Positions 1 through 64,000 of a stretch of 64,000 nucleotides of DNA are shown here, piece by piece. Origin of the DNA: an uncultured Lachnospiraceae bacterium. Lineage in GTDB: Bacteria > Bacillota > Clostridia > Lachnospirales > Lachnospiraceae. A program made the position numbers and the translations under genes. The first letter of the stretch is position 1. Every line of letters begins with the position of its first letter. The stretch lies in contig CALWSG010000006.1 in NCBI GenBank assembly GCA_944384155.1, positions 2,649 to 66,648 on the forward strand, given 5' to 3'. Under the pieces are notes generated by a model. It searched no databases and had not been told where the DNA came from. It worked only from the letters and a program-made list of their open reading frames with translations.

Positions 1-1
1 C

Positions 2-1171
2 AGGTCAGGCAGGCTTTTAGGAAAAATAAATATATTTGGTACAAAATTATTTACATATACATCTGTTATGCTTCATGAGCTGTGGAAGCTTATTATAGGC
101 CAGCGGGTGTGGATAATGGGTGTACTGTTTTTTATAGTGTTTGCATCACTTACTAAATCAGAGAATGTTTATTTTGATTATAAAAGTACTGTGTATAATC
201 AGTATATGGAATACATATCAGGAGGCATTACAGAGGAAAAGATACAGTATCTTGATGAAGAAATTGCTCTTTGGCAGAAGCAAATAGATGAGACTGGCAG
301 GGAGCTTGAAAAATATTATAATGGAGAGTATGAATATAATGACAGTGAAATATTATCACTGGAAAAAAAGATAGTAAAGCTTAATGATGGAAAGTCAGTG
401 GCACAAGAGTTGAGAGCAGAGGGGGAAGAGCTTAAGCAGCTAAGTGATAATGGTTATAATGCAGGATATGCAAATAAAATAACATATAATATGTATATTG
501 GAAATGAAGGTGTTAATTCTTCCAATCTTGACGGAGTTTTACTCATGGCTTTTGTTGTTATTATTACAGCTCTTATATGGTCTGTGGATAATCAAAGCAA
601 TATGACGGGCATAATAAGAACATCAAAATGGGGAAGAGGAAGACTGTTGGCTGTAAAAACGGGAATATCATTTTTTCTGGCATTTTTGGCAGAAACCATA
701 TTATTTATAATGAGATATTTGCAGATAGACAATACATATGGTTTTAGCAATATGGATTTATCTGCCGTAAGCCTGAAAGCATATAGAAGCATTGAGGCAG
801 ATATATCAATAACAGGCATTATTATAGCTATATATTTTTTAAGGTTAATAAGTCTCTGGCTTATAATATGTATTGTTCAGTATATTTCCTGCAATTCAAA
901 GAATAATGTGTATAGTCTGGCAATAAGCGGTATTGTTTTAATACTTCCCGGATATTTGTATTATGGCGGAATAGACGCAATGAAATATATCTCACCGGTA
1001 AAGTGTGTAAGTGTGGTGTCCTTGTGGATTGGCAGCAGGGATGAAATTATTAAATTTGTAATTCCGATGTTAGTGCTTTTTGCAGCAGGCTGTGCAGCAT
1101 TTGGAATGCTTGTAAAGAAAAATGTGAAAAATATATTGCCTGTGAGAAAAAATATTCGTATACTTAAATAA
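2..1171 (+). CDS. ABC transporter permease-like multi-pass membrane protein, 5'-truncated by window edge
   Basis: Frame is open from position 2 through the track ATG at 68. Extracellular loop followed by about 6 hydrophobic helices; EAA-like 'IIRTSKWGRGRLLAVK' motif typical of ABC-2-type permeases. Confidence 0.65.
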   Translation, partial: RSGRLLGKINIFGTKLFTYTSVMLHELWKLIIGQRVWIMGVLFFIVFASLTKSENVYFDYKSTVYNQYMEYISGGITEEKIQYLDEEIALWQKQIDETGRELEKYYNGEYEYNDSEILSLEKKIVKLNDGKSVAQELRAEGEELKQLSDNGYNAGYANKITYNMYIGNEGVNSSNLDGVLLMAFVVIITALIWSVDNQSNMTGIIRTSKWGRGRLLAVKTGISFFLAFLAETILFIMRYLQIDNTYGFSNMDLSAVSLKAYRSIEADISITGIIIAIYFLRLISLWLIICIVQYISCNSKNNVYSLAISGIVLILPGYLYYGGIDAMKYISPVKCVSVVSLWIGSRDEIIKFVIPMLVLFAAGCAAFGMLVKKNVKNILPVRKNIRILK

Positions 1172-1196
1172 AATAAATCAAATAAAATGGAGCATT

Positions 1197-1859
1197 ATGG
1201 ATGGAATAATATTTGACATGGACGGAGTGTTAATAGATACTGAAAGAAGATATTTTCAGTGCTGGCTGATGGCGGCAAAGGAATATAAGCTTGACATGAA
1301 AGCTGTAAAAAAATTGGTTTATGACTGTATAGGGCTTTCCGCAAAAAGTACGGAGGAACTGTGTAAAGAACGTCTTGGAGAAAGTACGTCATACAGAGAC
1401 ATTAGGCAAAGGGTGGATGAAATATTTAAAATACGCCAAATAGAGGAGGGAATACCGGTAAAGCCCGGTGCATATGCACTTTTGCAGTATTTAAAGACCA
1501 ACAGAATACCTGTAGGGCTTGCTTCATCAACAAAATATGACATTATAGTAAGAGAGCTTACGGAGCTTAAGCTTATAGATTATTTTAAGGTAATAATAGG
1601 GGGAGATATGGTTAAAGCCTCAAAGCCGGCACCTGACATATATATAAGGGCCTGCATGGAGTTAAAAGTTCTTCCATGTTGTACCATAGCCATAGAGGAC
1701 TCGGAGAATGGTCTTAGGGCGGCGAAGGCAGCAGGCATGAAAACAGTAATGGTTCCGGATCTTATAGAATATCATGAAGGTCTGAAACCATATACAGATG
1801 AAAAATTCAACAGTCTTACAGATATACTGGAGGCAATGAGGAAAGGTAAAATGTATTAA
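1197..1859 (+). CDS. HAD-superfamily hydrolase (beta-phosphoglucomutase-like, subfamily IA)
   Basis: N-terminal DMDG motif I, LASS motif II, KPAPD motif III, IEDSENG motif IV. Confidence 0.9.
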   Translation: MDGIIFDMDGVLIDTERRYFQCWLMAAKEYKLDMKAVKKLVYDCIGLSAKSTEELCKERLGESTSYRDIRQRVDEIFKIRQIEEGIPVKPGAYALLQYLKTNRIPVGLASSTKYDIIVRELTELKLIDYFKVIIGGDMVKASKPAPDIYIRACMELKVLPCCTIAIEDSENGLRAAKAAGMKTVMVPDLIEYHEGLKPYTDEKFNSLTDILEAMRKGKMY

Positions 1860-1891
1860 TGTTCAGCAAAAAGGGAATATTTAAAAAAGAA

Positions 1892-1920
1892 TTGTAAATA
1901 AATTTCAAATGCTATATACT
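1892..1920 (+). promoter_or_regulatory. sigma-A-type promoter for M16 peptidase-era-recO
   Basis: TTGTAA(1892-1897)-N17-TATACT(1915-1920), 45 nt upstream of an AGGAG-led ATG. Confidence 0.55.
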
Positions 1921-1964
1921 AATATCTAAAGTGAAGTTTAGCATTAAAATAAGGAGAGAAAAAC

Positions 1965-4895
1965 ATGACAGTAAAGGCTATAACGGAGGAAATGGTTCCG
2001 GCATACAGTATTATAAGTATAACAGATATTAGTGAGTTAAATACAAAAGCATATTATTTAAAGCATAAAAAGACAGGTGCCAAGGTGGCACTTATGGTAA
2101 ATGATGATGAAAATAAGGTGTTTAATATTGGTTTTCGAACACCTCCTCAAAATGACGCAGGGCTTCCACATATACTGGAGCACAGCGTTCTTTGCGGTTC
2201 TAAAAAGTATCCGGCAAAAAATCCGTTTGAGGAGCTTATACAGGGCTCATTAAATACATTCTTAAATGCAATGACTTTTCCCGACAGAACAATATATCCT
2301 GTTGCCAGCTGCAATGATAAGGATTTCAAAAATCTTATGGACGTATATCTTGATGCAGTATTTCACCCAAGCATATATGACAGGGAGGAAATATTTAAGC
2401 AGGAGGGCTGGCATTATGATTTGCAGTCAAAGGACGGAGAAATAACATATAACGGTGTGGTTTATAATGAAATGAAGGGGGCATTTTCAGACCCGGAAAG
2501 TGTTCTTGAAAGATATGTAAACAGGGCATTATACCCTGATAACTGTTATGGGTATGAGTCGGGAGGAGACCCTGAGAGAATTCCCGAGCTTTCATATGAG
2601 GAGTTTCTCGATTTTCACAGGAAATATTATCATCCTTCAAACAGCTATATTTATCTTTATGGAAATATGGATATGGAGGAGAGGCTTGATTATATAGATA
2701 AGGAATATTTGTCGGCGTATGATATGCTTAATATTGACTCTGCCGTAAAATATCAGAAGCCTTTTGACAAGGTAAAGATTCTTGAGGGAACATATCCTGT
2801 AGGAAGTGATGAGGATTGTACAGATAAAGGATTTTTATCATATGCGGCAGTTACGGGCGATTCAGATGACAGAGAGCTTTACTATGCATTTAAGGTATTA
2901 AATTATGCTCTTTTAAGTATGCCGGGAGCACCTGTAAAGCAGGCGCTTATAGATGCAGGAATAGGAAAAGCAGTGACAGGAGGCTCGGGAGACGGCATTT
3001 TACAGAATTATTTTATAATAAATGCAAAAAACACAGACGTATCAAAGAGAGACCGGTTTGTATCAGTTATTGAAAATACACTTAAGGATATTGTAAAAAA
3101 GGGAATAAACAAGAAATCATTAAAAGCTGCATTAAATGTAATGGAATTCCAGTACAGAGAGGCAGATTTTGGCAGCTATCCCAGAGGCTTATATTACTGT
3201 ATGTATGTAATGGACAGTTGGAATTACAATGATGATAAGCCATTTATACATGTAAAAGCGGGAGATACCTTTGCAAAGCTTAATAGGCTGGCAGAAACAT
3301 CATATTTTGAGGAGCTTATAGAAAAATATATTTTAGATAACACTCATAAGGTCATATATGCCCTAAAGCCCGAAAAAGGACTGGAGGAGAAAAAATCAGA
3401 AAAGCTTTGTGATAAGCTTAAGTTATATAAGGATTCACTTACTGAGGAGCAGATAGAAAAGCTGGTGGAGGACACTAAGGAACTTGAGAAGTACCAAAGC
3501 GAGCCGTCACCAAAGGAGGATATAGAAAGGATACCTGTTCTTGAGATAAAGGATATAGAAAAAAATCCAAAGCCTTATAATTACAAGGAGAGAAATGAGG
3601 ACGTAAAGGTTATATTTTCTGACGTATTTTCAAACGGAATATGCTATATAAATGCATCCTTTGACTGCAAATACGTGCCAAAGGAGCTTATCCCTTATGC
3701 AGGCTTTCTTGAAAATATACTTGGAAGAATGGATACGGAACATTACAGGTATTCGGACTTAAATAATGAGATTAATATACATTCCGGAGGATTGTCAACA
3801 AATGCCGTAGTCTATAATATGAACAGTGACAACGGAGATTATAATGTCCGTTTCGATGTTAATATCAAGGTATTTTATAAGGAGATTCCATTTGCCTTTA
3901 AGATTATGGAGGAAATACTTCTTCATACAAATGTGGAAAATGAAAAAAGGCTGAAGGAAATTATAGGTGAAAATCTTACTAATATACGTTCGTCAATTAT
4001 ATCGTCAGGTCACCGTACTGCACTTTACAGAGGATATTCATATGTAAGCAGCTCAGGAATGGTACTTGACATGATTAACGGAATAGGGGCATATGAATTT
4101 TTTGACAGGCTTGATAAAAACTTTGACTACAGAGAAATAACAGAAAATCTGAAAAAGACCATAAGGCTTATATTTAACAGGAAAAATATAATAATAGGCT
4201 GTACCTGCGATGAGGAGGGATATAAGCTTATGGCAAAGGAGATAAAAACATTGGCAGACAGCCTGTATACAGATGAACTTATAAAAGAGGGTGACAGACC
4301 GGAACCTGAACCTAAGAATGAGGGAATTGTAATACCATCACCTGTATCTTATGTGGCAAGGGTAGGTAACTTTAAGAAAGCAGGCTTTAAATATACGGGA
4401 ACTTTACTTGCTCTCAGAAATGCACTTGATTATGGATATTTGTGGAATAATATACGAGTAAAGGGAGGAGCCTACGGAGTTATGAGCAACTATCAGGCAG
4501 CCGGAGGCAATATGGGATATATGTCATACAGAGACCCTAATGTATCAAAGACAAGTGAAGTATTTCTTTCAATACCTGAATACTTGAAGGACTTTACCGC
4601 CGATGAAAGGGAAATACGAAAATATATTATAGGAGCAATAAGCAGTCTTGATACTCCGTTAAATCCAAGAGCGGAGGGAAGCCGTTCCTTTACGGCATAT
4701 ATTTGCGGTAAAACTAATGATGAGCTTAAGCAGGAAAGAAATGATGTATTAAGCTTAAGCCGGGAAAAAATAAGGGAAACGGCTCCTGTAGTAGATGAAG
4801 TTCTTAAACAGAATTATGTATGTGCCGTAGGAAATAAGGAAAAGATAAATCAGGCAAAGGATATGTTTAAGGAAATCAGGGAAATATTTAAATAG
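1965..4895 (+). CDS. Insulinase-family (M16C, presequence protease-like) zinc metallopeptidase
   Basis: Inverted zincin HILEH motif, GSLNTFLNAMTFPDRT, GVVYNEMKG, RVKGGAYG; 976 aa. Confidence 0.92.
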   Translation: MTVKAITEEMVPAYSIISITDISELNTKAYYLKHKKTGAKVALMVNDDENKVFNIGFRTPPQNDAGLPHILEHSVLCGSKKYPAKNPFEELIQGSLNTFLNAMTFPDRTIYPVASCNDKDFKNLMDVYLDAVFHPSIYDREEIFKQEGWHYDLQSKDGEITYNGVVYNEMKGAFSDPESVLERYVNRALYPDNCYGYESGGDPERIPELSYEEFLDFHRKYYHPSNSYIYLYGNMDMEERLDYIDKEYLSAYDMLNIDSAVKYQKPFDKVKILEGTYPVGSDEDCTDKGFLSYAAVTGDSDDRELYYAFKVLNYALLSMPGAPVKQALIDAGIGKAVTGGSGDGILQNYFIINAKNTDVSKRDRFVSVIENTLKDIVKKGINKKSLKAALNVMEFQYREADFGSYPRGLYYCMYVMDSWNYNDDKPFIHVKAGDTFAKLNRLAETSYFEELIEKYILDNTHKVIYALKPEKGLEEKKSEKLCDKLKLYKDSLTEEQIEKLVEDTKELEKYQSEPSPKEDIERIPVLEIKDIEKNPKPYNYKERNEDVKVIFSDVFSNGICYINASFDCKYVPKELIPYAGFLENILGRMDTEHYRYSDLNNEINIHSGGLSTNAVVYNMNSDNGDYNVRFDVNIKVFYKEIPFAFKIMEEILLHTNVENEKRLKEIIGENLTNIRSSIISSGHRTALYRGYSYVSSSGMVLDMINGIGAYEFFDRLDKNFDYREITENLKKTIRLIFNRKNIIIGCTCDEEGYKLMAKEIKTLADSLYTDELIKEGDRPEPEPKNEGIVIPSPVSYVARVGNFKKAGFKYTGTLLALRNALDYGYLWNNIRVKGGAYGVMSNYQAAGGNMGYMSYRDPNVSKTSEVFLSIPEYLKDFTADEREIRKYIIGAISSLDTPLNPRAEGSRSFTAYICGKTNDELKQERNDVLSLSREKIRETAPVVDEVLKQNYVCAVGNKEKINQAKDMFKEIREIFK

Positions 4896-4926
4896 GCATC
4901 AGCAGAAAAAGAAAAGGAAAAAGCAC

Positions 4927-5832
4927 ATGGATAACAGCAATACTAAATCAGGCTTTGTAACATTAATCGGCAGACCAAATGTAGGAAAATCTACTTTGAT
5001 GAACAGGATTATAGGACAAAAAATAGCTATAACAAGTCATAAGCCTCAGACTACAAGAAACAGAATACAGACAGTATACACAGATGACAGAGGTCAAATA
5101 ATTTTCCTTGACACGCCGGGAATACACAAGGCTAAGAATAAGCTGGGGGAATATATGGTAAATGTGGCAGAGCAGACCTTAAAGGAGGTAGACGTGATAC
5201 TTTGGCTTGTGGAGCCAACCTCCTTTATCGGCGGGGGAGAGAGACATATTGCAGAGCAGTTAGGCAGAGTCAGTGTTCCGGTAATACTTGTAATTAACAA
5301 GGTAGATACTGTTAAGAAGGAAGAGATACTTGCATTTATAGACAGTTACAGAAAAATATATGACTTTGCCGAGATTATTCCCGTTTCTGCACTTAAGGGA
5401 ACAAATGTAGATGATGTTACAGACACTATATTTAAGTACCTCACATATGGTCCTTTGTTTTATGATGAAGATACTGTTACAGACCAGCCCGTTCGCCAGA
5501 TAGCGGCAGAGCTCATAAGAGAAAAGGCATTAAAGTGTCTTGATGATGAGATACCCCACGGCATAGCTGTGTATATAGACAGCATGAAGGAGAGAAAGGG
5601 AGGAAAGATAACTGATATTGATGCTACAATAGTGTGTGAAAGGGAATCACACAAAGGTATCATAATAGGCAAGCAGGGTGCCATGTTAAAGAAAATAGGC
5701 TCGGCAGCACGCTATGAGATTGAGAGGATGCTGGAAATTAAAGTAAATCTTAAGCTGTGGGTTAAGGTGCGAAAAGAGTGGAGAGACAGTGATGTGCAGC
5801 TAAAGAACTTTGGATATAAAGATTTAAATTAA
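4927..5832 (+). CDS. era: GTPase Era
   Basis: GRPNVGKS P-loop, DTPG, NKVD, C-terminal KH domain with GIIIGKQG; upstream of recO. Confidence 0.97.
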   Translation: MDNSNTKSGFVTLIGRPNVGKSTLMNRIIGQKIAITSHKPQTTRNRIQTVYTDDRGQIIFLDTPGIHKAKNKLGEYMVNVAEQTLKEVDVILWLVEPTSFIGGGERHIAEQLGRVSVPVILVINKVDTVKKEEILAFIDSYRKIYDFAEIIPVSALKGTNVDDVTDTIFKYLTYGPLFYDEDTVTDQPVRQIAAELIREKALKCLDDEIPHGIAVYIDSMKERKGGKITDIDATIVCERESHKGIIIGKQGAMLKKIGSAARYEIERMLEIKVNLKLWVKVRKEWRDSDVQLKNFGYKDLN

Positions 5833-5857
5833 CCAGAAATATCCGGGAGGTGAAGGT

Positions 5858-6589
5858 GTGGTAACGCAGATTACTCTTACAGGTATGGTGCTTATTGCCG
5901 CACCTGTAGGTGAATATGATAAGCGTCTTGTTATTCTCACAAGGGAGAGAGGCAAAATAACTGCATTTGCAAGAGGGGCAAGGCGGCCTAACAGTCAGTA
6001 TGCCGCAGGAAGCAGACCCTTTTCCTTTGGAGAATTTACAGTGTATCAGGGCAGGGAAGCTTACACTCTGACAGGTATAAATATAACAAATTATTTTGAA
6101 GATATGGCAGGGGATTTGGATAAGGTTTATTACGGAATGTATTTTCTTGAGCTGGCAGATTATTTTTCAAGAGAAAATATTGAGGCAAAGGATATGCTTA
6201 ATCTTTTATATGCCTCCTTTATGGCAATGAGAAAAAATATTATTCCAATAAAGCTTATCCGTCTTATATATGAATTAAAAATATTTACCATAAACGGAGA
6301 ATATCCGGCAGTTTTTCAGTGTGCAGAATGCGGCACGGCGGAGGGACTGTCTTTTTTCAGTGGAGCAAAAGAAGGTGCGGTGTGCAGTGAGTGTCAAAAA
6401 GGAACAAAGGATGCCATAGAAGTAAACACTTCCACATTATATACACTTCAGTATATAATCGCATCACCTATAAATAAGCTTTTTACATTTACCGTTTCAG
6501 ATAACGTGATGACAGAGCTTACAATGATAATATCAAGATGGATGGCAGGTCATTGTGATAAGAATTTTAAGACATTGGAATTGATGTAA
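5858..6589 (+). CDS. recO: DNA repair protein RecO
   Basis: GKITAFARGARR OB-fold motif, CxxC...CxxC zinc finger, era-recO synteny; GTG start with GGAGGTG RBS. Confidence 0.95.
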   Translation: MVTQITLTGMVLIAAPVGEYDKRLVILTRERGKITAFARGARRPNSQYAAGSRPFSFGEFTVYQGREAYTLTGINITNYFEDMAGDLDKVYYGMYFLELADYFSRENIEAKDMLNLLYASFMAMRKNIIPIKLIRLIYELKIFTINGEYPAVFQCAECGTAEGLSFFSGAKEGAVCSECQKGTKDAIEVNTSTLYTLQYIIASPINKLFTFTVSDNVMTELTMIISRWMAGHCDKNFKTLELM

Positions 6590-6642
6590 ATATTTAGACG
6601 GTTTGTAGTAAAATTGCAAAATTAGTATAAATGAGATGATAA

Positions 6643-6685
6643 AAATAAACTTACCTTTGTCAATTACACAGAGGTAAGTTTATTT
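6643..6685. terminator. Bidirectional intrinsic terminator between convergent recO and PBP1A
   Basis: Perfect 14-bp arms AAATAAACTTACCT (6643-6656) / AGGTAAGTTTATTT (6672-6685) plus 4 inner pairs. Confidence 0.8.
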
Positions 6686-6726
6686 ATCAGCTTTTGTATA
6701 ACTTTGTTTTTGTATTAAAAATTCTG

Positions 6727-9276
6727 TCAGTGGACAATGCAGGAGCTATGCTCCAATGCGGCAGGAATCTCATACTGTGTATCCCATGTTGTACCTTCAC
6801 TGCCGAGGAAACGTATTCTGTAGACAACCTCCCTTGTGCTTCCATCAGGGCAGCTGCTTGTGGCAAGGCTTCCCGATTCAGTACATATAGTATATTTGGC
6901 ATGACATTTACATGTTTCAGTAGGAACGGTTCCCTCAGCAAAGTATTCGGTTACAATCATATTTCCCTCCGGGTCATTATCACACAGCCCTTCCACAGGA
7001 AGGTAACCGCATTTTTTGCATACCTGTGCGGTAACTACTGAATCAGGCTGAGCCGGTTCGGAATAGGTATAACCTTTTTCTGTGTGAATACGGCTCATAA
7101 TTTTGCTCCAAAGTACTTTGTGATAGCTTTCGTTATATACATACTTTCCTATATCGGCATTTTCGTCAAATCCTGTCCATATACCTGCAGTCAGGTAATC
7201 AGAATATCCCACAAACCATAAATCGTAGCTGTTTGTGGTAGTGCCTGTCTTGCCGGAAATATACTGACCGCTTACGTTTGCTGCAGTACCGGTACCTGAT
7301 GTCACTACGTCATGCATAGCGTTAGTTAAAAGCCATGCGGTAGATTCTTTTATAACACGTTTTGTTTCAGGCTCCTTTTCAAGTATAACCCTTCCGTTAT
7401 AATCAGTAACCTTTGTATAGTAGACAGGTTCCGTGTAAACACCTCCGTTTGCAATAGTTGCGTAGGCATTTGTAATCTCAAGGTTATATACGCCGTCTGT
7501 AAGACCGCCCAGGGCAGTAGACTGGTTGGCATCTGAAACTACGGTGCCGTCAGCAAGCTCTCTGCTCTCAACCATACTTGATATACCCAGATTTTCCAAA
7601 TATTCAAGTGCTACTGAAGGACCTACGGCAGTAATGGTTTTTACTGCAATAATATTTGCAGACTGTTCAATAGCATATCTTATATTCTGAAGTCCGTGAT
7701 AACCGGAATTCCACCAGTTATTTACGGCACGTCCGTTGGTGTAATTATAAGGAGCATCATCATATACAGTGGCAAGGGTCTCACCGTTTTCAAGGGCAGG
7801 AAGAAATGCCGCAAGTATCTTAAAGCAGGAGCCCGGCTGTCTTGTTGAGTCGGTAGCTCTGTTAAGAGAACGGCTTGTTTCCTTCTCGCCGCGTCCTCCT
7901 ACCAAAGCCTTTACATGCCCGGTCTCCTGATCAATGACGGTAAATGATGCCTGAGGCTGCAGCGTAAAGTAAGTGGTTTCACCGAGAATTTCATCACCTT
8001 CCTTAAGATATTCTGCTTTATAAGCATCAATACAGCTTTGAGCCTCCTCCTTTGACTTAAATATAAGCTTAAAGTCTGAATCTCCAAGAAGTGTTTTATA
8101 GTGATAAGTAATATTTACGTTTGAATAATTTTCAACAGTTCCATCTGCATGCTGCACAGACCATCGCCAGTCAAAGGAATAGTATACGCTTCCGGGATAA
8201 TTGTCGGGGTTTGAAAGCTCCTCATCACAAATACGCTGTATTGTAGAGTCCTGAGTGGAGTATATGCTTAAACCACCGCTGTAAAGTGCATTGGCAGCCT
8301 GAGTTGAGGTATAGCCTTTTTGCTCCATAAGGTCTTCAATGACCTGGTCTATAAGCTCGTCAACAAAGTATGAATAAGGCTCCTCTTCGGCAGTTTCGGC
8401 ACTTATTACCTGAATTCTTGAATAAACATCATCATTTACAGCCTCATTATATTCCTCCTCTGTAATGTGACCGTAGGCAAGCATATTGTCAAGGGCAACC
8501 TGACGTCTCTTTGCATTGTTTTCAGGATTATATATAGGATTATAGTATTTTGTAGGATTCTGTGTAATGGCTGCGATAACGGCACTCTCTGATATGGTAA
8601 GCTCAGATACATCTTTATTAAAATATCTCTGTGCCGCTGCCTGTACGCCGTAGCAGTTTGAACCTAAAAATATGGTGTTTAGGTAATTTTCCAAAATGAT
8701 GGATTTGGAGGTTGTTTTTTCAAGCTCAAGTGCAAGGTACTGTTCCTGTATCTTACGTTTTATAAGTGAACCCATGTTATCTTCACGGCCTCCGTCCTCA
8801 AAAACATTATTTTTGAGAAGCTGCTGTGTGATAGTGCTGGCCCCCTGCTTTGAGCCTGATGTAATAAGCTCAAAGCCTGCCCTTATAATACCTTTAACGT
8901 CAATGCCGTTATGCTCGTAAAAACGCTCGTCCTCAAGGTCTATAAATGCATATATTAAATGCTCGGGAATCTGGTCAATAGACACAGGGATACGGTTTGA
9001 GCCTGTAGTTGTGAGCTTTTCTATCTCATTTCCATCAGAGTCATATACGGTGGTTGAGTACCCAACAGGCGCAATGTTTAAATCTTCAACATCAGGTGCG
9101 CCGTCAAGAATGCTTTTTACCATTCCAAGCCCCAGAAATCCCCCGGCTATGCAGATAAGAAGCACGGTAAATATTAAAACTCTGAAAATATTTACCGTAA
9201 GCTTTGTTGAAAGTTTGCGTGGCGTTGAAACAAGGTCTTTATGCTTCTTAGCAACGCTATTTTTGCCAAAATTCAT
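6727..9276 (-). CDS. Class A penicillin-binding protein (PBP1A, transglycosylase-transpeptidase)
   Basis: GT51 motifs EDERF, QGASTITQQL, RKIQE; transpeptidase SCFK (SxxK), SAN, KTGT. Start moved to ATG 9276 (AAGGA RBS). Confidence 0.95.
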   Translation of the reverse strand: MNFGKNSVAKKHKDLVSTPRKLSTKLTVNIFRVLIFTVLLICIAGGFLGLGMVKSILDGAPDVEDLNIAPVGYSTTVYDSDGNEIEKLTTTGSNRIPVSIDQIPEHLIYAFIDLEDERFYEHNGIDVKGIIRAGFELITSGSKQGASTITQQLLKNNVFEDGGREDNMGSLIKRKIQEQYLALELEKTTSKSIILENYLNTIFLGSNCYGVQAAAQRYFNKDVSELTISESAVIAAITQNPTKYYNPIYNPENNAKRRQVALDNMLAYGHITEEEYNEAVNDDVYSRIQVISAETAEEEPYSYFVDELIDQVIEDLMEQKGYTSTQAANALYSGGLSIYSTQDSTIQRICDEELSNPDNYPGSVYYSFDWRWSVQHADGTVENYSNVNITYHYKTLLGDSDFKLIFKSKEEAQSCIDAYKAEYLKEGDEILGETTYFTLQPQASFTVIDQETGHVKALVGGRGEKETSRSLNRATDSTRQPGSCFKILAAFLPALENGETLATVYDDAPYNYTNGRAVNNWWNSGYHGLQNIRYAIEQSANIIAVKTITAVGPSVALEYLENLGISSMVESRELADGTVVSDANQSTALGGLTDGVYNLEITNAYATIANGGVYTEPVYYTKVTDYNGRVILEKEPETKRVIKESTAWLLTNAMHDVVTSGTGTAANVSGQYISGKTGTTTNSYDLWFVGYSDYLTAGIWTGFDENADIGKYVYNESYHKVLWSKIMSRIHTEKGYTYSEPAQPDSVVTAQVCKKCGYLPVEGLCDNDPEGNMIVTEYFAEGTVPTETCKCHAKYTICTESGSLATSSCPDGSTREVVYRIRFLGSEGTTWDTQYEIPAALEHSSCIVH

Positions 9277-9501
9277 AATCTGTTTTCCTTTCACGAATTC
9301 AATAAACAATTTATAGTATATCAAAAATATAATGCTAAATAAAGTAGTAATATTAAAAAATACATTATAAATTTTTTACAGAAACAGCCATATTATACAA
9401 GTATACGTTTAAATTAGCGGATTACATTTTACATGGTAAGAATTTTATGATAAGATACTAATAGTTTAATTTAAAATGAATGGAGAAAAAGTACTAATAT
9501 A

Positions 9502-10158
9502 ATGAAGAATATGTCAAATGGCTTTAAAATAGTATACAAAGGCGGACAGGCCGAAATAGAGGAGAAAAAATCAAAATTTATAGCATATGTTGAATCTGTC
9601 AATTCAGAGGAAGAGGCAGCAGAATTTATTGAAAAAATAAAAAAGATGAATTGGAATGCCACCCATAATTGTGCAGCGGCAGTAGTGGGAAAAAATAATG
9701 AGTATACAAGATGCAGTGATGACGGTGAGCCAGGCGGTACTGCCGGAAAGCCTATGCTTGAGGTTTTGCTTGGAGAAAAGGTACATAATGTTGCAGTGGT
9801 GGTAACACGTTATTTTGGAGGAACCCTTCTCGGCACAGGGGGATTGGTCAGAGCCTATCAAAAAAGCGCCAAGGCAGGGCTGGCCGCAAGCACGATCATA
9901 GAAAAGTGTGATGGGGCACAGGTTAATATAGAAACAGATTACAACGGAATAGGAAAGCTTCAGTATATTGTGGCACAAATGAAAATATTTGTGATAGATA
10001 CAGCCTATAGGGATACTGTGGTTTTAAGTGTAATGGTTCCGTGGGAGGATATAAAGGAATTTACGGACAAGGTAACGGATAGTACGTCGGGAAAAGCAGT
10101 TATTAGTGTGGGGGATAAGGTAAGCTATGGTATAGCAGACGGAAAGCTTGTTATGTAA
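9502..10158 (+). CDS. YigZ/IMPACT family protein
   Basis: EEKKSKFIA, ATHNC, SDDGEPGGTAG, VTRYFGGTLLGTGGLVRAY. Confidence 0.93.
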   Translation: MKNMSNGFKIVYKGGQAEIEEKKSKFIAYVESVNSEEEAAEFIEKIKKMNWNATHNCAAAVVGKNNEYTRCSDDGEPGGTAGKPMLEVLLGEKVHNVAVVVTRYFGGTLLGTGGLVRAYQKSAKAGLAASTIIEKCDGAQVNIETDYNGIGKLQYIVAQMKIFVIDTAYRDTVVLSVMVPWEDIKEFTDKVTDSTSGKAVISVGDKVSYGIADGKLVM

Positions 10159-10180
10159 TTGCTAAGGGTATAATAAAATT

Positions 10181-10217
10181 AAGGTGTAAAAGGCTTTAAT
10201 ACAGCTTTTTACACCTT
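10181..10217. terminator. Bidirectional terminator between yigZ-like gene and PAP2 gene
   Basis: 15-bp arms AAGGTGTAAAAGGCT / AGCTTTTTACACCTT with one G-U pair. Confidence 0.75.
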
Positions 10218-10238
10218 GATTTTATTATAGATAAATTT

Positions 10239-11189
10239 TTAACTGTGTGTACGATAGTTAAAAGGTGAAGTAAATACCTTTTTAATTATTACGGGATAGA
10301 TGCCTGTTACCCAGAATGTAGTTAAAAAGTAAGGAATAACATTTGCAATAAGATTGTTTTCTGACATAAACAGCAGAAGGACAAATTCCGTTCCCTTATA
10401 GCAAAGGGCAACTCCAATCATACCGCATATATATTTAATAATTTGTCCCTTTACACTGATTCCCCGTTCAACGAATTTTACCTGAGTAATCTCAATGTAC
10501 CATCCGAAAATAAATCCAAGCATGGCAGAGCCGATTTTGAAGCAGTCAAGTCCGTTTACGGGAGCAACATTTTCGTATGCCATTTCATAGGCTCCGAGAA
10601 GCATAAGGGCAAAACCTGCAATAGTTACCACAACCAGAATAATACGGTAATGGGTTGGATCAAGCCAATAGTTATCGAAAAGATAACTGATTACAATGGT
10701 TACTAAAAGTCCTATGGCAAAACCTGCCATAACATCCCATGGAGTGTGTACCCCAAGATACATTCTTGAAAATCCAACGGCCAGTATTGGTATAAAAAAC
10801 AAAATTCCAAGCAGTATACTTCGTTTGCCAAGATACATGGAAATAGTTCCGTAAACTGAGGTGGCTGACTGTGTATGGCCACTTGGAAAAGAGTAGCCTG
10901 TGGCATGTTCTAGGGCTTTCTCCACAGGAGTAAATGATGTATCTTTAATAAAGGGGCGGGGTACCTTAATAATTATTTTTAAGGAATTTACAATAAAACC
11001 TGATACAAGGTAAGAAAAAGCAATTCTGTAGCCAAGCCTTTTATCAATGCACCAGTAAATAAGACATAAGACAGCAAAAATAATCAGTTCTTCCCCAAGC
11101 TTTGAAAAAATAAGATTAATAAATGTAAGAGCATCCCCCCGGATACTTTCAAGTAATTTTAGCAGTTCCACTTTTACCTCCCTGTACAT
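10239..11189 (-). CDS. PAP2-family membrane phosphatase
   Basis: K-x6-RP, SFPSGH and SRMYLGVH motifs; multiple TM helices; 19 nt downstream of typA. Confidence 0.9.
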   Translation of the reverse strand: MYREVKVELLKLLESIRGDALTFINLIFSKLGEELIIFAVLCLIYWCIDKRLGYRIAFSYLVSGFIVNSLKIIIKVPRPFIKDTSFTPVEKALEHATGYSFPSGHTQSATSVYGTISMYLGKRSILLGILFFIPILAVGFSRMYLGVHTPWDVMAGFAIGLLVTIVISYLFDNYWLDPTHYRIILVVVTIAGFALMLLGAYEMAYENVAPVNGLDCFKIGSAMLGFIFGWYIEITQVKFVERGISVKGQIIKYICGMIGVALCYKGTEFVLLLFMSENNLIANVIPYFLTTFWVTGIYPVIIKKVFTSPFNYRTHS

Positions 11190-11208
11190 TTTAAATGATT
11201 ATCTGTAG

Positions 11209-13038
11209 TTAGCTGTTGCGTTCTGCACGCTTTCTAAGAGTAGGGTCAAGAATTTTTTTTCGTATTCTCAGACTCTTAGGAGTGATTTCAAGAAGCTCAT
11301 TAGTGTCTATAAATTCAAGACACTGCTCAAGGCTTAATATTCTTGGAGGCGTAAGCTTAAGTGCATCATCTGAGCCGGAAGCACGGGTGTTTGTAAGCTG
11401 CTTTTTCTTACATACGTTAACCTCAATATCATCTGTCTTTCCGTTTTGACCTACCACCATACCTGAATATACTTTTTCGCCCGGTCCTATAAATAATGTA
11501 CCACGTTCCTGTGCATTATACAAGCCATAAGTTATGGCTTCTCCCGATTCATAGGCTATCAGTGAGCCCTGCTTGCGGTATTGAATATCTCCCTTATACG
11601 GACCATAGCCGTCAAATATAGTATTCATTATTCCGTTTCCCTTGGTGTCTGTCATAAATTCGCCGCGGTAGCCGATTAAGCCTCTTGCAGGTATTGAGAA
11701 TTCGAGCCGTGTATATCCGCCGTTAGAGACAGACATACTTTGAAGCTCCCCTTTTCTGGTGCTTAATTTTTCTATAATAGAGCCTGAAAATTCATCAGGT
11801 ACATCAATATATGCTATTTCCATAGGCTCTAAAAGCTTGCCGTTTTCATCATGCTTATACAAAACCTCTGCCTTGCTTACGGCAAATTCATAACCCTCGC
11901 GTCTCATGTTTTCAATTAATACTGACAGATGAAGCTCGCCGCGTCCCGATACCTTATATGCTTCAGTTGTATCTGTCTCCTCAACACGGAGACTAACATC
12001 AGTGTTTAATTCCCTGAATAATCGCTCACGCAAATGTCTTGAGGTTACAAATTTTCCCTCCTGACCTGCAAGGGGGCTGTCATTTACCATAAAATTCATT
12101 GAAATAGTAGGTTCTGATATTTTCTGAAAAGGAATTGCCACAGGATTTTCCGGGGAACATATTGTGTCACCTATATGAATGTCAGCTATACCTGATATGG
12201 CAACTATGGAGCCTATTCCCGCTTCTGTAACCTCTACTTTATTTAAACCGTCAAATTCATAAAGCTTGCTTATTTTAACCTTTTTCTTCATTTCAGGGTC
12301 ATGGGCATTTACAAGGACACACTCCTGATTAACCTTAAGAGAGCCGTTATCAATCTTTCCAACACCTATACGTCCAACATACTCGTTGTAGTCAATAGTG
12401 CTTATAAGAACCTGGGTATCTGCGTCAGGATCTCCTTCCGGGGCAGGGATATAATTAACAATAGTTTCAAAAAGCGGAGTCATATCCAAAGGCTCGTCCC
12501 CAAGCTCCAAAACAGCATGACCTGACTTGGCGGAAGCAAAAACAAAAGGACAGTCAAGCTGCTCCTCTGACGCATCAAGCTCTAAGAAAAGTTCAAGCAC
12601 CTCGTCAATAACCTCATTTGGACGTGCTTCCGGTCTGTCAATTTTATTTACACAGACAATAACGGGAAGATTAAGCTCAAGTGCCTTTCTTAAGACGAAT
12701 TTAGTCTGGGGCATGGCGCCCTCGAAGGCGTCAACCACAAGAACAACACCATTTACCATTTTAAGCACACGCTCAACTTCGCCGCCGAAATCAGCATGTC
12801 CGGGAGTGTCAATAATATTAATTTTTATATCTTTATAATAAACGGCAGTATTTTTAGATAAAATTGTAATACCACGCTCACGCTCAATATCATTTGAGTC
12901 CATTACTCTCTCAGCAACCTCCTGATTGGCACGGAAAACACCGCTTTGCCTTAAGAGCTGGTCAACCAAAGTAGTTTTACCGTGGTCTACATGAGCAATA
13001 ATGGCAATATTACGTATATCTTTTCTTTGTGTTTTCAT
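11209..13038 (-). CDS. typA: Translational GTPase TypA/BipA
   Basis: AHVDHGKTT, ERGITI, DTPGHADFGGEVER, GRGELHL, BipA C-terminal KKQLTNTRASG. Start moved to ATG 13038. Confidence 0.97.
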   Translation of the reverse strand: MKTQRKDIRNIAIIAHVDHGKTTLVDQLLRQSGVFRANQEVAERVMDSNDIERERGITILSKNTAVYYKDIKINIIDTPGHADFGGEVERVLKMVNGVVLVVDAFEGAMPQTKFVLRKALELNLPVIVCVNKIDRPEARPNEVIDEVLELFLELDASEEQLDCPFVFASAKSGHAVLELGDEPLDMTPLFETIVNYIPAPEGDPDADTQVLISTIDYNEYVGRIGVGKIDNGSLKVNQECVLVNAHDPEMKKKVKISKLYEFDGLNKVEVTEAGIGSIVAISGIADIHIGDTICSPENPVAIPFQKISEPTISMNFMVNDSPLAGQEGKFVTSRHLRERLFRELNTDVSLRVEETDTTEAYKVSGRGELHLSVLIENMRREGYEFAVSKAEVLYKHDENGKLLEPMEIAYIDVPDEFSGSIIEKLSTRKGELQSMSVSNGGYTRLEFSIPARGLIGYRGEFMTDTKGNGIMNTIFDGYGPYKGDIQYRKQGSLIAYESGEAITYGLYNAQERGTLFIGPGEKVYSGMVVGQNGKTDDIEVNVCKKKQLTNTRASGSDDALKLTPPRILSLEQCLEFIDTNELLEITPKSLRIRKKILDPTLRKRAERNS

Positions 13039-13330
13039 AATCAAAACGTCCTTCTTTCTAAAATTTTTTAGTTTCCCCATTTTTAATTTCATACCATATG
13101 GCACATAAAAAATGTAATTTATGGAAACTCAGGTCTAAAATTCTCTTTTCAATTTTATAAAATTATAGTATAATAAAACAGTATACAGTTTAACATAAAA
13201 ATCATAAAATACAAGAAAAAGTTTGTAATTACAATATTATTTTTATTATTTTTTGGTTCTAAATTTAAAAAATGGGAATATATATTAAGAGAGTGAAAAC
13301 ACTGCACAAAATTTGAAGGGAGAAATACCA

Positions 13331-13963
13331 ATGGTAGATAAGGTAATTGAAAACAACAGAGTAAGTATATTAGGGGAGGTGGTATCGGATTTCAGATATA
13401 GTCATCAGGTGTACGGTGAAGGCTTTTATATGGTTGATGTAGCTGTAAACAGGCTGAGTGATCTCACAGATGTAGTTCCTCTTATGGTATCAGAGAGACT
13501 GGTTGATGTGACGGAAAGCTGTATTGGAAGACTTGTAGAAGTTACGGGTCAGTTCCGTTCCTATAACAGACATGAGGAAAATAGAAATAAGCTTGTATTG
13601 TCAGTATTTGTAAGAGAGTGGGAATTTGTAGAGGAAAATCCGGAGGCAGGAAAAACAAATCAGATATATCTTGATGGATTCATATGCAAAGCACCTATAT
13701 ATAGAAAAACACCATTAGGAAGAGAAATAGCAGATTTGCTTGTGGCGGTAAACCGTCCATACGGAAAATCAGACTATATTCCATGTATTGCATGGGGCAG
13801 AAATGCAAGATTTGCCTCAACCTTCGAGGTGGGCGGAAAAATTCAAATCTGGGGAAGAGTCCAGAGCAGGGATTATGTTAAGAAAATAAGCGAGGATGAA
13901 ATAGAAAAGCATGTGGCATATGAGGTGTCAGTAAGCAAATTAGAGGTTCCAAGCGAGCTGTAA
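13331..13963 (+). CDS. Single-stranded DNA-binding protein with two tandem OB folds
   Basis: Two SSB-like halves (N..I.G...VAVNR...D..P); second half has DYIPCIAWG and WGRVQSRDY; no acidic tail. ATG 13331 has a GGGAG RBS. Confidence 0.8.
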   Translation: MVDKVIENNRVSILGEVVSDFRYSHQVYGEGFYMVDVAVNRLSDLTDVVPLMVSERLVDVTESCIGRLVEVTGQFRSYNRHEENRNKLVLSVFVREWEFVEENPEAGKTNQIYLDGFICKAPIYRKTPLGREIADLLVAVNRPYGKSDYIPCIAWGRNARFASTFEVGGKIQIWGRVQSRDYVKKISEDEIEKHVAYEVSVSKLEVPSEL

Positions 13964-13969
13964 TAATTG

Positions 13970-13998
13970 TTGACATTATATCCTTGCAGTGTTATTAT
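13970..13998 (+). promoter_or_regulatory. sigma-A promoter driving lysine riboswitch/dapA operon
   Basis: TTGACA(13970-13975)-N17-TATTAT(13993-13998) with TG extended -10. Confidence 0.75.
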
Positions 13999-14046
13999 AA
14001 TTAATAACCGGTGAAGTTAAAATTCACTAAAATAATATATTTATTA

Positions 14047-14214
14047 TTTTATAGAGGTCGCGTTTTTAATAAGTAGCTTTTTGGATGCAGGCAGGCATAT
14101 GAAGAAAAGAGAAAGGGAAAAACGCCGAAAGATAAAAAGTGCCATATTTTATCTTGGGCATATGGTGAATAACCATATGACTGTCATCATAGCATTTGAT
14201 GGAGAGCTATAAAA
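14047..14214 (+). ncRNA. Lysine riboswitch (L-box) aptamer
   Basis: Ordered hallmark elements AGAGGTCGCG, AGTA, AAAGGG, CGCCGAA, CTTGGG, GAATA, ACTGTCA, GGAGAGCTA; P1 closure; upstream of dapA-dapB. Confidence 0.93.
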
Positions 14215-14259
14215 ATTTCTTTCTAAAGCAGATGATTTCTGTGTGCATTATGAAATTGT

Positions 14260-14285
14260 GGCTAACCATCAGGTTAGCCTTTTTG
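14260..14285 (+). terminator. Riboswitch expression-platform terminator
   Basis: GGCTAACC-ATCA-GGTTAGCC followed by a T run. Confidence 0.85.
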
Positions 14286-14358
14286 TTGTGGTGAGACAAT
14301 AGAGAGGTTAAAGGATTGCCGGGGTAAAAGTCCGGTAAAAAGAAAGAGAGGTTATTAT

Positions 14359-15246
14359 ATGTCAATTTTCACAGGTGCAGGTGTTGCCATAGTAACACCT
14401 ATGAAGGAAAACGGAGAAGTAAATTATGAGGTGTTTGCAGATATAGTTGAAGAGCAGATAGAGGCAGGGACAGATGCAATTATTGTCTGCGGAACAACGG
14501 GAGAGGCATCAACACTTACACACGAGGAGCATATTGAATGTATAAGATTTGTTGTTGAAAAGGTAAATAAAAGAGTTCCCGTAATAGCAGGAACAGGCTC
14601 TAACTGCACGGAAACAGCCATTTACCTCTCAAGAGAGGCAGAAAAGTACGGTGCAGACGGAGTTCTTCTGGTGTCACCATATTATAATAAGGCAACTCAG
14701 GGAGGATTGAAAAAGCATTTTACAGCCATAGCAGCATCAATAAAAATTCCTGTGATTTTATACAATGTTCCGTCAAGAACAGGCTGTAATATTCTTCCTG
14801 AAACAGTTGTGGCAATAGCGGAGGAAGCAGAAAATGTTGTGGCAATAAAGGAGGCAAGCGGCAATATTTCCCAAGTGGCAAAGCTTGCACAGCTTTCTAA
14901 TGGGAATATAGATATTTATTCAGGAAATGATGACCAGATAGTACCAATACTTTCTCTGGGGGGAAAAGGCGTCATATCAGTGCTTTCAAATGTTGCACCT
15001 AAGCAGACACATGATATTGTTGCAAAATATCTTGAGGGCAATGTTCAGGAAAGCCTTGAAATACAGCTTAAGGCACTGCCTCTTATAAATGCATTGTTCA
15101 GCGAGGTTAATCCTATTCCTGTTAAGGCAGCCATGAATCTTATGGGTAAAAATGTGGGAGGATTAAGAATGCCCCTTACTGAAATGGAGGATGCAAACAG
15201 GGAAAAGCTGGCAGGGGCAATGAGAGAATACGGAATTTTACAGTAA
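14359..15246 (+). CDS. dapA: 4-hydroxy-tetrahydrodipicolinate synthase
   Basis: GTTGEA, YNVPSRTG, Schiff-base IKEASG, NPIPVK. Confidence 0.97.
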   Translation: MSIFTGAGVAIVTPMKENGEVNYEVFADIVEEQIEAGTDAIIVCGTTGEASTLTHEEHIECIRFVVEKVNKRVPVIAGTGSNCTETAIYLSREAEKYGADGVLLVSPYYNKATQGGLKKHFTAIAASIKIPVILYNVPSRTGCNILPETVVAIAEEAENVVAIKEASGNISQVAKLAQLSNGNIDIYSGNDDQIVPILSLGGKGVISVLSNVAPKQTHDIVAKYLEGNVQESLEIQLKALPLINALFSEVNPIPVKAAMNLMGKNVGGLRMPLTEMEDANREKLAGAMREYGILQ

Positions 15247-15280
15247 AACATACAGATGAATAAAAAATGGAGGAAAAAAC

Positions 15281-16036
15281 ATGACGCGTATTATTATGGT
15301 AGGCTGCGGCGGAAAAATGGGAAAGGTGATTTCTGACATAGTAAGGTCGGATAAGGACGCAGAGATTGTGGCAGGTGTTGATGTAAATACAAGCTGGTCA
15401 AATGATTATCCCGTATACGGAAAAATCAGTGATGTAAAAGAAAAAGCAGATGTAATAATAGATTTTTCAACGCCTGTGGTTCTTGAGGATATACTTGATT
15501 ACTGCGAAGAAAATAATACGGCAGCAGTGTTATGTACTACAGGATACAGCAGAGAAGAAGTAGAAAAGATAAATAATGCTTCAAAAAAATGCACCCTATT
15601 AAGGTCGGCAAATATGTCTCTTGGCATAAATACAATGATAAAGGTTATGGAGGCAGTTACTAAAACCTTGGCTGATGCAGGCTTTGACATTGAGATAGTA
15701 GAGAAGCACCATAATCAGAAGGTTGACGCACCAAGCGGAACGGCACTGGCCCTGGCTGACGCTATAAACGGTGAGCTTAATAATGAATATACATACCGAT
15801 ATGACAGAAGCAGCGAAAGGGAAAAAAGACCGGTAAAGGAAATAGGAATAAGTGCAGTAAGAGGGGGAACCATTGTAGGAGAGCATGAGGTTATCTTTGC
15901 AGGAACGGATGAGGTAATAGAGTTTAAGCATACAGCATATTCAAAGGCAATATTTGCAAAGGGTGCCGTTCAGGCGGCAAAGTATATAAGCGGCAGAACC
16001 CCGGGGCTTTATACAATGAAGGAAGTAATAGGATAA
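15281..16036 (+). CDS. dapB: 4-hydroxy-tetrahydrodipicolinate reductase
   Basis: GxxGKMG, IDFS, EKHHNQKVDAPSGTA, RGGTIVGEH. Confidence 0.97.
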   Translation: MTRIIMVGCGGKMGKVISDIVRSDKDAEIVAGVDVNTSWSNDYPVYGKISDVKEKADVIIDFSTPVVLEDILDYCEENNTAAVLCTTGYSREEVEKINNASKKCTLLRSANMSLGINTMIKVMEAVTKTLADAGFDIEIVEKHHNQKVDAPSGTALALADAINGELNNEYTYRYDRSSEREKRPVKEIGISAVRGGTIVGEHEVIFAGTDEVIEFKHTAYSKAIFAKGAVQAAKYISGRTPGLYTMKEVIG

Positions 16037-16063
16037 CAGAATTGTACAAAAGGAAGATTAAAA

Positions 16064-16567
16064 ATGGAATTTTGGGATATTTATGACAGTAATAAGCAGA
16101 GAACAGGACGCACCATGAAAAGAAACGACTGGTGTCTTAAGGATAATGAATATCACCTGACTGTTCTTGGGGTAATAGCAAGACCTGACGGGAGATTTCT
16201 TATTACAAAAAGAGTTATGACTAAGGCATGGGCACCCGGCTGGTGGGAGGTATCAGGGGGAGCAGCCATGGCAGGCGAGGATTCTAAAGATGCTGTGATA
16301 CGTGAGGTCAGGGAGGAAACGGGACTTGATGTGTCATCCTGTGACGGAGGATATTTATTTACCTATCACAGGGAAAATCCCGGTCAGGGAGACAATTACT
16401 TTGTTGATGTATACAGATTTATTCTCGACTTTGAAGAAAGAGATTTAAAATTGCAGGAGGCAGAGACGGAAGGATATATGCTGGCAACTGCCGAAGAAAT
16501 AGAAAATTTTGCAAAACAGGGAATTTTTCTTCACTATGACAGCATAAAAGATGCTTTCAGGTTTTGA
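16064..16567 (+). CDS. NUDIX hydrolase
   Basis: Nudix box GGAAMAGEDSKDAVIREVREETG. Confidence 0.9.
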   Translation: MEFWDIYDSNKQRTGRTMKRNDWCLKDNEYHLTVLGVIARPDGRFLITKRVMTKAWAPGWWEVSGGAAMAGEDSKDAVIREVREETGLDVSSCDGGYLFTYHRENPGQGDNYFVDVYRFILDFEERDLKLQEAETEGYMLATAEEIENFAKQGIFLHYDSIKDAFRF

Positions 16568-16699
16568 AAAATAAATTTTCACAAAAAAAACATATAAAAA
16601 TTTAATATTATATGGTAAAATATATAATGCGTTTTGTGCAGCAATACGCATTATATATTTTTTTGGTTTATTTGTATAAAAAACAAGGAGGAAAAACCG

Positions 16700-17653
16700 T
16701 TGATTGAAGTTAAAAATCTCGTAAAAAAATACGGTGACCATATGGCAGTAAAAGACCTTAGCTTTAATATTGAAAAAGGCAAAATATATGGATTCTTGGG
16801 ACCAAACGGTGCAGGAAAGTCTACAACCATGAATATTATAACAGGGTATCTGGCAGCCACAGAGGGACAGGTTATAGTAAACGGTCATGACATTTATGAG
16901 GAGCCGGAGGAGGCAAAAAAATGTATTGGATATCTTCCGGAAATACCACCACTTTATCCTGATATGACGCCAAAGGAATATCTGGAATTTTCGGCAGATT
17001 TAAAGGGAATAGAAAAAAAACGAAGGGCAGAGCAGTTTAAGGAAATATCAAAGCTTACGGGAATAGAGGACGTTATGAACAGGCTTATCAAAAATCTGTC
17101 AAAAGGATACAGGCAGAGGGTAGGTCTGGCACAGGCAATACTTGGTTATCCTGAGGTTATTATTCTTGACGAGCCTACGGTTGGTCTTGACCCTAAGCAG
17201 ATAGTTGAAATAAGAGATGTTATAAAGGGTCTGAGCAAAAGACACACTGTAATTTTAAGCACACATATTATGCAGGAGGTAAGTGCAGTGTGTGATGAGG
17301 TTATTATAATAGCTCACGGTGAGCTTGTGGCAAGAGATACGCCGGACAATCTGGGAAAGCATGTTTCAGGCTCCAATACGGTAGAGCTTTCCGTTAAGGC
17401 TCCTGATTATAAGGTAAAGGCAATATTAAACAAGCTTGGAGGAGTAACTAAGTTTGAGGTTCACAGCGACAATGATGAGGGATGTACCAAGGCACTTGTA
17501 TCTACAGGTGTGGACAAGGATTTAAGGGAAGATTTGTTTTATGCCTTTGCAAATGCCAAGTGCCCTATTGTTGCAATGAATTACTCTAATACTTCACTTG
17601 AGGACGTATTTATAAAGGTTACGTCAGGAAGGCAGACCGACAGAAGGCGATAG
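16700..17653 (+). CDS. ABC transporter ATP-binding protein (GldA-like)
   Basis: GPNGAGKS, LSKGYRQR, ILDEPT. TTG start at 16700 follows a GGAGG RBS. Confidence 0.9.
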   Translation: MIEVKNLVKKYGDHMAVKDLSFNIEKGKIYGFLGPNGAGKSTTMNIITGYLAATEGQVIVNGHDIYEEPEEAKKCIGYLPEIPPLYPDMTPKEYLEFSADLKGIEKKRRAEQFKEISKLTGIEDVMNRLIKNLSKGYRQRVGLAQAILGYPEVIILDEPTVGLDPKQIVEIRDVIKGLSKRHTVILSTHIMQEVSAVCDEVIIIAHGELVARDTPDNLGKHVSGSNTVELSVKAPDYKVKAILNKLGGVTKFEVHSDNDEGCTKALVSTGVDKDLREDLFYAFANAKCPIVAMNYSNTSLEDVFIKVTSGRQTDRRR

Positions 17654-17688
17654 TATTTTGAAAATAAATATGAAAGGTAAGGATAAAA

Positions 17689-18576
17689 ATGTTAGCAATA
17701 TATAAAAAAGAGCTGAGAACATATTTTACTACTATGACAGGATATGCTTTCATTGCTTTTTTCAGCCTTGTATCCGGCTTTGTGTTTTACTATATGAATG
17801 TGGAAGGCTCAAGTGCGTTTGTCGGATATTTTTTAAGGTATTCGTACATATCGGTAATAATGATGGTGCTTGTACCTGTTTTGACCATGAAAATATTTGC
17901 AGATGAAAGACATTCCAAGACGGATCAGATGCTTTTTACGGCACCTGTCACTGTGGGAAAGATAGTAATGGGAAAATATCTTGCAGTTGCCACAGTGTTT
18001 TCTATTCCCGTAGCGGTAATGCTTACATATCCTCTTATTATGATGGATTACGGTGATACGCCTGTGGGAGCCAATTATGCGGCTATAGCAGGCTTTTGGC
18101 TTATGGGACTTGCACTTTTTGCAATAGGGTGCTTTGTGTCATCAATAACTGAAAATCAGATTATTTCAGCAGTAGTTACATTTGCCATATTACTTTTTTT
18201 GTTCCTGCTTCAGTATATCACAGGTATTTTTTCAACAGACGCCCTTGTGTCGGCTATAGCAATATGTGTTTTTGTGATATTGTTTGCCGTTATATACTGG
18301 TTGGTTGCAAGAAAGACCGTTGATAAGGCTGCTATATATGCAGTGATTATAGCTTTGGCGGGGATAGCAGTTGTAGTGGCATTATACTTTATTAACAGCA
18401 GTATGTTTGACGGACTTCTTCAAAATATAATGCTGCGCTGTTCAGTTTATTATATGTTTACCTATTATTTTTCAGCAGAGGTAATTGATATAGGAAGCTT
18501 TGTTTATTTCATTTCTGTTATTGGCTTTTTCCTGTTTCTTACGGTACAGTCAATACAGAAGAGACGTTGGAGTTAG
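17689..18576 (+). CDS. ABC-2 type permease (GldF-like)
   Basis: KKELRTYF N-terminus, LTMKIFADER..KTDQMLFTAPV motif, about 8 TM helices. Confidence 0.85.
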   Translation: MLAIYKKELRTYFTTMTGYAFIAFFSLVSGFVFYYMNVEGSSAFVGYFLRYSYISVIMMVLVPVLTMKIFADERHSKTDQMLFTAPVTVGKIVMGKYLAVATVFSIPVAVMLTYPLIMMDYGDTPVGANYAAIAGFWLMGLALFAIGCFVSSITENQIISAVVTFAILLFLFLLQYITGIFSTDALVSAIAICVFVILFAVIYWLVARKTVDKAAIYAVIIALAGIAVVVALYFINSSMFDGLLQNIMLRCSVYYMFTYYFSAEVIDIGSFVYFISVIGFFLFLTVQSIQKRRWS

Positions 18577-18588
18577 GAGGTGGCTTAG

Positions 18589-20058
18589 ATGAGAAATAAA
18601 GACAAAAGTATTCAGACTTCCACAACCCTGGAAAAACGCCGCAAAATGACAAGTGCAAATTATACAATGGGAATGACGGCACTTGTACTTGCATTTGCAG
18701 TAATTATAAATCTTATAGTAAGCTCCCTCAGTACACAGTACAGACAGATAGATTTAACAAGAGGAGATATATTTACACTTACTGATGAGACAACAGAATT
18801 TCTTGACGAGCTTGATAAGGACGTGTACATATATCTTATACTTGAGGATATAACAAACAGAAATGATGATTTGTACAGACTTTTGCAGGTATACGCAGAT
18901 ACATCAGAGCATATAAAGCTTCAAACAATTAACCCGGCACAGAATCCTACGTTTATGGAGAACAGGGAATATGTATCTGAGGGAAGTATAATAGTAGAAT
19001 ACGGAGACAGATTTAAAGGTGTGGAGCTAAGTGAGATGCTTATATCATCGGAGGACTCCAATACAGGAAATACATATTATTTCTATGATATGGAGGGGCA
19101 GATAACAAGTGCCATAAGCTATGTTACATCAGAGGAGCTTCCAAAGGCGTATATGCTTAGGGGAGCAACAAGAGATACATTGGATGATTCACTTATAACA
19201 GAAATAAATAAGCAGAATATAGATGTGGCAACCCTGAATTTAACAGATGCAGGTGCAATTCCGGAAGATGCAGATATTATTATTCTGGACCAGCCTGTAG
19301 AGGATATATCAGATGAAGAGTATGAGCTTTTATTTGACTTTATGGAAAACGGCGGCTCCCTTCTTATGTTTGAATATTATAATCATAACGATGAGTCAGA
19401 GCTTCCAAACATAGAGAACCTGCTGGCACATTATGGAATATCAGTAAATTACGGAGTGGCACTTGAAACAAATTCATCATATTTATATGACAATGTGGCT
19501 TATTATTCAAAGCCTTTGCTGGAGGAGCATGAAATTACTGAGGATTTGATAAGCAATGATACAAGCCTTCTTGTTGCCATGGGTGATTCCATTGAGATAG
19601 GAGATGTTCCTGACAGTGTAACTGTTGAACCTTTGCTTACGTCAACATCAAGTGCATATTATAAAGCAGCATCATATAAAAACAGCTCAAGCGGTGCATC
19701 TATGAGCCAGCTTGCTTCTGATCCCGTAGGAACATTTAATTATGCAGTTGCCATAACAGATGACATAGCTGAAGATGTACAGTCAAGATTTGTGTATGTA
19801 TCTTCATATGCATTTGCAGAGACAGATGCATTTTCATCAACCATTGGTTCAGGAAATGCTACCTTTGTTGTGAGATGTATGCAGTGGCTTGCAAATCAGG
19901 AGGACACTATTTCCATACCTATAAAGAGCAGAACATATAATAATCTTATATATACGGTAGATGCACAGCAAAGGATATTTTATACGGTAGTAGTTATAAT
20001 ACCGGCAGCAGTGCTTGCGTATGGCGGCTATGTATGGTTTAGGAGAAGGAGAAAATGA
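18589..20058 (+). CDS. GldG-like ABC auxiliary membrane protein with large extracellular domain
   Basis: N-terminal TM, IDLT...FTL....T motif, EGQITSAI, C-terminal TM followed by WFRRRRK. Confidence 0.8.
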   Translation: MRNKDKSIQTSTTLEKRRKMTSANYTMGMTALVLAFAVIINLIVSSLSTQYRQIDLTRGDIFTLTDETTEFLDELDKDVYIYLILEDITNRNDDLYRLLQVYADTSEHIKLQTINPAQNPTFMENREYVSEGSIIVEYGDRFKGVELSEMLISSEDSNTGNTYYFYDMEGQITSAISYVTSEELPKAYMLRGATRDTLDDSLITEINKQNIDVATLNLTDAGAIPEDADIIILDQPVEDISDEEYELLFDFMENGGSLLMFEYYNHNDESELPNIENLLAHYGISVNYGVALETNSSYLYDNVAYYSKPLLEEHEITEDLISNDTSLLVAMGDSIEIGDVPDSVTVEPLLTSTSSAYYKAASYKNSSSGASMSQLASDPVGTFNYAVAITDDIAEDVQSRFVYVSSYAFAETDAFSSTIGSGNATFVVRCMQWLANQEDTISIPIKSRTYNNLIYTVDAQQRIFYTVVVIIPAAVLAYGGYVWFRRRRK

Positions 20059-21542
20059 CATCTATAGCAAAAAAGAAAAGAAATAACATAATAATCATGG
20101 GGGCAGTTGTTGTTATACTTATGGCAGCACTTATAGCTGTAAAGATAGCAGGCAGTGATAGTGAGGTTGAGACAGAGGAATATACATATGCCCTGACAAC
20201 TCTTAAGTCGGGTCAGATTTCCTCTATATCATACACATACAGTGACGGCTCAAGTGCCTCGTATAAATATGCAGACGGACAGTGGTATAATGGAGATGAC
20301 AGTGAGTTTCCGCTTTCCTCAAGCGGATTTGAGAATCAGTTTGTGGCTTCATTTGTGGAGCTTACGTCCTCAAGAAAGCTTACGGAATATGAGGGAGGCA
20401 TAGAAGCACTGGGACTTGACAATCCGGAGCTTACTGTTACCGTTACGGGCAATGACAGCGTATCCACAGTATACAAGGTAGGCAATTACAATCCTACAAT
20501 AGGTGAATATTATCTGATGATAAATGAAGATAAGGATAATATATATATGATAACAGACGACTTAATGTATATATGCAGAAAGGATATATATGATTATGCC
20601 ACTGTAGATGCATTCCCAACATATTCTCTTGATACAATGGACTATATGGAGTTTGTGTCAGGAGACAGCAAATCCACTCTTTTGTATAGGGAAGAGGGAA
20701 TAGAGGAGGATATTACGGGATACGGCTGGAGTTGGTTTTTTCAACAGCCTTTCAGCCATGCAATGCCATGTGAAACAAGTAAAATGGATACCATGCTGGA
20801 GGATGTTCTTCCCCTTTGCGAATATATAAAGACAGTAAATTATAAGGCAAATAGCGAAGAATTAAAGGAATATGGTCTTGATAATCCGAGAGGAAGCTAC
20901 AGCATATATTTTGACGAGACAGATGATGACGGAAATATTGTTAATTGCAGTATTACAGTTTATATAGGAAATCCCAGTGATGAGGAAGGGGGATATTATA
21001 CAAGGGAGGTAAAAAGAGTAGGCCTTACACAGGATAACTCAGGAGTTGTAAGAATTTTATCCTCAAGCGGAGCGGAAGCACTTCTTGGTATAAATCCTTT
21101 AGATTATATATTGTCAAATGTGCTGTTTCTTGAGATTGAAGACATTAACGGTTCTACCATTAAGTTTAATACACAGGAGGGAGAGTATACTTTTTCTTAC
21201 GAGGATGGAGATGAGTCAACCCTTTCCGATGATGTGTATAAAATGGGAGAGACTGTTATAGATTCTGAAGGATTTAGAAGTCTGTGGAATAAAATGGTTT
21301 CCATAAATCCGGAAAGAATTATTACAGATAAGTCAACTGTTAAGTCAGATGAGCCTGTTTATACCATTATGGCTGACAGAATTGAGGATGATTATTACGG
21401 TGATATAACCGTGAAATTTATTAAGTATGACTCAAATTATTATCAGGTGGAAATAAATGGTGTGACAGATTTTCTGATGAGAATAAGAGATGTAGATGAA
21501 TTTTTTGGAGAACTTGACGAGTATGCATCAGAATATAAATAA
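20055..21542 (+). CDS. DUF4340-like membrane-anchored extracellular protein
   Basis: Single N-terminal TM; repeated 'LGLDNP'/'YGLDNP' motifs; start overlaps upstream stop (ATGA). Confidence 0.7.
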   Translation: MTSIAKKKRNNIIIMGAVVVILMAALIAVKIAGSDSEVETEEYTYALTTLKSGQISSISYTYSDGSSASYKYADGQWYNGDDSEFPLSSSGFENQFVASFVELTSSRKLTEYEGGIEALGLDNPELTVTVTGNDSVSTVYKVGNYNPTIGEYYLMINEDKDNIYMITDDLMYICRKDIYDYATVDAFPTYSLDTMDYMEFVSGDSKSTLLYREEGIEEDITGYGWSWFFQQPFSHAMPCETSKMDTMLEDVLPLCEYIKTVNYKANSEELKEYGLDNPRGSYSIYFDETDDDGNIVNCSITVYIGNPSDEEGGYYTREVKRVGLTQDNSGVVRILSSSGAEALLGINPLDYILSNVLFLEIEDINGSTIKFNTQEGEYTFSYEDGDESTLSDDVYKMGETVIDSEGFRSLWNKMVSINPERIITDKSTVKSDEPVYTIMADRIEDDYYGDITVKFIKYDSNYYQVEINGVTDFLMRIRDVDEFFGELDEYASEYK

Positions 21543-21575
21543 ATTTTTCTCAGAAAAATTAAAAGAATAAAAAAA

Positions 21576-21622
21576 CTCCTTCCGGAAATACTAATAGCAT
21601 ACTAAAATATTTTTGGAAGGAG
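21576..21622 (+). promoter_or_regulatory. Inverted repeat pairing with the downstream RBS and enclosing a CATACTA sporulation-type -10
   Basis: CTCCTTCC (21576-21583) is the exact complement of GGAAGGAG (21615-21622); GGAAATA/TATTTTT extend the stem; CATACTA at 21598-21604 in the loop. Confidence 0.55.
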
Positions 21623-21632
21623 ATTTTGTATT

Positions 21633-21908
21633 ATGAAGAAAATTAAGCTTTTAGGTTTATGTATTATTATGGTGGCGGCTATGGGACTTGCAGCAGGCTG
21701 TACATCAGGAAATGATGAGAAAAATGATAACAACAGCACCAATGTTACGGATGATAACAATAATGGAACCAATAATAATGATGATGGCATGATAGATAAT
21801 ATCGGAGATGATATTGAGAGCGGAATTGATGATATTGGAGACGATTTAGACGGTAACGGTAACAATGACAATAACAATAATAATAATGAAACTGATACAA
21901 ACAGGTAA
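21633..21908 (+). CDS. Small Asn/Asp-rich lipoprotein, hypothetical
   Basis: Signal peptide ending in lipobox LAAGC; low-complexity N/D body; strong RBS and own terminator. Confidence 0.75.
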   Translation: MKKIKLLGLCIIMVAAMGLAAGCTSGNDEKNDNNSTNVTDDNNNGTNNNDDGMIDNIGDDIESGIDDIGDDLDGNGNNDNNNNNNETDTNR

Positions 21909-21913
21909 GTCAT

Positions 21914-21948
21914 AAGGCAGATGTCACATTTTGGCATCTGCCTTTTTT
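21914..21948. terminator. Terminator between lipoprotein gene and convergent lgt-like gene
   Basis: AAGGCAGATGTC / GGCATCTGCCTT stem followed by a T run. Confidence 0.8.
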
Positions 21949-22718
21949 GCAAGCTGTATTATGGTTAATCCTATGGGAAAAAGAATAACACTAATCCATT
22001 GTGAGGTTGATAATCCAAGGAGCATTCCTCTTACAATATCACCTCGCAAAAATTCAAGAAAAAATCTGATTATGCTGTAGCATACAAGGTATATTCCAAA
22101 AGACCTTCCGCAGGCAGGAGCTTTCTTTTTAGTATAAATAAACAGGAAAATAAACAGCATAAAGTTCAGAAAAGCTTCTGCAAGCTGAACGGGAAATCTT
22201 GGAACAAGGTTAAGCTCAGGAGAAAGAGGATTATATGGAAAGGATACAGCCATAAATCCGTGGTATTCTATTCCATAGCAGCAGCCGCCAAAAAAGCAGC
22301 CTATACGCCCAAAGCTGTGTGCAAAGGGAATAAGGGGTGTCAGTATATTTAACATTGAACCTTTATCAAAGCCAAAGGCCTTGCAAAAGATTAGAATTCC
22401 CATAACTGCACCTATAAGTCCTCCGTAAAACACATATCCCCCAAAAAGGTATGAAAGCTTTTGAGAAATATTATATTGTGAAATCAGGCGGTCATAATCC
22501 ATAATAAAGGAAGGAAGCTTTGTCGCCATATATAAGACCTTCGCTCCAATAAGCAGGCCGGCAGCGGCAAAGGTGCCTGAGCATAGTATATATTTTCCGT
22601 TAATACCGTATTGTTTTCCCAGTGAAGAGCATATGAAAAGTCCCGCTATATATGATATGAAAATAATTATACCGTAGACGGGAAGCTCCAAATCTCCAAT
22701 ATAAATGTATGGCTGCAT
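21924..22718 (-). CDS. Prolipoprotein diacylglyceryl transferase family protein (divergent GCCYG subtype)
   Basis: YGGLIG, GRIGCFFGGCCYG, YSIIRFFLEFLRGD; multi-TM. Start moved to ATG 22718 (GGAG RBS). Confidence 0.85.
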   Translation of the reverse strand: MQPYIYIGDLELPVYGIIIFISYIAGLFICSSLGKQYGINGKYILCSGTFAAAGLLIGAKVLYMATKLPSFIMDYDRLISQYNISQKLSYLFGGYVFYGGLIGAVMGILIFCKAFGFDKGSMLNILTPLIPFAHSFGRIGCFFGGCCYGIEYHGFMAVSFPYNPLSPELNLVPRFPVQLAEAFLNFMLFIFLFIYTKKKAPACGRSFGIYLVCYSIIRFFLEFLRGDIVRGMLLGLSTSQWISVILFPIGLTIIQLAKKADAKM

Positions 22719-22801
22719 AAAATCTCCATTCGTATGTGTATTTATCATACATTTTATCACATATGGGAGAAAAGTAATATTAAAAAGATATAAATATTAC
22801 T

Positions 22802-23563
22802 TTATGTTGTTATGAAGGTAGTATATCCGTCATTTCTGAGGCGGTTTTCCATTGCAACGGCATTTGCAAGGTTTGCAAATGCACCTACCTGAACCTTGTA
22901 TAAGCCATTAGAGCTTACCACGTAGGCAGGATAGCCGCTGTTATTAAGTCGTGAGGAAAGTGCAGACGCAGTCTCCATACTGTCAAATGCACCTACCTGT
23001 ACTCTGTACAGAGGCGTTTCGTTTAATTCACCCATATCAAGTGTATCAAGTATTCCGTTGGCTATTGCCTCTGCAATTTCGTTAAATTGTGCATCAAATT
23101 TTTCATTGTCATTTACATTATCTATAAAGCCCGCCTCAACTAATATGGCAGGCATTTTGGTACGTCTTAATACTACAAGATTAGGCCGCTCAATAACGCC
23201 TCTGTTGACAAAGCCAAGAGCCTCAAGATTTTCATTTATATTTCTTGCCATTTCTGCCTTTATTCCGCTGTCATTAAATACAAGAGTTTCTATTCCCGTA
23301 GCTGCATTTGGCGTACCCGTTGCATTTCGGTGAAGTGATACAAAGAAATCGGCATCAGCATTATTTCCCATAGTGGCTTTTTCATATGGTGTGTTGTATA
23401 CATCAGTGGTTCTGGTATATTCCACATCTATACCGGCATTTTCAAGAATTTGTCCAACGGCAAATGCAAGATTAAGAACGTCATCCTTTTCTTTTCTTCC
23501 GTTAAATGAAGCACCCCAGTCTGAGCCTCCATGCCCCGGATCAATTACAATTTTATATGCCAT
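22802..23563 (-). CDS. N-acetylmuramoyl-L-alanine amidase (Amidase_3) with C-terminal SPOR repeats, CwlC-like
   Basis: IDPGHGG, SLHRNA, ILVEAGF; two YRVQVGAF/YKVQVGAF SPOR repeats; no signal peptide. Confidence 0.92.
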   Translation of the reverse strand: MAYKIVIDPGHGGSDWGASFNGRKEKDDVLNLAFAVGQILENAGIDVEYTRTTDVYNTPYEKATMGNNADADFFVSLHRNATGTPNAATGIETLVFNDSGIKAEMARNINENLEALGFVNRGVIERPNLVVLRRTKMPAILVEAGFIDNVNDNEKFDAQFNEIAEAIANGILDTLDMGELNETPLYRVQVGAFDSMETASALSSRLNNSGYPAYVVSSNGLYKVQVGAFANLANAVAMENRLRNDGYTTFITT

Positions 23564-23599
23564 AAATACCTCACACTGTTTATTATAATATTTCTATAT

Positions 23600-23627
23600 A
23601 TTGTATGCGTGGTTTAAATGTCAGGTT
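23600..23627 (-). promoter_or_regulatory. Putative sigma-K/sigma-E-type sporulation promoter of the amidase
   Basis: Minus strand AACC-N16-CATACAAT matches the mACm-N16-CATA---T pattern. Confidence 0.5.
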
Positions 23628-23715
23628 ACAGGTTTTTTGAATAAAACAGTTGATTTTTACCATGAAAATTAGTATATTTAATCATAATGCATTAAGCTAC
23701 GAAAGGAATAAAAGT

Positions 23716-25482
23716 ATGAAGAAGTTATTGGATATAATGACAGATGAATTTGCAAAGGCTTTTAAGGAAGCAGGATATGACGAAAAATATGCAAGAGTAT
23801 CTGTATCTAATAGACCTGATTTATGTGAATATCAGTGTAATGGCGCCATGGCGGCGGCAAAGGAATATAAAAAAGCTCCCTTTGTAATAGCAGAAGACAT
23901 AGCAGAAAAAATAAAGGGCAATTTTATGTTTAAAAGTGTGGAGGCAGTAAAGCCGGGATTTATTAATATAATTATAAGTGAGGATATGATTGCCGGATAC
24001 ATAGAAAAAATGGCAGATGACGAAAAGCTGGGATACGAATGTGATAATCAAAAGACTGTTATTATAGATTACGGCGGACCCAATGTTGCAAAGCCTCTCC
24101 ATGTGGGGCATCTTCGTTCGGCTATCATAGGCGAAAGTCTTAAGAGAATGTTTAGATTTGCAGGGAATAAGGTAATAGGTGATGCACATCTTGGGGACTG
24201 GGGTCTTCAGATGGGGCTTATAATAGAACAGCTTCATGACAATAAGCCGGAGCTTCCTTATTTTGATGAAGCATATGCAGGGGAATATCCAAAGGAGCCG
24301 CCATTTACATTATCAGAGCTTGAACAGATATATCCTGAGGCAAGTGCACGTTCAAAGACAGATGAGGAGTTTAAGGAGAGAGCACAGTCAGCAACCTTCA
24401 AGCTGCAAAAGGGATATAAGCCATACCGGGCATTGTGGCAGCATATAATAAATATATCTGTGGAAGATCTTAAGAAAAATTATAGGAATCTCAATGTGGA
24501 ATTTGACTTATGGAACGGTGAAAGCGATGTTGAAGAATATATAGATGATATGGTTGCGGATTTTGAAAAGAAGGGGCTTGCCCATGAAAGTCAGGGAGCC
24601 TTGGTAGTGGACGTAAAGGAGGAAACAGATACAAAGGAAATACCTCCATGTATTATTAAGAAATCCGATGGAGCTGCACTGTACGCAACAACAGACCTTG
24701 CCACAATTCTTATGAGAGTAAAGGATTATAATCCTGACCAAATTATATATGTTGTAGACAAGCGTCAGGAAATGCATTTTGTGCAGGTGTTTAGGGCAGC
24801 CAAAAAGGCAGGAATCAGCGGAAATGCACAGTTTACCTTCCAAGGCTTCGGAACGATGAACGGAAAGGACGGAAAGCCGTTTAAAACAATAGAGGGCGGT
24901 GTTATGCGTCTTAAAACACTTATATCTGAAATAAACGGAGCAGTTTATAATAAAATAATGGATAACCGTCAGGCGTCAGAGGAGGAGGCAGAAAAAATTG
25001 CTAAAATAGTAGGGCTGGCAGCGATAAAGTACGGCGATTTATCTAATCAGGCGTCAAAGGATTACGTGTTTGATATTGACAGGTTCACATCCTTTGAGGG
25101 AAATACGGGACCGTATATTCTTTATACTATTGTGAGAATAAAGTCAATTATGGAAAAGTATAAGGAGATGGGAAAGGACAGCGGTAAATTTGGAGGAAGG
25201 CTTAACCACAGCCAGGGTGAAAGTGAAAAGCAGCTTATGATAGAGCTTTCAAGGTTTAATGATATGATGGAGGGTGCTTATGAGGAAATGGCACCTCACA
25301 GAATATGTGCATATATATATGATTTGTCAAATGCTTTTAATAAGTTTTACCATGAGAATAAAATTATAGCAGAGGAAAACGAAGAAAAGCAGGCAGGTTA
25401 TATAAGGCTGCTGGAGGTGACAAGAAAAACTCTTGAAACCTCAATAGATATACTGGGCTTTTCGGCGCCGGACCGCATGTAG
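23716..25482 (+). CDS. argS: Arginine--tRNA ligase
   Basis: IDYGGPNVAKPLHVGHLRS (HIGH-like), GDWGLQMG, FEGNTGPYILY, DALR-type C-terminus. Start moved to ATG 23716. Confidence 0.96.
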   Translation: MKKLLDIMTDEFAKAFKEAGYDEKYARVSVSNRPDLCEYQCNGAMAAAKEYKKAPFVIAEDIAEKIKGNFMFKSVEAVKPGFINIIISEDMIAGYIEKMADDEKLGYECDNQKTVIIDYGGPNVAKPLHVGHLRSAIIGESLKRMFRFAGNKVIGDAHLGDWGLQMGLIIEQLHDNKPELPYFDEAYAGEYPKEPPFTLSELEQIYPEASARSKTDEEFKERAQSATFKLQKGYKPYRALWQHIINISVEDLKKNYRNLNVEFDLWNGESDVEEYIDDMVADFEKKGLAHESQGALVVDVKEETDTKEIPPCIIKKSDGAALYATTDLATILMRVKDYNPDQIIYVVDKRQEMHFVQVFRAAKKAGISGNAQFTFQGFGTMNGKDGKPFKTIEGGVMRLKTLISEINGAVYNKIMDNRQASEEEAEKIAKIVGLAAIKYGDLSNQASKDYVFDIDRFTSFEGNTGPYILYTIVRIKSIMEKYKEMGKDSGKFGGRLNHSQGESEKQLMIELSRFNDMMEGAYEEMAPHRICAYIYDLSNAFNKFYHENKIIAEENEEKQAGYIRLLEVTRKTLETSIDILGFSAPDRM

Positions 25483-25488
25483 GCATAC

Positions 25489-25517
25489 TTGAATTATTAA
25501 CTTATATGTATTATAAT
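25489..25517 (+). promoter_or_regulatory. sigma-A-type promoter for 96-aa gene
   Basis: TTGAAT-N17-TATAAT. Confidence 0.6.
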
Positions 25518-25565
25518 GTAAGCATTGATAAATAACTTAAGAAACAAAGAAAGAGGTATTATATA

Positions 25566-25856
25566 ATGAGTCAGGAGAAAGTTAATCGCTATAAGGAAGA
25601 AAAGGCAAACAGAAAAAAGAATCTTGTAAAGCAAAAGCAGCAGAAAACTCTTAAGGCAATAGGAGGGGTTCTTGGAAGCATACTTTTAATAGTGGCAATT
25701 ATATTTTCAGCAAAGCTTTTAAGAGGAGATTTTAATAAGGAGGAGCCATCATCATACTCTGAGGAATATCTGCAGCAGATTAGAGATTTGATGGGAGTGA
25801 CAACATCAAGTGATACAGAGAGTGGAGAGAACGAGACAACAACACCTGCACAGTAA
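25566..25856 (+). CDS. Small single-TM hypothetical protein
   Basis: AGAGG RBS, own promoter and terminator; basic N-terminus, one TM helix, acidic/Thr-rich tail. Confidence 0.7.
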   Translation: MSQEKVNRYKEEKANRKKNLVKQKQQKTLKAIGGVLGSILLIVAIIFSAKLLRGDFNKEEPSSYSEEYLQQIRDLMGVTTSSDTESGENETTTPAQ

Positions 25857-25880
25857 AATTATTTTTATATAAAGTAATAA

Positions 25881-25913
25881 AAAATACAGCAGTTTTTAAT
25901 ACTGCTGTATTTT
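25881..25913. terminator. Bidirectional terminator
   Basis: Perfect 13-bp arms AAAATACAGCAGT / ACTGCTGTATTTT between convergent genes. Confidence 0.8.
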
Positions 25914-27503
25914 ATTTGTCAGGTTATTTATAAGTGTTTCGTACTTTATTAAGTCCTTGTTGCTGAGTCCATCACTGCTCTTGATAAGCTCCAGAAGATT
26001 CTCGGCAGCAATAACAGCACGTCTGTAGCAGTCATTTTTCTGCTTAATCATAGGCTTAGGCTTTGCTTTTAAGGTTGAGTTTCCTTCTGTCAGAACTTCG
26101 CCTGTAATTAAATCCACCGTACCACCGCTGTATGGTGCAAATGCAGGTATGCCAAAGGTATCAGTTACAAGCTTTGCAAATTGGTCTGTCACCGTATCCT
26201 CACCGTGAACCACAAATACTTTTGAAGGCTTTTGGTTCATGGCACCTATCCAGTTTATAAGACCGTCCTTGTCGGCATGACCGCTTATGCCATGAAGTGT
26301 AAGGATTTTGGCATGTACCTGAATAACCTCTCCAAATAGTCTTACTGATTCCGCACCGTCAATAAGCTTTCGTCCCAAGGTTCCCACGGCCTGATATCCG
26401 GCAAATAAAATGGTGGAATCAGCTCTCCAAAGATTATGCTTGAGGTGGTGGCGTATACGTCCTGCCTCGCACATGCCTGATGCAGAAATTATAACCTTTG
26501 GTCTTGTATCCTCATTTATAAGCTTTGATTCATCGCTTGTGGTGGTGGTTATAAGTCCTTTAAACATAAGAGGATTTATTCCCCGGGATATTAACGCAAG
26601 TGCCTCCTCATCAAAACAGGAGGCTCTGTTTTTGTTAAATATATGAGTGGATTCTATAGCAAGAGGGCTGTCTACATATACAAGAAAATCACTGTATTCA
26701 GGCAGAAGATTGTTTTCCTTTATCTCTCGTAAAAAATAAAGAATTTCCTGGGTTCTGCCAACGGCAAAGGAAGGAATAACAAGATTGCCCCCTCTGTCAA
26801 AGGTATCCTTTAATATTGCCAAAAGCTCTTTTATATAGTCGATTCTTTCACTTCCGTGAAGTCGGTTGCCATAGGTGGATTCAATTACAAGATAATCTCC
26901 TCCGGATACGGGAGAAGGGTCTTTTAAAATAGGCTGATTAATATTTCCAATGTCACCGGAAAATACAATTTTTCTTTCTTCGTCACCTTCTCTAAGCCAT
27001 ATTTCTATGGCAGATGAGCCTAACAGATGTCCAACGTCTGTGAACCGGACAGATATGTTGTCTGTGACAGTTACTTTCTCATTATAATCACAGGGATGGA
27101 AAAGTGAAATGGCAGTTTCTGCATCCTCCATTGTATAGAGAGGCTCATACATTGGTTTATCGGCTCGTTTTGCCTTACGGTTTCGCCATTGTGCCTCAAA
27201 CTCCTGTATGTGAGCACTGTCCTTAAGCATAATTGAACATAAATCAGCAGTTGCAAAGGTTGAAATAATATTGCCTGAAAATCCGTTTTTGCACAGTAAA
27301 GGAATAAGACCTGAGTGGTCAATATGTGCGTGAGTTAAAAAAACAAAATCAATGTCAGACGGTTTTACTGAAAGCTTCTGATTTTCATATAAGTCAGGTC
27401 CCTGCTCCATTCCGCAGTCAACTAAAAAATGTCTGTCACCGACAGTAATCATATGGCAGCTTCCGGTTACCTCATGAGCTGCTCCCCAAAACGTTAATTT
27501 CAT
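25896..27503 (-). CDS. Beta-CASP metallo-beta-lactamase-fold RNA-metabolising hydrolase
   Basis: GAAHEVTGS, THAHIDHSG, SGDIG, ESTYG, AVGRTQE, SGHAD. Start moved to ATG 27503. Confidence 0.92.
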   Translation of the reverse strand: MKLTFWGAAHEVTGSCHMITVGDRHFLVDCGMEQGPDLYENQKLSVKPSDIDFVFLTHAHIDHSGLIPLLCKNGFSGNIISTFATADLCSIMLKDSAHIQEFEAQWRNRKAKRADKPMYEPLYTMEDAETAISLFHPCDYNEKVTVTDNISVRFTDVGHLLGSSAIEIWLREGDEERKIVFSGDIGNINQPILKDPSPVSGGDYLVIESTYGNRLHGSERIDYIKELLAILKDTFDRGGNLVIPSFAVGRTQEILYFLREIKENNLLPEYSDFLVYVDSPLAIESTHIFNKNRASCFDEEALALISRGINPLMFKGLITTTTSDESKLINEDTRPKVIISASGMCEAGRIRHHLKHNLWRADSTILFAGYQAVGTLGRKLIDGAESVRLFGEVIQVHAKILTLHGISGHADKDGLINWIGAMNQKPSKVFVVHGEDTVTDQFAKLVTDTFGIPAFAPYSGGTVDLITGEVLTEGNSTLKAKPKPMIKQKNDCYRRAVIAAENLLELIKSSDGLSNKDLIKYETLINNLTNKIQQY

Positions 27504-27718
27504 ATCTATACCCTGCCTTTCTGTACGCTGCCAATTTATACACGAAACCATTGTTATGAGCAGGTACAATATTATATGTATTATTCTATTACTATTTTAA
27601 GTGTTTGTAAAGACTGTACGGCTATTTAAAAGTAGACAAAAACAGCAAAAAGGTGTTATACTAAAAAGACCTAAAGGGCAGTGCCATGCTCTATAAATGA
27701 TTTAGAATGGAGAATTAT

Positions 27719-28744
27719 ATGGATAAGGGTGACATACATATTAAAAGCAGTATTGTACATATACTGGATTCAACAGTAGGTATGCCGGTGATGTCTGACG
27801 GGTGTCTTGAGTCCGGCTCAGATGCCTTGGATTTTATAAGGGAGCATATATATCGTACTTTGACAAGTGATGACATTAAAAAGTGCAGATTTATAGAGGA
27901 TGAGTCTCAGGTATTTAAATATATTGAAGAATTTAAAGAAGAGGCCTGTGATTTTATAAATTTGTCCAAAAAGGCAGCAGAAATCTTATATGGGATAATG
28001 AACAGCAATATAGATATACCGTCAGGAGATTTGTTTGTTGTATTGTTCCGGATAAATGGAATGGAGCAGCTTGCATTTTTGAAAATGAATTTTAAGGAGT
28101 CATATACACATATGACTGTGAGCGGTCAGGAGGGAAATATAAATACTATAATGAAATACCGTTCAATACTGCCGGGAGGTACGGGAAAGTTAAGCGAGGC
28201 GGCGGTTATAGGGCTTGATGATATGAGAATAAGGCTTATAGAAAAGAAATATGACATCAATGGGCAAAAGATAAATTATTTTTCAAAGATGTTTTTAAAC
28301 TGTGCTTCACAGCTTTCTCCAAAGGCAAAGCTGTCCATTGTGGAAAAGGCGGTTGAGTCGGTTCAAAAGGAATATTTTAATGAGTCTGAACAGTTTGAGG
28401 AGAGAATGAAGGCAAAAAGTGTTATTCATAACGAAATATCCGGTCAGGGTTCCATAAGTATTCCGGAGGTGGCTGCAAAGATATTTGAGGATAAAGCTGA
28501 TTTAAAGGAAAAATTTAAGGAAAAGATTGAAAAATACAATATTGATGAAAAAGAGCCTATAGAGCCTAAAAATGAAGCGACTACAAGAAAATACGGAAAG
28601 CAGTATTTAACTACAGACACAGGCATAGAGATAAAAATACCAATGGAGCAGTATAACAGCACTGATACAATAGAGTTTCTTACTAATCAGGATGGAACAA
28701 TATCCGTACTTATAAAAAATATCGGTCATATCACTTCAAAGTAG
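27719..28744 (+). CDS. Nucleoid-associated protein (37-kDa NAP/YejK-like)
   Basis: 'IVHILD' N-terminus, GDLFVV, LAFLKMN, YFSKMFLNC pattern recalled for clostridial nucleoid-associated proteins. Confidence 0.7.
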   Translation: MDKGDIHIKSSIVHILDSTVGMPVMSDGCLESGSDALDFIREHIYRTLTSDDIKKCRFIEDESQVFKYIEEFKEEACDFINLSKKAAEILYGIMNSNIDIPSGDLFVVLFRINGMEQLAFLKMNFKESYTHMTVSGQEGNINTIMKYRSILPGGTGKLSEAAVIGLDDMRIRLIEKKYDINGQKINYFSKMFLNCASQLSPKAKLSIVEKAVESVQKEYFNESEQFEERMKAKSVIHNEISGQGSISIPEVAAKIFEDKADLKEKFKEKIEKYNIDEKEPIEPKNEATTRKYGKQYLTTDTGIEIKIPMEQYNSTDTIEFLTNQDGTISVLIKNIGHITSK

Positions 28745-28758
28745 TAAAGGAAAAGGAA

Positions 28759-29622
28759 ATGTACGAAAATAGCATGGAAATGAAAATATGGAAAAGTGTG
28801 TTGCCGGTTCTTATTTATTTGTTTATAAATATGCTGGTTCAGGTGGTATTTACAATAGCCGTTACAATTAATGAATTTATGAAGCTGGGTAGCGGCGGAA
28901 TAATGGATTATTTTACAGGATATAATTTTAGCGGCGATATAGAAAGAGTTGTCAGTGAAAACGGACTGGCAGTTACTCTTATAAGCGGTCTTATTACCAT
29001 TCCTGTATGTCTTGGCATGATGAAAAAAGATGAGGATTTGAAAGAGTATACAACCATAAAAAATCATTTAAAAAATATAAGACTTAAAAGATGGTATTAT
29101 ATAGTTTTAGTGGGAATATTTGCAAGTATGGGAATAGGCAAAGCAGTTACAATATTACCTATAGATAATATTTTGGGAAGCTATGAGCAGGTTCAAAGCA
29201 GTTTTGTCAGCAATCCTTTAATATTACAGATAGGAGCTCTTGCATTTATAGGACCGGTGACGGAGGAAATTGTATTCAGAGGACTTGTGTATAAAAGAAT
29301 AAAGGGATACACCGACAGCCTTAAGGGCGGAATAATATCCGCAGCTTTATTTGGAATATATCATTTTAATCTTGTGCAGGGTATATATGGTTTTGTACTT
29401 GGAATTTTATTGGTCTATGTTTATGAAAAATATAAGACCATAGCAGCGCCTGTAATACTTCATGTGTCGGCAAATATAGCTGCACTGGTTATGAATTATT
29501 CAAATATATCAACTGCCATTAATCAAAACATTTATCTTAAGATATTGTTTATGCTTATTGAAACAGGTGCATTGGCGGCTGTGCTGTGGCGGTTAAACAG
29601 TATTAGGGACATAAGGCAGTGA
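28759..29622 (+). CDS. CPBP (CAAX/Abi) family intramembrane glutamic endopeptidase
   Basis: PVTEEIVFRG, FGIYH, ILHVSAN motifs; multi-TM. Confidence 0.9.
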   Translation: MYENSMEMKIWKSVLPVLIYLFINMLVQVVFTIAVTINEFMKLGSGGIMDYFTGYNFSGDIERVVSENGLAVTLISGLITIPVCLGMMKKDEDLKEYTTIKNHLKNIRLKRWYYIVLVGIFASMGIGKAVTILPIDNILGSYEQVQSSFVSNPLILQIGALAFIGPVTEEIVFRGLVYKRIKGYTDSLKGGIISAALFGIYHFNLVQGIYGFVLGILLVYVYEKYKTIAAPVILHVSANIAALVMNYSNISTAINQNIYLKILFMLIETGALAAVLWRLNSIRDIRQ

Positions 29623-29683
29623 CGCGGGGTGGCGTCATTGGGAATTTAACATAATAAAATATGAAAAGAAAGGAAAGCAATTT

Positions 29684-30700
29684 ATGAAGTTATTATCAGT
29701 AGCAGTTCCATGCTATAATTCAGAAGCATATATGGAGCATTGTGTTGAGACATTAGTATCAGGCGGAGAAGATGTAGAGGTAATCATAGTAAATGACGGT
29801 TCTAAGGACAGAACAGAAGAAATAGCAAAAGGCTTAATGGAAAAATATCCGTCTATAGTTAAAGTGATAAGTCAGGAGAATGGAGGACATGGAGAGGCTG
29901 TAAATACAGGACTTAAAAATGCCACAGGTGAATATTTTAAAGTGGTTGACAGTGATGACTGGGTAAATGAGGCAGTGTTAAAAAAGATACTTAAAACACT
30001 CAGATATATGGTAAGGGAAAATAAAAAGCTGGATATGCTTTTATCAAACTTTGTATATGACAAGCAGGGAGCAAGGCATAAGAAAGTTATGTCATATAAA
30101 TCTGCAATGGATTCAAAGCATATTACATCATGGGACGGAGCTATCAAGTTTAAAAAGACACAGTATATTCTTATGCATTCTGTTATTTACAGAACACAGA
30201 TGCTGAGAGATTGCGGACTTGAGCTTCCTAAGCATACCTTTTATGTAGACAATCTTTATGTATTTAAGCCTCTGCCTTACGTAAAGCGTCTGTGTTATAT
30301 TGACGTAGATTTTTACCATTATTTTATAGGAAGAGATGACCAGTCTGTCAATGAAAAGGTAATGATATCAAGAATAGACCAGCATATAAAAGTGGCGAAG
30401 ATTATGCTTGAGGAGTACAGCAAAATGGAAATTGAAAGCGGTAAGCTTGACAAATATATGATTCAGTATCTTGATATGATGATGTGTATAGCTTCTGTTA
30501 TGCTGATACTTTCGGGAACGGAGGAGAATCTTCAGAAGAAAAGGGAGTTATGGGCATGGCTAAAGGAAACGTATCCTGAGATTTATAAAAAGCTCAGGTA
30601 TTCAATTATGGGAATAGCAATGAATCTGCCGGGAAAGCCGGGAAGATTAGTGTCAAAAGCAGCATATAAGGTAACACAAAAAATATTTGGATTCAATTAG
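29684..30700 (+). CDS. Glycosyltransferase family 2
   Basis: VPCYN, VNDGSKD, NGGHGEAVNTG, VVDSDD. Confidence 0.93.
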   Translation: MKLLSVAVPCYNSEAYMEHCVETLVSGGEDVEVIIVNDGSKDRTEEIAKGLMEKYPSIVKVISQENGGHGEAVNTGLKNATGEYFKVVDSDDWVNEAVLKKILKTLRYMVRENKKLDMLLSNFVYDKQGARHKKVMSYKSAMDSKHITSWDGAIKFKKTQYILMHSVIYRTQMLRDCGLELPKHTFYVDNLYVFKPLPYVKRLCYIDVDFYHYFIGRDDQSVNEKVMISRIDQHIKVAKIMLEEYSKMEIESGKLDKYMIQYLDMMMCIASVMLILSGTEENLQKKRELWAWLKETYPEIYKKLRYSIMGIAMNLPGKPGRLVSKAAYKVTQKIFGFN

Positions 30701-30708
30701 AAATATAA

Positions 30709-30753
30709 AAGAGATTATATATTGGTTAGTTATTACCAATATATAACCTCTTT
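30709..30753. terminator. Bidirectional terminator between GT2 gene and tRNA pair
   Basis: AAGAG-A-TTATATATTGG / CCAATATATAA-C-CTCTT stem. Confidence 0.7.
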
Positions 30754-30820
30754 ATTGTTTTTATAAATATAGTATCTATGGGGATAATCCGGATTTTTAC
30801 TTATTTTTCAAATAAAAAAA

Positions 30821-30894
30821 TGGCTAAGAAGGGATTTGAACCCCTGACACCACGGGTATGAACCGTGTGCTCTCGCCAACTGAGCTACTTAGCC
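30821..30894 (-). tRNA. tRNA-Met (CAT), elongator-like
   Basis: Cloverleaf GGCTAAG...CACGG-TTCATAC-CCGTG...TTCAAAT...CTTAGCC-A; paired 1-72 and no GGG/CCC anticodon stem; CCA not encoded. Confidence 0.93.
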
Positions 30895-30920
30895 ATAATA
30901 CCAGTATAATTGAAGAAAAG

Positions 30921-30993
30921 TGGGACCTACAGGGCTCGAACCTGTGACCCTCTGCTTGTAAGGCAGATGCTCTCCCAGCTGAGCTAAGATCCC
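30921..30993 (-). tRNA. tRNA-Val (TAC)
   Basis: GGGATCTTAGCTCAGCTGGGAGAGCATCTGCCTTACAAGCAGAGGGTCACAGGTTCGAGCCCTGTAGGTCCCA. Confidence 0.96.
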
Positions 30994-31024
30994 AAACTGC
31001 TTGCCTCAATCAGACTGCTTTGCT

Positions 31025-31053
31025 AGTATAATATGAATTGAAGCATTTGTCAA
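31025..31053 (-). promoter_or_regulatory. sigma-A promoter of tRNA-Val/tRNA-Met
   Basis: Minus strand TTGACA-N17-TATACT, about 30 nt upstream of tRNA-Val. Confidence 0.85.
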
Positions 31054-31229
31054 CAACTTTTTTCAAAATTTAATCAATAAATACAATTACAGTCTTTATA
31101 TGACGTAAAATATGTAAAAAGATAAAAAATTATAATGATAAAATCACAGTATAGTGATATGATATAAAATATTGCAAATAAAAGGAACATTATTTTTATA
31201 TAATATAAAATGGATACAGGAGGAAAAAT

Positions 31230-31787
31230 ATGCGTATTGGAATGGGATATGATGTTCATAAGCTGGTTTGCGGCAGGAAGCTGATATTAGGAGGAGTTGA
31301 GATTCCATATGAAAAAGGCCTTTTAGGACATTCGGATGCCGATGTTTTGCTTCATGCCATAATGGACGCACTTTTAGGAGCGGCATCACTTGGTGATATA
31401 GGAAAGCATTTTCCTGATACGGATTCAAAGTATAAGGGAATTTCAAGCATAAAACTTCTTGAGCATGTGGGAAAGCTTTTAAGCGATAATCTTTTTATAA
31501 TAGGAAATATTGACGCTACTGTAATAGCACAGAAACCAAAGCTGGCACCATACAGGGAGCAGATGATAAAAAATGTTGCGGCGGCACTTAACATATCTGA
31601 AAATCAAATAAATATAAAGGCAACTACAGAAGAAGGATTAGGCTTTACGGGCAGTGGAGAGGGAATATCGTCACAGGCCATAGCACTTCTTGAAACTGCC
31701 GCAAACTACAGTTATGATATTATGGAGGGTGAAAAGAGGAAAGGAGTCTGCACCGGATGTACAGGCTGTGTAAGAGAAACTGTATAA
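31230..31787 (+). CDS. ispF: 2-C-methyl-D-erythritol 2,4-cyclodiphosphate synthase with Cys-rich C-terminal extension
   Basis: [34 protein letters not shown]. Confidence 0.96.
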
Positions 31788-31849
31788 AAAAGTAAAAAAG
31801 ACAAAATATAATCATTATTAATAATGAATAACGGAGACAATATATAAAG

Positions 31850-32770
31850 ATGAATAATTATGATTTGCACAATATAGAAATAAAGGATTATGAAAAACTT
31901 AAGAAGTATTTTGCCTTAAGACCTGCAAGAACATGTGAAAGTATAGTAAACAGCAGTTATATATGGAGGGATTATTACAATGCAAAATATTATATAAACA
32001 GCTATGGCATTGTATTTTTATATGATTTGGGAGAGGGAATTTTTTCCTCGTCACCGCTTTGCAGAAAAGAGGATATTAAGCTGTGTGTGGAGGATATGAA
32101 AAAATATTTTAATGAGGTTTTAGGGAAAAAGCTTGTTATGAATGTTGTTGACGGTGATACGGTAGAGGCACTTGGGAATGATAGAGATAAGTATCTGATA
32201 GAGGAGGACAGAAGATATTTTGACTATGTGTATGATGCCGAAAAGCTAAGAACCTTATCAGGAAAAAAATATCATAAAAAGAAAAATCATTTAAATGGAT
32301 TTTTAAGGGAATATGGGGGAAGATATGAGACAAGAATTTTAGGGTGTAAGGACAAGGAGATAATTTTTGATTTTCTTGATAAATGGCAGGAGAAAAGAGA
32401 TATTCAGGACGAATATAACAGAGATGATTTTGAGGTTGCGGGAATAAAAAATTTTATAAATGAATTTGGCTGTATTAAAGAGGATATGAATATGGAAATG
32501 CTGGGGGTATTTATTGACGGAGAGCTTTCTGCGTTTACACTTGGAACATATCTTAAGGATTTGCAGATGGTTTTCGTACATGTGGAAAAGGCAAATCCTG
32601 ATATAAGGGGCTTGTATACCTTTGTAAATCAACAGTTTCAAAGTATTTGCTTTCCGGAAGCAAGGCTTGTAAACAGGGAGGACGATATGGGACTTGAGGG
32701 GCTGCGTCAGGCAAAAATGTCATATAATCCAATTTACATGGAAAAAAAGTATACAGTAAGGGAAATATAA
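31850..32770 (+). CDS. DUF2156-like protein (soluble aminoacyl-transferase/FemX-MprF C-terminal-like fold)
   Basis: DYVY....L..LSGKKYHKKKNHLN, HVEKAN, NREDDMGLEGLRQAKMSYNP. Confidence 0.8.
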   Translation: MNNYDLHNIEIKDYEKLKKYFALRPARTCESIVNSSYIWRDYYNAKYYINSYGIVFLYDLGEGIFSSSPLCRKEDIKLCVEDMKKYFNEVLGKKLVMNVVDGDTVEALGNDRDKYLIEEDRRYFDYVYDAEKLRTLSGKKYHKKKNHLNGFLREYGGRYETRILGCKDKEIIFDFLDKWQEKRDIQDEYNRDDFEVAGIKNFINEFGCIKEDMNMEMLGVFIDGELSAFTLGTYLKDLQMVFVHVEKANPDIRGLYTFVNQQFQSICFPEARLVNREDDMGLEGLRQAKMSYNPIYMEKKYTVREI

Positions 32771-32795
32771 AGTGTGTTGCAGAAATGAGGAAAAT

Positions 32796-33674
32796 ATGGA
32801 TATAAGTATAAGGGTTATAGACAAGCAGTCGGATGATATGACAAGGGTAAGAAGCTTGTATACTCAGGTATTTAATGATACGGAAAGGTTTACGGAATAT
32901 TTTTTTAGAAATGAAGCAGCTTCTTCCTCAACAGTCATACTTGGAGCATTCATTGAAAAAAATATAGTATCTGTTATGTTTTTATTGGAAAAGTCCCTAA
33001 TATGGAACGGCATAAGGGAAAAGGGATGTTATATATACGGAGTGGCAACAGCTCCCGGGTATAGAGGTAAAGGTTATATGAGAAGGCTTATGGAATATGG
33101 GCTTAATTATTGTGAAAGTAATAAGTACCGGATAGTTTATCTTATACCTGTCAACGAGAAAATATATGAGGGTCTGGGTTTTGTAAGTGTGAGAAAGGCT
33201 AAGAGGGTGGACATAATTCATGAGGAAAATAAAGCTGAGCTTATGGCGGCTGAACTTTCAATAGGGGAAGATGTGTACATTGAAAAAATTATACATGGAG
33301 ATAAAGAAAAAATATGTGAGGCATCAAGGTTTGCCATGACAGCAGATAAGTTAAAGGGAGGCATATGGGAAGAGAAGGATGTGTCTTATTTTTGCCGCAG
33401 GGTGCTTCAGGCAGAGGCGGAAAATGCAGGAATATATATAGTAAGAGACAATAAAGGAAAAATAAAAGCAGTTATTATAACGGGAGCAGATGAAGATATG
33501 GGTATATGTATTTCGGAAGTAATATGTAAGGGGACATCAGGAGAAGAAAATATGTATGTCAAGATGCTTGCAGAAAAATATGACGGAGTGAGACCTTATA
33601 TATTAATTAATCCTATTATGATATATAAATGGACAAAAGATAACACTGTAATACACATAAATAATCAGGTGTAG
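32796..33674 (+). CDS. GNAT-family acetyltransferase (Eis N-terminal-like)
   Basis: YIYGVATAPGYRGKGYM acetyl-CoA motif A; YLIP...IYEGLGF motif B. Confidence 0.85.
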   Translation: MDISIRVIDKQSDDMTRVRSLYTQVFNDTERFTEYFFRNEAASSSTVILGAFIEKNIVSVMFLLEKSLIWNGIREKGCYIYGVATAPGYRGKGYMRRLMEYGLNYCESNKYRIVYLIPVNEKIYEGLGFVSVRKAKRVDIIHEENKAELMAAELSIGEDVYIEKIIHGDKEKICEASRFAMTADKLKGGIWEEKDVSYFCRRVLQAEAENAGIYIVRDNKGKIKAVIITGADEDMGICISEVICKGTSGEENMYVKMLAEKYDGVRPYILINPIMIYKWTKDNTVIHINNQV

Positions 33675-33701
33675 AAATTTCCTATCTTTAGTTTCCGTAA
33701 A

Positions 33702-33730
33702 TTGACAAACAAAAGAAGGTATATTACACT
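33702..33730 (+). promoter_or_regulatory. sigma-A promoter of prfC
   Basis: TTGACA-N17-TACACT. Confidence 0.65.
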
Positions 33731-33787
33731 ATTTAGGTTGTGGAGAAAAACAAAAGCAATAAAACAGATAAGAACGGAGATAAGATT

Positions 33788-35374
33788 ATGTCAACAATAA
33801 AAGAAGAAATAGAAAAGAGAAGAACCTTTGCAATAATTTCCCATCCCGATGCGGGAAAAACAACCTTGACGGAAAAGTTTCTTTTGTACGGAGGAGCCAT
33901 AAATACGGCAGGAAGTGTTAAGGGCAAGGCAAATTCAAAGCATGCGGTTTCCGACTGGATGGAAATAGAAAAGGAAAGAGGTATATCTGTAACATCTTCT
34001 ATTCTTCAGTTTAATTTTGACGGTTATTGCATAAATATTCTTGATACACCGGGACACCAGGATTTCTCGGAGGATACCTACCGTACTCTTATGGCAGCAG
34101 ATTCGGCTGTTATGGTAATTGACGGCTCAAAGGGTGTGGAGGCACAGACTATAAAGCTTTTTAAGGTATGTGCAATGAGACATATTCCCATATTTACGTT
34201 TATAAATAAGATGGACAGAGAAGCGAAGGATACCTTTGAGCTGCTGGAGGAGATAGAAAATGTTCTCGGCATAAAGACAAGTCCTGTAAACTGGCCTATA
34301 GGCTCAGGGAAAAGCTTTAAAGGTGTATATGACAGAAATAAAAGACAGGTTGCAATGTTTACTGCGGTGTCTCATGGGGGTGCAAGGGAAGCAAAGGAAA
34401 CAGATATTTCAGCAGATGATGACAGATTAAAGGAAGAAATAGGACAAGAGCTTTATGATAAGCTGATGGAGGATATAGAGATTCTTGATATTGCCGGTGA
34501 GGAGCTTGATATGAAGCTGGTTTCGGAAGGAAAAATATCTCCTGTATTTTTCGGCTCGGCATTAACAAACTTTGGCATAGAAACATTTTTACACCATTTT
34601 CTGAAAATGACATCCTCACCTGTTCCAAGGGAGTCAGATGAAGGGATTATAGACCCTGTGACAGGTCCGTTCTCAGGCTTTATATTTAAAATACAGGCTA
34701 ATATGAATAAGGCACACAGGGACAGAATAGCATTTATGAGAATATGCTCAGGTAAATTTGAAGCGGGAATGGAGGTTTATCACGTTCAGGGAAACAGAAA
34801 GCAAAAGCTTCTTCAGCCGCAGCAGGTTATGGCACAGAGCAGAAATGTTATAGATGAGGCATATGCAGGGGACGTAATAGGAATATTTGATCCCGGTACA
34901 TTTTCCATAGGAGATACAATATGTGCACCGGGAAAGAAGTTTAAGTACAGTGGAATACCTACTTTTGCCCCGGAGCATTTTTGTCGTGTAGTGCAGACAG
35001 ATACAATGAAGCGTAAGCAGTTTGTGGCAGGGATAACACAGATAGCACAGGAGGGTGCAATTCAGATATTTAAGGATTATAATCTTGAGCTGTCGGAAAT
35101 TATAGTAGGGGTGGTAGGCGTTTTACAGTTTGATGTGCTTAAATACCGTATGGAAAATGAATATAACTGTGAGGTAAGACTGGAGCCCCTTCCATATACA
35201 CAGATGAGATGGGTTAAGGACAATGGATTTAAGCTTGATGATATGAGACGTTCAAATGAGATAAAAAAAGCAAAAGACATGAAAAACAATCCTCTTTTAT
35301 TATTTCAGAATGAGTGGAATATAAGGCTTTGTCTTGAGAATAATAAGGGACTTGAGCTGGAGGAAGTTAAATAG
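33788..35374 (+). CDS. prfC: Peptide chain release factor 3
   Basis: RRTFAIISHPDAGKTT, DTPGHQDFSEDT, KIQANM, GVLQFDV. Start moved to ATG 33788. Confidence 0.97.
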   Translation: MSTIKEEIEKRRTFAIISHPDAGKTTLTEKFLLYGGAINTAGSVKGKANSKHAVSDWMEIEKERGISVTSSILQFNFDGYCINILDTPGHQDFSEDTYRTLMAADSAVMVIDGSKGVEAQTIKLFKVCAMRHIPIFTFINKMDREAKDTFELLEEIENVLGIKTSPVNWPIGSGKSFKGVYDRNKRQVAMFTAVSHGGAREAKETDISADDDRLKEEIGQELYDKLMEDIEILDIAGEELDMKLVSEGKISPVFFGSALTNFGIETFLHHFLKMTSSPVPRESDEGIIDPVTGPFSGFIFKIQANMNKAHRDRIAFMRICSGKFEAGMEVYHVQGNRKQKLLQPQQVMAQSRNVIDEAYAGDVIGIFDPGTFSIGDTICAPGKKFKYSGIPTFAPEHFCRVVQTDTMKRKQFVAGITQIAQEGAIQIFKDYNLELSEIIVGVVGVLQFDVLKYRMENEYNCEVRLEPLPYTQMRWVKDNGFKLDDMRRSNEIKKAKDMKNNPLLLFQNEWNIRLCLENNKGLELEEVK

Positions 35375-35556
35375 CAGAATAAATGTTCATAATTAGTTAT
35401 GGAATATATTAATTACTGGGGGATAGTGATATTGAAATGTTATTAGTTTAAGTAAAACAAAAAAATATCCTAAAAAGTGCATATTTTTTCCATATGGCTT
35501 GTAGTATAGGAAAATATCTGATATATCATATGTAACATATATATGGAGGAATGTGT

Positions 35557-36693
35557 ATGAAAAAGAAAATGTTAATTATAATTATGACTATGCTGATGTT
35601 AATGTTAACAAGTACGACATATGCGAATGAAAAAGATGAAGAAAAGAGTGAAGAATATTTCCATATTTTTAATGAGAAAAAAAGTTTTAATAATTCCATA
35701 TTGCCTAATTTGTCTATGAGTATATACTACAGAATCGAGTCTGAATTAATAAGTATGTATTTATATCCGCAATTTGATTCGGAAATAGATGCAATATCCA
35801 AAGTACAATTAGAAACAAAAAATTTATTAAAGGAATTAAAGAAAGAGTATAATTTGGACGAATTAAACCAAGAAACTTGGAGTAAGTATAATAATGCATT
35901 GAATATTTTTATTAGTGGTGACAACAAATTGTATTCAGAAATTAGTGATGAAGTTATAAAGCTAAAGGCTTTATTTAATGGGTTAGAAAATAGGCAAATA
36001 AATAATAACATTTTGAAAATGATAGAAAAAAATAATTCTAAAGAATTAATTTACAATATTGAATTTATTAATATGCTACCATATAGAATAAATGAATTAA
36101 CTAATAGAAATGAAATTTCTTGTTTGAATAAAACAAAGTCATTTGTTAGTTCGGATAATATAGTGACATTAAATGCGGCATATTCTAATTCAGATGCTTT
36201 GTCATATGCTAAAAAGCATGCCACGTCAAGAAATGGACAATTTCCATCATATTCAGCGGATTGTACAAATTTCACTTCACAAATAATGTATGCTGGTGGA
36301 ATGGAGCAAGAATATACTGTAAACGTTAATTCCGGATGGTGGCATAGGTTTAATCCTATTCATAATGCACATACCAATTCGCTATCATGGTCTGTAGCAC
36401 ATAATTTTGTTTCATATTTTAAAATATATACAGGAACTCGCTATCATTCTCAATTTAGCAGAGATTTAAAAACAGGAGACTTTATTGCATTAGATTATGA
36501 GAGTGATGGAAGAATAGATCATATGGGGTATGTTATGCAAACATCTGTTATAGAGGATACATATGAAGGGCATAAATATAGAAGATATAAAGTAGCACAG
36601 CATACTTCTGATTATATAGAATGGACTACATCTGACAAAAATGGGTGGAAAAAATATAATCTTAAGGGAACATATTATATAGTAAGACCATAA
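35557..36693 (+). CDS. Secreted protein with C-terminal putative amidase domain (Amidase_6-like, Cys/His)
   Basis: Signal peptide ending TYA; ADCTNFTSQIMYAGG, SW, GDFIALD....DHMGYV, VAQHT; very AT-rich, TTA-rich codons. Confidence 0.75.
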   Translation: MKKKMLIIIMTMLMLMLTSTTYANEKDEEKSEEYFHIFNEKKSFNNSILPNLSMSIYYRIESELISMYLYPQFDSEIDAISKVQLETKNLLKELKKEYNLDELNQETWSKYNNALNIFISGDNKLYSEISDEVIKLKALFNGLENRQINNNILKMIEKNNSKELIYNIEFINMLPYRINELTNRNEISCLNKTKSFVSSDNIVTLNAAYSNSDALSYAKKHATSRNGQFPSYSADCTNFTSQIMYAGGMEQEYTVNVNSGWWHRFNPIHNAHTNSLSWSVAHNFVSYFKIYTGTRYHSQFSRDLKTGDFIALDYESDGRIDHMGYVMQTSVIEDTYEGHKYRRYKVAQHTSDYIEWTTSDKNGWKKYNLKGTYYIVRP

Positions 36694-36705
36694 AGGAGGA
36701 AGTTA

Positions 36706-37137
36706 ATGGACAGTTCTAGTAAAAAGAGGATAATATTACTGATTATTGCATCATTCATAATATTAGTAAATTTGTTTTTTCTGAGTCAGGTATGGTGGAA
36801 GCCGGACGCAGGAGCAAAAGGCATAGGGGAAAAAACAGGCTTTGAGTATATAAAGCTAATGAAAAGCTTCCTTATGTATTTTTCAGGCATGGCTCTTTTG
36901 ATACTGGGAATATGGCTTTCAAAAATAGCAGACAGAAATTTAATTCCTATATTTGTATATATAGTAGGCGCCGTAATGACTATATGGTCATTTTTTGTAA
37001 AGGATATGATTGAGTGGTCTGTTATGGAGGTAAAAGGAAATTTTACGCCATTATACTACGGAGCCATAGTATGTATGGCAGTATGTATAGTATGTGGATT
37101 GGTACTGCTTGTTATAAAACAGAAAACTTGGCATTGA
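36706..37137 (+). CDS. Hypothetical 4-TM membrane protein
   Basis: AGGAGG RBS, 12 nt after the amidase stop; four hydrophobic segments. Confidence 0.75.
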   Translation: MDSSSKKRIILLIIASFIILVNLFFLSQVWWKPDAGAKGIGEKTGFEYIKLMKSFLMYFSGMALLILGIWLSKIADRNLIPIFVYIVGAVMTIWSFFVKDMIEWSVMEVKGNFTPLYYGAIVCMAVCIVCGLVLLVIKQKTWH

Positions 37138-37162
37138 CAAAAGGAAAAAAACCTCATATTAT
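37134..37162 (+). promoter_or_regulatory. sigma-A promoter of Cys T-box operon
   Basis: TTGACA(37134-37139)-N17-TATTAT(37157-37162); the -35 contains the upstream gene's TGA stop. Confidence 0.75.
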
Positions 37163-37187
37163 ATGACTTATAAAACAAAATATTTTA

Positions 37188-37465
37188 AAGGCAATGAACG
37201 GAAAGAGTAGCATATGCGGAAACCGACAGAGATAGAATACATAATGCTGAGAGTATTCTTTGGCGGAAGCTGTGTGAAGTGCCTCCGGGAGCTTAATGCG
37301 TGAAAATAAAAACATATTTATAAATAGCGTGTTACGTAAAAGGTACGTTACATCTTAGTGAAAGTGAAAGCAGGTATTGTTTGCTTTTATGAGAGTGGAA
37401 CCGCGGAGTTAAGCTTCGTCTCTTTGGAATGTTAAGTTCTTTGCAAGGAGACGGAGCTTTTTGTT
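37188..37465 (+). ncRNA. T-box riboswitch, Cys specificity
   Basis: Stem I GGCAATGAACGGAAAGAGTAG...AGAGA...GCTGAGA; specifier GAAG-TGC (TGC at 37280-37282); T-box AGAGTGGAACCGCG (37392-37405); terminator AAGCTTCGTCTC / GAGACGGAGCTTTTT; upstream of cysE-cysS. Confidence 0.93.
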
Positions 37466-37603
37466 TCTTTATAATGATAGTAAGGATGGCGAAAGGTACA
37501 GATTTTTAGAGAGGAGACTGTTATATGGAAGCCGGGACTTCAGGAAACAAAAATCATACACTCTCATATAGTAATACATAAGAATCAGATAGAGGTGAAA
37601 GTA

Positions 37604-38263
37604 ATGGGCTGGTTAAAATTTTTCAGAGAAGAGGCAGCGGTTATAAGGGAGAGGGATCCTGCCATAAAATCGGACTGGGAGGTTTTTTTATATCCCTGTT
37701 ACAGAGCAATAAAGTCCTATAGAAAGGCACATAAACAATATGAAAAGGGACATTATCTAAGGGCAAGATGGATTTCTCAAAGGGCAGCAAGAAAAACAGG
37801 TATAGAAATACATCCCGGTGCAAAAATAGGAAAGGGGCTTTTTATTGACCACGGACATGGAGTTGTAATAGGAGAAACCACGGTTATAGGAGACAATGTG
37901 ACAATATATCAGGGAGTTACCCTTGGAGGAACGGGAAAAGAAACGGGAAAAAGACATCCTACCATTGAGGATAATGTTATGATAAGTGTAGGGGCAAAAA
38001 TACTGGGCTCCTTTACTATAGGAGAGAATGCAAAGATAGGTGCAGGAAGTGTAGTTTTGGAGGAGGTGCCGCCAAACTCTACCGTGGTTGGAGTGCCCGG
38101 CAGGGTGGTTAAGCAGGACAATGTGAGAATCCCAAGAAACGATATGGACCAGATACATCTTCCTGACCCTGTTAAAACAGAGATTATATCCCTTAAGGAG
38201 GAAAACCGAAAGCTTAAAGAAATGCTTGAGAATCATATAAACGGCGAAAAGGGAAAAGATTAA
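37604..38263 (+). CDS. cysE: Serine O-acetyltransferase
   Basis: RDPA, TGIEIHPGAKIG, FIDHGHGVVIGET, hexapeptide repeats, RHPT. Confidence 0.95.
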   Translation: MGWLKFFREEAAVIRERDPAIKSDWEVFLYPCYRAIKSYRKAHKQYEKGHYLRARWISQRAARKTGIEIHPGAKIGKGLFIDHGHGVVIGETTVIGDNVTIYQGVTLGGTGKETGKRHPTIEDNVMISVGAKILGSFTIGENAKIGAGSVVLEEVPPNSTVVGVPGRVVKQDNVRIPRNDMDQIHLPDPVKTEIISLKEENRKLKEMLENHINGEKGKD

Positions 38264-38293
38264 TAAAAACATAGAAAGGAAAATGCAGTAATA

Positions 38294-39709
38294 ATGGAAA
38301 TTTACAACACTCTTACAAAGAAAAAAGAAAAGTTTGTGCCAAATGAAGAGGGCAGGGTAAATATGTATACCTGCGGGCCTACGGTATATCATTACGCTCA
38401 TATAGGAAACTTAAGAAGCTACATTATGGAGGATGTGCTTGAGAAATATTTAAGTTATGAGGGCTATAATGTAAAGCGTGTAATGAATATTACAGATGTG
38501 GGACACCTGTCAAGTGATGCGGATACAGGCGAGGACAAAATGCTAAAGGGAGCAAAAAGGGAGCATAAGACAGTGCTTGAAATAGCAAAGTTTTACACAG
38601 ATGCATTTTTTCAGGACTGTAAAAAACTAAATATAAAGACACCTGATGTAGTAGAGCCTGCCACAAACTGTATACCTGAATTTATTCATATGATAGAGGA
38701 GCTTTTAAAGAAGGGATATGCCTACGAGGCAGGGGGAAACATATATTTTGATACATCTAAGCTGAAGGATTATTACGTTCTTTCAAGCCACAATGAGGAG
38801 GACCTGATGGAAGGCGTTCGTGATGATGTGGATGTAGATAAAAACAAGAAAAACAAAACAGACTTTGTATTATGGTTTACAAAGTCAAAGTTTGATGACC
38901 AGGAGCTAAAGTGGGAGAGCCCTTGGGGAATGGGGTATCCAGGCTGGCATATAGAGTGCTCATGCATAAGCATGAAGCATTTGGGGGAGCACCTTGATAT
39001 TCACTGCGGCGGCATAGATAATATATTTCCGCATCACACAAACGAGATAGCTCAAAGTGAATCATATCTTGGACATAAGTGGTGCAATTACTGGTTTCAT
39101 GTACATCACCTGAATGACAAGGAAGGAAAAATGAGTAAATCAAAAGGAGATTTTCTCACAGTGTCCCTTCTTGAAAGTAAGGGCTATAATCCTCTGGTAT
39201 ACAGAATGTTTTGTCTCCAGTCACATTACAGAAAGCCTTTGGAGTTTAGCTATGAGATAATGGATAATACAAAAACAGCTTACGAAAAGCTTAAAAAAAG
39301 AATAGCAGCACTTAAAAATGAAGGAACAGCAGATGAAAATGTGTTGGAGGAGTACAGACAGAAATTTATAGAGGCTGTAGGGAATGACATAAATACATCG
39401 CTTGGATTAACCCTTATATATGATGTTCTGAAGGCAGATATAAGTGATGGGGCAAAGCTTGCAATTATAGAGGATTATGACACGGTTCTGTCACTTGACC
39501 TTACAAAAAAAGATATAAAAACTGAGGAAGATAATACATCTGATGTAACTGAGGAAGAGCTTTCATATATTAACGAAAAAATAGCTGAGAGGGCAGCGGC
39601 AAAGAAGGAAAAAAACTTTGCACGGGCAGATGAGATAAGGAATGAGCTTCTTGAAAAGGGAATAGCAATAAAGGATACAAGAGAAGGAGTAGTATGGGAG
39701 AAGATATAG
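38294..39709 (+). CDS. cysS: Cysteine--tRNA ligase
   Basis: CGPTVY, HIGN, PGWHIECS, GGIDNIFPHH, KMSKS. Confidence 0.96.
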   Translation: MEIYNTLTKKKEKFVPNEEGRVNMYTCGPTVYHYAHIGNLRSYIMEDVLEKYLSYEGYNVKRVMNITDVGHLSSDADTGEDKMLKGAKREHKTVLEIAKFYTDAFFQDCKKLNIKTPDVVEPATNCIPEFIHMIEELLKKGYAYEAGGNIYFDTSKLKDYYVLSSHNEEDLMEGVRDDVDVDKNKKNKTDFVLWFTKSKFDDQELKWESPWGMGYPGWHIECSCISMKHLGEHLDIHCGGIDNIFPHHTNEIAQSESYLGHKWCNYWFHVHHLNDKEGKMSKSKGDFLTVSLLESKGYNPLVYRMFCLQSHYRKPLEFSYEIMDNTKTAYEKLKKRIAALKNEGTADENVLEEYRQKFIEAVGNDINTSLGLTLIYDVLKADISDGAKLAIIEDYDTVLSLDLTKKDIKTEEDNTSDVTEEELSYINEKIAERAAAKKEKNFARADEIRNELLEKGIAIKDTREGVVWEKI

Positions 39710-40140
39710 ATTTATTTCAATATACTGCCGAATATTTTGGCGGACAAAATAAAGATTGTGATATGTACTCTCCCCTTACTCTTGCCTATATTGGCGATGG
39801 CATATACGAGATAATAGTAAGAACAATAGTAGTGACAAGGGACGGAAACGAGCAGGTAAATAAGCTTCACAAAAAAAGCAGCGGCCTGGTAAAGGCAGAG
39901 ACACAGGCAAAAATCATAAGACTTATTATGAATAACCTTACAGAGGAGGAGGAGAGAATATATAAGCGTGGGAGAAATGCAAAATCCTTTACCTCGGCAA
40001 AGAATGCTTCTATAGGAGATTACCGCACAGCTACAGGTTTTGAGGCACTTGTGGGATATCTGTATATAAAGGGAAGAACAGGCAGGCTTTTTGAAATAAT
40101 AAGGCTTGGACTTGAAAAACTGGAGGAGGATAAGGCGTGA
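39694..40140 (+). CDS. mrnC: Mini-ribonuclease III
   Basis: LAYIGDGIYE, KRGRN, ATGFEALVGYL; cysS-mrnC-rlmB synteny. Confidence 0.93.
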   Translation: MGEDIDLFQYTAEYFGGQNKDCDMYSPLTLAYIGDGIYEIIVRTIVVTRDGNEQVNKLHKKSSGLVKAETQAKIIRLIMNNLTEEEERIYKRGRNAKSFTSAKNASIGDYRTATGFEALVGYLYIKGRTGRLFEIIRLGLEKLEEDKA

Positions 40141-40880
40141 GATACGAAGAATTTACAATAGAGGGAAGAAATGCAGTGCTGGAGGCATTTAGGGGAGGAA
40201 AAACAATAGACAAGCTGTTTATACTTGACGGCTGCCATGACGGTCCCGTAAACAGTATATTAAGAGAGGCAAAAAAACGGGACACAGTGGTAAGCTATGT
40301 GTCAAAGGAGCGTCTTGACAACATGTCAAAGACAGGAAAGCATCAGGGAGTCATAGCATTTGCAGCGGCGTATGAGTATGCTTCAGTGGAACAGATACTA
40401 GATGCAGCAAGAGAAAAAAACGAGCCTCCCTTTATATTTATTCTTGATAATATAGAAGACCCTCATAATCTTGGAGCCATTATAAGAACTGCAAATCTTG
40501 CAGGTGCTCATGGCGTTATTATACCAAAAAGGCGTGCCGCAGGACTTACTGCAACTGTTGCAAGAACCTCGGCGGGGGCATTAAATTATACTCCTGTCGC
40601 AAAGGTGACAAACATATCCTCCGCAATAGAAGAATTAAAAAGGGAAGGCTTGTGGTTCGTATGTGCAGACATGGGGGGAGAGGTTATGTATAATCTTGAC
40701 TTAAAGGGGCCTATAGGACTTGTTATAGGAAATGAGGGAGAAGGAGTAAGCAGACTGGTAAGGGAAAAATGTGATTTTACCGCCTCCATACCTATGAAAG
40801 GAAATATTGATTCCCTCAATGCGTCAGTAGCAGCAGGTGTTTTGGCATATGAGATAGTAAGGCAGAGAATGACAGGATAA
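40137..40880 (+). CDS. rlmB: 23S rRNA (guanosine-2'-O)-methyltransferase, TrmH family
   Basis: EGRNAV, HQGV, DPHNLGAIIRTA, GNEGEG, IPMKG..SLNASVA. Confidence 0.93.
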   Translation: MRYEEFTIEGRNAVLEAFRGGKTIDKLFILDGCHDGPVNSILREAKKRDTVVSYVSKERLDNMSKTGKHQGVIAFAAAYEYASVEQILDAAREKNEPPFIFILDNIEDPHNLGAIIRTANLAGAHGVIIPKRRAAGLTATVARTSAGALNYTPVAKVTNISSAIEELKREGLWFVCADMGGEVMYNLDLKGPIGLVIGNEGEGVSRLVREKCDFTASIPMKGNIDSLNASVAAGVLAYEIVRQRMTG

Positions 40881-40926
40881 AAAGTAGCTAAAGTACAATT
40901 TTCTATAGGTTATATGCATTGTAAAT

Positions 40927-40972
40927 CAGCGTTTATTGTTGTAGTATGAAAACAATAATAAACGCTGTTTTT
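40927..40972 (+). terminator. Terminator of cys operon
   Basis: CAGCGTTTATT / AATAAACGCTG perfect 11-bp arms followed by a T run. Confidence 0.75.
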
Positions 40973-41091
40973 CTATGTTTCTTGTTAATCTGCATGACGG
41001 AAGAATATAGATTAACTACAGAAACTCTACAGTGCAGTTTTTGACAAAGAAGTGCAAATACGGCTTTATTACTTGAAAATGGAGGATTATT

Positions 41092-42600
41092 ATGGATATT
41101 TCATCAGGAATAAAAGAGCTTGTAAGCTATGGAATAGGCAGGGGACTTATAGAAGAAAGTGATAAATACTATATTGTAAACAGGTATTTAAGGCTTCTGA
41201 ATAAAGAAGAGTTTTTGGGAGATATTGAAGCGATAAAGGGAGAAATAAATACAAGACCTTTAGAGGATATACTGAGGGATATTCTTGATTATTGTGTTAA
41301 GGAAGGAATAATACATGATGATACGGTAACACAGAGGGATTTATTTGATACGGAATTAATGGCGGTTATGGTTCCAAGACCGTCATATATCATAGAGGAA
41401 TTTAACGAAAGATATAAGAAATCCCCTAAAGATGCCACAGACTATTATTATGAATTAAGCAGGGACACAGATTATATACGTACCTACAGAATAGAAAGAG
41501 ATATGAAATGGAAGGTTTCCACAGAGTACGGAGTTATGGACATAACTATTAACCTGTCAAAACCGGAAAAGGACCCGAAGGCAATAGCCATGGCAGGAAG
41601 GACAAAAGCCGTATCATATCCTAAATGCCAGCTTTGTATGGAAAATGAAGGATATGCAGGAAGAATAAATCACCCTGCAAGAGGAAACCACAGAGTGATG
41701 CCTGTGTGCATTGAGGGACAGGAGTGGGGCTTTCAGTATTCTCCTTATGTTTATTATAATGAGCATTGCATAGTGTTTAATAAAAAGCATATTCCAATGA
41801 AAATAGACGAAAAAATATGGGGAAAGCTTTTTAGCTTTGTTAAGCAGTTCCCTCACTACTTTGTAGGCTCAAATGCAGATTTGCCAATAGTGGGAGGCTC
41901 AATACTGACTCACGAGCATTTTCAGGGAGGAAATTATGAATTTGCCATGGCAAGGGCAGATGTGGAAAGAACATATGAAATTAAAGGATATGAAGATGTG
42001 GAATGTGGTATTTTGCACTGGCCTGTATCGGTTATAAGACTTAGGGGAAGGGACACGGAGAAAATAGGTGCATTGGCATCACATATACTTAATAAATGGA
42101 GAAATTATACTGACCGTGAAGCATTTATATTCTCACACACTGACGGAGAGCCTCACAATACCATTACGCCCATAGCAAGAAAAAAAGGTGAAATATATGA
42201 GCTTGACCTTGCACTTAGAAATAATATAACTACAAAGGAGCATCCCCTCGGAGTGTACCACCCTCACAGCGAGCTTCATCATATAAAGAAGGAAAACATA
42301 GGACTGATAGAGGTTATGGGACTTGCGGTGCTGCCGTCAAGACTTAAAGGGGAGCTTACAATGGTGGCGGAAGCATTGGCAGAGGGAAAGGATATAAGCA
42401 GAATACCTGAAATAGCAATACATGGAGACTGGGCATTGGAAATTGAAAAAAAATATGGTACCATAGATAACACAAATGCCTTTGATATAGTAAAGGAGGA
42501 GACGGGAAAAGTATTTGTAAAAGTACTTGAGGCCGCAGGAGTGTATAAATGTACAGACGCAGGAAGAAAAGCCTTTGAAAAATTTATATATTCATTATAG
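41092..42600 (+). CDS. galT: Galactose-1-phosphate uridylyltransferase (Gram-positive type II)
   Basis: ITINLSKPEKDPK, YPKCQLCMENEGY, QYSPYVYYNEH, GGSILTHEHFQGG, KKENIGLIEVMG. Confidence 0.95.
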   Translation: MDISSGIKELVSYGIGRGLIEESDKYYIVNRYLRLLNKEEFLGDIEAIKGEINTRPLEDILRDILDYCVKEGIIHDDTVTQRDLFDTELMAVMVPRPSYIIEEFNERYKKSPKDATDYYYELSRDTDYIRTYRIERDMKWKVSTEYGVMDITINLSKPEKDPKAIAMAGRTKAVSYPKCQLCMENEGYAGRINHPARGNHRVMPVCIEGQEWGFQYSPYVYYNEHCIVFNKKHIPMKIDEKIWGKLFSFVKQFPHYFVGSNADLPIVGGSILTHEHFQGGNYEFAMARADVERTYEIKGYEDVECGILHWPVSVIRLRGRDTEKIGALASHILNKWRNYTDREAFIFSHTDGEPHNTITPIARKKGEIYELDLALRNNITTKEHPLGVYHPHSELHHIKKENIGLIEVMGLAVLPSRLKGELTMVAEALAEGKDISRIPEIAIHGDWALEIEKKYGTIDNTNAFDIVKEETGKVFVKVLEAAGVYKCTDAGRKAFEKFIYSL

Positions 42601-42639
42601 AACTTAGTGTATAAAATAGAAAAGAAATGGAGGTCACGT

Positions 42640-43557
42640 ATGGAATACAGCGGGTATTTATTTGTACATTTTACGGGAGAAAGTGAAACAGGTGAACAGA
42701 TTTATTTTTCCTTAAGCAGAGACGGGCTTCACTGGACAGATTTAAACGGTGGAGAACCTGTGATACGATCAAAGACAGGTGAAAAGGGAGTAAGGGATCC
42801 TTTTATACTTAGAAATAAAATCGACGGAAAATTTTATATTATTTCAACAGACCTTAGGATTGCAAATGGGAAAGGCTGGGAAGCAGCACAGCTTCATGGA
42901 AGCAGAAATATTATGGTATGCAGTTCACATGATTTGGTAAACTGGACGGCTGTAGAACCTGTGGAAATAGGCATAGACGGAGCAGGCTGTGTCTGGGCAC
43001 CTGAGGCAATATATGATGAGAGTAAGAGAGAATACATGGTGTTTTGGGCGTCCATGGTAAAACGTCAGGGAGACGAAAACCCAAAGCAGAGAATATATAA
43101 AGCATTTACAAAGGACTTTAAGATACATACAAAGCCGCAGCTTTATATAGAGAGGGAAAACCATATTATTGATACTACGATTATTGAATATAAAGGTATA
43201 TATTACAGATTTTCAAAGGACGAGACAACAAAAAATATTATTGCTGATATGAGCAAAAACGTAAGCGAAGGACCTTTTGAAAAGCTAAACGCACCGGAGG
43301 TGGAAAAGCTTATGGGTGTAGAGGGTCCCGCCTGCTTTAAATTTAACGACAGGGAGGAATGGTGTCTTATGGTTGACAGATTTGCCGAAGGAAAAGGATA
43401 TATGCCTATTATTACAAAGGATATATCATCAGGTCGATTTAAGGTACTTGAAGGCAGCATGTATGATATGGGAAAAACAAAGAAGCGTCACGGCTCTGTG
43501 CTTAATATTACCGGAGAGGAATACGAAGCACTGGAAAAAAGCTTTGGCATAAACTGA
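42640..43557 (+). CDS. Glycoside hydrolase family 43 (five-bladed beta-propeller)
   Basis: GVRDPF (catalytic base), WAPE, IIDT, VEGP motifs; no signal peptide. Start moved to ATG 42640. Confidence 0.88.
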   Translation: MEYSGYLFVHFTGESETGEQIYFSLSRDGLHWTDLNGGEPVIRSKTGEKGVRDPFILRNKIDGKFYIISTDLRIANGKGWEAAQLHGSRNIMVCSSHDLVNWTAVEPVEIGIDGAGCVWAPEAIYDESKREYMVFWASMVKRQGDENPKQRIYKAFTKDFKIHTKPQLYIERENHIIDTTIIEYKGIYYRFSKDETTKNIIADMSKNVSEGPFEKLNAPEVEKLMGVEGPACFKFNDREEWCLMVDRFAEGKGYMPIITKDISSGRFKVLEGSMYDMGKTKKRHGSVLNITGEEYEALEKSFGIN

Positions 43558-43595
43558 TTTAAAAACAAAAAAAGCCGGGAAAATGAGGAAAAAAT

Positions 43596-44510
43596 ATGGT
43601 GTACTACAGATTACAGACAGAAAGTCTGCCGGAAATTAAGTTAATAGATTCTGTCAGCATACACCCTCCATATGTACATGTCAGAAGGCAGCTTGACGAG
43701 TATGTTATGTACATAATAGTAAGGGGAGAGATGCAGCTTGGGGAAAATAATATTGAATATGTGCTAAGGCCTAATGATGTGATTATTTTAAGTCCAAGGT
43801 ACGAGCATTACGGAATAAGAGCGACAGAGTGTGAATATTATTATGTACATTTTAAGGGAAATATTACTTTGTCAGAAGAGGAAGATATAAAGGAAGCTCT
43901 TATGACTGAAAGACTTCAGTCACTTAAAACAGATGAATTTTCCGGAATGAGAAATAAAGATATAATATTGCCTAATTACTATCATTTTTCCAGTGCATCT
44001 TCGGTTATAAATTTAATAAGCAAAGCAGGAGATATAATATCCTCATTAAGGGACAAGCGTGAATATTTTGCCTGCAAGGCTGACTGTATGCTTATGGAGC
44101 TTTTTATAGATATGTCAAGAGCATTTACATCAGAGCTTTTATTTGAGCCAAAAGCAGCATCAACAAAGGCGTCAAGAAAGGTATTTGACCTTCTTAATTA
44201 TTTTAACAGCTATTATATGGAGGACGTGTCAGGGGATTCCATAGAGGAGCTTCTTAGCTGCAATTTTGATTATCTTAACAGAGTATTTAAGCAGGCTACG
44301 GGAAAAACAATATTCAATTACTTAAATGAGCTTAGGATAATTAAGGCAAAGCAGCTTCTTGAAAACGGCTTATATTCCATAAGCGATGTGGCGGAAATGA
44401 CAGGCTTTAATGATGCATATTACTTTTCAAAGGTGTTTAAGAAATATGCAGGGACTACACCCGGAAAATATGGAAAATCAAAAAGGCAGCAGGATGAGCT
44501 GCAGAAATGA
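43596..44510 (+). CDS. AraC-family transcriptional regulator
   Basis: N-terminal cupin; C-terminal double HTH (YLNRVFK, VAEMTGF..AYYFSKVFKK). Confidence 0.93.
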   Translation: MVYYRLQTESLPEIKLIDSVSIHPPYVHVRRQLDEYVMYIIVRGEMQLGENNIEYVLRPNDVIILSPRYEHYGIRATECEYYYVHFKGNITLSEEEDIKEALMTERLQSLKTDEFSGMRNKDIILPNYYHFSSASSVINLISKAGDIISSLRDKREYFACKADCMLMELFIDMSRAFTSELLFEPKAASTKASRKVFDLLNYFNSYYMEDVSGDSIEELLSCNFDYLNRVFKQATGKTIFNYLNELRIIKAKQLLENGLYSISDVAEMTGFNDAYYFSKVFKKYAGTTPGKYGKSKRQQDELQK

Positions 44511-44518
44511 GGTAAATA

Positions 44519-46906
44519 ATGGAACAAAGTATAAAAATTACGGTAGATACCACTTATAAAAAACAGTATTTTGGAGATATGTTTGGTATATTTTTTGAGG
44601 ACTTAAACCATGCGGCAGACGGAGGACTGTATGCTGAAATGGTAAGAAATCGTTCCTTTGAGTTTGATAAGATAGATAATGGAAATTATAATCATCTTAC
44701 AGCATGGAAAATATCAGGACTCTGTGCGGAGGACAACATTAAGGATACAAAGGACAACATTGTAGGAACATATAAAATAGAAACGAAGGCGCCTGTGTCA
44801 GACAAAAATCCCCACTATCTTACAGTTAAAGTGAATAATATAAAGGACAGCCAATATCCATGTGTGGAAAATGAAGGCTACAATACAGGATTATATCTTG
44901 AGGCAGGGAAAAGCTACAGGTTTTCCATGTTTTGCAATGCTTACGGAAGGGATATAAAGATAAAAGCAGTTCTTCAGGACAGTGACGGAAGCAGTCTTTG
45001 TGAGGAGAATGACAATATATCAGGTGACGGCTGGAAAAAATATGTTTATACATTTATTCCGGATAAAACTACAGTAAATGGAAGACTTAAAATATATATT
45101 TTGTCAGAGGGAGAGCTGAGCCTTGACCATATTTCACTTTTTCCGGAGCATACATTTTTGGGTAAGGAGAACGGTTTAAGAGAGGATATTGCTCTTATGC
45201 TAAAGGAGCTTAAGCCTAAGTTTTTAAGATTTCCGGGAGGCTGTCTGATACATGACGGCTCATTAAATGCAGATGACAGGGATTCAATGTACAGGTGGAA
45301 AAATACAATAGGAGACGTTATACAAAGACCGGCAAGAAGAAGCAACTGGGGATATAACCAGACATTGGGACTTGGCTACTATGAATATTTTTGCTTTAGT
45401 GAGGAGATAGGTGCAAAGCCGCTCCCTGTTTTGCCGGGAGGATATAATCCTCACAGGCAGCTTAAGGCTCCTTTAAGTGAAATAGGACAGTGGGTTGAAG
45501 AAGCACTTGACCTTATAGAATTTGCCAATGGTGACATAAGCACAAAATGGGGAAAAGTAAGGGCAGAGCTTGGGCATGAAAAACCATTTAACCTTGAATA
45601 TATAGCTATAGGAAACGAGGAGGTAGGAGAAGGGTTTTTTGAGAGATATCCTTACTTTCATAAGGCTATAAGAGAAAAATATCCTGATATTAAAATAATA
45701 GGTACAAGCGGACCATTTGCGGCGGGAGGAGAATTTGAGAGAGGCTGGAACAGTGCCATAGAAAATAAGGCGGATTATGTAGACGAGCATTATTATATGG
45801 CTCCTGAGTGGTTCCTTGCACATATAGACAGATATAAGGAATACAAGGAGGAAAATCCAAAAGTATTTTTAGGTGAGTATGCCACATGGGGAAATACATA
45901 TTATAATGCACTGGCGGAGGCAGCATATATGACAAGGATGCAGGAAAATGCCCATGCTGTGGGGCTTGCCTGCTATGCACCATTGTTATGCAACGCAGAT
46001 TATGTAAACTGGAGACCTGACCTGATATGGTTTAACAATCATCAGGTGTACGGAACGGCAAATTATTATGTACAGAAAATGTTTATGCATCATCAGGGGG
46101 ATTATCTTCTCGACACAAAGCTTGAAAACATACGTAAGCCAAAGGTTGTAATGCCTGTTGATTTTTCAGGTGATATAGAGTTAGAGACAGTGTGCTGCGG
46201 GGCATCTTACAGTGACATAGAGGTAGAAAACAGTGACACTAAGGAAGTGTACAGATTTGATAATAAAACTCTCACTGCTGATAATAATAAGTATAAGCTG
46301 ATGAGCATAAATACAAATAATTACGTTATTACTCTTAAGGCAAAGCAGGAGGAAGGCACAAGGGGATTCTTAATAAGCTTTGGAAAGAAGGATGATAAAA
46401 ACAAGTATTACTGGGAGCTTGGTGGCTGGCAGAATCTTGACGGAGCAATATGCCACAACACAGACGGCAGGGGAAGCTGCCTTACCCAGTCAGAATTTAC
46501 CGTAGATAAGGAACATACATATGAGCTTAAAGTACAGGTAGAGGAAAGTGGTGTAATAAAAGCATACGTTGACGGCAGACTGCTCCATGAGATAAAAGCA
46601 ATGCCGGTTGTGATAGAAGATATATATACAACATCGGCAGTGGAGGAAAAAACCGGTGATATAATAGTAAAGGCAGTCAATGTGGACGATACACCAAAAA
46701 ACATAAAAATATATCTTGCAGGCATGGAGGATAAGCCTTATACTATAGAGGTTGAGGAAATGAAAGATTTTCCGTTAGACAGCGAAAATTCTTTTGAAGA
46801 GCCTTGCAGGGTATGCTCCCGCACAAGGGAAATTACAGTAAGCTCTAATACATTTGATTATCAGTGTCCAAAGGAGTCAATAACTATATTAAGGATAAAA
46901 AATTGA
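44519..46906 (+). CDS. Alpha-L-arabinofuranosidase, GH51
   Basis: GIFFEDLNHAADGGLYAE, LRFPGG, IGNEE (acid/base), DEHYY, FLGEYA (nucleophile). Confidence 0.92.
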   Translation: MEQSIKITVDTTYKKQYFGDMFGIFFEDLNHAADGGLYAEMVRNRSFEFDKIDNGNYNHLTAWKISGLCAEDNIKDTKDNIVGTYKIETKAPVSDKNPHYLTVKVNNIKDSQYPCVENEGYNTGLYLEAGKSYRFSMFCNAYGRDIKIKAVLQDSDGSSLCEENDNISGDGWKKYVYTFIPDKTTVNGRLKIYILSEGELSLDHISLFPEHTFLGKENGLREDIALMLKELKPKFLRFPGGCLIHDGSLNADDRDSMYRWKNTIGDVIQRPARRSNWGYNQTLGLGYYEYFCFSEEIGAKPLPVLPGGYNPHRQLKAPLSEIGQWVEEALDLIEFANGDISTKWGKVRAELGHEKPFNLEYIAIGNEEVGEGFFERYPYFHKAIREKYPDIKIIGTSGPFAAGGEFERGWNSAIENKADYVDEHYYMAPEWFLAHIDRYKEYKEENPKVFLGEYATWGNTYYNALAEAAYMTRMQENAHAVGLACYAPLLCNADYVNWRPDLIWFNNHQVYGTANYYVQKMFMHHQGDYLLDTKLENIRKPKVVMPVDFSGDIELETVCCGASYSDIEVENSDTKEVYRFDNKTLTADNNKYKLMSINTNNYVITLKAKQEEGTRGFLISFGKKDDKNKYYWELGGWQNLDGAICHNTDGRGSCLTQSEFTVDKEHTYELKVQVEESGVIKAYVDGRLLHEIKAMPVVIEDIYTTSAVEEKTGDIIVKAVNVDDTPKNIKIYLAGMEDKPYTIEVEEMKDFPLDSENSFEEPCRVCSRTREITVSSNTFDYQCPKESITILRIKN

Positions 46907-46912
46907 CAATAA

Positions 46913-46944
46913 AAAAGGCTGTCACTTTTTTGTGACAGCCTTTT
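46913..46944 (+). terminator. Intrinsic terminator after GH51 gene
   Basis: Perfect 13-bp arms AAAAGGCTGTCAC / GTGACAGCCTTTT. Confidence 0.85.
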
Positions 46945-46966
46945 AATATAAAAATGGAGGCGAATT

Positions 46967-48721
46967 ATGAAAACAATATTAACCTACTTAAAGGGATATG
47001 AAAAAGAAACTATTCTTGCCCCTTTGTTTAAAATGCTGGAGGCAGGCTTTGAGCTTTTCGTGCCTTTAGTAGTGGCGGCCATTATTGATGTAGGCATAGA
47101 CGGAAATGATAAAGGATATATTGTGAAAATGTGCATGGTATTGGTGCTTTTAGGAATTGTAGGTCTTATAAGCTCGGTGACGGCACAATATTTTGCTGCA
47201 AAGGCAGCAGTAGGCTTTTCAAAAAAGCTTCGTCATGCATTGTTTGACAAAATGCAGAGCCTTTCCTTCAGCGAAATAGACAGTCTCGGAACAGCTTCTA
47301 TGATTACAAGAATGACTAGTGACGTAAATCAGGTACAGTCAGGGGTAAATCTTGTTTTAAGGCTTTTTTTACGCTCACCGTTTATAGTGTTTGGGGCAAT
47401 GATTATGGCATTTACAGTAGATGTAAAGGCTGCTCTTATATTTACTGTAGTAATACCTGTTCTTTCTGTTATAGTGTTTGGAATTATGCTGATAACAATA
47501 CCTATGTACAAAAAAGTACAGAAGGCACTTGACAGGGTTTTGGGAATAACAAGGGAAAATCTTACGGGAATACGTGTTATAAGGGCATTTTGCAAGGAAA
47601 AGGAAGAAATAGAAAGGTTTGATAATGCCAATGACAGACTGACGGTAATGCAAAAAATTGTTGGAAGAATATCGGGACTTATGAATCCTATGACATATAT
47701 TGTTATAAATGCAGGGATAGTAGCTCTTATATATACAGGTGCAGTAAGGGTAGAGGCAGGAATTATAACTCAGGGTGCAGTTGTAGCACTTTACAATTAC
47801 ATGTCACAAATACTTGTTGAGCTTATAAAGCTTGCTAATCTTATTATAACGGTGACAAAATCCTTTGCCAGCGGTAAGCGTCTTGAAGCCGTGCTTAGGA
47901 TGGAGTCTTCTCTTAAGTTAAATAATGTTAATGTATATGATGACGGCAGTGAAAATAAGAAAAATATACCTGTCGTACGGTTTGACCATGTATCCCTTAC
48001 ATATCAGGGCGCAGGTGAGGAGGCGTTAAGCGATATTGATTTTACCGTAAATAAAGGTGAAACAGTGGGAATTATAGGAGGAACAGGCTCGGGTAAATCC
48101 TCTCTTGTACATTTAATACCTCATTTTTATGATGCAACAAAGGGAAGAGTGGAGGTAAACGGCATAGATGTCAGAGATTACCCTATTGACGTATTAAGAG
48201 AGAAAATAGGCATTGTAATGCAAAAGCCTGTGCTGTTTAAGGCAACAATAAGGGAAAATTTACTGTGGGGCAATAAAGATGCCACAGATGAAGATATATA
48301 TGAAGCATTAAAAGCGGCACAGGCATTGGATGTGATAGAGTCTAAGGAAGACGGTCTTGACGAGATGGTGGCACAGGGAGGAAAAAATTTCTCGGGAGGT
48401 CAGAGACAGAGACTTACAATAGCAAGAGCTTTAGTAAGAAAGCCGGAAATACTTATACTTGATGACAGTGCATCGGCACTTGACTATGCTACAGATGCAG
48501 CACTTAGAAAATCACTTTTAAATATAAAGGAAAGACCTGCCGTATTTATTGTGTCACAGAGAACCTCATCAATACAGCACGCAGACAAAATAATAGTACT
48601 TGATGACGGAAAAGTGGCGGGAATGGGAACACATAAGGAGCTTTTAAGGTCATGTGATGTATACAGGGAAATATATGATTCCCAGTTTAAGGGAGCACAG
48701 GAGGTGGCGGCAAATGAATAA
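46967..48721 (+). CDS. Heterodimeric ABC exporter subunit A (TMD-NBD, degenerate catalytic site)
   Basis: GGTGSGKS, FSGGQRQR, Walker B LILDD (E to D), switch VSQR (H to Q). Confidence 0.92.
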   Translation: MKTILTYLKGYEKETILAPLFKMLEAGFELFVPLVVAAIIDVGIDGNDKGYIVKMCMVLVLLGIVGLISSVTAQYFAAKAAVGFSKKLRHALFDKMQSLSFSEIDSLGTASMITRMTSDVNQVQSGVNLVLRLFLRSPFIVFGAMIMAFTVDVKAALIFTVVIPVLSVIVFGIMLITIPMYKKVQKALDRVLGITRENLTGIRVIRAFCKEKEEIERFDNANDRLTVMQKIVGRISGLMNPMTYIVINAGIVALIYTGAVRVEAGIITQGAVVALYNYMSQILVELIKLANLIITVTKSFASGKRLEAVLRMESSLKLNNVNVYDDGSENKKNIPVVRFDHVSLTYQGAGEEALSDIDFTVNKGETVGIIGGTGSGKSSLVHLIPHFYDATKGRVEVNGIDVRDYPIDVLREKIGIVMQKPVLFKATIRENLLWGNKDATDEDIYEALKAAQALDVIESKEDGLDEMVAQGGKNFSGGQRQRLTIARALVRKPEILILDDSASALDYATDAALRKSLLNIKERPAVFIVSQRTSSIQHADKIIVLDDGKVAGMGTHKELLRSCDVYREIYDSQFKGAQEVAANE

Positions 48722-50453
48722 GAAAACCATAAAAAAGGTACTTAAATATATCGGAGTATATAAAATATATCTTGCTTTATCCGTGATATTTGCTGCAGCA
48801 AGCTCTATTTTAGCATTGTATGTGCCTATTCTTACAGGCGAAGCCATTGACTGTATTATAGATAAGGGAAGGGTAGATTTTAATGCAATGAAGCCTATTT
48901 TAACAGAGGCAGTCATTGTGGTTATAATAACATCATTTTTACAGTGGCTTATGAATATATGCAATAATAAAATAACATATAATGTGGTAAGGGATATAAG
49001 AAAAGAAGCCGTAAGAAAGATAGAGACTCTTCCTCTTAAATATGTTGACAATCATTCCTACGGAGAGATTGTAAGCCGTGTAGTGGCAGATGTAGACCAG
49101 TTTTCCGAGGGACTTTTAATGGGCTTTACACAATTCTTTACAGGCATTGTTACAATACTTGGAACATTGTTTTTCATGTTAAGCATCAATGTAAAAATAA
49201 CTTTGGTGGTTGTTATTGTTACTCCATTATCCTTGTTTGTGGCAAAGTTTATTGCATCAAAAACTTTTAGTATGTTTAAGCTTCAATCAGAGACAAGGGG
49301 AGAGCAGACTGCCTTTGTAGATGAAATGATAGGAAATCTTAAGGTTGTACAGGCATACTCACATGAGGACGAAAATATGGAGGAATTTGATGAGATAAAC
49401 GAAAGGCTTGAAAAAGCTTCTCTGAAGGCTATATTTTATTCATCAATTACAAATCCTGCAACAAGATTTATAAATGGTCTTGTATATGCAGGTGTGGCAT
49501 TTGTGGGAGCGTTAATGGGAGCAGGCGGAGGAATAACAGTGGGTCGCCTGTCAACATTTTTAAGCTATGCAAACCAGTATACAAAGCCATTTAATGAAAT
49601 ATCAGGAGTTATAACGGAGCTGCAGAATGCAATAGCATGTGCCGCAAGAATATTTGAACTGATAGAGGAGGAGCCGGAGACTGAAGACAGTGATAATGCA
49701 GTTGTAATAGATGAGGCACAGGGAAATGTGGAGCTTTCAGGGGTATATTTTTCTTATACTCCCGAGAGAAAGCTTATAGAAGACTTTAATCTTAAAGTAA
49801 AAAAAGGCCAGCGGGTAGCAATAGTAGGACCTACAGGCTGTGGAAAAACAACACTTATTAATCTTCTTATGAGGTTTTATGATGTAAACAGGGGCTCAAT
49901 ATCAGTTGACGGAAATGATATAAGAAATGTAACAAGACATTCACTGAGAAAAAATTACGGAATGGTGCTTCAGGAGACATGGCTTAAAAACGGTACAATC
50001 CGTGAAAATATTATAATGGGAAAGCCTGATGCAACAGAGGAGGAAATAGTGGCGGCATCAAAGGCGGCTCATTCCTACGGGTTTATAAAGCGTCTGCCAA
50101 AGGGATATGATACTGTTATAGGAGAGGACGGAGGAAGTCTGTCACAGGGACAAAAGCAGCTTTTGTGTATTACCAGGATAATGCTGTCACTGCCTCCAAT
50201 GCTTATACTTGACGAGGCAACATCTTCCATAGATACCAGAACGGAAATAAGAATACAGCAGGCATTTGCAAGACTTATGGAGGGAAGGACAAGCTTTATT
50301 GTGGCACACCGCCTATCCACAATACGAGAGGCAGATATAATACTTGTAATGAAGGACGGGAATATAATAGAGCAGGGCAGCCATACACAGCTTATGGAGA
50401 AGAAGGGCTTTTATGAAAAGCTGTATAACAGCCAGTATTCAGATGTACATTAA
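48714..50453 (+). CDS. Heterodimeric ABC exporter subunit B (TMD-NBD)
   Basis: GPTGCGKT, LSQGQKQ, ILDEATSS, VAHR; ATG 48714 overlaps the partner stop. Confidence 0.92.
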   Translation: MNKKTIKKVLKYIGVYKIYLALSVIFAAASSILALYVPILTGEAIDCIIDKGRVDFNAMKPILTEAVIVVIITSFLQWLMNICNNKITYNVVRDIRKEAVRKIETLPLKYVDNHSYGEIVSRVVADVDQFSEGLLMGFTQFFTGIVTILGTLFFMLSINVKITLVVVIVTPLSLFVAKFIASKTFSMFKLQSETRGEQTAFVDEMIGNLKVVQAYSHEDENMEEFDEINERLEKASLKAIFYSSITNPATRFINGLVYAGVAFVGALMGAGGGITVGRLSTFLSYANQYTKPFNEISGVITELQNAIACAARIFELIEEEPETEDSDNAVVIDEAQGNVELSGVYFSYTPERKLIEDFNLKVKKGQRVAIVGPTGCGKTTLINLLMRFYDVNRGSISVDGNDIRNVTRHSLRKNYGMVLQETWLKNGTIRENIIMGKPDATEEEIVAASKAAHSYGFIKRLPKGYDTVIGEDGGSLSQGQKQLLCITRIMLSLPPMLILDEATSSIDTRTEIRIQQAFARLMEGRTSFIVAHRLSTIREADIILVMKDGNIIEQGSHTQLMEKKGFYEKLYNSQYSDVH

Positions 50454-50479
50454 GAATTGTAAAAGGACGGAGACCATAT

Positions 50480-51361
50480 ATGAGTGATGATATTAAAATA
50501 ATAAAATCAAATCCTTCACTGACGGGCATGGCGGAGGTAATAAATGATGTGGTGTTTTCAAATGCAGGAGGCTGCAAGCTGAAAATGCAGATTATTTTAC
50601 CCTGGAGAAGTGAAAATAATACGTTATTATATCCGGCAGTAGTGTTTGTACAGGGAAGCGGCTGGACATTTCCTAATGTTTGGTATGAGGTTCCCCAGCT
50701 TTGCAGACTTGCATCAAGGGGATATGTGGTTGCATCGGTTACCCACAGAAACAGTCTTGAAGGCCATCCGTTTCCTGACTGTCTTAAGGACGTAAAAACA
50801 GCCATAAGATTTTTAAGGAAAAATGCAGGAATGTACGGAATAGATGAAAAAAGAATATGCATTTGGGGAACCTCCTCGGGAGGAAATCTTGCACTCCTTA
50901 CGGCTATGACATCAGGTGATGAAAGGTATATTTCAGATGAGTATAGGGAATATTCCGACAATGTAGTATGCTGTACAGCATGCTTTCCCACAACTGATTT
51001 TGTTGAATGTATGGAATCTCAGGATTTTGATAAAGGACTAAAGGAGGTGTTTGTGGCACTGTCAGGAGGAACGATAGATAAAAATATGACAGTGCTTAAG
51101 GAGATTAGCCCTTATTACATATCAAAAAAATGTATTGAAAATAATATAAGTGCTGATTATCCTCCTATATTTTTGGCACACGGCACTAATGATACCCTTA
51201 TACCATACAGCCAGAGCGAAAAAATGTATTACAGCCTTAAAAAGCTGGGAGTAAACGTGTCAATGACGGCAGTTGAAAACGCACCTCACGAAGGTGCATT
51301 TTGGAGTGAGGAAATGTTACAAATGATATTTGAATTTATAGAAAGGTATTGTGAGGAATAA
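50480..51361 (+). CDS. Alpha/beta hydrolase, esterase/lipase (BD-FAE-like)
   Basis: FVQGSGW oxyanion region, WGTSSGG nucleophile elbow, HGTND, PHE. Confidence 0.88.
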   Translation: MSDDIKIIKSNPSLTGMAEVINDVVFSNAGGCKLKMQIILPWRSENNTLLYPAVVFVQGSGWTFPNVWYEVPQLCRLASRGYVVASVTHRNSLEGHPFPDCLKDVKTAIRFLRKNAGMYGIDEKRICIWGTSSGGNLALLTAMTSGDERYISDEYREYSDNVVCCTACFPTTDFVECMESQDFDKGLKEVFVALSGGTIDKNMTVLKEISPYYISKKCIENNISADYPPIFLAHGTNDTLIPYSQSEKMYYSLKKLGVNVSMTAVENAPHEGAFWSEEMLQMIFEFIERYCEE

Positions 51362-51363
51362 TT

Positions 51364-52704
51364 ATGGGAAACGGTCATTTATTCAGTGGGTCAGATTTAA
51401 GAAAGCTTCTTATTCCTCTTATAGTAGAGCAGCTTTTAAATTCTCTTATGGGAACAATAGATACAATAATGGTAAGTAATGTGGGGCCTGAGGCAATATC
51501 TGCCGTATCTTTGGTAGATTCCATTAATGTGCTTATTATTCAGCTTTTTACTGCACTGGCGGCGGGAGGGGCTATTGTATGCTCCCATTATGTAGGCAGT
51601 AAAAATAATAAGGCGGCAATGGAGGCAGGCAAGCAGCTTGTCCTTGTTACAACAGTGATTTCCGTAATAATTACGGCTGTATTTCTTGTATTCAGAACAC
51701 CCCTTTTAAGTCTTATATTTGGAAAGGTAGAAGCAGAAGTTATGTCTGCGTCAAAGACTTATCTGTTTTACACGGCACTTTCATTTCCGTTTATAGCCAT
51801 ATATGATGCGGGGGCATCTATATTCAGGGCACAGGAAAACACAAGAACTCCTATGACTGTGTCTGTTATATCTAATATTATAAATATAGCCGGCAATGCA
51901 GTTCTTATATGGGGCTTTCATATGGGAGTAGCAGGAGCAGCCATATCAACCCTGGCGTCAAGGGTTTTTTGTGCCATTGTTGTAATGGCGAAGCTGTATA
52001 ATCCGTCTCTGAGGCTTCATATAAGAGGATACCTTAATGTAAGACCTGACTTTTCCGTTATAAAGAGAATATTGCTGATAGGCATACCTTCAGGAGTGGA
52101 GAACTGTATGTTCCAATTTGGAAAGCTTGCTATTCAGTCAACTGTATCAGCCATGGGTACCGCTGCCATTGCGGCACAGGCAATGACTAATATTTTGGAG
52201 AACCTTAACGGAATAGGAGGAATAGGAATAGGAATAGGTCTTATGACAGTGGTAGGAGAGTGTATGGGAGCAGGAAGAAAGGATGAGGCAGTTTATTATA
52301 TAAAGAAATTGACGGCAATAGGAGAACTTGTCATAATAGGAAGCTGCATTATAGTGTTTGTTTTGACAAAGCCTATAACCATAATGGCAGGGATGGAGCC
52401 GGTAAGTGCAGATATGTGCTTTAATATGATATGCGTAATAACTCTAGTAAAGCCGCTGGTTTGGGTAATGTCCTTTGTTCCTGCATATGGCATGAGAGCT
52501 GCAGGGGACGTGAAGTTTTCAATGATTTTATCATGCTGTACCATGTGGCTGTTTAGGGTAAGCCTGTGTGTATTTCTTGCAAAGGTATTTAAGATGGGAC
52601 CTATGGCAGTGTGGATAGGAATGTTTACGGATTGGACAATAAGAGCTGTAATGTTTGGATTAAGATTTCATTCGGGGCGTTGGGCTTCACATAAAGTAAT
52701 TTAA
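51364..52704 (+). CDS. MATE family efflux transporter
   Basis: DTIMVS, AISAVSLVD, PSGVEN pattern, 12 TM helices. Confidence 0.9.
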   Translation: MGNGHLFSGSDLRKLLIPLIVEQLLNSLMGTIDTIMVSNVGPEAISAVSLVDSINVLIIQLFTALAAGGAIVCSHYVGSKNNKAAMEAGKQLVLVTTVISVIITAVFLVFRTPLLSLIFGKVEAEVMSASKTYLFYTALSFPFIAIYDAGASIFRAQENTRTPMTVSVISNIINIAGNAVLIWGFHMGVAGAAISTLASRVFCAIVVMAKLYNPSLRLHIRGYLNVRPDFSVIKRILLIGIPSGVENCMFQFGKLAIQSTVSAMGTAAIAAQAMTNILENLNGIGGIGIGIGLMTVVGECMGAGRKDEAVYYIKKLTAIGELVIIGSCIIVFVLTKPITIMAGMEPVSADMCFNMICVITLVKPLVWVMSFVPAYGMRAAGDVKFSMILSCCTMWLFRVSLCVFLAKVFKMGPMAVWIGMFTDWTIRAVMFGLRFHSGRWASHKVI

Positions 52705-52711
52705 AAACATG

Positions 52712-52740
52712 TTGACAACAGGAATATTTTTAAGTATAGT
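52712..52740 (+). promoter_or_regulatory. sigma-A promoter of tRNA-Thr
   Basis: TTGACA-N17-TATAGT. Confidence 0.8.
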
Positions 52741-52769
52741 ATATTAGTGTGCCGCATGGCATACGGTAA

Positions 52770-52842
52770 GCTGCCTTGGCTCAGTAGGTAGAGCGTCGCC
52801 TTGGTAAGGCGGAGGTCGGGGGTTCAAGTCCCCTAGGCAGCT
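52770..52842 (+). tRNA. tRNA-Thr (GGT)
   Basis: GCTGCCT/AGGCAGC acceptor, GCTC-AGTAGGTA-GAGC D arm, TCGCC-TTGGTAA-GGCGG anticodon arm, TTCAAGT T loop. Confidence 0.96.
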
Positions 52843-52877
52843 TTTTTATATATGTTTATGTGAGAAAAGAAAACCGG

Positions 52878-52906
52878 TTGACAGATTGTAAAGAATATGA
52901 TTTACT
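52878..52906 (+). promoter_or_regulatory. Putative promoter for the accessory cassette
   Basis: TTGACA-N17-TTTACT with TG extension, about 165 nt upstream of the first gene. Confidence 0.5.
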
Positions 52907-53073
52907 TATAGTAGAATTATAAAGAATTACGTAAGAAATTTCAATGGAATTAGTTACTAAAGAGAAGTTGGGTATTTGTGTTATATTTGATTTGTTTAAT
53001 TTTCATAATTCAACGCAAATATTGAAAGTTTCGCAAAAATCTATGATTTAAACAATATGAAAGGAGAAATTCT

Positions 53074-53475
53074 ATGTTAAAATTTAAAAGAATAATTGTT
53101 TTATTATTTGTAGTGGCAGCTTTTTCTATGACTACATATGGAGCAGTACAAAATCTGCTTGTTGCAAATCAAACTGAATATCGCAGCTCAGCTATAGAGA
53201 AATCAAAGTTAACAAAAGATAATTCGGCTGTTGTCAATATAACATCGGGGCCTATTCGGGATAGAAATACAATATTAGCATATGTAAAATGCACTTCAGT
53301 TTCCACTTATATAACTGAAACAGGAACATTTAATTATCCAAAATCAATAAAATTGTATTATAATAACCCATTTGACTATACTCAATATATGAATAAGAAA
53401 TATAAGGTATATGCCAAGGTTAGACCATATTCTTATTCAACAACAGTAACAGTTGCGGGAGACTTTACACCATAA
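53074..53475 (+). CDS. Small Sec-secreted hypothetical protein (133 aa)
   Basis: AAAGGAG RBS; basic-hydrophobic signal peptide ending TYG-A; beta-strand-like, Tyr/Thr/Lys-rich mature part ending VAGDFTP. Confidence 0.8.
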   Translation: MLKFKRIIVLLFVVAAFSMTTYGAVQNLLVANQTEYRSSAIEKSKLTKDNSAVVNITSGPIRDRNTILAYVKCTSVSTYITETGTFNYPKSIKLYYNNPFDYTQYMNKKYKVYAKVRPYSYSTTVTVAGDFTP

Positions 53476-53556
53476 TTTATTATCATCAGGTCATTAATGT
53501 TTTAGCACAATATTAATGGTTTAAAAATCTGAATATTAAAAGATGGGGTGTTAATA

Positions 53557-54732
53557 GTGAAAATTAATATAATTAAAGGTGTTGCTATTTGTTCGGCTGT
53601 TTTTTTATGCTTGTCAGGCTGTATGGAGACTGGTGAAAGCAGACCCGGTGAAGATAAAGAAGAGAAAACTAAAGCAGAATATGAAAATTTTGAAGATGTT
53701 TTAGAAGATATTGACTGGAGTGGGAATTACATATCTGCAGAGTTTGGTGAAAATTTTAAAATAGAAGCATCTGTAGTTTCTGACACAGTATATAATAATG
53801 AATTCGGGCTTTATAATATAAGTGAGGTGGAAGAAGTATACGGGGAAGAAGAGAAAATAGCAGCAGATTTAGACAGCTATTATGGCAGCAAGGTTTCGTT
53901 TATTACATCAGATATGACTAATCCTGTTAAGCAGTCACCAAATGTAGGATATACTTCAAGAGTATGGTGGTATAATTCTAAAGATAAATATAATTCTTAT
54001 AACTTTATAGACACTCTTGATGTGTTTTTTCCTTTTGAGTCAAAAGATTTAGATAAAAATATTATAGATGAAAAGCTTGATGTGTTTTTGCAGTATTTCT
54101 CAAAATATATGAATTTTGAGCCTAAGGATTACAGATGCATAGAATTCGGAGAAGAATTTTATGACCGTATAGAGGAATTTGGAAATAAATCGGGAAATAC
54201 CGTGATTGATGAGAGAATAGTGGAAAGCAGAGAGAAATTTTATAATATAAGATTTTCACCTGTGCTTGATAATGGTGTGTTTTTGGAGGATGCAGGTGAC
54301 TATGTACAAAAAAAATTATTAGATGGTGAAAAGGTTTCTCCGATTTTAAGCTATAGCAAAGAAAATAATACTGTATCGCCATATGTAAAGGTAAATGCAG
54401 ATATTGTTATGGACAGTGAATATAATATTAAAAGCTTTGAAGGAACAAATTCCGTTAATATTGAAAAAGAGCCTTTTAAAAAGGTGAGTATTGTTTCTCT
54501 TAAGGATATTATTAAGAAGGTCTATGAAAAAAATAAATATAATATTGTTACTGTCACTGATATATCCTTGTATTATAGCGGATATATAGGTGATGAGTTA
54601 AATGAAAACAATATGCGGGATATATATTTAGCACCTTATTGGGTTGTTACATATTACGTTGAAGGTAATGATGTGCAGTATCAGTATATTTATTTGGCAG
54701 AAACAGGAGAATTGTTGTTTGCTACGGTATAG
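53557..54732 (+). CDS. Hypothetical acidic lipoprotein
   Basis: Lipobox LSGC; GTG at 53557 preceded by GGGGTG; C-terminal 'YLAPYWVV...YLAETGE' resembles PepSY-like ends. Confidence 0.75.
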   Translation: MKINIIKGVAICSAVFLCLSGCMETGESRPGEDKEEKTKAEYENFEDVLEDIDWSGNYISAEFGENFKIEASVVSDTVYNNEFGLYNISEVEEVYGEEEKIAADLDSYYGSKVSFITSDMTNPVKQSPNVGYTSRVWWYNSKDKYNSYNFIDTLDVFFPFESKDLDKNIIDEKLDVFLQYFSKYMNFEPKDYRCIEFGEEFYDRIEEFGNKSGNTVIDERIVESREKFYNIRFSPVLDNGVFLEDAGDYVQKKLLDGEKVSPILSYSKENNTVSPYVKVNADIVMDSEYNIKSFEGTNSVNIEKEPFKKVSIVSLKDIIKKVYEKNKYNIVTVTDISLYYSGYIGDELNENNMRDIYLAPYWVVTYYVEGNDVQYQYIYLAETGELLFATV

Positions 54733-54756
54733 ATAGATTATGTGGGAGAAAATAAC

Positions 54757-55551
54757 ATGAGAGTATGCTTTTATTCTATAATAAGGTGCATCGCAAGAGC
54801 AGTGTTAAGCAAAAGATTTTTGCTGTCCTTATGTTTGGTTTCAGCTTTATTTATAATGGATTTATTGCCAAGCTTTGTGTCAGGAATAAATGTGTACCAG
54901 GGTGAGGTTTATTATTCTTATGACTTAATAAGTCTGTATATGTTAAACGGCTCCACAATGTTTTTGGGGTTTACGTTTATTGTTACAATAATTCCTTATG
55001 CAGGAGCCTTTTGCGATGATTATAACAGTGGATTTCTCATTCCTTTTATGGGAAGAACTACGGGAATGGGATATGCTGTCGGAACGGCTTCTGCCTGCGG
55101 TGTAAGTGCTTTTTTATGTACATTTTTAGGACAGGTAATGTGTCTGCTGTTTTATAATATATTTATACCTTTAAATAACCATTCACAGTATACATATTCA
55201 GATTATAGTCTGGTAGAAGCAGGAAGGTATGTATTATTTCTGTTATGCTTTATTGTTCTGTACAGTCTTAGAGCAGCATTTTTCGCATTGGTAAGTTTAC
55301 TTGTGTCCACCTTTGTAAAAAATAAATATATTATTTTTTCTATCCCGCTTATAATGTACTTCTTATTAATGAAGTTTGGATATGGCGTCCTTAATTTGCC
55401 GGGATATTTAAATGTTCTTGGCATTTATTTTGGATTCACATTTGGAGAAGGTAATGAGGTTATAAGTGTTTTATATGCAATGTCCTTTACTGTGTTTACA
55501 GGTATTATAGCAGGAAGCGTGCTTTTAAGAAAAGTAGGGAGGTGCTTATGA
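54757..55551 (+). CDS. ABC permease-like membrane protein 1
   Basis: About 6 TM helices; 'IPYAGAFCDDYNSGF...GRT' loop motif; overlaps the next gene (ATGA). Confidence 0.75.
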   Translation: MRVCFYSIIRCIARAVLSKRFLLSLCLVSALFIMDLLPSFVSGINVYQGEVYYSYDLISLYMLNGSTMFLGFTFIVTIIPYAGAFCDDYNSGFLIPFMGRTTGMGYAVGTASACGVSAFLCTFLGQVMCLLFYNIFIPLNNHSQYTYSDYSLVEAGRYVLFLLCFIVLYSLRAAFFALVSLLVSTFVKNKYIIFSIPLIMYFLLMKFGYGVLNLPGYLNVLGIYFGFTFGEGNEVISVLYAMSFTVFTGIIAGSVLLRKVGRCL

Positions 55552-56384
55552 GAGCGGGGAAGTTATTGGTTAAAGCAGACTTAATACGTTTAATTCGCGG
55601 TCCCAAGTTTTGGTTGATTATTTTGTTTATGCTTTTTTTTGTATATGATTTTGTATCACAGGTGAAACCTTATGCCGTAAATTCAGGCTTAGGAATAACA
55701 CCTTACCTGTATCCGGTATATCTTGCAGATTGGTCAGGCAGATTATACTCCCTTTTGTTAATTATTGTGGCTATGAGTGATGCACCATTTTATACCGGCA
55801 GTGAAATGTTTATAAAGCTTCGTGTAAATAAATATATATGGGGATTGTGTAAAAATTTATATATTTTCGCGATTTCCTTTATTTTTCAGGTTATCACCAT
55901 TGTTTTCACAATAGTGATGTGTCTCCCTTATCTGGGTATAAGCAATGACTGGGGAGATGTTATCAGAACATTTCTGACAGACAGACAGGGTGCGATATCG
56001 GTGTCAGGAATTCTTGAAGAAGGGATTGAGGTATTATATCATCCTTATACTGCCATGATATATGAATTGTTAATTATGACTCTTATTAGTTTAATGCTTG
56101 GATTAATGATATTTATTTTAAACGGATTGTTTAAAAGCTATGCCGGAACTGTTGTTATAGGAATTTTATCATGTCTGCATACATATATAAGCGATTTTGA
56201 TTTTTATGGTGTATTAAAAAATGTGTATAATAAAATACCTATGTCATGGATTGATTTATCAGGATATACAGAAGGGATGTCCCCGATAAAGGCATGCATA
56301 ATTATTTCAGTTATATTACTTGTGTTGACAGTAATTCAAATGATTTTAATTAAGTGTGGAAAAATAACAATAGAAGGGGAATGA
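55548..56384 (+). CDS. ABC permease-like membrane protein 2
   Basis: About 6 TM helices; 'SDAPF...LRVNKYIW' loop motif; GGGAGG RBS. Confidence 0.75.
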   Translation: MRAGKLLVKADLIRLIRGPKFWLIILFMLFFVYDFVSQVKPYAVNSGLGITPYLYPVYLADWSGRLYSLLLIIVAMSDAPFYTGSEMFIKLRVNKYIWGLCKNLYIFAISFIFQVITIVFTIVMCLPYLGISNDWGDVIRTFLTDRQGAISVSGILEEGIEVLYHPYTAMIYELLIMTLISLMLGLMIFILNGLFKSYAGTVVIGILSCLHTYISDFDFYGVLKNVYNKIPMSWIDLSGYTEGMSPIKACIIISVILLVLTVIQMILIKCGKITIEGE

Positions 56385-56386
56385 AG

Positions 56387-57034
56387 ATGAGTAACGATTA
56401 TATTATAGAAGTAAAAAATGCCAAAAAATATTATAAGGAAACTAAAGCATTAGATGATGTGACAATTATGTTTGAACGAAATAAAATTCACGGAATAATC
56501 GGGAGAAACGGTTCGGGGAAAACGGTGCTTCTAAAGGCTGTATGCGGACTTATAAAACTTACGGGAGGTATGGTTAAAGTAGAGGGGAAAATTGTGGGAA
56601 AAGATATTGAAATGCCCCAAAATATCGGTGCAATAATAGAAAAGCCGGGATTTATAAATGAATTTAGCGGTATGGAGAACCTCAAGTTTTTGGCAGGACT
56701 TACAGGAAAGGCAGATACAGAGCATATATCACAAATAATGGAGTTTGTGGGATTGAATCCTAAATCAAAAAAACATGTTTCTAAGTATTCACTTGGAATG
56801 TGTCAGAGACTTGGCATAGCACAGGCAATAATGGATAATCCGGACATACTCGTTTTGGACGAGCCTACAAACGGGCTTGATAAAAATGGAATTAAAGAAT
56901 TTAGGCAAATGATATTGACGAAAAAGGAAGAAGGCAAAACAATTATTATTGCAAGCCATAATGGTGAAGATATAAGACTGCTTTGTGATACGGTTCATGA
57001 GCTGGAGGAAGGAAAATTAGTAGTTGCAGAGTAA
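56387..57034 (+). CDS. ABC transporter ATP-binding protein (bacitracin/bacteriocin-immunity-like subgroup)
   Basis: GRNGSGKT, IEKPGF, YSLGMCQRLGIAQA, VLDEPTNGLD, ASH. Confidence 0.92.
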   Translation: MSNDYIIEVKNAKKYYKETKALDDVTIMFERNKIHGIIGRNGSGKTVLLKAVCGLIKLTGGMVKVEGKIVGKDIEMPQNIGAIIEKPGFINEFSGMENLKFLAGLTGKADTEHISQIMEFVGLNPKSKKHVSKYSLGMCQRLGIAQAIMDNPDILVLDEPTNGLDKNGIKEFRQMILTKKEEGKTIIIASHNGEDIRLLCDTVHELEEGKLVVAE

Positions 57035-57122
57035 TATAAAATTTATTTAATGTTTATTTGGCATAAGTATATCATATATATATATTGACACTTGAATTTG
57101 AAAAAAGAAAGGTGTATATAAT

Positions 57123-57935
57123 ATGATTAAAAATAATGCCATTACGGCATTAAAGGGAATTATAGTAGGGGGAACAATGCTGGTGCCGGGAGTGAGCGGA
57201 GGCTCAATGGCAATGATTTTAGGTATATATAACAGGCTTGTTTCGGCAGTAAGCTCATTCCCTAAAAATAAAAAAGAAAACTTGATGCTCCTTACATTTT
57301 TTGCAATGGGAGGAGGGCTTGGAATGATTTTATTTGCCAAGCCTATTTTAAGCCTTATAGAACGATTTCCTATGCCTATGATGTACTTTTTTATGGGTGC
57401 AGTGGCAGGGAGTATTCCTCTTATATTAAAGGAGGCGAAGGTAAAGGAATTGTCATGGAGTACGGCAGTACATTTTTTAATAGGAATTACCTTGGTAATG
57501 CTTTTTTCCATTATACCTGAGGGAGAAGCTAAACTCCGGCTTACAAACGGCGTACTAAGCTATGTGCTTCTCGGTATGGCAGGCTTTGTGGCAGCAGTTG
57601 CACTTGTGCTTCCGGGAATAAGCGTTTCTTATCTTTTGCTTCTTATGGGGCTTTACCATGAAACCATGAATGCTGTAAGTACATTATACTTTCCATTTCT
57701 TGTGCCTATGGGTATAGGTCTTATAGCCGGAGTACTTCTTACAACAAGAATACTCGAAACTGCAATGGTAAAAAAGCCTCAGGCAACATACGTAATTATA
57801 TTGGGTTTTGTTGTCGGCTCAGTAATAGAAATCTTTCCGGGAGTTCCGGGGTTAAGCACCATAGCACCTTCCATTATTATGGCTGTACTTGGATATTTAG
57901 CAGTACAGGGTGTAGGAAAGCTGGAAAGGGTATAG
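57123..57935 (+). CDS. DUF368-like membrane protein
   Basis: Duplicated PGVSGGSMA / PGISVS motifs, multi-TM. Confidence 0.85.
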   Translation: MIKNNAITALKGIIVGGTMLVPGVSGGSMAMILGIYNRLVSAVSSFPKNKKENLMLLTFFAMGGGLGMILFAKPILSLIERFPMPMMYFFMGAVAGSIPLILKEAKVKELSWSTAVHFLIGITLVMLFSIIPEGEAKLRLTNGVLSYVLLGMAGFVAAVALVLPGISVSYLLLLMGLYHETMNAVSTLYFPFLVPMGIGLIAGVLLTTRILETAMVKKPQATYVIILGFVVGSVIEIFPGVPGLSTIAPSIIMAVLGYLAVQGVGKLERV

Positions 57936-57963
57936 AATAATAAAAATAAACAGATAAATTATG

Positions 57964-57990
57964 GGCAGGGGTATAAACCTCTGTCTTTTT
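57964..57990 (+). terminator. Intrinsic terminator
   Basis: GGCAGGGG / CCTCTGTC stem with wobbles, followed by a T run. Confidence 0.6.
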
Positions 57991-58094
57991 GATGTGATTT
58001 GTAAAATTGGGGTTAAAATTTGCTAAAAATATGTTAAAATTATAATTAGACAGATGAATTTATGATAATATAAAATAGCGGAAAGGATAGAAAC

Positions 58095-59225
58095 ATGACG
58101 GATTTAAATGAAATAAGAGAAGAGATTGATAAGGTAGACAAAGATATGGTAAGGCTTTTTCAGGAGAGAATGAAGCTTTGCAGGGAGGTTGCCGAGTATA
58201 AAATAGAAAACGGAAAACAAGTCCTTGATACTGCAAGGGAAAAAGAAAAGATAAAAAGTATAAAAAATCTTGTTACAGATGAATTTGAAAAGTATGGGGC
58301 AGGAGATTTATTTAAGCAGATAATGGCAGTAAGCAGAAAGCTGCAGTATCAGATACTTGCAAAGCATGGTATGATAAATGAGGTTTCCTTTGAGGCTGTT
58401 GACACCATAAGAACAAAAGGCATAAGAATTGTATATCAGGGAGTTGAGGGGGCATATGCACATGAGGCGGTTGTGAAGTATTTTGGAGAAGATGCAGACT
58501 GTTATCATGTGGAAAGCTGGAGAGATGCCATGGAGGAAGTCAGGGCAGGAAGAGCAGATTACGCAGTCCTTCCCATAGAAAATTCAACGGCAGGTGCCAT
58601 AACACAGGTTCATGATTTGCTTATAGAATATGATAATTACATAGTTGCAGAGACAGATATTAAGGTAGAGCATGCGTTGCTTGGACTTTCCAATGCAGAT
58701 ATAAATAATATTACAACAGTATATTCACACCCCCAGGCACTTATGCAGTGCAGCAAATATTTAGAGGAGCACAGGCAGTGGAAGCAGATTAGCTGTCCAA
58801 ATACTGCTGTCAGTGCTAAAAAGGTATTTGATGAGGGAGATACCCGCCAGGCGGCGATAGCAAGCCTTCAGGCAGCTAAGCTTTACGGGCTTAAGGTATT
58901 AAAGGAAAAAATAAACTATGCGGATATTAATACAACAAGATTTGTAATAGTAGGTCGTGAAAGGATATATACTAAGGAGGCAGATAAGGTTAGTATATGT
59001 GTTGAGATAGACCATAAAAGCGGTTCCCTGTACAATGTGCTGTCCCATTTTATATATAATGAAATTAATATGACAAAAATAGAGTCAAGACCTATACCGG
59101 ACAGGAAGTGGGAGTATAGATTTATTATGGATATTGAAGGTAAATTAGGGGATGCTGCCGTTAAAAACGCACTGATGGGAATAAGTGAGGAAGTAAATAA
59201 GTTTGTGATACTGGGAAATTACTAG
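58095..59225 (+). CDS. pheA: Bifunctional chorismate mutase/prephenate dehydratase
   Basis: N-terminal CM (IDKVD...RM..K, RE), YQG..GAY, PIENS, SHPQAL, NTTRF, ACT domain TKIESRP. Confidence 0.95.
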   Translation: MTDLNEIREEIDKVDKDMVRLFQERMKLCREVAEYKIENGKQVLDTAREKEKIKSIKNLVTDEFEKYGAGDLFKQIMAVSRKLQYQILAKHGMINEVSFEAVDTIRTKGIRIVYQGVEGAYAHEAVVKYFGEDADCYHVESWRDAMEEVRAGRADYAVLPIENSTAGAITQVHDLLIEYDNYIVAETDIKVEHALLGLSNADINNITTVYSHPQALMQCSKYLEEHRQWKQISCPNTAVSAKKVFDEGDTRQAAIASLQAAKLYGLKVLKEKINYADINTTRFVIVGRERIYTKEADKVSICVEIDHKSGSLYNVLSHFIYNEINMTKIESRPIPDRKWEYRFIMDIEGKLGDAAVKNALMGISEEVNKFVILGNY

Positions 59226-59253
59226 ATAATATTTGAACAAGGAGGGAGAAGCA

Positions 59254-60759
59254 ATGGCTCTCGCAAAATATGCTGTTATAGGAATCTGCTCCTATGAGCT
59301 GGAGCTGTAAATATATCAGATTACAGCCGACAAAAAAATTAAAATTATAGAAAATATCAGGCAGGTTATGGAGCTTGGAAGAGAAACATATTCTTTGGGG
59401 AAGATAAGCTTTGAAACCATAGATTCTCTCTGTAATGCATTGGAGAGATTTATGGTTATTATAAAAGAATATAAAGTAAATGATTATGATGCAGTGGCTA
59501 CAAGCGGCATAAGAGAGGCAACCAATTCAGCGGTTGTACTTGACAGAATAAAGGTAAGAACAGGAATAAGGGTAAGAATTTTAAGCAATTCAGAGGAAAG
59601 GCTTATAGATTACAAGGCATTGTCAATATATGAGGAGGAAAGCAGTAAATTTATAAATGATGGTACCGCATATGTAGATATAGGCTCAGGAAGTGTTCAG
59701 ATATCACTTGTTGAGAAAGGAGCACTTGTGGCAACACAAAATCTTATGTTAGGCTCCATAAGAATAAGAGAGCTTTTATATGGTCTTAGTGATAACATAA
59801 AGCATTTTGATTTGCTTATAGACGAGCTTATAAATAATGACTGGCAGACATTTAGAAAAATGATTCTAAAGGACAAGGAGATAAATAATATTATAGCCAC
59901 AGGAGTTCAAATATCATTGTTTGCTAAAAAAATAAATGGAGGCAGAGGAAATATTATTTATACGGCAGATGAATTTAAAGAAGAATGCCGTAAGCTATAT
60001 CAGAAAAGCTCTGTGGAAATAATGAAGCATTATGGTCTTACGGAAGAGCAGACAATCATGGTTATGCCTACAATTAAAATATATGAAAAGATTATAAATG
60101 AGACAGGCGCGGAGAAAATCTGGCTTCCATGCACAGGGCTTTCTGATGGAATGGCAATAGATTACGGTGTTAAAAATAAAAAAATAAAAATTACACACGA
60201 TTATAATGAGGATATATTAACTACCGCTAAGAGCATATCAAAAAGATATAAGGCAAATCAGCCTCATATTAACAAGCTTAAGGAGATTGGAGTTAAAATA
60301 TTTGATGCAACTAAAAAAATACACGGACTTTCAGACAGGGAAAGACTTTTGCTCGAGATAGCGGCAATGCTTCATGATTGTGGAAAGTATATAAGCCTTA
60401 CCGCATCCTCCCAATGCTCATATGATATAATAATGGCAACTGAAATTATAGGCTTATCTCATAAAGAGAGAGAAATGGTGGCAAATATAGTAAAATATAA
60501 TACGGTAGAGCTGGAAAACACAGATGACCTTACTACAGTAAAGCTTGTTGCCATGTTAAGGGTAGCAAATGCACTTGACAGAAGCCATAAGCAAAAGTTT
60601 AAGGATTATAGAATAGAGCTTAAGGATAACCAGCTTGTAATAAGTGTGAGAACAAATGAGGATATTACTCTTGAAAAGGGTACACTTAGGGAAAAGGCAG
60701 AATTTTTTGAGGAAGTATTTGGTGTTAAGCCTGTATTAAAGCAGAAGAAAGGAATATAG
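59254..60759 (+). pseudogene. ppx: Ppx/GppA-family exopolyphosphatase with HD domain, interrupted by in-frame TAA at 59308-59310
   Basis: GGAGGGAG RBS and ATG 59254 in frame with the track ORF at 59368; MALAKYAVIGICSYELEL*IYQIT...; downstream ATSGIREA, SEER, DIGSGS, LHDCGK. Confidence 0.75.
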
Positions 60760-60768
60760 GAAAGCGGT

Positions 60769-62919
60769 ATGAACGATAAGTATACAAACAGGGAATTAAG
60801 CTGGCTTGATTTTAATTACAGAATTTTATCAGAGGCAAGGGATAAGACAAACCCTCTTCTTGAGAGGGCAAAATTTTTAAGCATTACTGCATCAAATCTT
60901 GATGAGTTCTTTATGATAAGAGTGGCATCCCTTAAGGATATGGTTAATGCAGAGTACAATAAAAAGGATATTGCCGATATGACGCCTTTAGAACAGCTTA
61001 GTGCCATAAGTGAAAAAACCCATGATTTTGTTAATCTCCAGTATTCAACATATGGAAGGTCATTGGTGCAGTTACTTAAGGGTGAGGGCTTAAATATAGT
61101 ACAAAGCCATGAGGATTTAAATGAGGTTCAAAAGGAGTATGTAGACAAATATTTTAAAGAAAATATTTATCCTATACTTACACCTATGGCAGTTGACTCA
61201 TCAAGACCGTTTCCTCTCATAAGAAATAAAACATTAAATATAGCAGCACTTCTTGAAAAAAATGAAGATATAAAGCAGAAGGCAGATTCAAAAAGAAAGG
61301 GCAGGGAAAACAGTGATGCCGGTTCGGAAATTGAATTTGCCACGGTGCAGGTTCCGTCTGTTATTCCAAGAATAGTAAAAATTCCGTCCATAACGGAAGG
61401 GGAAACAACAGTTATATTGCTGGAGGAAATAATAGAAAGACATATTCAAAAGCTGTTTTTAAATTATAGGGTTGTATGTGCCCATCCCTACAGAGTAATG
61501 AGAAATGCAGACCTTACCATAGATGAGGAGGATGCGGCAGACCTTTTAAAGGAAATTCAAAAGCAGCTAAAAAAGCGTCAGTGGGGAGAGGTAATACGTC
61601 TTGAGATAGAAGACAAGATGGATAAGCGTCTTGTGAAAATATTAAAAGAAGAGCTGGCTGTAAGTGATGAGGATATATTTAATATAAACGGACCGTTAGA
61701 CCTTACCTTCCTGATGAAAATGTATGGAATTGATGGCTTTGATAATTTACGTTCCGAGAAATATATACCACAGCCAAATCCAAGGGTAAATCCGGAGTTA
61801 AGTATATTTGACCAGATAAGGGAGGGCGATATACTTTTGCATCACCCGTACCAGACATTTGACCCTGTTGTGGATTTTGTAAGGCAGGCGGCAAAGGACG
61901 AAAATGTCCTTGCCATAAAGCAGACCTTATACAGAGTAAGCGGAAATTCTCCAATTATAGCCTCCTTAGCCGAGGCTGCTGAAAACGGCAAGCAGGTATG
62001 TGTTCTTGTGGAGCTTAAGGCAAGATTTGATGAGGAAAATAATATTAACTGGGCTAAAAAGCTGGAAAAGGCAGGATGTCACGTTATTTATGGTCTTAAG
62101 GGTCTTAAAACACACAGTAAGATAACACTTGTTGTAAGGGAGGAAGAAGACGGCATAAGAAGATATGTGCATCTTGGAACGGGAAATTACAACGATGCAA
62201 CGGCAAAGCTTTATACAGATATGGGGCTTCTCACCTGCCGCAATGCATACGGTGAGGATGCAACAGCGGTATTTAATATGCTTTCAGGATATTCGGAGCC
62301 GGAAAGCTGGAATAAGCTGGCATTGGCACCGTTATGGCTTCGTGATAAGTTTGAGTATCTTATAAGAAGAGAGATAGGTTATGCGAAGGAAGGCAGGGAA
62401 GCATTTATAGTTGCAAAGATGAATTCCCTTTGTGACAAGGAAACAATAGATATGCTTTACGAGGCAAGTGCTGCAGGAGTAAAGATTGACCTTATTATAA
62501 GAGGAATATGCTGTCTTAAGGCACAGGTAAAGGGCTTAAGCGAAAATATAAATGTAAGATCCATAGTGGGAACATTTCTTGAGCATAGCAGGATATTTTA
62601 TTTTCATAATAACGGCAATGAGGAGGTATATATGGGAAGTGCCGACTGGATGCCGAGAAATCTTGACAAGAGAGTGGAAATATTATTCCCTGTGGAGGAT
62701 GAAAAGCTTAAGGAGGAGGTTATTCATATACTTGACATACAGTTAAGGGATACGTTAAAGGCTCATGTTATGAACAGTGAATCAGTGTATGAAAAGGTTG
62801 ACAAAAGAGGGAAAGAGCTTCTTGAGGCTCAGAAATATTTTTGCCGGGAAGCAATAGAGAGGGCAAAAAAGCCGGAGATAACAGAAAAAAGAATATTTGA
62901 ACCTCATGAGCATATGTGA
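60769..62919 (+). CDS. ppk1: Polyphosphate kinase 1
   Basis: NRELSWLDFN, NLDEFFMIRVA, LLHHPYQ, KARFDEENN, KTHSK, HLGTGNYN, LEHSRI, SADWMPRN. Confidence 0.97.
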   Translation: MNDKYTNRELSWLDFNYRILSEARDKTNPLLERAKFLSITASNLDEFFMIRVASLKDMVNAEYNKKDIADMTPLEQLSAISEKTHDFVNLQYSTYGRSLVQLLKGEGLNIVQSHEDLNEVQKEYVDKYFKENIYPILTPMAVDSSRPFPLIRNKTLNIAALLEKNEDIKQKADSKRKGRENSDAGSEIEFATVQVPSVIPRIVKIPSITEGETTVILLEEIIERHIQKLFLNYRVVCAHPYRVMRNADLTIDEEDAADLLKEIQKQLKKRQWGEVIRLEIEDKMDKRLVKILKEELAVSDEDIFNINGPLDLTFLMKMYGIDGFDNLRSEKYIPQPNPRVNPELSIFDQIREGDILLHHPYQTFDPVVDFVRQAAKDENVLAIKQTLYRVSGNSPIIASLAEAAENGKQVCVLVELKARFDEENNINWAKKLEKAGCHVIYGLKGLKTHSKITLVVREEEDGIRRYVHLGTGNYNDATAKLYTDMGLLTCRNAYGEDATAVFNMLSGYSEPESWNKLALAPLWLRDKFEYLIRREIGYAKEGREAFIVAKMNSLCDKETIDMLYEASAAGVKIDLIIRGICCLKAQVKGLSENINVRSIVGTFLEHSRIFYFHNNGNEEVYMGSADWMPRNLDKRVEILFPVEDEKLKEEVIHILDIQLRDTLKAHVMNSESVYEKVDKRGKELLEAQKYFCREAIERAKKPEITEKRIFEPHEHM

Positions 62920-62956
62920 TATACTTTAAAGTATATTTGCAGGAGGTTCATGACAC

Positions 62957-63808
62957 ATGGAAATCGAAAAAAAGTATATAGACTTACATGTACATTCAAC
63001 AGCCTCGGATGGAACTTATACGCCATCGGAGGTTGTTAGCTATGCAGCGGAAAAAAATCTATATGCCATTGCACTTACTGACCACGATACTATTGACGGA
63101 ATCAGCGAAGCCAGACAGGCAGCTTTGGAGCAGGGAGACAGGCTTATTGTTATACCGGGAATAGAAATATCCGCAGATTTTCACGGAACTGATATTCATA
63201 TACTTGGACTGAATATTGATTATACAAATAAAGAATTTTTAAGGAAAATTGACGAGTGCAAAAGGCTTAGGATTGAGCGGAATAAAAAAATGATACAGAA
63301 GCTTAATGCATTGGGCTTTCCCATTACAGAGGAAACAGTATCACAGCGATATGGAAAAAAAGCATCAATAACAAGGGCACATTTTGCAAGATATCTTCTT
63401 GATGAGGGATATGTAAAAACCAAAGAGGAGGCATTTACAAAATACCTTAATAAGGGAGCACCCTGCTATATTCCAAGGACACAAATGACACCTGAGGAGG
63501 CAATCTCTGTTATACTTAAGGCAGGAGGTCATCCTGTTTTGGCACATCCTTTATTATATAAGCTTGACAGAGATATGGTTTTAAAGCTTATAGGTTACCT
63601 TAAAGAGCTTGGAATGGAGGGTATTGAAGGAATATATTCTCTTAACAGCAGTGAGGACGATGCATTTTTGTTAAAAACGGCAAAAATGTATGGTCTTTAT
63701 ATAACAGGAGGTTCAGATTTTCACGGAACAAATAAGCCTGATATAGACATGGGAGTTGGAAAAGGGAATCTTTTAATTCCAAAGGAAATACTAAATAATA
63801 TACTATAG
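62957..63808 (+). CDS. PHP-domain metal-dependent phosphoesterase
   Basis: DLHVHSTASDG, TDHD, HILG, AHP, GGSDFHG. Confidence 0.92.
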   Translation: MEIEKKYIDLHVHSTASDGTYTPSEVVSYAAEKNLYAIALTDHDTIDGISEARQAALEQGDRLIVIPGIEISADFHGTDIHILGLNIDYTNKEFLRKIDECKRLRIERNKKMIQKLNALGFPITEETVSQRYGKKASITRAHFARYLLDEGYVKTKEEAFTKYLNKGAPCYIPRTQMTPEEAISVILKAGGHPVLAHPLLYKLDRDMVLKLIGYLKELGMEGIEGIYSLNSSEDDAFLLKTAKMYGLYITGGSDFHGTNKPDIDMGVGKGNLLIPKEILNNIL

Positions 63809-63844
63809 ATTACGCCAAAAAATATGAACAGAATGGAGAATATT

Positions 63845-64000
63845 ATGGTACATGAAGATGCATATGAAAAGTATAAAAAGATAGAGGATTTGCCTGTTGA
63901 TGTTAAAATAGTGCTGCCTCCGGAGGGAATGGAAAGAAAGGGTATTATTCAGCTTCATCACGGAATGGCAGAGCATAAAGGAAGGTACAGCCATGTATTA
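63845..64000 (+). CDS. Alpha/beta hydrolase (lysophospholipase-like), 3'-truncated by window edge
   Basis: Not in the ORF track: MVHEDAYEK...KGIIQLHHGMAEHKGRY; GGAG RBS; HGMAEH..RY is typical of Hydrolase_4 N-termini. Confidence 0.75.
   Translation, partial: MVHEDAYEKYKKIEDLPVDVKIVLPPEGMERKGIIQLHHGMAEHKGRYSHVL

Follow-up and report, generated by a model that had tools for sequence, protein, structure and literature searches.

A conserved five-gene operon of gut Lachnospiraceae encoding a secreted jelly-roll protein, an acidic lipoprotein and a LanFEG-like ABC transporter

Five co-directional open reading frames, at positions 53074-57034 of the 64,000-nucleotide stretch of DNA from an uncultured Lachnospiraceae bacterium analysed here (the window), constitute one operon that is conserved yet uncharacterised in gut Lachnospiraceae. 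They encode a small secreted protein, an acidic lipoprotein, two permeases and an ABC ATPase, five components that are found together wherever the small protein is found, a co-location far past chance. Our best explanation, to which we assign a probability of about 0.4, is that they form a five-component cell-envelope protection module in which the small protein, a predicted jelly-roll, acts as a binder or sensor.

The five ORFs are those described in an earlier note on this DNA, with slightly corrected start codons. All lie on the forward strand, downstream of a tRNA-Thr (GGT) gene (52769..52843, forward strand, ARAGORN; given as context only) from which an AT-rich leader of about 230 nt separates them. 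The small-protein gene (133 aa, 53074..53475) is first in the operon and carries the strongest ribosome-binding site, AAAGGAGAAATTCT-ATG. In the 81-nt gap that follows, RNA folding places an A/U-rich 10-bp hairpin (53492..53518, forward strand; -17.1 kcal/mol and z = -2.2 for the 95-nt stretch) and no canonical T-tract terminator was found; the hairpin may conceivably serve transcription attenuation or mRNA stabilisation. The lipoprotein gene (391 aa, 53557..54732) likely starts at GTG 53557, not at 53548. Reading of the junctions places the start of permease 1 (264 aa, 54757..55551) at ATG 54757, behind the ribosome-binding site GGGAGA, and that of permease 2 (278 aa, 55548..56384) at ATG 55548, overlapping the permease 1 stop as ATGA, while the ATPase (about 215 aa, 56387..57034) starts at ATG 56387, or at 56381 with overlap onto the permease 2 stop. 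These refined starts indicate that permease 1, permease 2 and the ATPase are translationally coupled, as the note had proposed. Its description of the region as AT-rich and tRNA-adjacent also holds, with a modest drop in GC (0.28-0.38 within the cassette versus 0.35-0.42 in the flanks). The flanking ORFs of the window encode an ABC exporter, an esterase, a MATE transporter, a PopT-like protein and PheA; modification enzyme, peptidase-ABC and two-component system are all absent among them, in agreement with the view of the note that the locus is neither a standard RiPP nor a BceAB one. The 99.96%-complete genome contains no LanC-like gene above the Pfam cut-off.

To define the distribution of the cassette, a profile of the small protein was run against 401 sampled Lachnospiraceae genomes, representing about 400 genera. 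Full-length homologues were found in 11/401, and in all 11 the small gene opens a cassette of lipoprotein, permease 1, permease 2 and ATPase, which bears out for Lachnospiraceae the earlier description of a fixed, recurrent, all-hypothetical cassette in gut Clostridia. The same cassette is present in same-genus genomes, in Lachnotalea glycerini and in metagenome contigs, and within the window's genus the presence of the small gene coincides exactly with that of the ABC genes (G000, G001, G004, G007 twice, G010). Linkage to the ABC genes, and always to the lipoprotein as well, is kept at every locus examined, in at least 12 genera. Two gene orders exist, both retaining all five parts, and the lipoprotein directly follows the small gene in 16/19 complete cassettes compared. 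No locus examined carries the small gene but lacks the lipoprotein; lipoprotein and ABC genes occur without the small gene in G022, G288, G057, G199 C13, L040 and the second cassette of G175. G148 has two copies of the small gene, G007 and G175 hold several cassettes each, the cassettes within one genome can be divergent, and the overall distribution is patchy. In some cassettes a different extracellular lipoprotein, for instance a BspA-type LRR protein, is swapped in or added. An integrase adjoins one pair of small and lipoprotein genes.

The ATPase carries an ABC_tran domain (Pfam) and is placed in the type V (ABC-2) class because of its nearest PDB sequences, the ABCA1/A4 NBDs, 1vpl, 6xjh_C (an ABC ATPase sharing entries with PmtD) and NosF. 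Its best NCBIfam model is the lantibiotic-protection subunit TIGR03740, at 183.7 bits, below the curated cut-off of 309.75; TIGR03608 scores 91.9 bits, under its cut-off of 254.85. The Q-loop Gln is replaced by Glu (IGAIIEKPGF), a LanF-type E-loop, and the pattern I-I-E-x-P-[GAS]-F is found in the ATPases of 19/19 cassettes. The signature KYSLGMxQRLGIAQA, already picked out by the first reading, occurs in the ATPase of the window as well as in the homologues inspected. The E-loop Glu is a conserved hallmark of LanFEG transporters and touches a short intracellular permease helix (bioRxiv 10.1101/2025.10.09.681468).

Hydropathy predicts six TM segments, N-in, for permease 1, whose cytoplasmic TM2-TM3 loop bears the conserved motif P-Y-[AS]-G-x-[FY]-C-[DE]-D, and permease 2 displays S-D-A-P-F at the equivalent cytoplasmic loop, together with a longer extracellular loop with a conserved WGD. 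The two loop motifs first noticed as unusual, PYAGAFCDD and SDAPF, are therefore present and conserved across the permease families, and the loop that holds them is the coupling-helix position. The permeases are distant paralogues, aligning end to end with their motifs in register (hhalign, A3 versus A4, E 1.4e-4). Pfam returned nothing at E<=10 in any of 11 members and NCBIfam nothing at E<=1, the LanE/LanG (MutE/MutG-type) models being unmatched; a PDB sequence search gave no match for permease 1 and only a non-significant one, to PmtD (E 9), for permease 2. FtsX hits, which a BceAB-type system would give, are absent, and both permeases are about 270 aa, not 10-TM proteins with a large extracellular domain.

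We compared the cassette with LanI and LanFEG modules (NisI/NisFEG, SpaIFEG and the orphan CprABC of C. difficile). Like these, it combines one NBD gene with two distinct, distantly paralogous 6-TM permeases in a type V (F2EG) arrangement, has a Glu E-loop, a short conserved cytoplasmic permease loop and a dedicated, fast-evolving surface lipoprotein, and gives TIGR03740 as the best family match of its ATPase; its relatives adjoin two-component or other sensory regulators. By contrast, the gene order is I-E-G-F-like, not F-E-G, the genome lacks a lanthipeptide synthetase, no lantibiotic cluster or LanRK regulator is linked, and an extra secreted jelly-roll protein is encoded. Because the ATPase falls below the cut-off and the permeases match neither LanE/LanG nor any Pfam model, the resemblance to LanFEG is best described as functional analogy, not family membership. 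None of the characterised nutrient or drug transporters matches the cassette; such a match would have spoken against the earlier proposal. In a PADLOC search for anti-phage defence, the ATPase alone gave generic ABC/AAA matches and the other components matched no model.

The lipoprotein carries an LSGC lipobox, has a mature pI of 4.3 and, as with LanI, is encoded together with FEG-like genes. Acidity is a constant feature (16/16 homologues examined, pI 4.05-4.7), and the lipobox is present in 13/16 homologues first examined and in L047, L049 and L056-L060. The sequence has no match in Pfam, NCBIfam or PDB. The AF2 model (pLDDT 78) displays a multi-domain alpha/beta fold with a PepSY-like module at the end (...YLAPYWVVTYY...AETGELL). 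Foldseek matched it best to 5coz (EUBREC_2869, uncharacterised; E 1.7e-12), across the whole length (TM 0.52-0.57) but at only 14% identity and with no sequence-profile match. We found no literature on 5coz, a structural-genomics protein of Eubacterium rectale, a species of the same bacterial family. Further matches were the YpeB C-terminal domain, fungalysin chain 4k90_B and CD1622. NisI and SpaI are absent from the top Foldseek matches and were not hit in the sequence searches with the lipoprotein, whose 5coz/PepSY-like fold differs from theirs.

The small protein starts with a signal helix in the AF2 model, corresponding to a Sec signal peptide of about residues 1-23 with an AxA-type cleavage site (TYG|A / AYA|A) that is kept in homologues, and modification genes are absent nearby. 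The mature protein is about 110 aa, basic and Tyr-rich, ends in G-D-F-T-P-COOH, and is confidently modelled as a jelly-roll beta-sandwich of 8 strands (pLDDT 89.5). Its family comprises 15 representatives at 50% identity, with G129 invariant and K45 and P133 near-invariant (alignments A1/A8); all free copies are basic (pI 8.0-9.6). Pfam and NCBIfam gave no hit, and Foldseek gave none at E<=1e-3, returning only generic jelly-rolls (capsid, CBM, TNF-like lectin). The closest of these, none of them significant, belong to binding modules: CBM15, CBM6 and a TNF-like lectin.

All five genes are under purifying selection. The small protein evolves at a pace similar to the permeases (dN/dS 0.14-0.23), and the lipoprotein is the fastest-evolving component. 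The expectation of a hypervariable small protein co-evolving with the lipoprotein thus fails in its first part, owing to this low dN/dS. Its second part finds some encouragement: once the other components are allowed for, distances of the small protein still correlate with those of the lipoprotein (partial r 0.40; permutation p about 5e-4), a hint of co-evolution.

A variant of the small protein bears on its role. In G199 and an independent contig (P0027/L039), a single-pass membrane-anchored protein displays the jelly-roll domain on its extracellular side; it is acidic, unlike the basic free copies, and has a conserved N-terminal segment, about 60 aa long and cytoplasmic, before the anchor. 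An ECF sigma gene directly precedes the fused gene and permease 1 lies downstream of it, and the N-terminal segment recurs in that genome on different C-terminal parts, once beside a second ECF sigma gene. RsgI_N and zf-HC2 were not matched; from its context, the protein would be anti-sigma-like. This arrangement resembles ECF sigma/membrane anti-sigma pairs, such as the RsgI-type with carbohydrate-binding modules, and suits binding or sensing better than a diffusible toxin. The window copy differs, being a free secreted protein with no sigma gene adjacent. Varied signal-transduction genes adjoin cassettes with and without the small gene, namely OmpR-type response regulators with histidine kinases, LytTR regulators, BlaI/BlaR1 (in two genera), GntR and ECF sigma factors. 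None was found among the ORFs flanking the window cassette, which rules out a sensor role of this form at that locus.

Could the small protein instead be a toxin? We regard this explanation as possible, though doubtful. The basic jelly-roll would be a Sec-exported, unmodified antibacterial acting on competitors' envelopes, the acidic lipoprotein would bind it on the surface of the producing cell and neutralise it there, and molecules that reach the membrane would be cleared by the LanFEG-like exporter. The model for such an organization is provided by lactococcin 972 and mediterrocin loci, in which a Sec-exported all-beta bacteriocin is encoded with a DUF1430 7-TM protein and an ABC ATPase as immunity genes; mediterrocin, from the Lachnospiraceae member M. 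gnavus, is Sec-dependent and has 89 mature residues (PMC12345188). As in these loci, the first gene of the cassette encodes a small, beta-rich, unmodified protein that depends on Sec, and membrane and ABC genes come next; with mediterrocin the cassette also shares a Lachnospiraceae host. The lactococcin 972 analogy put forward earlier therefore stands for the architecture but not for family membership: Lcn972, DUF1430 and TIGR03608 membership are all absent, a lipoprotein and two 6-TM ABC-2 permeases take the place of the 7-TM protein, and the 8-stranded jelly-roll of about 110 aa differs from the Lcn972 sandwich.

A toxin with its immunity would account for a small gene that is always first, with a strong ribosome-binding site and the lipoprotein next to it, for lipoprotein-ABC cassettes standing alone as orphan immunity would, and for the small gene never lacking the lipoprotein. 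The charge complementarity of the two proteins, their residual co-variation, the duplication in G148, the several cassettes of G007 and G175, the patchy distribution, the AT-rich, tRNA-adjacent setting and the neighbouring integrase also argue for it. Characterised LanFEG-type pumps confer lantibiotic self-immunity, and related operons give resistance (bioRxiv 10.1101/2025.10.09.681468). Against a toxin, the membrane-anchored variant with its anti-sigma-like fusion does not sit easily with a diffusible protein, hypervariability and diversifying selection are both absent, and BlaI/BlaR1, ECF sigma and GntR are regulators seen more typically in responses to stress from outside than in the quorum sensing of bacteriocins. 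LanFEG pumps are known to handle small amphipathic peptides rather than folded proteins of 12 kDa. No bacteriocin family was matched in Pfam or NCBIfam, the 2LGN-like fold of Lcn972 is absent among the top 50 fold matches, and we know of no jelly-roll bacteriocin.

Alternatively, and in our view improbably, the ABC-2 pump might extrude an endogenous hydrophobic product, a self-made amphipathic peptide, lipid or glycolipid, with the lipoprotein and the jelly-roll as extracellular acceptors or carriers, on the model of PmtABCD (PSMs) or the mechanotransducing NosDFY-NosL. Such a product exporter fits the close PDB neighbours of the ATPase, which include ABCA lipid transporters, NosF and 6xjh_C (found in entries together with PmtD, the permease of the PSM exporter), and it fits the weak, in-register PmtD match of permease 2. 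The swapped or added lipoproteins suggest a generic platform for surface proteins, and small beta-sandwich proteins can carry lipids. Yet no conserved biosynthetic gene lies next to the cassette at the loci examined, and Foldseek detected no lipid-carrier fold for the small protein. The E-loop specifically indicates the LanFEG-like branch, and so sporadic a distribution speaks against a function in the core envelope machinery. Finally, a chance neighbour of the ABC genes or a spurious ORF, for which only the missing annotation and Pfam hits speak, is ruled out by the conserved family, the confident fold, the low dN/dS (0.14-0.31) and the linkage across at least 12 genera.

The protection module is our preferred explanation. 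Two ATPase copies and a permease 1/permease 2 heterodimer would assemble a type V (ABC-2) exporter of LanFEG architecture, the Glu E-loop coupling to the cytoplasmic TM2-TM3 motifs PYAGxFCDD and SDAPF. At the outer face, the membrane-tethered acidic PepSY-like lipoprotein and the basic, Sec-secreted jelly-roll protein would be its partners. The jelly-roll would most likely capture or sense an envelope-active ligand, either an antimicrobial or its envelope target, in cooperation with the lipoprotein (in a LanI-like role) and with the exporter, which would expel the ligand or keep it off the membrane. To our knowledge, freely secreted binders have few precedents, which counts against this explanation; secreted lipid-free NisI is one. 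The first operon position with the strongest ribosome-binding site, the basic charge, the G148 duplication, the divergent multiple cassettes and the patchiness fit a bacteriocin at least equally well. By analogy, the varied regulators beside the cassettes follow the pattern of inducible envelope-defence modules, and the exporter resembles those by which bacteria are shielded from membrane-active antimicrobials, a protection that this operon may provide to gut Lachnospiraceae.

All five ORFs described in the earlier note are present between 53074 and 57034 of the window. The small ORF (53074-53475), which has a strong Shine-Dalgarno sequence, is followed by the gene of the acidic lipoprotein (most likely start GTG 53557, lipobox LSGC) and by those of permease 1 (P1), permease 2 (P2) and the ABC ATPase. 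Reading of the junctions placed the P1 start at ATG 54757, the P2 start at ATG 55548, overlapping the P1 stop as ATGA, and the ATPase start at ATG 56387, or at 56381 overlapping the P2 stop; because these starts include overlaps with the preceding stops, we agree with the earlier note that the last three genes are translationally coupled. GC content drops modestly, from 0.35-0.42 in the flanks to 0.28-0.38 in the cassette. A tRNA-Thr(GGT) gene lies at 52769-52843. The 230-nt leader between it and the small gene contains no consensus sigma-70 promoter detectable by scanning, and no upstream regulatory repeats apart from an imperfect 12-nt direct repeat, ATT[GA]TAAAGAAT (52885-52927, 31 nt spacing), an unconvincing element that may be a regulator site or a chance occurrence in AT-rich DNA. 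No regulator gene adjoins the cassette in the window. Its neighbours, an ABC exporter, an esterase, a MATE pump, a PopT-like DUF368 protein and PheA, are housekeeping and transport genes unrelated to the cassette. The gene of the DUF368/PopT-like polyprenyl-phosphate transporter lies directly 3' (57123-57935; Pfam E 4e-41; NCBIfam score under the equivalog cut-off); other genomes show no linkage between it and the cassette. An island test could not demonstrate an empty site, because the PopT, MATE and ABC neighbours are not syntenic in the closest species to hand (<=51% identity).

Cassette homologues are rare but consistent. Word-based searches covering 5.8 billion proteins returned two clusters for the small protein, two for the lipoprotein and 11 for P1, and an exhaustive phmmer search delineated a small-protein family of 15 representatives. 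A first scan of genome contigs with alignment A2 found no relatives, and one with the narrower alignment A7 yielded four loci. A broadened small-protein profile (A8, 28 sequences) run over 401 Lachnospiraceae genomes, one per genus, gave full-length matches in 11. In all 11, the matching gene is the first of a lipoprotein/P1/P2/ATPase cassette. A further cassette is found in Lachnotalea glycerini DSM 28816, and the same five genes occur on every sufficiently long contig with homologues. Within the window's genus, P1 and the small protein co-occur exactly (in its own genome, G001, G004, G007, with two copies, and G010); the congeneric genome G002 carries just short P1 and P2 fragments (L023, G002:C30, 337-830; 48-52% identity), without small gene, lipoprotein or ATPase, which looks like the remnant of a decayed cassette. 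Two main gene orders were observed, small-lipoprotein-P1-P2-ATPase and small-P1-P2-ATPase-lipoprotein, and a third in genome G318, small-P1-lipoprotein-P2-ATPase; all five parts are kept in each. A lipoprotein homologue lies directly 3' of the small gene also in P0025, P0031, P0033 and P0034, the remotest members of the family. The earlier note had made its proposal depend on a consistent link between the small ORF and the ABC genes, and this link holds. Chance co-location is excluded. Although four of its five proteins fall outside every Pfam and NCBIfam family, the cassette ranks among the most rigidly linked gene sets of this analysis.

Several loci depart from the common layout. Two tandem cassettes are found in L057 (G175:C23, 417-8673): the first is complete with its small gene, and the next lacks a small gene and encodes lipoproteins of 252 and 338 aa together with two permeases and an ATPase. 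In L033 (G148:C12), paralogous small genes (4115-4507 and 8009-8407) flank a single cassette, one 5' of the lipoprotein gene and the other 3' of the ATPase gene, and both products end in G-R-Y-T-P. On the metagenome contig L048 (184-3470), a phage-type integrase gene stands where the permeases would be expected, after a distant small-protein/lipoprotein pair.

The small protein, the lipoprotein and both permeases had no match in Pfam, NCBIfam, PADLOC or PHROGs, and the permeases still had none in Pfam at E<=10 when all 11 aligned members of each family were used. P1 and P2 are distant paralogues (hhalign E 1.4e-4, end to end), and the two permease motifs singled out in the earlier note align with each other. 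From hydropathy and the positive-inside rule, we infer that these motifs lie in the cytoplasmic TM2-TM3 loop, the probable position of the type V coupling helix. In locus L053 (G288:C8, 1531-3366), a 611-aa ORF followed by a lipoprotein homologue matches both permease profiles and thus represents a fused heterodimer. The ATPase has an ordinary ABC_tran domain, whose best curated match is the lantibiotic-protection (LanF) subunit TIGR03740 (183.7 bits, below the cut-off of 309.75), followed by DrrA, PmtC and GldA. The nearest solved sequences are the ABCA1/ABCA4 NBDs, 1vpl, the ABC ATPase 6xjh_C, which shares PDB entries with the PSM exporter permease PmtD, and NosF, and we therefore assign the ATPase to the type V (ABC-2) exporter class. 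All cassette ATPases (19/19) carry Glu at the Q-loop position (I-I-E-x-P-G-F). This E-loop is described as a conserved hallmark of the LanFEG family, and is said to contact a short intracellular permease helix (bioRxiv 10.1101/2025.10.09.681468).

The lipoproteins are consistently very acidic (pI 4.05-4.7). The structural model (pLDDT 78) matches over its whole length the uncharacterised E. rectale protein EUBREC_2869 (5coz; E 1.7e-12), for which nothing was found in the searchable literature. Weaker matches to the YpeB C-terminal domain, fungalysin chain 4k90_B and the C. difficile lipoprotein CD1622 are presumably of PepSY type. The small protein is predicted with higher confidence (pLDDT 89.5) as a signal helix followed by an eight-strand jelly-roll. 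Foldseek searches of PDB and BFVD returned just generic jelly-rolls (viral capsids, CBM15/CBM6, the TNF-like lectin BC2L-C, PirA, C1q-like phage fibre tips), with no specific structural homologue at E<=1e-3. The free small proteins are consistently basic (pI 8.0-9.6). In the small-protein family G129 is invariant, and K45 and the terminal Pro are near-invariant. A tblastn search of 50,697 phage and 72,556 plasmid records with the small protein found no match and the four non-ATPase proteins had no PHROG match, so a phage or plasmid origin was rejected.

The earlier note had expected a hypervariable small protein co-evolving with the lipoprotein. Over 19 cassettes, the ATPase has a mean pairwise identity of 54%, P1 of 25%, P2 and the small protein of 23% each, and the lipoprotein of 18%. 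NG86 dN/dS ratios between close pairs, rough because dS is near saturation, rise from the ATPase (0.08-0.09) through the permeases (0.09-0.16) and the small protein (0.14-0.23) to the lipoprotein (0.19-0.26). On these grounds the small protein is not hypervariable, and by the same sequence measures the lipoprotein is the fastest-evolving part of the cassette. The second half of the expectation fared better: with other components regressed out, small-protein distances correlate with those of the lipoprotein (partial r 0.40, permutation p ~5e-4) and not with those of the ATPase (r -0.12), a hint that the two extracellular proteins may co-evolve, with alignment saturation and shared ancestry as caveats.

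In one lineage the jelly-roll is not free. In G199 (MAG Lachnospiraceae C.4_2), and likewise on a metagenome contig independent of it, the domain forms the extracellular part of a 219-225-aa single-pass protein with a conserved cytoplasmic N-terminus of ~60 aa, encoded directly 3' of an ECF-type sigma gene (TIGR02937, above cut-off) and directly 5' of P1. This anchored copy is acidic. Its N-terminal segment recurs in the G199 genome with other C-terminal regions, once adjoining a second ECF sigma gene, and thus behaves as a modular anti-sigma N-domain; the jelly-roll domain of this lineage probably serves as an anti-sigma sensor. Conversely, the lipoprotein, two permeases and ATPase occur without the small gene in other genera, and as a second copy in genomes with a full cassette. 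The regulators adjoining cassettes with or without the small gene are heterogeneous: OmpR-type response regulator with histidine kinase, LytTR (adjoining three cassettes, in G004, G200 and G022; a more distant relative in G005 has a LytTR response regulator/histidine kinase pair next to it), BlaI/BlaR1, GntR and ECF sigma. The core lipoprotein-ABC unit looks like an inducible defence module. In two unrelated genera, the genes of a BlaI-type repressor and of a BlaR1 sensor (peptidase M56) are transcribed divergently from the cassette (L043, Lachnotalea glycerini, 1920-4157; L055, G318, 2224-3878), with a further unrelated 138-aa secreted protein after BlaR1 in Lachnotalea. A 635-aa BspA-type leucine-rich-repeat protein is encoded between P2 and the ATPase in L031 (G199:C33, 6348-8255). 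In a second cassette, on another C.4_2 contig (L040, 3938-5755), a 605-aa protein encoded 5' of the permeases replaces the small protein and PepSY-like lipoprotein; its C-terminus resembles that of the leucine-rich-repeat protein, and it looks like a lipoprotein because its N-terminus ends in Cys. The ABC core thus seems to be combined with different surface proteins.

Taken together, these data give good support to a conserved operon with five components, which make up an ABC exporter of LanFEG-like type (E-loop, heterodimeric, type V) and two dedicated extracellular partners. By analogy, it may work like the immunity lipoprotein LanI with LanFEG, from which it differs in permease families, lipoprotein fold, genomic context and an ATPase scoring below the curated cut-off (183.7 vs 309.75 bits, TIGR03740); its own genome encodes no lanthipeptide synthetase. 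No description of similar cassettes was found in the searchable literature. We favour, with a probability of roughly 0.4, a reading in which the jelly-roll protein binds an envelope-active ligand, or the target of that ligand, and contributes to envelope protection together with the LanI-like lipoprotein and the pump. A serious rival, itself tentative, is the proposal of the earlier note that the small protein is antibacterial and the lipoprotein-ABC complex its immunity. An architectural precedent is characterised in Lachnospiraceae, mediterrocin (PMC12345188), and this rival accounts for the small gene coming first and encoding a basic protein, for its duplication in G148 and for a distribution that is patchy and multi-copy; it is opposed by the anchored variant, by the lack of visible diversifying selection and by the absence of any bacteriocin-family or fold match for the small protein. 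In its fullest form, which we hold to be possible and rather doubtful, the small protein would found a new class of jelly-roll proteins in gut Lachnospiraceae, Sec-secreted without modification and antibacterial or kin-discriminating in function, with immunity provided by the acidic PepSY-like lipoprotein and the LanFEG-like E-loop exporter, one lineage having recycled the target-binding domain of the toxin as an ECF anti-sigma sensor. By every sequence criterion the cassette falls outside the lactococcin 972 loci invoked as a parallel, with no family match for the small protein, permeases or ATPase subfamily. Export of an endogenous cargo is less likely and seems improbable. Finally, we set aside anti-phage defence (PADLOC matches were just to generic ATPase models), nutrient uptake (no solute-binding protein family, and an ATPase of the exporter class) and, as the earlier note had already argued, a standard RiPP or BceAB locus (no modification enzyme, and no FtsX match or two-component system).

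Lachnospiraceae dominate the healthy gut. If the cassette protects against envelope-active antimicrobials, it would be an uncatalogued resistance or immunity determinant of commensals, and it would also bring new permease families and new extracellular partners into the LanFEG (E-loop) transporter class. Should the small protein prove antibacterial, it would represent a new structural class of bacteriocins relevant to strain competition in the gut. The variant fused to an anti-sigma-like domain gives a natural starting point for identifying what the jelly-roll binds.
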